From positions 1-28,175 of the forward strand of contig CBDFFH010000024.1 in the NCBI GenBank assembly GCA_965246715.1: DNA of 28,175 bases. The letters run 5' to 3'. The notes beneath the pieces were generated by a model. The model saw only the letters and a program-made list of their open reading frames with translations, did no database searches and was not told where the DNA came from. This stretch comes from Chamaesiphon sp. Its GTDB lineage: Bacteria; Cyanobacteriota; Cyanobacteriia; Cyanobacteriales; Chamaesiphonaceae. Both the position numbers and the translations under genes were made by a program. Positions 1 through 28,175 of the stretch are shown here, piece after piece. Position 1 is the stretch's first letter; every line of letters starts with the position of its first letter.

Positions 1-59
1 GCCGTTTTAGTCACTCCCAAAGTCGCATAGTAGTCCTTAAAATCTGTTGCTGTTGGCAT
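1..59 (-). CDS. DnaJ-class chaperone (CbpA/DnaJ-like), N-terminal fragment; gene continues off the left edge
   Basis: Not in the ORF track. Reverse strand from ATG at 59 reads MPTATDFKDYYATLGVTKT, the typical J-domain start (DYY-x-LGV). AAGAGA RBS-like sequence upstream; directly downstream of the nitroreductase-like gene. Confidence 0.85.
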   Translation of the reverse strand, partial: MPTATDFKDYYATLGVTKT

Positions 60-111
60 TATTAAATTCTCTTGCGGATTATTCTATTCGTCTCGATCTG
101 GATGTCGTTCA

Positions 112-1227
112 TCATGTCCGTATAAACCGATCGATCGGTCGGCGGAGTGAGACTGGCTGTGGATAGTTCTTTAAATAACCCGTTCGTAGGATAAATTGAA
201 TATGTTCGCCGATACCAATCGATTGATTCAACCTTGCTTTGGTTGATGGTTCTTCCAAGATCTGGGTCATCGGATGGATGGCGATATTCCTTTCCCGCAC
301 TTTTAGGAAAAGTCTTTCCATGCGTCTCCCAGTTTCCAGCAGTGCCGCTACCGAATTATCCTGACTGGTAATTAAAATCCAGCCTGCCGACTCCGATACT
401 TCTTTCTGAATATTATCGATCCCCCGTTCTCTAAAATCCTTGGTCATCACATTGTCTTTATCGTAAGAATTTCGCACTACCCAACCAGGAATTCCAGTTA
501 TTTCCATCCCTGCGGTTGTTAGCCCATCACGATATTTATCGGCATCCTGACTGGAAAATCTAATCCAGTTAGCTAATTCTTGCTGTGCTGGATCGCGGTA
601 AGATTGTAGGCGATTGGCGGCGATCGTTTGCTCGTCGATAAATTTACTTTCTTTACTAGTGTTAGGTAAGTAGTGGATAAATTCCGGCTCTAAATCGACA
701 ATATATGTAATGTCTTCTTGTTTTAGTAGATCGCTGAGAAAATCAGAGCGAACAGTTCGACGGTTAATAATTTTTGTGATGTCAAAGTTATTTGCAGATG
801 CTTTTTTACTCAGTTTTACTTCCATCACTTGCGCGTCTTGATTAGTCGTAGCTAACAACTTCCAATCGCAGACGTAGCCAAAGGAAGCAGCAGCATATTC
901 AAGATTTTGCAGGAAAGCACCGATCGATAACATTGTTTCGCGCTGAGTCGGATCGACAGCAGGGAGCCATTTACTTTTATCGTTGCCGATAATCCAGTGA
1001 TAAGGTTCGAGATATCGGACAAACCACGGCTGGGTATTGTGACCGCTCGGTGCAAGCGAAGCCAGAAATAAAATCTCTTTTTCATCGGGTTTGAGATTTT
1101 TATTGTTATCCTCTGTCTGTTTTATATCTGCTCTGACAAGATTAGTACGATCGCTCAATAAATAAGCTGTTGTCCCAACTAACCCGATCGTTCCAGCGAC
1201 AATGCCAATAAATTTTATCCTGTTCAT
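112..1227 (-). CDS. Acg-family FMN-binding nitroreductase-like protein with N-terminal signal/TM segment
   Basis: LAPSGHNTQPW motif, RRTVR second-domain motif and C-terminal LRTGY...SLRRP. ATG 1227 is preferred over GTG 1236 because GAAGGTG lies just upstream of it. Confidence 0.85.
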   Translation of the reverse strand: MNRIKFIGIVAGTIGLVGTTAYLLSDRTNLVRADIKQTEDNNKNLKPDEKEILFLASLAPSGHNTQPWFVRYLEPYHWIIGNDKSKWLPAVDPTQRETMLSIGAFLQNLEYAAASFGYVCDWKLLATTNQDAQVMEVKLSKKASANNFDITKIINRRTVRSDFLSDLLKQEDITYIVDLEPEFIHYLPNTSKESKFIDEQTIAANRLQSYRDPAQQELANWIRFSSQDADKYRDGLTTAGMEITGIPGWVVRNSYDKDNVMTKDFRERGIDNIQKEVSESAGWILITSQDNSVAALLETGRRMERLFLKVRERNIAIHPMTQILEEPSTKARLNQSIGIGEHIQFILRTGYLKNYPQPVSLRRPIDRFIRT

Positions 1228-1283
1228 AATGAACACCTTCTTAAAGTTTTATTGAATTACTTAGTAGACAGATTATCTAACCT

Positions 1284-2183
1284 TTATGTAACGGCTGTTG
1301 GCTGCGATCGCAACCAACATTCTCGATAGTCATCAACATATCGATCGATCGAAATTGGCGATCGACCTAATAATTGCTGTATATCTGATATCACTATACC
1401 TGCCAACCCAAATCGAGCAGTGGTGTAAATGCCCACCATTACTAAGACAAATTGCAATGGGAATCCTTGCCTCAACATTTGCCAAATAAATATTGGAATT
1501 GAAGGATTAGTATAGTGAATCGGTCTACCTAGAACATTAGTAAAAATTGTTGCAACTTCGTAGTAAGTCAAAGCAACTGCGCCTGTAAGCTCGTAAGCAC
1601 GGTTGATTTCTGATAATTCTTGAGATTGATGATGTTCTTCAGTTAAAAATTTCACCGCAACCGCAGCAATATCTCGCACATCGATAAAACTCGTCTTGCC
1701 ATTGCCAGCAGGCATAAACAACCTATCGCGCAGCCGAATATCTTCACGATGGGTGGTATTGAGATTTTGCATGAAAAAGCTACAGCGCAAGAATACTGCG
1801 GGAATATTTAGCTGTTCGATCGCTCGTTCGATAGCATAATGTGGCACGATTCGATTTTTATTTGCGCCAATAATTGACAGGAATATAATCTCTTTAACAC
1901 CCGATCGTTTGGCGGCATTTAAAGCAGGTGTAATTTTGCTAATATCCGCGATCGCAGGTGGACGTACTAGAAAAAGCTTATTAATTCCAGCGAAAGCATA
2001 GGCGAAAGTATCAGGGTTAGTAAAGTCGAAGGGAACACAGCGAACATTACTACCGAAACTCTTTTGAGCATCAATTATATTTCTGACTGCTGCGGTAACG
2101 GGATAATCCACAACAGAAAGCAACCAAACTACTTCTCGCCCGACATTACCCGTCGCTCCTATTACTAAAATGTTGCTAACCAT
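1284..2183 (-). CDS. NmrA/SDR-family NAD(P)-binding oxidoreductase
   Basis: GATGNVG Rossmann motif; FMQN and SFIDVRDIA motifs and YELTG are typical of atypical SDR/NmrA proteins. Confidence 0.9.
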   Translation of the reverse strand: MVSNILVIGATGNVGREVVWLLSVVDYPVTAAVRNIIDAQKSFGSNVRCVPFDFTNPDTFAYAFAGINKLFLVRPPAIADISKITPALNAAKRSGVKEIIFLSIIGANKNRIVPHYAIERAIEQLNIPAVFLRCSFFMQNLNTTHREDIRLRDRLFMPAGNGKTSFIDVRDIAAVAVKFLTEEHHQSQELSEINRAYELTGAVALTYYEVATIFTNVLGRPIHYTNPSIPIFIWQMLRQGFPLQFVLVMVGIYTTARFGLAGIVISDIQQLLGRSPISIDRYVDDYRECWLRSQPTAVT

Positions 2184-2204
2184 GAGAATTTATCCCCTTT
2201 AAAT

Positions 2205-4031
2205 CTATTGCTTCCTAAATATTAAAACAGACCATTTGGGAAGATTGACATAGATCTTTCCATCTCCTTCGACGTGAAGATAGCTTCCATAATTACCTGA
2301 ATCATTCCAACCGTCATACTGCGGCGATTGAGAGTTGAAAATTTCTGACCATCGACCAGTTTCTCCACCTAAATTGATTCCGTAATTATGTTCTTGCCAC
2401 TGACGATCGCTCAGATTAGCAACAACTATGACAATATTGCCGCCTTCATGCCAGCGTTTGAAAGCTAAGACCGTATTTGTACGATCTTCATGAATAAATT
2501 GCAAAGTATCACTGCGTAAAGCCGGATTATGCCAGCGTACCCAGTTGATATCTTTAACTAGATTTCGCATAGAAATACCGATCGAATCTCCCGCAATTGC
2601 CCAATCGAATCGATGTTCGGAAGTTACTGGATTTCCATCGGGATTCGGCCACCAATAGCCCCAGTGATGACATTCAGATCCCATGAATAACATTGGCGTA
2701 CCAGGCATCGCCACATTTAAAGCCCAACCAAGTCGGGCTTTAGCTCGTGCGTACCAGTTATCTCGTCCGCCACATAACTCTACAAAATAGCGATTTTCGG
2801 GTTGTTCTCCACTTTTAGAATCAGCAATTCTGTCGTGTGAACCGAGCAAATAACGAATAAAATTCCAAGACCTGTCTAATCCCATCCAACCGATAAATGA
2901 CTTGAGTTGGTCGATGGCATTGTCTCCATTGACAGCACGAAGAAAAGCAAACGGATCGGACATTGCCCACACCGCATTGAAGCCTAATTCACGGATTACT
3001 TTACCCCAGCGATCTTGCTGTTCGCTCGTCCATTCGGCAATCAGATATTTATCGCGCCAGTAGGGATTTTCGCGAAGTCCGGCCATAATATGTTGAGTGC
3101 ATTCCCACGTCAGACTATGGGCCATATCAAACCGCAAACCATCGCCGCGATATTCATGCAATAGCATCCGAGCGTGGTCGAGTAAAAAGTTTTGGACTTC
3201 CGATTTCCAGTGTGCGAAGGAGCGACCGTCTTCATCGCGCAACGGTTCGTAATGAAATGGGTCTTCAAAATAAATCCCGCCTTCATCAGTGGTATTACCA
3301 TCGTATTGCCAGTAATGATTGTGACTGCTCGAAGCATGATGGTAAACAACATCGAAAATCACCGCTAGACCGTGCCTGTGCGCGGCATCTACCAGCGATC
3401 GCAAGTCTGCTGGAGTCCCATACCCATTATGCGGTGCGAACAGGTTGGTGGCTCCATAACCTTCCCCATCGATCCCATCAACTTGCTCGGTGGGTAATAG
3501 TTGGAGGGCGTTAAAACCGAGTTCGCGAATGTATCCGAGCTTCGTCTCAAAGTCGGCAAACGTGGCATAAGTTGAAATATTGAGATGGTCATTGAGTCCG
3601 GCAAATGACCCGACATGCGCCTCGTAAATAATCAGATCTGCAAATTTGGGCGTGGCAAATTCAGACCACTCCTGCTGCCAATCGACGACGATCCCTCTGG
3701 CGTTATCTTCAGCACTCTCTACTTGTCTTGCGTAGGTATCCACCCGCATAAAGATCCCACCTGGATTGGTAGCATCGCCGCCTTTATTGACGATCGAGAA
3801 TTGATAGGGTTGACCTGCTACAACGTCTGCTACATCTACCGACCAATAGCTAGGATTACTCGGTTCTGGTGCGAGGGCAACTTGGGATATTCGCTCGTCG
3901 TGCCAAATGCAAACTGAAACGGCGGTCGCGTTGGGTGCCCAAACTCGAAACGAACATTCATCACCAATCAAATTTGCACCCATTCCAGGATGAACGCTTG
4001 TGGTAGCCGATTCAAGTTGATTAACTACCAC
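2205..4031 (-). CDS. GH13 alpha-amylase-family glycosidase with N-terminal CBM48 (branching-enzyme/trehalohydrolase-like)
   Basis: FRVWAPNA (CBM48), IYEAHVGSF, DVVYHH; catalytic triad motifs GLRFD, IAEW and GSHD are intact; C-terminal all-beta domain. Confidence 0.9.
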   Translation of the reverse strand: MVVNQLESATTSVHPGMGANLIGDECSFRVWAPNATAVSVCIWHDERISQVALAPEPSNPSYWSVDVADVVAGQPYQFSIVNKGGDATNPGGIFMRVDTYARQVESAEDNARGIVVDWQQEWSEFATPKFADLIIYEAHVGSFAGLNDHLNISTYATFADFETKLGYIRELGFNALQLLPTEQVDGIDGEGYGATNLFAPHNGYGTPADLRSLVDAAHRHGLAVIFDVVYHHASSSHNHYWQYDGNTTDEGGIYFEDPFHYEPLRDEDGRSFAHWKSEVQNFLLDHARMLLHEYRGDGLRFDMAHSLTWECTQHIMAGLRENPYWRDKYLIAEWTSEQQDRWGKVIRELGFNAVWAMSDPFAFLRAVNGDNAIDQLKSFIGWMGLDRSWNFIRYLLGSHDRIADSKSGEQPENRYFVELCGGRDNWYARAKARLGWALNVAMPGTPMLFMGSECHHWGYWWPNPDGNPVTSEHRFDWAIAGDSIGISMRNLVKDINWVRWHNPALRSDTLQFIHEDRTNTVLAFKRWHEGGNIVIVVANLSDRQWQEHNYGINLGGETGRWSEIFNSQSPQYDGWNDSGNYGSYLHVEGDGKIYVNLPKWSVLIFRKQ

Positions 4032-4136
4032 TCAAAATATCCTCTTGGGTTGAAAGGCAAAAACACGAGCAATATTATTCGGTTAACTTACAAAAACTAA
4101 AATAAATAATTTATTTTTTTCAAACTAAGCATAATT

Positions 4137-4169
4137 ATCCTAACTTTAAACTGTGAGGATATTGTGAGG
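4137..4169 (-). promoter_or_regulatory. Direct-repeat operator plus -10 box for the GH13 operon
   Basis: Minus strand reads CCTCACA-ATAT-CCTCACA-N9-TAGGAT. The same architecture occurs at 5435-5467 and 21814-21846. Confidence 0.6.
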
Positions 4170-4375
4170 TAAGTACAATATATTTTGCTTGAAATTGTAA
4201 TGATGATAACTGCAAGCTATAGCCAGAAGCAATTATAGAATTATAGTCAGATAAAATCAGTTAATAATAATTAAAACACTTACAAAGACTACTAATATTT
4301 CGCACTGTTTATTAAGATATTTTTATCTATACATTTAGACAGAGGTTTTTATTAATTCGATCGATTCAACTGAAG

Positions 4376-4738
4376 ATGAGAGCTTTTATGTCTACCATTC
4401 AATTAGAGTTACCTATGTTGAAACTTACTTCACTAGCGTTGGCGCAGCCTATCGGAACGATAATCGGGTTAATCACGATCGTCTCCTTTGCACCCAAGTC
4501 TGAAGCGATGAGCGCAAATGTTCAGCCGTCGTCGTTGCAGCAACCAGCCGGAAACCTTCACTCCCAAATTATTTTCCGAATCGGCGATCGTGGCTATACT
4601 CGCCGTGAAGAATGGCAGTATCGTCGCGACTTGAAGATGCAGCAACGACGAGCGGAACGTCGCCAATACAGCCGTGAGGGTGGATATAACCGTAATGGTG
4701 GATATAACCGCGATGGTCAAAATCGCCGAGATCGCTAA
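4376..4738 (+). CDS. Hypothetical secreted protein with Arg/Gly-rich C-terminus
   Basis: Hydrophobic segment ending SEA (signal-peptide like). 18-bp tandem repeat GGTGGATATAACCG at 4679 and 4697 encodes GGYNR twice. True start may be a downstream Met. Confidence 0.6.
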   Translation: MRAFMSTIQLELPMLKLTSLALAQPIGTIIGLITIVSFAPKSEAMSANVQPSSLQQPAGNLHSQIIFRIGDRGYTRREEWQYRRDLKMQQRRAERRQYSREGGYNRNGGYNRDGQNRRDR

Positions 4739-4812
4739 GCTAATTTACTTAAAAAAATAGCAACTAGGATATTGCATCAACTAATATCCCTGCACCAAAA
4801 TTTGAGGCAATA

Positions 4813-5340
4813 ATGTTGAATATTAGTCTAAATTTAAAGGTCGCTTTACCACTAATTTTAATTAGTCTGCTAGCTCAAGAAGTCAATGCTCAGGTCAAGC
4901 AAAATCGTTTGCGAAATACACTCACAGGATCGGGTTATTGTTTAGATGTTATCAATGATGGCGATAATAACAAACTGACTATGGCTCGATGTGCTAACGT
5001 TGCTGGACAACGTTGGAGTCTGACAGCTAGTGAGACAAATCCTCAAGCTTATCGCTTGCAGACTCCATTTACAGGCACTGACAATTGTTTAGCGACGATC
5101 GATGATAGGAACAATAATCGAATAACGATCGCTCAATGTAGCGATGCTCCCGGACAACTTTGGAGCATTACACCTAGCAATGCGAATCCTGGTTCCTCTG
5201 GCTATTCTAATTTACGGAATGAGCTTACAGGCGTGGACAAGTGTTTGAAAATCATCAATGACGGTCGAAATAATAAACTGACGATGGCTACATGTAGTAA
5301 CCTCGCTGGACAAAGCTGGAAAATTACACAAACTCCCTAG
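4813..5340 (+). CDS. Secreted ricin-type beta-trefoil (QxW) lectin domain protein
   Basis: Signal peptide ending VNA, then three repeats CL-x(14-15)-C-x5-Q-x-W (GQRW, GQLW, GQSW). GAGG RBS upstream. Confidence 0.85.
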   Translation: MLNISLNLKVALPLILISLLAQEVNAQVKQNRLRNTLTGSGYCLDVINDGDNNKLTMARCANVAGQRWSLTASETNPQAYRLQTPFTGTDNCLATIDDRNNNRITIAQCSDAPGQLWSITPSNANPGSSGYSNLRNELTGVDKCLKIINDGRNNKLTMATCSNLAGQSWKITQTP

Positions 5341-5434
5341 TTAATGTGTTGGTGTACCCTGTCTTTTGGATAATTATCAAAGGTAGGCAAAGATAATGCT
5401 AGCAGTGTAAGATGTTGGACTTTTCACAAATATT

Positions 5435-5467
5435 TCTCACAGGTTCCTCATCTTATCTCGCTCGGAT
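5435..5467 (+). promoter_or_regulatory. Direct-repeat operator plus degenerate -10 box for the membrane-protein operon
   Basis: TCTCACA-GGTT-CCTCATC-N9-TCGGAT, with an additional TTCACA at 5423-5428. Confidence 0.5.
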
Positions 5468-5508
5468 GAAATTAGTCACTTTTCTAGTTATTAACGAGGA
5501 TAAAAATT

Positions 5509-6375
5509 ATGAAATGGCAACAATTAATCCTAGCTTTTATAGCCACTATTTGCTTAATTTTTGCGGGAAAGGCTTTGGCACAGACGGATGTTAATATTAA
5601 CAATACCAACCTGATTCGCTTTGGTGGCAGTGTCACTGTAGCAGAGAACCAAACTGTCGAAAATGCTCATGCTTTTGGTGGGAGTGTAACGATATCCCCT
5701 AATGCTAGAGTTTTGGGTACAGCAATTGCTTTTGGTGGCGATGTCATTCTCAAAAAAGGGGCGCGGGTAGATGGTGATGCCTACTCCTTTGGCGGCAAAA
5801 TCGTCCAGGAACCAGGTGCGATTATTGGCGGCGAACGTGCGACATTTAGCGATAGACATGGGATGATGCCTGACTCTTATGGGAGGCGCAGTTTATTTCC
5901 TTGGTATTTCTTCAATGCTATTTTTAGAATTAGTGCCGCTGTAGTATCAGCGATTCTCGGACTGATTATCTTGCAAACCAGTCCGCAGTTTTTACCGAAT
6001 TTGGCTACAAAGTTGCGTCAATATCCTGGTTTGGCAGCTCTGTGGGGAATTGGGGCAATTTTATCAATTCTCTTTAGCACTGTGTTTTTGGCAATTACGT
6101 TAATTGGCATTCCCTTAATTCCAATCCTGAGTTTGAGTGCGGTTGTCACTTCGTTAGTCGGTTCGCTGGGTGTAGCTTTGTTTGTCGGTCAACGCATCGA
6201 TCGAAATAGTCAGCAGTCAGCATTACAGCAGTTCTTAATTGGTTTGGCGATTTTGACTGTTCTGACACTGATTCCGTTTTTGGGAGGCTTGGTAGTTTTC
6301 TTAATTAATCTGTTCGGTTTGGGTGTCATCTTGCTCTGGAAATTCGGTAGAGAACAACCTCAAATGGTTAGCTAA
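5509..6375 (+). CDS. Membrane protein with exported beta-solenoid (bactofilin/polymer-forming-like FGG repeats) and multiple C-terminal TM helices
   Basis: Signal peptide (ALA), four xFGG-x-V/I repeats and a strongly hydrophobic C-terminal half (LAITLIGIPL, IPFLGG). GAGGA RBS upstream. Confidence 0.75.
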   Translation: MKWQQLILAFIATICLIFAGKALAQTDVNINNTNLIRFGGSVTVAENQTVENAHAFGGSVTISPNARVLGTAIAFGGDVILKKGARVDGDAYSFGGKIVQEPGAIIGGERATFSDRHGMMPDSYGRRSLFPWYFFNAIFRISAAVVSAILGLIILQTSPQFLPNLATKLRQYPGLAALWGIGAILSILFSTVFLAITLIGIPLIPILSLSAVVTSLVGSLGVALFVGQRIDRNSQQSALQQFLIGLAILTVLTLIPFLGGLVVFLINLFGLGVILLWKFGREQPQMVS

Positions 6376-6479
6376 TTGTAATGGGCAAATTGGTAGTTTT
6401 AGCGATCGCCACCATTTTTGCAGTCATCTCGATCGTCACACTCTATCAAATCCTAAATCAACAACTCTAGGTCAGTATT

Positions 6480-7328
6480 ATGTGGATAAAATCGATCGTA
6501 ATTATTACTGTATCAGTTATTGTTTTGTTTGGAATTGTGAGCCTTTATGGCAGATATCGGTGGCAGTCAGAGACCGATCGATTGCGCGCTCGGTTAACCA
6601 ATGGGAAGCAAACTATTAATCCCAAAACATACGATCCAAAGGAGCTTGAAGGTCTACCAACTCCGGTGCAGCGATTTTTTCAGACTGTGTTGAAACCTGG
6701 ACAACCGATCGTGGCGGCGGTTAACCTCTCTCAGCAGGGAATATTCAACATGAGTGAAACTGCGAACAAGTGGAGTCCGTTTACTGCCACTCAAATTGTG
6801 ACAACTCAACGTCAGGGGTTTGATTGGGATGCACGGATTCAGATGGCTCCAGGAGTGAGTGCCTTCGTTCATGATGTCTATGCGTTGGGAGAAGGCAGCT
6901 TACACGCGTCGTTGCTCGGTCTTTTTACCGTTGCCGATGTACGCGGGACTCCAGAAGCCGCCCAAGGTGAGCTGCTGCGATTTTTTGCCGAGATGCCTTG
7001 GTATCCGACTGCGCTATTACCCAGTCAGGGTGTGCGCTGGGAAGCCATTGACGATACCTCAGCCCGCGCTATATTGACCGATGTTCCAACAACAGTATCC
7101 CTCGTGTTTCGGTTTAATGCTGAAGGGACGATCGAGACCATGCGGGCTGAAGCGCGTTATCGCGACAAGCTGACTGCGATGCCTTGGAGCGGCAGGTTTT
7201 GGGACTATTCAGTTCGTAATGGGATGCTGATTCCTTTAGAAGGCGAGGTGGGATGGGAGTATCCAGACGGCATTCGGCTCTATTACAAAGGAAAAGTTAC
7301 AAAGATTAACTATGAGTTTGCCGCATAA
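6480..7328 (+). CDS. Conserved membrane-anchored protein (DUF6920/DUF6544-like)
   Basis: N-terminal TM; LPxPVQRFF, GFDWDARI, QGELLRFFAE-x-PWYPTALLP and W-x-G-x-F-x-DY motifs recalled from this family. Confidence 0.7.
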   Translation: MWIKSIVIITVSVIVLFGIVSLYGRYRWQSETDRLRARLTNGKQTINPKTYDPKELEGLPTPVQRFFQTVLKPGQPIVAAVNLSQQGIFNMSETANKWSPFTATQIVTTQRQGFDWDARIQMAPGVSAFVHDVYALGEGSLHASLLGLFTVADVRGTPEAAQGELLRFFAEMPWYPTALLPSQGVRWEAIDDTSARAILTDVPTTVSLVFRFNAEGTIETMRAEARYRDKLTAMPWSGRFWDYSVRNGMLIPLEGEVGWEYPDGIRLYYKGKVTKINYEFAA

Positions 7329-8181
7329 TCCAGTCGATCTAATTGGTAGCTTTGAAAAACACAATTTCCCTAGCTTTCGTAACCCCACGATCGATACGAT
7401 GATTTGGGGTCGCCAGCGGCATCATATACCTATTTTATTGCAAATTGATGTCACAGAGGCTCGATCGGCAATCCACGCTCTCAAAGTGAAAACTGGGCAG
7501 GGAATTAGTTTTACAGGCTGGATTGTCAAATGTCTTGCCCAAGCAGTCAGCGAACACAAAGATGTTCATGCGATCCGCAAAGGTCAACGGCAGCTAGTGA
7601 TTTTTGATGATGTGGATGTAACTATTATTATCGAACGCGCAGTTGCAGGTGAAAAATTGCCAATGCCTTATATCATTCGGCAAGCCAACGAGAAAACTCT
7701 GCTGGATATTCATGCCGAAATCCGCGCCGCCCAAAAATCGCCAGTTGAGCTAGGGACAGTGCAGCTTGGTTCGATCCAGACAGCTCGGATGACTAAAATC
7801 TTTGCGATCCTGCCACGTTTTTTAAGAAATCTGTTGTTTTGGCGACCGTTATTTCGCGATCCATTCTTACTCAAGCGCACGATGGATACTGTCTCAATTA
7901 CATCTATCGGTATGTTTGGGGGCGGGATGAGTTGGAGTATTCCGATTGGCATTCATCCCTTAATGATTGCTGTGGGAGGAATTGCTAAACAACCAGGTGT
8001 TATTGACGATAAGATTGTCATTCGTGAGTATGTAGGACTGACAGTAATATTCGACCACGATGTAACAGATGGTGTGCCAGTAGCCAGATTCATTAAGCGG
8101 TTACAAGAATTGATGACCAGTCGAGATGGACTAGAAGCAGCATCAGATCGTAATATCCACAACTCAGAATTACAAGATTGA
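7312..8181 (+). CDS. Stand-alone 2-oxoacid dehydrogenase E2-type acyltransferase catalytic domain (no lipoyl domain)
   Basis: FDHDVTDG (HxxxDG) active-site motif, ITSIG, PxARF; overlaps the upstream gene by 17 nt. Confidence 0.85.
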   Translation: MSLPHNPVDLIGSFEKHNFPSFRNPTIDTMIWGRQRHHIPILLQIDVTEARSAIHALKVKTGQGISFTGWIVKCLAQAVSEHKDVHAIRKGQRQLVIFDDVDVTIIIERAVAGEKLPMPYIIRQANEKTLLDIHAEIRAAQKSPVELGTVQLGSIQTARMTKIFAILPRFLRNLLFWRPLFRDPFLLKRTMDTVSITSIGMFGGGMSWSIPIGIHPLMIAVGGIAKQPGVIDDKIVIREYVGLTVIFDHDVTDGVPVARFIKRLQELMTSRDGLEAASDRNIHNSELQD

Positions 8182-8202
8182 GGTTAAATATGAAAATATT
8201 TT

Positions 8203-9620
8203 GGCTCTCCTAGACTAGTTATGACAAATCAATACTAATAAATTATTAAAATTGCTAAAAATCGCAAAATAAATTTACCCAGAACTTTTACCTAGCATTG
8301 ACTAGAGGGTACATATTGTGATATCAAGAAATCAATCAAAGTAGCTAGAAAATGTGTTTTTACTAAAATGCCATCTAACTCTCTGCTCCATTTTATTACT
8401 AAAGTCATTAATTTTGAAGGATTTCAAGCTAGAAATTATTATTTTATTACTGAAAATGAGTTAATGATTGAGTTGGAAAATAAAGCAAAAGAAGTAATTT
8501 GTCCCCACTGCAATAAAAGTACTGATAAAGTCCATCAATCTCATTGGTATCGGGTCAGAGATATTCCTGGTAGTGGTTGGGATATTTTTTTAAATGTAAA
8601 TCGTCGTCAGTTTAGATGTAGAAGCTGCTCTCAACTCTTTTCTGAGGAGTTAAATTTTATTAAAAAAAGAAGAACCTACACCAAAAGACTAGCAAAGAAA
8701 ATAATAGAGGAAGTCTTAGAAACAGATATTGTTAATACAGCCAAAAGAAATAGAATCACTCCAGCGGAGATCGAAACAATTCTCAAAGAAGTAGAAGAAG
8801 ATTGTTTGAGTGAAAAGCCAACCGAACTAAAACGGTTAGGAATAGATGAGATTACCCATTTAAAAGGAGGAAGAAATTATGTAGCAGTGTTGGTAGATAT
8901 AGACAAGCGAAAACCGATAGCACTCCTAGAGAAAAGAAACAAAGAGACAATACTAGAATACTTGCGGGGATTAGGCTCAGAGTTATTAAATCAAATAGAA
9001 GAGGTGAGCATAGATCTTTGGGTTCCTTATAAAAGTGTGGTAGAGGAATTAATACCCAATGCACGAGTAGTAGCAGACAGATTTCACGTTATGAAACAAA
9101 TTAATGAGGAATTAGATCGTGAGAGAAGAAGAGAAAAAAGAGCAGCAAATAAAATCAAGAACAAGAAAGAAAGAGATCGGAAAATTCAGGTAATTACGCA
9201 CAGCAAGTATCCCTTACTCAAGAGCAAAGAAAACTTAAACGAGCGAGAAAAAGACAAATTAGCAGAAGTCCAAAAGTCAATGCCAAGCTTAATAAAAATG
9301 TATCAAATGAAGGAAGATTTTCGAGATATACTCAACCGTAAGATAACAGAAGATGAGGCATTTTGGTGTTTGGTAGAATGGATGGCATTAGCTTATCAGA
9401 AGTTCCCACAAAGCTGTCAAACTATCAAAAGATGGTTTGAAGAGATTCTGGCTTATTTTAATCACCGGACAACTCAAGGAGCGGTCGAGGGAATCAATCA
9501 AAAAATTAAACTAATTAAAAGAAGAGCTTATGGCTTAACTAATTTTGCCAACTTCCGAAGAAGAGTCTTATTAAATTGGCATTTTTGCTATTAATTTTTC
9601 ATAGCTAGTCTAGGAGAGCC
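8203..9620 (+). mobile_element. ISL3-family insertion sequence, 1418 bp, complete
   Basis: Terminal IRs GGCTCTCCTAGACTAG(T/C)TATGA..., 27/30 identical. 8-bp target duplication AATATTTT at 8195-8202 and 9621-9628. Confidence 0.95.
8368..9594 (+). CDS. ISL3-family transposase
   Basis: Zinc finger CPHC...CRSC; GIDE, SIDLW, ADRFHV and VEGINQKIKLIKRRAYG motifs; uninterrupted. Confidence 0.95.
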   Translation: MPSNSLLHFITKVINFEGFQARNYYFITENELMIELENKAKEVICPHCNKSTDKVHQSHWYRVRDIPGSGWDIFLNVNRRQFRCRSCSQLFSEELNFIKKRRTYTKRLAKKIIEEVLETDIVNTAKRNRITPAEIETILKEVEEDCLSEKPTELKRLGIDEITHLKGGRNYVAVLVDIDKRKPIALLEKRNKETILEYLRGLGSELLNQIEEVSIDLWVPYKSVVEELIPNARVVADRFHVMKQINEELDRERRREKRAANKIKNKKERDRKIQVITHSKYPLLKSKENLNEREKDKLAEVQKSMPSLIKMYQMKEDFRDILNRKITEDEAFWCLVEWMALAYQKFPQSCQTIKRWFEEILAYFNHRTTQGAVEGINQKIKLIKRRAYGLTNFANFRRRVLLNWHFCY

Positions 9621-10288
9621 AATATTTTTTAGCAATAAACCTGCTGTCAAATTATCTTTATTAGTCACAATAGCAGTTGCTCTGAGTATTTGGATGGGAA
9701 GTAATCCTATTTCTCTTCAGCATGGAAAATTATCAGTTCCAGTTACAACTTCCACGGTTACTTCCAATAATTCAACCCAACAAATTCAACCGCAAGTTTA
9801 TTGGTTACGATCGAATCAAAACAAACTAACTCTAGTTGCCAAATCATTACCATCGAATACACCAAGTTCTAGTTCCCCACAGCAAGGATTAACAATCGCC
9901 ATGCAACAATTACTAGCAGCCCAACCTCGTGATGATTTGAGCAGTACGATTCCTAAAGGTACCAAGCTGCTGAATTTGCAAGTTCGTGCTGATGGGGTGC
10001 ATGTTGACTTATCGCCAGAATTTCGATCTGGTGGTGGTAGTACCTCAATGATTTATCGAGTCGCACAGGTGATTTATACAGCTACCAGCCTCGATCCCAA
10101 TCGAGAGATTTTTCTCTCTGTCGGCGGACAATCGATCGATAATAACCATCCATTATGTGGTGAAGGATTAATCTTGCAGCAACCGACTACCCGCGATTCT
10201 CCAGAGGAGCAACTAAGCCGACATTTTACGTCGTTTAAGGGATGAAAGAAACTGCTCTAGGACACTGACAAGCAATTATGCTAGAGAA

Positions 10289-10439
10289 GTGCCCTGACAG
10301 TTAAGACCGAAGCCTCACTGGTGCGATAGCAGCCCGAAAAGGAGCATGGTTCTGAGCTACGTGGTAATAAGATTGGCGAAGGAATAATAATCCTATCCCG
10401 TTTAGAAGACTTTACAGCGACCCACTCAGGTCAGAGCAC
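10289..10439 (+). ncRNA. Putative IS110 bridge/seek RNA
   Basis: Closing stem GTGCCCTGAC (10289-98)/GTCAGAGCAC (10430-39) and inner stem CTGAG/CTCAG. Guide-like segments CGAAGCCTC, AAAGGAG and TTAGAAG match the target and donor junction. TATGCT -10-like box at 10277-82. Confidence 0.7.
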
Positions 10440-10466
10440 CTATTCTTCACCCAAAAGAAGGAAAAA

Positions 10467-11237
10467 ATGGTTAAACCAAAAGTAGAACCGGAACTCAAGA
10501 GAGTTCATCCTCAAGCAGCAGGAATAGACATTGGAGCTTCAGAACATTGGGTCAGTATCCCCAGCGAACCAGATCCAGAGCCAGTGAGGAAGTTTAGCTG
10601 TTTTACAGCCGACCTGTACGCCATCGCTGAATGGCTAAAATCGCGCGGGATTACCACAGTAGCAATGGAATCAACGGGAGTATATTGGATTCCGTTGTTT
10701 CAAATCTTGGAAACCAGCGGATTAGAAGTCCGGTTGGTAAATGCTCACTTCGTCAAGACAGTGCCTGGTCGCAAGAGCATTGATGGATTGGAAGCACTGA
10801 GTGTTCAGGCAATTATTTCCGAAGTAGGTTTAGATCCTACTCGTTTTCCTACCTCCAAGCATTTCACCTCGTGGCTGGGCATTTGTCCTGGCAGTAAGAT
10901 TAGCGGTGGTAAAATCCTCAGCTCTAAAACTCGCAAGGTGGTCAATCGAGCCTCAAATGCTTTTCGGATTGCTGCTCAATCCTTAGCTAATAGTCAGACT
11001 GCTTTAGGTGGTTTCTATCGCCGGATTCGTACCCGTTCTGGCGCGCCCATTGCAATTACGGCAACGGCTCATAAGCTAGCGCGGATTTTTTATCACTTGT
11101 GGACGACAGGGGAAGATTTTGTGGATGCTGGTGCAGAAGCTTATGAGCAACAATACCAACAACGGGTGCTCCAGCATATCAAACAACGGGCGAAGAAAAT
11201 GGGCTTCGATCTAGTTCCTGAGCTAATTGTGGGTTAA
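10467..11237 (+). pseudogene. IS110 recombinase with in-frame internal deletion
   Basis: N-terminal DEDD domain (AGIDIG, AMESTGVYW) runs to VPGRKS and jumps directly to IDGLEALS...ISEVG...WLGICP..KISGGK. The DxxD pair and coiled-coil linker are absent; junction near 10778. Confidence 0.85.
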
Positions 11238-11319
11238 GTTTCTTAGAAGAGGCTCCGCCAACGGTTTGCTGCTGATTTTCTCTAATTTGTAAACATAACC
11301 AACAACAGGAATTAATAAC

Positions 11320-11661
11320 ATGACCGTACCAAATGACAACTTTCAAGAAAACGTCGAAACAATCCAGTCTGAATTAGTAACTGGGGAACATGAAGCAAAA
11401 ACAGCCGAAAAGATTGGTGTAGAAGAATTTAGCATTCATGGTGATGCCTTGGGTGCCAAAATTAAGGAACTGATTCATCAAGGCAACATTCGGCGGATTA
11501 TTCTCAAAAATGAAGAGGGGCATATATTAATTGAAATCCCCTTAACTGTTGGCGTGGTAGGTGGTGCCATTAGTGCAGCTTTCTTCCCGATTCTGGCTGC
11601 TGTGGGATCGATCGGTGCGATGGTCGCTCATCTGACGATCGTGGTGGAAAAACGAGAATAA
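11320..11661 (+). CDS. DUF4342-domain protein
   Basis: KIKELIHQGNIRRIILK...LIEIPLTVG...P-LAAVG...TIVVEK pattern; AGGA RBS upstream. Confidence 0.85.
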   Translation: MTVPNDNFQENVETIQSELVTGEHEAKTAEKIGVEEFSIHGDALGAKIKELIHQGNIRRIILKNEEGHILIEIPLTVGVVGGAISAAFFPILAAVGSIGAMVAHLTIVVEKRE

Positions 11662-11676
11662 TTTTGCTAATCCAGC

Positions 11677-11885
11677 AGCAATTCCAAATTCAAAATATTC
11701 TACCGATTTCTTACCAACAGTCGATGGCGAAGCCTTTCTGCTGAGGCAGACGCTCCGCGAACGGAACGAAAATCTTTGCTAGTGGGGTTGGGCGGGTTTG
11801 TTTGGTATTTATTGGTAAAATCTGGACTAGTTAGCATAAACCCGCCGCTACAACATATAGAAATGAGCTTGAATTTGTAATTGCT
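11677..11885. mobile_element. MITE-like element (~209 bp) containing nested hairpin repeats
   Basis: 17-bp IR AGCAATT(C/A)CAAATTCAA, 16/17 identical. Contains an SDR-like repeat (11726-11766) and a REP-like IR GGCGGGTTT...AAACCCGCC (11791-11846). No clear TSD. Confidence 0.55.
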
Positions 11886-11894
11886 ATTGTTTCG

Positions 11895-12050
11895 ATGAAA
11901 CTATCTCAAACACTTTCCCAATTATTAGTCGAATATGCCGATCGACCTTTACCACTTCATGCCTTACTAAAACAAGCCGGAAATAATGGGTTTGGCACCA
12001 TTGCGGGAATATTAACAATCCCGATGCTGATTCCTATCCCGACAGGTTAA
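11895..12050 (+). pseudogene. exoD: ExoD-family exopolysaccharide synthesis protein, 5' fragment truncated by ISAs1
   Basis: Not in the ORF track. Reads MKLSQTLSQLLVEYADRPLPLHALLKQAGNNGFGTIAGILTIPMLIPIP, then enters the IS at 12043 and stops. GFG...P-x-LIPIP resembles the ExoD N-terminus. Confidence 0.65.
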
Positions 12051-13553
12051 ACGCACTTAAATTTGTTATTACTAAAAACTTTGACGATCGAATGAATAAA
12101 TAGCATCTAGAAATCTTGTAATTACTGCTAGGTAATAGTTAGAGCTAATTAACTATGTTAGAATTTAACAAATTTAATTTAACTAAAATGAAGCTGAAGC
12201 CAAAATATAGTATTATAGAACACTTCGAGAGTGTAGAAGACTACAGGACAGAGCGCGGGAAAAAGCATAAATTAATTGATATCATCACCATTACCATTTG
12301 TGCTGTAGTATCTGGAGCTGATACATGGATAGATATAGAAATTTATGGTTTGGCGAAGAAGGAATGGCTAGGTAAATTTTTAGAGTTGCCGCATGGTATT
12401 CCATCACATGATACATTTGGAAGGGTATTTTCACGAATTAATCCTGAAGAATTTCAAAAAAGTTTCCTGAGTTGGGTTAAAGGAATATCTAAAATAACAG
12501 CAGGAGAAATAATTGCACTTGACGGCAAACAATCTCGAAATTCAGGAGATAATACTAATGGACAAGGTGTACTAAATACTGTTAGTGCATGGGCTGTAAC
12601 TAATAGATTAGTATTAGGACAGAAAATGGTTGAGGGCAAATCTAATGAAATCACAGCACTTCCTGAATTAATTAAAGTTCTAGATTTAGCCGGATGTATA
12701 GTTACCATTGATGCAATGGGATGTCAAAGAGAAATAGTAAAAAAAATTGTTGAAAAAGATGCAGATTATGTAATTGCTGTGAAAAAGAATCAACCAAGTT
12801 TATACGACCAAGTAGAAAGGCTATTTAAACAGGCTATTGCAACTGGTGGCGCAGGTTTCAATCTGAGTGATTTCAGGACTAAGGAGATTAATGGGGGTAG
12901 GGAAGAAATCCGTAATTATTTAATGATATCAGATGTTGCCGATCGAATAGATTCATCCCATAACTGGATGAAATTGACTAGTATTGCGATGGTTGAATCA
13001 GTAAGAACTATTGGGGATAAAACCACCGTAGAGACTCGTTATTTTATTAGTAGTTTAGCTAATAATGCCAAGAGAGTCGCCGGAGCAATTAGAGGTCATT
13101 GGGGGATAGAAAATTCACTTCATTGGGTACTTGATGTTTCTTTAAGAGAAGATTATAGTCGAATTAGGAAAGATAATGCGCCAGCTAATTTTGCAGTATT
13201 ACGGCACATAGCTATTAACTTAATTAGTCAAAATAAAAGTCGGAAATTAAGTGTGAAAAGCAAGAGATTTCTAGCAGGTATAGATGACAAATACTTGGCT
13301 GAAATTTTAGAAGGTATTTTATAATTTACGAACTATTGGTTGAAATCAAATTACTTCTATAATATATCGACGATTTAAGTTATTCCTTCGATCGACTACT
13401 TTATATTGCATTAAATTAAATAAATATTGCCTTATACTATACATCAGTTCTAATTGAATTCGTCGTAAATGTATTTAGTTCATAAATACTGCTTAAGTTG
13501 TATGTATTATTGAATTCGATCGCCTCATATCAAGTTTTGATGCGTTTAACCTG
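12043..13553 (+). mobile_element. ISAs1-family insertion sequence, 1511 bp, without target duplication
   Basis: Terminal IR CAGGTTAAACGCA / TGCGTTTAACCTG (13 bp perfect, continuing imperfectly). Flanks CCTATCCCGA and CTTCAATCTC are unrelated. Confidence 0.92.
12188..13324 (+). CDS. ISAs1-family transposase
   Basis: GIPSHDTF, IALDGK, KSNEITA, TIDAMGCQ and HWGIENSLHWVLDV motifs. Start is either 12188 or 12155. Confidence 0.95.
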   Translation: MKLKPKYSIIEHFESVEDYRTERGKKHKLIDIITITICAVVSGADTWIDIEIYGLAKKEWLGKFLELPHGIPSHDTFGRVFSRINPEEFQKSFLSWVKGISKITAGEIIALDGKQSRNSGDNTNGQGVLNTVSAWAVTNRLVLGQKMVEGKSNEITALPELIKVLDLAGCIVTIDAMGCQREIVKKIVEKDADYVIAVKKNQPSLYDQVERLFKQAIATGGAGFNLSDFRTKEINGGREEIRNYLMISDVADRIDSSHNWMKLTSIAMVESVRTIGDKTTVETRYFISSLANNAKRVAGAIRGHWGIENSLHWVLDVSLREDYSRIRKDNAPANFAVLRHIAINLISQNKSRKLSVKSKRFLAGIDDKYLAEILEGIL

Positions 13554-15912
13554 CTTCAATCTCCAAGTCATTCCCTTTAATGTGCCGACTACTCAAGCGC
13601 GTCGCTTTTTAATCTTATTTGAAGATACTTTATCGCCGACGATCGCCAGTTTAGCTACGTTACAGCCGCAAATCGAGCCGATGCCCCTGCAAGATTCAGA
13701 GTCAGCTAGTACCCAGCTCCGACAAGAATTAGCGATCGCCATTGGCGAACGCACCGCAACTCAGGAATATTTACGTGCGGTCATTCAAGAGCAAGAATCG
13801 AGCAATCAAGATCTCAAGGTTGCTAACGAAGAAATCTTATCGAGTAATGAGGAATTACAAAGCACAAATGAGGAATTAGAAACTGCTAAAGAAGAGATTC
13901 AAGCAACTAATGAAGAACTCAATACTACCAACGACGAACTCCGCCGCCGTAACTCCGAACTCGATCTAGTCAACAACGATCTGACTAATTTACTGGCGAG
14001 TATTAATGTCCCGATCTTAATGCTAACTAACGACTTACTGATTCGGCGATTTACACCGATGGCACAACGGTTGTTTAACTTTATTAGTGGCGATATCGGT
14101 CGCCCGTTGAGTGACATCCGTACTAACCTAAATATTCCTGACTTAGAGCCGCTAATTTTAGAAGTACTAGAGACGCTGAGTGTCAAAGAACTAGAGGTAC
14201 AAACCCAAACCGGATACTGGTATACGCTCCGCATCCGTCCCTATCGGACTACCGAAAATCGGATCGATGGGGTGGTGCTGGTATTGCTCGATATCGACGC
14301 GCTCAAGCGTAGTGCCGCCACCGTCGAAGCGGCGCGAAATTATGCCGAAGCGATCGTCGAAACCGTCCACCTCCCCCTGCTGGTACTAGAATCCGATTTT
14401 CGCGTCAATACCGCCAATCGATCGTTCTGCGACACCTTTCATGTGTCTCAACTCGAAACAGCGCACACGACGCTGTTCGAGCTAGGTAACGGACAATGGA
14501 ATCTCCCAGGCTTGCGATCGCACCTAGAGGATATTTTGGATAATGATACGATCCTGACCGATTTTGAGGTCGAACACTCCTTCGAGCGCATCGGCCACAA
14601 AAAGATGCTGTTAAATGCTTGGAAGATTATTGCCGCTGGCGATACCCAGCGGATTTTGCTATCGATCGCCGATATTACCGAGCAGCGGCAATTTGAAACC
14701 GAACGCGCGTATCTGCTGACTCAGGAGCGATTAGCCCGTCAAGAAGCGGAGATCGCCAATCGTGCTAAAGATGAGTTTTTAGCCAATTTATCCCACGAAC
14801 TACGCAACCCGCTGACGGCCATCATCGGCTGGGCGCAACTACTCCGCGCCCATCAACTAGAGCAGACCAAAATCGATCGCGGTTTGGAAGTTATCTACCG
14901 CAGTGCCAAGGCGCAATCGCAACTAATCGAGGATATGCTCGATCTCTCTCGGATTGCTAGTGGTAAATTACATCTAGATCCACAACAGCTCGATCTAGTC
15001 TCCGTCGTGAATACAGCGATCGAATCCGTCCAACTTACCGCCAATTCCAAAGCGATTCAATTCAGTGTCCACCTCACTCCGACAACGATCGTCGGCGATA
15101 GCGACAGGTTGGGGCAAGTACTGTGGAATCTCCTGACGAATGCGATTAAATTTACCCCTACTGGCGGACGAATCGATGTCACGCTAGCCGTCATCGAGAC
15201 TTTTGCCGAGATTCGCGTCAGCGATACCGGACAAGGCATCAGTACTGAGTTGTTGCCCCATATCTTCGACAGATTTCGCCAAGGCGATTCTAGTAGCAGT
15301 AAAGCTACTCAGGGGTTGGGATTGGGACTATCGATCGTCCGGCAAATCGTCGAACTCCACGGCGGTACCGTGCGGGCAGAAAGTGGCGGAGAAGGGCTGG
15401 GCACCACAATGGTCATTCAATTGCCCTTAACGGCGGTAGCGGGCGATTTAGCCCCTGTTGCGACACCCCAAATATCAGACGGCTCACCAATTCTAACTCT
15501 GGCAGTTTTTTCCCTATCTGACTTACGGATTTTGGTGGTTGACGACGAGGTAGATATTCTCGATTTGCTCAAATACATCCTAGAAAACGCTGGCGCAAAA
15601 GTGACGATCGCTCACTCGACTCAGGAGGCGATTGTCAAACTAGGAAATGGAGGCAAATATGACGCGCTCTTAGCAGATATCGGGATGCCAGAGGAAGATG
15701 GGTTTGCATTGATCCATCAGGTGAGAACCTTCGATCTGGCATCCGGCGGGCAGATTCCCGCAGCGGCAATTACGGCTTATGCCAGCGATCGAGATAAACA
15801 ACTCGCGATCGCGGCTGGCTATCAAGTCCATCTGGCTAAACCTATCGATCCCGATCGACTGATCCAAATGGTTGCCACTCTGACGGGGCGAATGGGTACC
15901 AATAATAATTAA
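13540..15912 (+). pseudogene. 5'-truncated CheB/CheR-type PAS hybrid histidine kinase (coiled coil-PAS-PAS-HisKA-HATPase-REC)
   Basis: NEELQSTNEELETAKEEIQATNEEL coiled coil typical of CheB/CheR fusions; H-box SHELRNPL, N-box NLLTNAIKFT, DTGQGI, GLGLGL; receiver VVDD..DIGMP..KP. Native sequence begins abruptly at 13554, and the only nearby starts lie inside ISAs1. Confidence 0.85.
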
Positions 15913-15924
15913 CCTAAGTTACTA

Positions 15925-16063
15925 ACCTAAGTTGCTAGTTACAGATTTATTAGTGTGGAAGGGGGTAAGGGGGAAAGGGTAAGGGGTAAAGGATATAACA
16001 ATTTCCTTTACCCTTTGCCCTTTCCCCTATAACCACCTTGCGAATATAACTAGCAACTTGCGT
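15925..16063. mobile_element. 139-bp MITE-like element with internal inverted heptamer (STRR-like) repeats
   Basis: IR AC(CT/GC)AAGTTGCTAGTTA, 15/17 identical; flanking direct repeat TACTA (15920-24, 16064-68). Internal (A/G)GGG(T/G)AA x4 and complementary CCCTTT repeats; lies between convergent stop codons. Confidence 0.7.
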
Positions 16064-16075
16064 TACTACTACTTT

Positions 16076-16525
16076 TTACGTCCCAATCAGCTTGGCAATA
16101 TGCGCCACTAGTTGCGTTGGCTCGATCGGTTTAGCTAGCAACATTTGAAACCCGTAAAATTGAGAAATCTCTCGATCGCGCTTGGTACTATATGCCGTCA
16201 GGGCGATCGCTGGAATCTGTCCGCCAGATGCAGCAGGTAACGCCCTGACTTGACGGATTAACGACCAACCATCTGTTTGGGGCATTCCCAGATCGGATAA
16301 GAGCAGATTGTACGATTGGGGCTGCACCTGTAATGCTTGGAGGGCTGGGAGCGCGGAGCCAACCGCTGTAACTGTTGCCCCAGCTTGTTCGAGGATAGTG
16401 GCAATTAGTAGCAGCATATCCTCATCATCCTCAACCACCAGGATGTTAAATCCCTCCAAAATTGTTAACTGCTGCTGGATTGTAGATTGTGGAAGCGGAG
16501 CAAGTGTTGAATTTAATTTAGACAT
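16076..16525 (-). CDS. Single-domain response regulator (receiver)
   Basis: ILVVEDD, LLLSDLGMP, ALTAY and KP motifs. ATG 16525 is more likely than GTG 16570. Confidence 0.88.
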   Translation of the reverse strand: MSKLNSTLAPLPQSTIQQQLTILEGFNILVVEDDEDMLLLIATILEQAGATVTAVGSALPALQALQVQPQSYNLLLSDLGMPQTDGWSLIRQVRALPAASGGQIPAIALTAYSTKRDREISQFYGFQMLLAKPIEPTQLVAHIAKLIGT

Positions 16526-16627
16526 TATCTTATAGTTAAACCTCATCAGGTTTTTGAGTTGATGTTCCACAGGAGGGGTTGTGCCAAGAACCGATCGAGG
16601 TCGGCGGTGTAAATCTAGCGATCGTCG

Positions 16628-17899
16628 CTAGGCAATTGAAATCCGATCCCGTTTATCTTTGCTCGAAGAAACCGACTCCTGATTAATGCCAATTAATTGA
16701 GCGACTCGCATCGCCGCAGAGATCGCGCCGCCATGCAAACCATCACCGAGATACGCTCCGGCATGATAAGTATGATTCTCACCATTTGTGGCAACCACTT
16801 CATCGCGGTATCGAAAAGATGCGGTGGTGTACAAAGGGGTATAGTGTTCCTGCGTATGAATGATGCGCTCTGGAGCGATTAATTCTTCTAACTGGAATGA
16901 CAAGAAATAATCTGGTGGCGACGAGATGTCGTCAAGTTGATTAAGATAGCCATTATAGCCCCACCTAGTATTTGTTTGAAAGAAGTCAAATTCCGATGGT
17001 TTGTGGATGCCAAACCGATCGTATATCGAAGTATCGGTGTGAATTATGCTAGTAACTTTATTAGTTTTCCAGCTAGAAAATCGTTTGGTTTCGGTAGCAG
17101 TCGGATCGCCTAACAGTGCCATTACTTTGTCTGGTGGCGTGGCAAATACAACTCGCTCGAATTCCTGAATTTCACCTGTAGATATCATAATTTTGACACC
17201 ATCGGGACTTCTGAGAATCCGATCGATCTCGACACCCAACACGATCTTCCCCCTAAATCGACTGAGGATTTTTTCGATATAAGTATACACGCCACCTTTA
17301 ATACCGACCCAATTGACTGCAATATATTCACGCAACATTGGAATTGCTAATTCTGCCGGAAAATCATCGATTAGTTCAAATGGAATTGAATAACTATACA
17401 TCACTAGCAATTTCAACCAAGTATCGCGAGTACCTGAATATTTTAAGTATGCTGAAAGCGGAAGATTTGCCAGATTTTGGAGATCGGCTAATTGGGTTCT
17501 TAGCCACAAGCTAGCCGAACGAGCATAAAGGGTGTCGAGGCGTAAATGTTCGATGAGGCGGTGAATACCTGTAAAGTTATTATCGATCGTCACTCCCGAT
17601 AAAAAACTACTGCCATTATTCAAAAACATTGCCGAACCAACCCGCACGGGTTCGAGTTCGACATCCAATTCTTTCATCAAAGTAATGAAATCTACAAACG
17701 CGATCGGAAACTCCAATACTCCACATTCGAGAACTTCTGTACAATCCGAACGATTCGGTTTAACATTTTTATTCAGTGTCCGAATGTGTCCGCCCAACAT
17801 CAGTTGTCGCTCAAATACGGTAACATGATGCCCTTGTTTGTCGAGCAGATATGCAGAAACCATTCCACTCGCTCCACCACCTATTACTGCAATTTTCAT
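16628..17899 (-). CDS. FAD-dependent oxidoreductase (amine oxidase-like, COG2907-type)
   Basis: IAVIGGGASG, LGGH and GAYLGDGLH-x-GA motifs; GAGG RBS upstream. Confidence 0.85.
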   Translation of the reverse strand: MKIAVIGGGASGMVSAYLLDKQGHHVTVFERQLMLGGHIRTLNKNVKPNRSDCTEVLECGVLEFPIAFVDFITLMKELDVELEPVRVGSAMFLNNGSSFLSGVTIDNNFTGIHRLIEHLRLDTLYARSASLWLRTQLADLQNLANLPLSAYLKYSGTRDTWLKLLVMYSYSIPFELIDDFPAELAIPMLREYIAVNWVGIKGGVYTYIEKILSRFRGKIVLGVEIDRILRSPDGVKIMISTGEIQEFERVVFATPPDKVMALLGDPTATETKRFSSWKTNKVTSIIHTDTSIYDRFGIHKPSEFDFFQTNTRWGYNGYLNQLDDISSPPDYFLSFQLEELIAPERIIHTQEHYTPLYTTASFRYRDEVVATNGENHTYHAGAYLGDGLHGGAISAAMRVAQLIGINQESVSSSKDKRDRISIA

Positions 17900-17920
17900 G
17901 TGTTAACCTCTCAATTGTGG

Positions 17921-18033
17921 AAAATCCCTCGAAGGGGTTGGGTGAAAATCCCCTCCGAGGAGCGGCTTGCGCTCGTCGGGTTCCCCGACGGTTTAGCAAG
18001 ACAAGACAGGGGTGCCCGTAGGGCGGGGTGGGT
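17921..18033. repeat. REP-like GC-rich hairpin cluster interrupted by a 47-bp hairpin insert
   Basis: CCCCTCC-GA-GGAG[insert 17963-18009]GGG-TGCCC-GTA-GGGCG-GGGTGGGT, with a shorter degenerate copy at 17921-17944. Confidence 0.7.
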
Positions 18034-18076
18034 AGATCTCCGCACCACCTCAAACAAACACACATGTTCCGGCTAT

Positions 18077-19612
18077 TCAATCCCCTAAAATTACATCCCC
18101 AGACAATCGTTGATACAACAATGCCCCCGTCCAAATCGTCGGTGCAAAACCTGGATAACCCGAAGAAGCATTACAGAAATAAAATTGCCCTAGTGAAGTT
18201 TCATGATTCAATCGTCCCAAACCCATATTGCGCGGAGTCAAAATCGAGCCATAAGAATTCCCTTCAGGACACCAGCAATAGCGTTCGTTAGTAGTCGGGC
18301 TACCTGTAATATCAAAGACCAGATGCTTCCGAAAATTCGGCACATAATGTTTTTCCACCACATCGAGAATCGAATCTAAAATCTCCTGCTTTTTCTGCCT
18401 GTAGTCTTTGGGATTGCTATCTCGCAATTGCTTAAAATAACCATAATTAGCAACAGTGAGAAATTCCACGATTTGACAATCTGCCGGACAATCTCGACTC
18501 GCCTCTGTTAATAAAGTGGGTGTGGTAATAGCAAAACTCGGATTAGAATAGTCGTGGCGATCGTACATTTGGGCGAACGCTTCGTTCAGACTTTCATGAC
18601 CTGTATGGAACAGATTCCACTTGCCAAATCCATAGTCTCTCAGGTCGAGATCTTTGACAACACAATAAACCATGTAGTTAGATGCCGAATATTCATAGTC
18701 GAGTTTGCGACAGACAGATTTAGAGAATTTTTCTAATCCGATCGTTTTAGCGGCTTGTTGAGGATCGATATTGCAAATGACCGTATTGCCTGTAAATTCT
18801 GCGGGTTGATGCGTGGTCAAATTCATCGCCTCAACTCCCATCACCGTTTTATTTACGACTCTGAACTTCGTGACTTCATGATTTAGCAATACTTGTCCCC
18901 CATGAGATTCGATGACTTTCACCAACGAATTAATTACAGATTCAAAATGCTGGGTTGGGTAAAATGCTCCTGCTTGATAACCTCTAAATAATGCTACCCA
19001 TGCAAAGAAAGAAAGTTGATTTGGCGGTAGTAAAAAATCCAGCCATTGCAGGGCTAAAAGCGTCTGGGCAGCTTGGGGAAGCTGGAATTTGTCAAATACA
19101 TCCTGAAGGGTGCTATTGAGGTTCCAGACGGTACTCCAGACCTCACTGGGATGTTTGAGTAGTTCGATCGGATTAATGGGTGGCGCAACTATTTTCAAGC
19201 CTGCACCAGTTTGCTCGACTTCATTCACAAACTGGCGAATGTTGCGATCGTAGTCGGGAAACAGCGCAGACAATCGATCGATTAATACTGCTGGATCTGA
19301 AGGAATATCCATTTTATAACCGGGCATTCGCATGTGGTCGAAGCCGTCTGGATCGTATCGTTCAAAAGTTACGTCCTTATCCAATCCCAGTTTCTTCAAC
19401 ACTTTATTGACTGTTTGCCCTTCCCCACAGTCCCAAACGTAGTGGAACTGAGCATTAAACGTATACTTTTTAGCCATCGTAAACGTATGTCCAAATCCAC
19501 CTGGATGCTCGTGAGCTTCGAGGATTTGGACGGTCTTCCCAGCGTTAGCCATCAACGCACCAAAGGTCAACGCTGATAGACCACTGCCAATAATTAGGTA
19601 ATCTGGTTGCAT
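18077..19612 (-). CDS. Phytoene desaturase/carotenoid isomerase-like FAD oxidoreductase (COG1233)
   Basis: IIGSGLSAL, EAHEHPGG..HTF, GSPTTNERY...GNSYG and YFCNASSGYPG motifs. Confidence 0.85.
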   Translation of the reverse strand: MQPDYLIIGSGLSALTFGALMANAGKTVQILEAHEHPGGFGHTFTMAKKYTFNAQFHYVWDCGEGQTVNKVLKKLGLDKDVTFERYDPDGFDHMRMPGYKMDIPSDPAVLIDRLSALFPDYDRNIRQFVNEVEQTGAGLKIVAPPINPIELLKHPSEVWSTVWNLNSTLQDVFDKFQLPQAAQTLLALQWLDFLLPPNQLSFFAWVALFRGYQAGAFYPTQHFESVINSLVKVIESHGGQVLLNHEVTKFRVVNKTVMGVEAMNLTTHQPAEFTGNTVICNIDPQQAAKTIGLEKFSKSVCRKLDYEYSASNYMVYCVVKDLDLRDYGFGKWNLFHTGHESLNEAFAQMYDRHDYSNPSFAITTPTLLTEASRDCPADCQIVEFLTVANYGYFKQLRDSNPKDYRQKKQEILDSILDVVEKHYVPNFRKHLVFDITGSPTTNERYCWCPEGNSYGSILTPRNMGLGRLNHETSLGQFYFCNASSGYPGFAPTIWTGALLYQRLSGDVILGD

Positions 19613-19677
19613 TAAGAAGTTCCTGGCATCATAAATGTTAGCTATTTTTGATAGTTCGGTTAGAAAAATTGAGATTG

Positions 19678-20055
19678 TTAATAATACTGTTCAAAATTTT
19701 CAATCCATTTTGCTTTAGCCTTCTGACAGTAATCCTTACAATCAACTGCTCGATCGGTCATGACGGTGACTGGATGGAGAGCACATTTAAGATAGTGATT
19801 ATCATTAAAATATCGACAGCGAGAACATGTAATAGTGAGGGGCAGCGTTACTTTAGATGAATTCTGCTTGCGCTTGGGACTGCGAGCATAAATTAGCACG
19901 CCGATTGTCAAGAATATTCCCATGCTAACGATCGTTCCCCATGCGACAGGTGGAGGCAATGGGGGTGGAGTATCCAGACCATTTACCCTTCGCTGACTTG
20001 AAATAACAATGAAGTTGGCGGAGCCTGTCAGCATAATGGTCGAACTGGCTTGCAT
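19678..20055 (-). CDS. Small membrane protein with Cys/His-rich metal-binding C-terminus (DUF6464-like)
   Basis: One TM helix followed by CSRCRYF..YLKCALHP...DCKDY; AGGA RBS upstream. Confidence 0.7.
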   Translation of the reverse strand: MQASSTIMLTGSANFIVISSQRRVNGLDTPPPLPPPVAWGTIVSMGIFLTIGVLIYARSPKRKQNSSKVTLPLTITCSRCRYFNDNHYLKCALHPVTVMTDRAVDCKDYCQKAKAKWIENFEQYY

Positions 20056-20080
20056 CGAGCTTTCCTGTAAAATCTAAAAT

Positions 20081-20530
20081 CTATCGACTGCTGACACCAT
20101 CAGTCGTGCGTCCACTCATTTGACCCGATTCGATTTGGTAAATCGAAATAACTTCCGCTCGTCCCCAGGAGTCAGTCCAAGTTCGATTAATCGCTGGCGA
20201 CAGCGTAGCATCCCGCTGTTTAACGAGTGTCATCACTCGCTCTATCTCTGGTTGCTCTGTGACGTGTTTGGCTCGACCCATCACAATTGCACTCCGCCAA
20301 TGTTCGGGACTACGAAATTCTTCAACCTGCAAACAAACATCCGGATCTGCATCCATGTCATGAGTTTTCATGCCAATGGTTGTAAATAGGTAAATGTTGG
20401 TATTGTCGAGATAATAGTACATCGGCATCACACAGGGTTTGCCCGCGTGAATAAAGCCCAGATGACCGTACCCCACTTTAGCTAGTAATTCATGGATCTC
20501 ATCCTGTCCCATTTCATCGATATCTAACAC
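20081..20530 (-). CDS. Pyridoxamine 5'-phosphate oxidase-like FMN-binding protein
   Basis: GHLG...P-VMPM-Y...G-K...P-VCLQVE...WRS-IV-G pattern; AGGAG RBS before the GTG start. Confidence 0.85.
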   Translation of the reverse strand: MLDIDEMGQDEIHELLAKVGYGHLGFIHAGKPCVMPMYYYLDNTNIYLFTTIGMKTHDMDADPDVCLQVEEFRSPEHWRSAIVMGRAKHVTEQPEIERVMTLVKQRDATLSPAINRTWTDSWGRAEVISIYQIESGQMSGRTTDGVSSR

Positions 20531-20583
20531 GATTTTCTCCTAAAAATTTAGTCGATCTGTAATATTTGGTAGAGCTAATTTGT

Positions 20584-20682
20584 GGGAGCACCCACTTTTG
20601 GCAGATCTACTTTTTTAAACACCCCACATAGCATGGTTTCTAGAGTGTAACAATTATGTTTCTTCTGAAAGTGGATGCTCCC
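20584..20682. mobile_element. 99-bp MITE with 8-bp target duplication
   Basis: IR GGGAGCA(C/T)CCACTTT, 14/15 identical. TSD TAATTTGT at 20576-83 and 20683-90. Confidence 0.85.
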
Positions 20683-21173
20683 TAATTTGTACTTGATTTC
20701 TGTTGAATCACCAATACCGAGCAAGGTGCATGATGCAAGACATAGTTACTAGTACTACCCAAAAATATCTCACTCAACATCGATTTTTGGTTGCGTCCCA
20801 TCACAATTACATCTGCCGCATAGTTTTTTGCTGTTTCACAGATTGTGCGTCCGGCATCCCCAAGATTTTGAAAAATCTCAGCTTTAATATTTCTTGCCCT
20901 AGCCTCTGTTGCATAAGATTCTAACCGTTCCATCCCCTGTTGTTCGCGGTCTTGTAGTTCTTTCTGATATTGTTGAATTGCCAGATCGTTCATTATTGGA
21001 TAAGTACCGCCCATCATTGGAGTACCTAATGTCTCAAAACCATTTTGGAAGAGATTGAGAACATGTACGATCGAGATCTGGGCACCATATTTTTGGGCGA
21101 GTGTGAGTCCAGATTTGAAAACTTCTGCTGACTCTGGGGAGTCACCAGTTGCTATTAAGATTTTTTGCAGCAC
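20682..21173 (-). CDS. Universal stress protein (UspA family)
   Basis: KILIA-x-x-DS, DVIVMG and LGSTSNYVLHHAPCSVLVI motifs. Confidence 0.93.
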   Translation of the reverse strand: MLQKILIATGDSPESAEVFKSGLTLAQKYGAQISIVHVLNLFQNGFETLGTPMMGGTYPIMNDLAIQQYQKELQDREQQGMERLESYATEARARNIKAEIFQNLGDAGRTICETAKNYAADVIVMGRNQKSMLSEIFLGSTSNYVLHHAPCSVLVIQQKSSTN

Positions 21174-21235
21174 TCAGATTCATTTGCCTCAATAATTGTT
21201 AGCTAGAATTGACAACTTGCCAGATCGACTATCGA

Positions 21236-21799
21236 TTAGAGAAAGACAATTTTAGATGTCGGTGCATGTCCCAGAAATAGATAGGCAGCAGGTCGGAGCA
21301 CACTTTCAGAATAGATAATCTTTTGGATAATTAGACTGGGAGCGCGTTTGGCAGTGGCATTATAAGTTGCAAGTTCCCCCTCCATACTAAAATCGCTATG
21401 AGTGCGATAATGGTCGTGGTTATGCACTGCATAGAGGATGAAGTTATAGATCGGATTGATACCCAGGCTAGTATCGTAATTTTCAGCAGACACCCACAGA
21501 TGACTTTGCTTGATATCTGCAAACATTTCGGCGGCATTCTGGTAACGCTCGTACCATGAGAATTCGAGGTTGAGTGGGGTAGTTTGAAACTCACTCCAAA
21601 GCCAATCACATAGTTCGACGAGCGTTGCATCATCAATTTGGGCGGGTTCGCTGTCTAGGTAGAGTTTAGCCAGGGTTTCAACTTTGAATGTCCCGATCTT
21701 AGATCGAGTATTCACATCAGTATGTAAATCTGCTACTTTTGAATTGTTATTGCGTTGTTTTGAAGGACTACTAATTAAATTACTCAAGATATTTTCCAT
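21236..21799 (-). CDS. Hypothetical protein with His-rich motif
   Basis: 187-aa ORF co-oriented with the usp operon and directly behind a predicted promoter; motif AVHNHDHY...FSMEGE. Confidence 0.7.
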   Translation of the reverse strand: MENILSNLISSPSKQRNNNSKVADLHTDVNTRSKIGTFKVETLAKLYLDSEPAQIDDATLVELCDWLWSEFQTTPLNLEFSWYERYQNAAEMFADIKQSHLWVSAENYDTSLGINPIYNFILYAVHNHDHYRTHSDFSMEGELATYNATAKRAPSLIIQKIIYSESVLRPAAYLFLGHAPTSKIVFL

Positions 21800-21813
21800 A
21801 AATATGTATTCAC

Positions 21814-21846
21814 ATATTAGGCTAAAAATGTGAGTATCTTGTGAGG
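21814..21846 (-). promoter_or_regulatory. Direct-repeat operator plus -10 box for the usp operon
   Basis: Minus strand reads CCTCACA-AGAT-ACTCACA-N9-TAATAT, ending 14 nt before ATG 21799. Confidence 0.6.
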
Positions 21847-21946
21847 AAAATAAGATCGCAAGCTATTACTGTAGAGAAGTTGTAATTTAGATCTATATTT
21901 TTTCAAGCTTTATTAAAAACATTAGTCGCACGGTTAATAAACAAAT

Positions 21947-23522
21947 GTAACTACTTAGGTTGAGGAATCGGAGATTGAGGATGACCAGAAAAAAGAGAGA
22001 TGAAAGCATCCAAGACATTAAAGCCCTGTTTTCTCAAAGTAGAAATATAGCCCCGAATGCGACAGAACATTTTCGCCCCGGCTTCAGAGCGAAAAGTGCC
22101 AGAAATCTTCTGTTTAAGTTTGACCATCCGAACATCCCGCTCCGCCTGATTATTATCAAAGGGCACGTCGAAATCGTACATAAATCCCAGCACAGATGCC
22201 TGTTGGTTTTGCAAACGGTCTAAAAGATTCCGAGCGGGTGATTGTTTTTGGCGACCACCGCTCTTGCGGCGATGTTTAGTCGGTGGTGGGGCTAGAGGCG
22301 GGTTAGCAGCAAACCCTTGGTCTAAGATCGTCTGATAACGAGTCTCGAAAACTTGCAGCACATCTGCCGCCAATGGTGTTTGGGCAAGGCTCGCCTCATC
22401 CACTTGAGACTTGATACTACCTAGCAGAATCAGCATCCCAATCGCCCAAGGTTGCTGATATTGCTCCCAAATGAACATTAACTCTCGTAAATGATGAGCA
22501 TTACAGAGGAAATGTTCGCAGTTGTAATGCTGATAACTCTTCCAGCCGTCATGAATGGCCTTGCCCTGAAACTGTGGCAAGATTTTCATCTCATCAATGG
22601 CATCATGTCCCCGCTTACTATGGACAAAGTAGTAGGTTAATCCGTCGGTGCAAGCGACATGTAACCACCAGAGCTTACCATTGACGCGCATTCCAGTTTC
22701 ATCAAAATGAACTACTTGTGAGTCTACAATTGCCGCGTGAATGGTGCTGGCAATTGGTGCTAATTGCTCAAAGCATTGGCTGCGGGTATTGAATAATGTT
22801 GCTTCGGAGACACTTACCCCGACAATATCACTTAATACTTCACAGGTTCTAGCCGATGGCAGTAGTTGACCTTCCATCAAGTACACCATCATACTTTTTA
22901 GTCTCGGCCCATATTGCACCACGCTATTCGCAAATGGCGGAAATTCCGCTTGGTTCTCTATTCCACAGTGGGGACAGTTTTTAACTTCGGCTCGATGCTC
23001 ATATACTTTTAGCTCAATTGGTGGGATGTCATATACCTGCCGCGCCCATACTGTCTGCACTGGCTCGATTGCTAGCGATGCTCCACATTTATGGCACTCC
23101 TCCACCTTGTGTTCGACAACCACATCTACTTCTGTACTCCATTCCAGTGTCGAGCCAGGGTGGTCTATCTGTCCACCTGTTTTCTTCTGGCTCTTCGTTC
23201 TTAAACTTTTTGTCTTTTTCCCAAACCCATCCCCTGATGGCGGTTTACTGCTGTTGCTGCTATTTTTCTTGTCCTTGCCTTCTAACGCCTCTACCCGCTC
23301 TTCCAGTTTCCCTAGCTTTTCTACCAGTCCTTCTACTAATTCAATCACCGCTTCTTCCCCCCGCGCATACACGGACAGGATTTCTTCTCGGCTGATTAAT
23401 TTCCTCGGACTTTCCTGGCTCAATTCTCTACACCTGTTTCTTTTTCTACTGCACTGACCTACATTACCCGACTTTTTAGATGATGTCTGAAAACTTCTTC
23501 TTTTTTTAACCTAAGTAGTTAC
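21947..23522 (-). mobile_element. IS66-family element, single-ORF type (ISBst12-like), 1576 bp, complete
   Basis: 15-bp perfect IR GTAACTACTTAGGTT. 8-bp TSD AAACAAAT at 21939-46 and 23523-30. Confidence 0.95.
21951..23423 (-). CDS. IS66-family transposase (TnpC)
   Basis: NSSKPPS-D, GGQ-x-HPG, CHKCG/CPHCG, HFDETG, HDGW, CNAHHLREL and FDNNQAERDVR motifs. The stop codon lies inside the IR. Confidence 0.95.
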   Translation of the reverse strand: MSQESPRKLISREEILSVYARGEEAVIELVEGLVEKLGKLEERVEALEGKDKKNSSNSSKPPSGDGFGKKTKSLRTKSQKKTGGQIDHPGSTLEWSTEVDVVVEHKVEECHKCGASLAIEPVQTVWARQVYDIPPIELKVYEHRAEVKNCPHCGIENQAEFPPFANSVVQYGPRLKSMMVYLMEGQLLPSARTCEVLSDIVGVSVSEATLFNTRSQCFEQLAPIASTIHAAIVDSQVVHFDETGMRVNGKLWWLHVACTDGLTYYFVHSKRGHDAIDEMKILPQFQGKAIHDGWKSYQHYNCEHFLCNAHHLRELMFIWEQYQQPWAIGMLILLGSIKSQVDEASLAQTPLAADVLQVFETRYQTILDQGFAANPPLAPPPTKHRRKSGGRQKQSPARNLLDRLQNQQASVLGFMYDFDVPFDNNQAERDVRMVKLKQKISGTFRSEAGAKMFCRIRGYISTLRKQGFNVLDAFISLFSGHPQSPIPQPK

Positions 23523-23870
23523 AAACAAATCACCAAATAGATAGATTTTTAGATACGATCTGTCAACCTTTTATCTATCAATAGGAAGAGATTTTAAGTA
23601 TTAATTATTTGAGTGAAATTCGTGGCATGAAACACTATTCCAATCCAGATGTTTTTGCTATCGACGATCTTAACGATTCTATATCATCCTACTACCCAAG
23701 ACATTCTAAGCTGGCTTAACTCTCTGTCTCAGCCCCCAACGTGAAATCGACAACGATTCACCATTGGCGACGTTGCACGATCGAGCATATCTTGAAATTA
23801 GCGTCCTAACAGCCTTGGTTGTTGCCATACCCTGAAATTAGATGAGTCGATCGGTGAAATTGAGGTATAT

Positions 23871-23948
23871 CGATTACCTCCGGTAGGCTACGCCAACGAC
23901 ACAATTACTGACACTCGATTACCTCTTGGCGCGGCTACGCCAACGACA
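23871..23948 (+). repeat. Two SDR-like repeats in imperfect tandem, each between CGAT and CG
   Basis: CGAT-TACCTCCGGTA-GGCTACGCCAA-CG and CGAT-TACCTCTTGGCGC-GGCTACGCCAA-CG. Confidence 0.7.
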
Positions 23949-23968
23949 CCGCTCAGTCAGAAAGCCTG

Positions 23969-26203
23969 TCAAATTGAAATTAACCCTAATCGCTGAGGTA
24001 AGCGCGTGTACCTTTTGCCAACTTGGTTTTGCCTCACCGCCAACCCGATCGCCTTATTCGATCCCACCACGATCGCTAACTTCTTTGCCCGCGTCAATCC
24101 GGTATAAACCAAATTCCGCGACAACAACAGATAATGCTGCATATAGAGCGGCAAAATTACCACTGGATACTCCGAACCTTGGGATTTGTGGATGCTAATC
24201 GACCAAGCCAAGCCTAACTCATTCAAATCCGCATAATCATAAATGACCGCTCTATCCTCAAACTGAATCGATACCTCATGTTCGGTTGAATCGATCGAGC
24301 CAACTACCCCCAAATCCCCATTAAATACCTCCCGCTCGTAATCGTTCTTGAGCTGAATCACTCGATCTCCCACCCTTAGAATATCCCCACCCCGATTAAT
24401 TTGAGCTTTTTCCGGCGCAGGCGGATTGAGCAACTGCTGCAACACCTGATTCAAATTTCGCGTACCCACCACCCCTCGCGTCATCGGACATAGCACCTGG
24501 ACATCCGCAACCGGATCGAACCCCAAACTAGGCACAAAATCTCGAATCAACTCGCAAATTGCCTGCACCCCATGTTCCGGCTCGAATCCGCCATTGTGCC
24601 ACAGACAATCAGACTGCGGCGTATCAGAAATCGGTTCGATGCTGGGATATTGTCCCCGATTAATCTGGTGAGCAGCGCGAATAATCCCACTCGATTGTGC
24701 TTGACGGAATACCTGAGTCAGCCTGATGACGGGAATGCGATCGGATTTTATCAGATCTCCCAACACGCTACCTGGGCCAACTGACGGCAATTGGTCTATA
24801 TCTCCCACAAAGAGTAAATGAGCAGCAGTCCGCACCGCCTTAATCAGGGAATTAGCTAGGAATAGATCCAACATCGAAGCTTCATCAACAACGATCGCTT
24901 CATGTGGCAAAGGTTCATCTACACCTCGTTTAAACCCTCTAGTCGCCGGATCGAACTCCAACAGACGGTGAATGGTTTTCGCTTCGATTCCTGCCATTTC
25001 TGAGAGCCTCTGAGCGGCTCTCCCCGTCGGTGCAGCTAGAGCGATTTTCTTACCCATTGCCTTCCATAGCGCGACAATGGTGCGGGTACAGAAAGTTTTA
25101 CCACAGCCAGGGCCACCAGTAAGAATCAACACCCGTTGCGTCGCCGCCATCTCTACCGCTTGCTGTTGTTCGGGGGAGAGGGTAATCTTGTGACTTTGGG
25201 TAAATCTGTCGATCCAATTGCGGACGCGAGGTAAATCTACCGATTGGGGTCGTTCGAGCAGCTTGAGGATAGAAATGGCTAAATTCTGTTCGGTGTAGAA
25301 GAAGCTAGGCTGGAAATACAAGGGAATGTCTTCGACTGTTTCCAGGATTAAATCCTGCTGCACACTCATTTCTCTCAATACTTCCAGTACCGCATTATCC
25401 GTCGAGATATGTTCTTGAGTCGTGAGTTTAGTCGTTGCCGCTGTTAATAATTCCGGCTGAGGCAAGAAACAATGCCCATCTTCTGCTGCTTCACCCAGAA
25501 CATGTTTGATGCCAGCTCGATAACGGAATGTCGAAGCAGGATCTACGCCTAAATTTCGCGCGATCGTATCGGCGGTGATGAAACCGATCCCAAAAATATC
25601 TTCCGATAGTTGATAGGGATTATTCGTGACAATATCGATCGATTTATCCCCGTACTGTTTAAAGATTTTCACCGCATAGGTCGTCGAAACCCCATGACTC
25701 TGGAGGAACAACATTACCTCCTTAATCGCCTTCTGCTCGTTCCAGGCTCGTTGAATCATTTTGACTCGCTTCTTACCGATACCAGGAACTTCAATCAATC
25801 GATCGCTATCCCGTTCGATAATTTCTAAAGTATCCAGCGCGAAATGCGCCACAATTCGCTTGGCGGTAACGGGGCCGACTCCTTTAATCAAACCGCTGCC
25901 TAAATACTTCTCAATTCCCGTCAGCGTTGCAGGTTTAGTTTCGCTGTATTTGATAACTTGAAATTGCTGCCCGTACTGAAGATGTTCCTTCCAAGTGCCC
26001 TGGAGTTGGAGGGTTTGTCCCGCCTGGATATTGGCGAAGTTACCGACGATCGTGGTTAACTCACGAGCGCGGGGTGATTGGAGGCGAGCGACCGTATAGC
26101 CACTTTCTTCAGAATGAAAGGTAATCCGCTCTACCACTCCAGTCAGCGAAACCTGGGGTGCAACTGAAGAATCGCCTGATGTGTTTGCTCGATCGGTAGA
26201 CAC
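23969..26203 (-). CDS. recD2: SF1B helicase RecD2
   Basis: N-terminal OB-fold and HhH repeats (IKGVGP, VPGIG); Walker A GGPGCGKT; APTGRAA, VDEASM, GDIDQL, HKSQGSEY and YTGLTRAK motifs. Confidence 0.95.
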   Translation of the reverse strand: MSTDRANTSGDSSVAPQVSLTGVVERITFHSEESGYTVARLQSPRARELTTIVGNFANIQAGQTLQLQGTWKEHLQYGQQFQVIKYSETKPATLTGIEKYLGSGLIKGVGPVTAKRIVAHFALDTLEIIERDSDRLIEVPGIGKKRVKMIQRAWNEQKAIKEVMLFLQSHGVSTTYAVKIFKQYGDKSIDIVTNNPYQLSEDIFGIGFITADTIARNLGVDPASTFRYRAGIKHVLGEAAEDGHCFLPQPELLTAATTKLTTQEHISTDNAVLEVLREMSVQQDLILETVEDIPLYFQPSFFYTEQNLAISILKLLERPQSVDLPRVRNWIDRFTQSHKITLSPEQQQAVEMAATQRVLILTGGPGCGKTFCTRTIVALWKAMGKKIALAAPTGRAAQRLSEMAGIEAKTIHRLLEFDPATRGFKRGVDEPLPHEAIVVDEASMLDLFLANSLIKAVRTAAHLLFVGDIDQLPSVGPGSVLGDLIKSDRIPVIRLTQVFRQAQSSGIIRAAHQINRGQYPSIEPISDTPQSDCLWHNGGFEPEHGVQAICELIRDFVPSLGFDPVADVQVLCPMTRGVVGTRNLNQVLQQLLNPPAPEKAQINRGGDILRVGDRVIQLKNDYEREVFNGDLGVVGSIDSTEHEVSIQFEDRAVIYDYADLNELGLAWSISIHKSQGSEYPVVILPLYMQHYLLLSRNLVYTGLTRAKKLAIVVGSNKAIGLAVRQNQVGKRYTRLPQRLGLISI

Positions 26204-26390
26204 TAAAGTAGTAGGAAAATAACAGAGTATCGATCGATAGATATGACTTAATTATCTCAGAAATTTATCTTCTCTACCATCAAAACTGTCGCGATTTTGC
26301 TGCGTTCGTTGCCCGACTTTGACTGTTTAGAAATCACTGAACTTTATGCAGGTGGGGGACATAAAATAGTGCGGGATTTAGACTTGCTAT

Positions 26391-27158
26391 TCAAACAGTT
26401 TTCAAACTGCGTAGTGCCCTGGTGCAAAGCTTAATTGTCTCAGTTACATCACTCTCTAATTGCCACCGTTGACAGACCATCTGTACCCATTCCGGTTGAG
26501 ACTTGGCAGCATCATTGAGCCAATTGCTAGCTGAATCGCGGACATAACCAGAGGCATCCGCACGGATTGGCTCTAGTAAAGGCAAGCCCAATTCGGGATT
26601 TTGCTTGAGCTTGGGAATATGCGCGCACCACACTCCACGCGGTCGAGTTACTTCGATGGCAAACCGTCGGAGATTTGGAGCACTCTCGCTCGTCCAAGGC
26701 ATCAATAGGGGGATTGCTTCTTCGATCTGACTGGCAACATAGGGACGCACGGCCAACCACGACCATTCTCTCACGCCAAAGTGGTTATCATTAGCAAGCG
26801 ATCGGATCGAGTTTAATCTTTCTGCGAGGGAGAGATCGGGGATAGCAGCTTGCAGATAGGCTGCCCAACCTCGCACGGTATCTGAAGGGTGCGCTACAAG
26901 CTCTCGCCCGTCCACCGCACCCAAATGTTCTAACAGCAGCTTTCCCGTAGCCGCCATTCGCTTAGTAATTCCATCAGATGGGAGAATGCGACTTTTAGCG
27001 ACATTTGCCAATTCTGGAACGACATGTCCCATTAAAATCGCAAAATCGACAGCCAGACACTCCGCTAGGTTGACAGTCTCAGTCGCACCGGAATTAAGTT
27101 GCTCTAAAACATCAATCGGCACATCGCTCGGCTTGAGCGAACCTTTTCTAGTTACCAT
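26391..27158 (-). CDS. HEAT-repeat DNA alkylation repair protein (AlkC/AlkD superfamily-like)
   Basis: HFGVREW, RRFA-E-TRPRGVW and YVRDS..NWLNDAAK motifs. Confidence 0.8.
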   Translation of the reverse strand: MVTRKGSLKPSDVPIDVLEQLNSGATETVNLAECLAVDFAILMGHVVPELANVAKSRILPSDGITKRMAATGKLLLEHLGAVDGRELVAHPSDTVRGWAAYLQAAIPDLSLAERLNSIRSLANDNHFGVREWSWLAVRPYVASQIEEAIPLLMPWTSESAPNLRRFAIEVTRPRGVWCAHIPKLKQNPELGLPLLEPIRADASGYVRDSASNWLNDAAKSQPEWVQMVCQRWQLESDVTETIKLCTRALRSLKTV

Positions 27159-27235
27159 AATTCAAAGACAGTTATTCATTAACTCAAGCTCCTGCTTCAG
27201 AATAGTAAACCATCGATCGAGAAATTAAGATCCGG

Positions 27236-28175
27236 CTATCCAATCGGTTTAGTAACATCTACACCGAGATTGCCCAATTTTGGACTCCACCACTGCCCTT
27301 CCTTCCCTCGAAAATAGGCGACATCTTTGTGTTTTGGTTTAGTTCTAGCAATCGCATCCGAACACCTTAACATTGACTTGGCTTGCCCGTCCTTCATGTA
27401 GCTATATTCTTCCAGCGGCTTCTGACAAACCGGACACGGATATTCGGTAGGTTTTGGTGGAGATGTTTGCTCGGTTTTTGCCTGTGGAATTTGCCATTCA
27501 TTCGCTCGATCCGACCAAAACATCACCAACCCTTTACCTTCGCTATCTTTGCATCCATCCTCACACTTGAGAAAATACCCCTTCTTCACCTTCTTAGTGG
27601 GTACTTTGGACATTGGTTTACTGCAAGTCGGACATTTCGATCGCGATTTCTCCAGTTCCTTACCCTGGAACGAGCCATAATCCTGCTCCGGCAGATTCTT
27701 AGTAGCCTTACTCAATGCAGGTGCGAAATAGCTCCGGTTCCACTCAATCAGGTAACTTTGCCATTCCTGCTGACCCTTGGAAATTGCATCGAGTTGAGTT
27801 TCCATCCCAGCGGTGAATTCCGATTGAATCAATTCTGGTAAAGCTTGCATCAGAAAATCATCCACTTGCAAACCAACAGTCGTCGGCTGCACTTTACTCT
27901 TAACTAGTTCGACATAATTACGTTGCTTGAGCGTGGCAATAGTAGGCGCGTAAGTAGAAGGACGACCGATACCCTTACGTTCCATCAGTTGGACGAGTTT
28001 TGGCTCGGAATAGCGTGGCGGTGGTTGGGTTTGCTTCTGCTCGTGACTGACGTTTGCTGCGGTAAGCGGTTGCTGGGGTTGCAAGCTAGGCAATACGGCA
28101 TCGCCGCTGATATCCTTCCAATATTTGGCATAGCCTGCAAATTCCAGCATTTGCCCTCTGGCTTGCCACTGAATC
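27236..28175 (-). CDS. topA: Type IA DNA topoisomerase, C-terminal part; gene starts beyond the right edge
   Basis: TQPPPRYSE, MERKGIGRPSTYA, FTAGME..LD and Cys ribbons CPTC/CPVC. The frame is open to the window edge (IQWQARGQML...). Confidence 0.92.
   Translation of the reverse strand, partial: IQWQARGQMLEFAGYAKYWKDISGDAVLPSLQPQQPLTAANVSHEQKQTQPPPRYSEPKLVQLMERKGIGRPSTYAPTIATLKQRNYVELVKSKVQPTTVGLQVDDFLMQALPELIQSEFTAGMETQLDAISKGQQEWQSYLIEWNRSYFAPALSKATKNLPEQDYGSFQGKELEKSRSKCPTCSKPMSKVPTKKVKKGYFLKCEDGCKDSEGKGLVMFWSDRANEWQIPQAKTEQTSPPKPTEYPCPVCQKPLEEYSYMKDGQAKSMLRCSDAIARTKPKHKDVAYFRGKEGQWWSPKLGNLGVDVTKPIG

Follow-up and report, generated by a model that had tools for sequence, protein, structure and literature searches.

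The IS110-family element analysed here lies in a 28,175-nt stretch of Chamaesiphon DNA that we call the window, where it interrupts a 24-nt twin-hairpin repeat. We propose that a bridge-type RNA guides its insertion at the AG of that repeat, and that the donor loop of this RNA reads the element's own ends as a single DNA strand folded back on itself, a reading to which we give a probability of about 0.65. By sequence comparison, all four guides and one handshake base covary with the DNA that they would read, and inverted repeats together with a hairpin bracket the junction. These comparisons make it very likely that the repeat is targeted by RNA guides.

The element occupies positions 10208-11249 and carries AG at either end (Table 1). 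AG is the core in 90 of 99 family cores, and in every genus copy examined divergence from the window starts right outside the AG dinucleotides. The element thus has the short common core, with no larger duplication, of the IS110 family, and the copies bear out the ends proposed in an earlier note on this sequence. The coordinates given there for CGAAGCCTC (10308-10316), AAAGGAG (10338-10344), TTAGAAG (10402-10408) and the two AGs (10208-10209 and 11248-11249) were all verified. About 257 nt of non-coding DNA lie upstream of the transposase gene and 10 nt downstream, the layout of the IS110 group. The sub-terminal inverted repeat is perfect over 8 bp in the window and forms a 7-8 bp stem over 89 junctions.

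The transposase carries a deletion absent from the earlier note. Residues 1-105 are fused to 295-442 of the 442-aa relative L084, so that the middle of the protein and the second aspartate pair of the DEDD motif are gone. The DEDD RuvC domain and the Tnp domain (PF02371) with its SG motif place the protein in IS110, with full motifs in the intact L084. Because the gene lacks these 570 bp, the window copy is likely unable to move alone. Transposase frames are open in the genus relatives L083, L084 and L102; no intact transposase was found in the window's assembly, where two more IS110 copies (G000 C6:8272-9309 and C53:67526-68360) are both broken by a frameshift, a stop or a contig end. Transposases of the ISL3 (8368-9594) and DDE_Tnp_1 (12155-13324) types flank the locus within 2 kb.

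Table 1. Features of the element, its predicted RNA and its insertion site, in window positions.
Feature	Position	Strand	Basis
Host GerMN-domain gene; last codons extended in frame by the repeat, later replaced by IS sequence	9694..10245	+	Pfam PF10646; orthologue ends
HIP1-type site, left part (GCGAT), split by the 24-nt repeat	10193..10197	+	Uninterrupted in orthologue L293
Left part of 24-nt repeat (left target)	10198..10207	+	Repeat-family counts; genus left junctions
AG core, left junction (CT on minus strand)	10208..10209	+	Copies' flanks diverge there
Left-end DNA hairpin (firm stem 10219-10233); predicted inner stem of folded donor	10214..10237	-	DNA folding; kept in RNA-less mini-elements
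Site X, same-strand match of 5' donor-loop guide	10236..10240	+	Covariation; 3/5 in window copy
Left sub-terminal inverted repeat (AAGAAACT)	10246..10253	+	Complementary to 11237-11244; covariation at variable positions over 89 junctions
Possible -10 box (TATGCT) for the RNA; weak	10277..10282	+	TA...T at same offset in 26/122 elements
Predicted bridge-type RNA, target loop and donor loop	10288..10440	+	Covariance model; pair counts
Target loop 5' guide, complement of right target half and core G	10310..10316	+	2.95 vs 1.67 of 6 in shuffles, 43 lineages; independent pairs 27:7
Target loop 3' guide, identical to left target plus AG	10338..10344	+	4.51 vs 2.45 of 6 in shuffles, 53 guide pairs; independent pairs 43:1
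Handshake-type dinucleotide, equal to first two bases inside left end	10345..10346	+	Second base 45/50 vs 14.8 expected
Donor loop 5' guide; matches site X, not core-adjacent bases	10365..10371	+	Covariation
Donor loop 3' guide, identical to element's last 5 bases plus AG	10402..10408	+	7/7 positions in 42/42 retained rows; four of the positions vary
IS110 transposase, 256 aa, with in-frame 570-bp deletion at 10778/10779	10467..11237	+	Pfam PF01548 and PF02371; NCBIfam NF033542; comparison with L084
Right sub-terminal inverted repeat (AGTTTCTT), 3 nt from core	11237..11244	+	Sequence and folding of junctions
AG core, right junction	11248..11249	+	Flank comparison across copies
Right part of 24-nt repeat (right target)	11250..11261	+	Repeat family; genus junctions
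HIP1-type site, right part (CGG)	11262..11264	+	Orthologue comparison

The interrupted repeat follows the pattern TCTC-N5-GAGAGGCT-N-CGCCAA. The exact 24-nt pattern has 58 copies in the genome and 0 for a reversed control, and a loose pattern finds 91 copies against 0 in two base shuffles, with GAT preceding 69 and CG coming after 89 of the 91. The repeat occurs in all 27 genus genomes and in 47 of the 101 genomes searched (control 0). Orthologues of the host gene at 15 readable loci (16 were fetched, one of them cut off) carry neither the repeat nor the IS, and L293 has an uninterrupted GCGAT^CGG. These orthologues indicate the order of events at the site (window 9694-10245 and 11250-11285): a HIP1-type site within the final codons of the GerMN gene received the 24-nt repeat in frame, as eight codons, and the IS later replaced the GerMN C-terminus. 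That the repeat is an excision footprint or a part of the IS was rejected, since orthologues lack both, the repeat lacks AG ends and tens of its copies are free of IS.

The repeat entered precisely between HIP1 bases 3 and 4, mostly in a CGATCG core and not in the full octamer. In this it resembles SDR5, a tiny repeat of in-frame length placed at the same position (GCGAT^CG on the opposite strand), a likeness of insertion site; the cut position reported for SDR5 in HIP1 (PMC4390886) matches that of the window repeat. As far as the text of these sources goes, SDRs are reported in Nostocaceae only (SDR5 known via PMC4390886 and PMC5861425), unlike the window repeat, which is in Chamaesiphon and also flanks a Nodosilinea copy (L001). 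Searches for SDR1 and SDR5 found nothing. The window holds more half-matches to the repeat family (4439-4451, 20015-20027 and 23884-23943) and a small-repeat composite at about 11723-11763, downstream of a DUF4342 gene.

Insertion in this repeat extends across the genus. Right ends, found largely with a flank-blind pattern in a set of kin that includes the window, start with AGGCT in 28 of 33 cases, with 3 more one base off and 2 unrelated, and 24 of 32 right flanks lie within two mismatches of the repeat half. By a loose test all 48 left-junction rows fit a TCTC-like repeat start, 2 of them being mis-parsed right ends, which leaves 46 true rows. The earlier note had inferred an AG-core bridge-type system homing to the repeat and had proposed aligning the flanks of other copies as a check; that alignment, together with the covariation of both target guides described below, supports the system it inferred.

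Non-autonomous mini-elements of 127-155 nt (L106, L159, L171, L177, L186, L188, L189, L190, L194 and L198) or 183 nt (L108) sit mostly at the same AG of the 24-nt repeat. Each combines a left end of about 45 nt, extending through the inverted repeat, with the right end, and between the two a palindromic repeat of another kind serves as filler; devoid of the RNA, they retain hairpin, site X and inverted repeat. The closing pair of their hairpin exchanges A-T for G-C (12 vs 11 among 26 distinct mini left ends). Like the window copy, the mini-elements of about 130 nt would require an intact transposase in trans. The filler palindrome has 11 motif copies in the window's assembly (G000), where left-end-only relatives are also found (C15, C27, C36 and C41), and L171 carries an extra copy of the 24-nt repeat internally.

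Cyanobacterial relatives occupy other repeats. In G220 the target is a perfect palindrome (L117, L143-L146), and G251 and G112 have short tandem repeats in its place (L121, L147-L150; L156), each matched by the element's own left-target guide. Tandem elements, in which a right end is directly followed by a left end, occur at L013, L057, L067, L123, L222, L242 and L255, and at two of these loci, L013 and L067, the left-target guide is identical to an element end.

The predicted RNA draws its structural support from relatives. The earlier note had described an RNA of about 150 nt with two arms and proposed folding it and building a covariance model. Both were done: the window sequence alone folds no better than shuffles (z 0.23), and the two-arm structure stands on an alignment of 55 relatives, which shows a symmetric internal loop in the target arm and a hairpin in the donor arm. 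In this consensus, derived from the same alignment that was used for the pair counts, 98% of cells are paired and 10 of 19 pairs show two-sided changes, against 35-48% pairing in slid controls; outer donor stems were not recovered from it. The covariance model matches the window at 10288-10438 with 121 bits, the window being among its training sequences, and Rfam gave no match for the predicted RNA. An initial sequence pattern had found 0 matches, and a second parsed 99 loci, failed on 31 and parsed 28 of 81 held-out loci; the covariance model replaced both. It gave 207 matches, 203 of them full and 156 with inverted repeat and protein, from which 122 distinct elements were placed on a protein tree.

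A consensus scan found no sense promoter for the RNA. On the minus strand a promoter-like site is directed against the RNA start (window 10304-10275; 9/12, 0.3 expected by chance) and may itself be due to chance; ISPpu9 is reported to have an antisense RNA (PMC12288879). Contigs from RNA libraries (X1, X18-X20) are mostly relatives' copies and give neither strand nor RNA ends. The joints listed from these contigs, which cannot show absence, include no end-to-end back-joint. We also considered that the left-end hairpin might be a mere 5' part of the RNA, which is disfavoured because RNA-less mini-elements keep the hairpin and the minus strand folds better.

The target loop behaves as expected of an IS110-family RNA, both of its guides covarying with target DNA. 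Matches of the left-target guide to its own flank, and of the right-target guide to its own target half, are well above shuffles, the latter clearly in register 0 only; comparison of own with crossed pairings in independent pairs on the 122-element tree agrees for both (Table 1). In L116, L117, L143-L146, L048-L051, L061 and L007 the right-target match is shifted one base outward, with an extra G after the core. Covariation had been proposed in the earlier note as a check on the guides, and both target guides as well as the left-donor guide covary with their DNA across relatives. The mismatches that it had placed in variable parts of the repeat do fall there, at repeat positions 7 and 18. Its 8/9 match of the right-target guide has the right coordinates and is too long: the leading CG belongs to a conserved stem motif (C20, C21 and G22, each conserved to at least 90% even where elements have unrelated targets), which leaves a working guide of about 6-7 nt. 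Within the genus the AAGCCT right-half guide is invariant in 13 of 13 left-end rows where it is readable, and agreement between the left-target guide and the repeat loop is weak (3.0 vs 2.56 of 5, p 0.045, 12 pairs).

Next to the left-target guide stands a handshake-type dinucleotide, as in IS621. Its first base agrees with the left end in 50 of 50 cases (46 expected) and its second base is the variable one, in a count from which three lineages were dropped and in which six cores were assigned manually. In the donor loop, the 3' guide follows the right end at every position in the 42 rows that remain of 43 after one was dropped as mis-parsed.

The fourth guide departs from the IS621 arrangement, in which two donor guides on opposite strands flank the core: the right-end guide is present and its core-adjacent partner is absent. 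A canonical right-donor guide was rejected, with eight registers at most 0.3 of 7 letters above shuffles and a best-match scan that was also negative. The earlier note, too, had found no convincing right-donor guide; no canonical one exists, and what it missed is a guide at 10365-10369 with a same-strand match to 10236-10240. (It had also missed the handshake dinucleotide, the sub-terminal inverted repeats and the relative ISPpu9.) A column scan of the donor-loop 5' side against the left end, over 50 lineages, revealed a diagonal of identity with the five-base site X (best column 88% vs 36%) and no complementarity diagonal beside the core. Site X lies 3' of the left-end hairpin, 5 nt ahead of the sub-terminal inverted repeat. 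A reverse-complement match of the 5' donor guide anywhere in the left end is at chance (4.37 vs 4.41).

The match to site X replicates. With the register fixed beforehand, 20 held-out metagenome elements, drawn from the 28 of 81 loci that were parsed, gave 3.4 vs 2.2 of 5, a value reached in 0 of 2000 shuffles. Over all 122 elements the match is 3.64 vs 1.74 of 5, with neighbouring shifts at most 0.45 above shuffles, which reflects kinship and repeats. Independent pairs favour it by 28:5 with 13 ties (p 3e-5; 122 elements), by 13:1 in the metagenome set and by 17:4 in the genome set, and at 85 differing sites 34 changes are concordant and 3 swapped. Agreement is 3 of 5 in the window copy and 2-4 of 5 in four genus relatives; in 23 of the 122 elements no more than 2 of 5 positions agree, some of these elements probably being mis-registered.

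Identity of the 5' donor guide with the plus strand means that it would pair with the minus strand, the strand that is also read by the other donor guide. Since the two guides of one loop bind antiparallel strands, the minus strand would have to fold back or open widely. DNA folding is consistent with the former. In counts that include kin, modelled junction strands fold as stem, bubble and stem with a mean z of -2.33, 49 of 89 falling below -2 and the bubble being on average 51-70% unpaired, and of 99 left ends, 68 fold better as the minus strand and 26 as the plus strand. The two bubble arms differ in length by about 2 nt. The window's own junction reaches a z of -1.08 only.

We suggest the following course of events. 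Copy-out of the minus, CT-core strand would yield a single-stranded circle. IS621 is reported to copy out its core-bearing strand in single-stranded form (10.64898/2026.08.31.748434), single-stranded copy-out is also reported for CazIS110 (10.1101/2025.10.25.684509), and in IS621 the CT strand is reported to be exchanged first (PMC11208158). Pairing of the two inverted repeats would give an outer stem and the left-end hairpin an inner one, with a bubble between them. One bubble arm would bear the core and be exchanged, and the returning arm, the complement of X, would substitute for the absent second strand. At the target, opening of the repeat would fall to the target loop, with most of the hold coming from the invariant right-half guide and the core, and the insertion would be completed by host replication.

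It is possible, however, that the strand opens without folding back. The 5' donor guide might pair with the minus strand at X in an opened or cruciform duplex, or in a separate half-matched complex such as two donor loops during excision, and no folded single-stranded donor would then be needed. This fits all the covariation results equally, and half-matching with excision by the donor loop alone is reported for IS621 (10.64898/2026.08.31.748434). It also fits the ISPpu9 report, in which a left-end palindrome mutant still gave wild-type minicircles; that finding speaks against a folded donor, within an end-point PCR assay that does not extend to insertion, and its authors leave a role of the palindrome in efficiency or integration possible (PMC12288879). 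Two further points weigh against folding: CazIS110 is reported to prefer double-stranded donors about 20-fold at one junction (10.1101/2025.10.25.684509), and inverted repeats are equally to be expected where a protein binds duplex DNA. We nevertheless think an opened duplex unlikely to be the whole account, because alone it leaves unexplained both the minus-strand folding bias and the fixed distance of X from the left inverted repeat, by which X lands opposite the core-proximal bases on folding.

A further alternative is that the donor is recognised by the 3' donor guide and by protein contacts on the inverted repeats, as in IS1111, and that the identity of guide and X is a functionless duplication or conversion relic. 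The weak match in the window copy and the genus fits such a relic, as do the poorly matching elements noted above. We find this improbable: the match persists over proteins about 50-90% identical to L084 and over many different guide sequences, and guide and X follow independent changes (34:3) in a register-specific manner. That the repeat is chosen mainly through its DNA hairpin or a protein preference, as the specificity added by a target stem-loop in ISPpu10 and the loose match of the left guide to the repeat's variable loop might suggest, is very hard to sustain when relatives with other guides use other, matching targets and the right-half guide is the same in all readable genus rows; the hairpin may still contribute as a structural gate, by analogy with ISPpu10.

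Repeat targeting alone makes this element a new member of a known habit, as IS621, ISPpu9 and ISPpu10 are reported to target REPs. The folded donor would be the novelty. The literature we searched, which includes PMC13626964, 10.64898/2026.08.14.744561, 10.1101/2025.05.14.653916 and 10.64898/2026.10.21.760802, yielded neither a folded donor nor a repeat-targeting cyanobacterial IS110; figures, some supplements and subscription papers lie outside that scope and may bear on the point. Whether IS110 intermediates are single- or double-stranded is debated in papers of 2025-26 (10.1101/2025.10.25.684509, 10.64898/2026.08.31.748434, PMC13626964). If a donor loop requires two antiparallel strands, it can engage a plain single-stranded circle only in part, and this clade offers a solution encoded in sequence. 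We lean slightly towards the broader view that in a broad clade of IS110 recombinases of about 440 aa, from cyanobacteria, Proteobacteria, Acidobacteria and others and probably with ISPpu9 among them, the bridge RNA has been rewired so that it reads a folded, attC-like single strand, which would make the copy-out circle a complete substrate.

If true, this would account for the lack of a right-donor guide beside the core in the clade, tool builders would have to retain about 55 nt of the left end, and the way would point toward genome writing from ssDNA donors with programmable single-strand DNA integrases. For cyanobacteria, the system is a natural one whose target repeat is present in tens of copies per genome. 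The clade's integrases would here be aimed at a HIP1-splitting repeat and carry mini-elements of about 130 nt.

The closest described relative, by end layout and by motifs compared by eye, is ISPpu9 of Pseudomonas putida with its mini-element MITEPpu9 (IS110 group; PMC12288879). Both have AG cores at either end, a dispersed repeat as target, a left-end palindrome, a mini-element and an upstream non-coding region. By eye, the published end boxes of ISPpu9 contain an inverted repeat that agrees at 7 of 8 positions and lies 3 nt from the right AG (PMC12288879), and its cluster row in the Durrant supplement (PMC11208160), a cluster representative only, has domain motifs in common with the element. 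The target differs, being a REP for ISPpu9 and a 24-nt cyanobacterial HIP1-splitting repeat here. The text of the ISPpu9 report leaves the guides unmapped, describes the group as lacking inverted repeats and proposes no folded donor (PMC12288879).

With IS621 and ISCro4 (PMC11208160, PMC11208158, 10.1101/2025.05.14.653916; PDB 8wt6) the element shares the DEDD and Tnp domains, a two-loop RNA upstream of the gene, CCG and TGG motifs that frame the guides (assigned by eye on the IS621 template), a dinucleotide core and handshake bases; handshake guides are reported for IS621 (PMC11208158), with a design code in the supplement of PMC11208160. The guide order, which the earlier note described as opposite to that of IS621, is so on the gene strand and is identical when read on the minus strand, where the core is CT. 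On the sequences compared, the "reversed order" is an inversion of the element's ends relative to its gene, and the core strand is accordingly opposite to the gene strand, unlike in IS621. The transposase is of about 440 aa vs 328, with remote similarity (E 1e-4). The fourth guide would pair not beside the core but about 27 nt inside the end, with the strand that the third guide also reads, and the inverted repeats span 8 bp vs 2-3 bp in IS621.

The seekRNA elements of the IS1111 group (ISEc11, ISPa11 and ISKpn4; PMC11187229) resemble the window element in that the top-strand match lies 5' of the bottom-strand match. They differ in the placement of the non-coding region, which is downstream in IS1111 and upstream here, and in a transposase of 330-350 aa vs about 440 (PMC11187229). 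Among the rows listed from the Durrant supplement (PMC11208160), the one with an ISfinder name that looks closest by eye is the ISAzo22/ISCARN20 cluster. A further likeness to IS1111 lies in the sub-terminal inverted repeats and in the 3-nt distance of the right one from the end; these repeats set the element apart from the IS110 group, where they are absent or very short. In IS1111 the inverted repeats are spaced 3 nt and 7 nt from the ends, and the left one of the window element differs in lying 36 nt inside, behind the hairpin. Judged from its sequence, the element therefore mixes the groups, with the upstream RNA and long transposase of IS110 and the inverted repeats and gene-strand guide order of IS1111. 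Finally, with no homology implied to the integron, whose tyrosine integrase works without an RNA guide, a parallel to the proposed donor is attC, where one folded strand serves as a pseudo-duplex recombination substrate.
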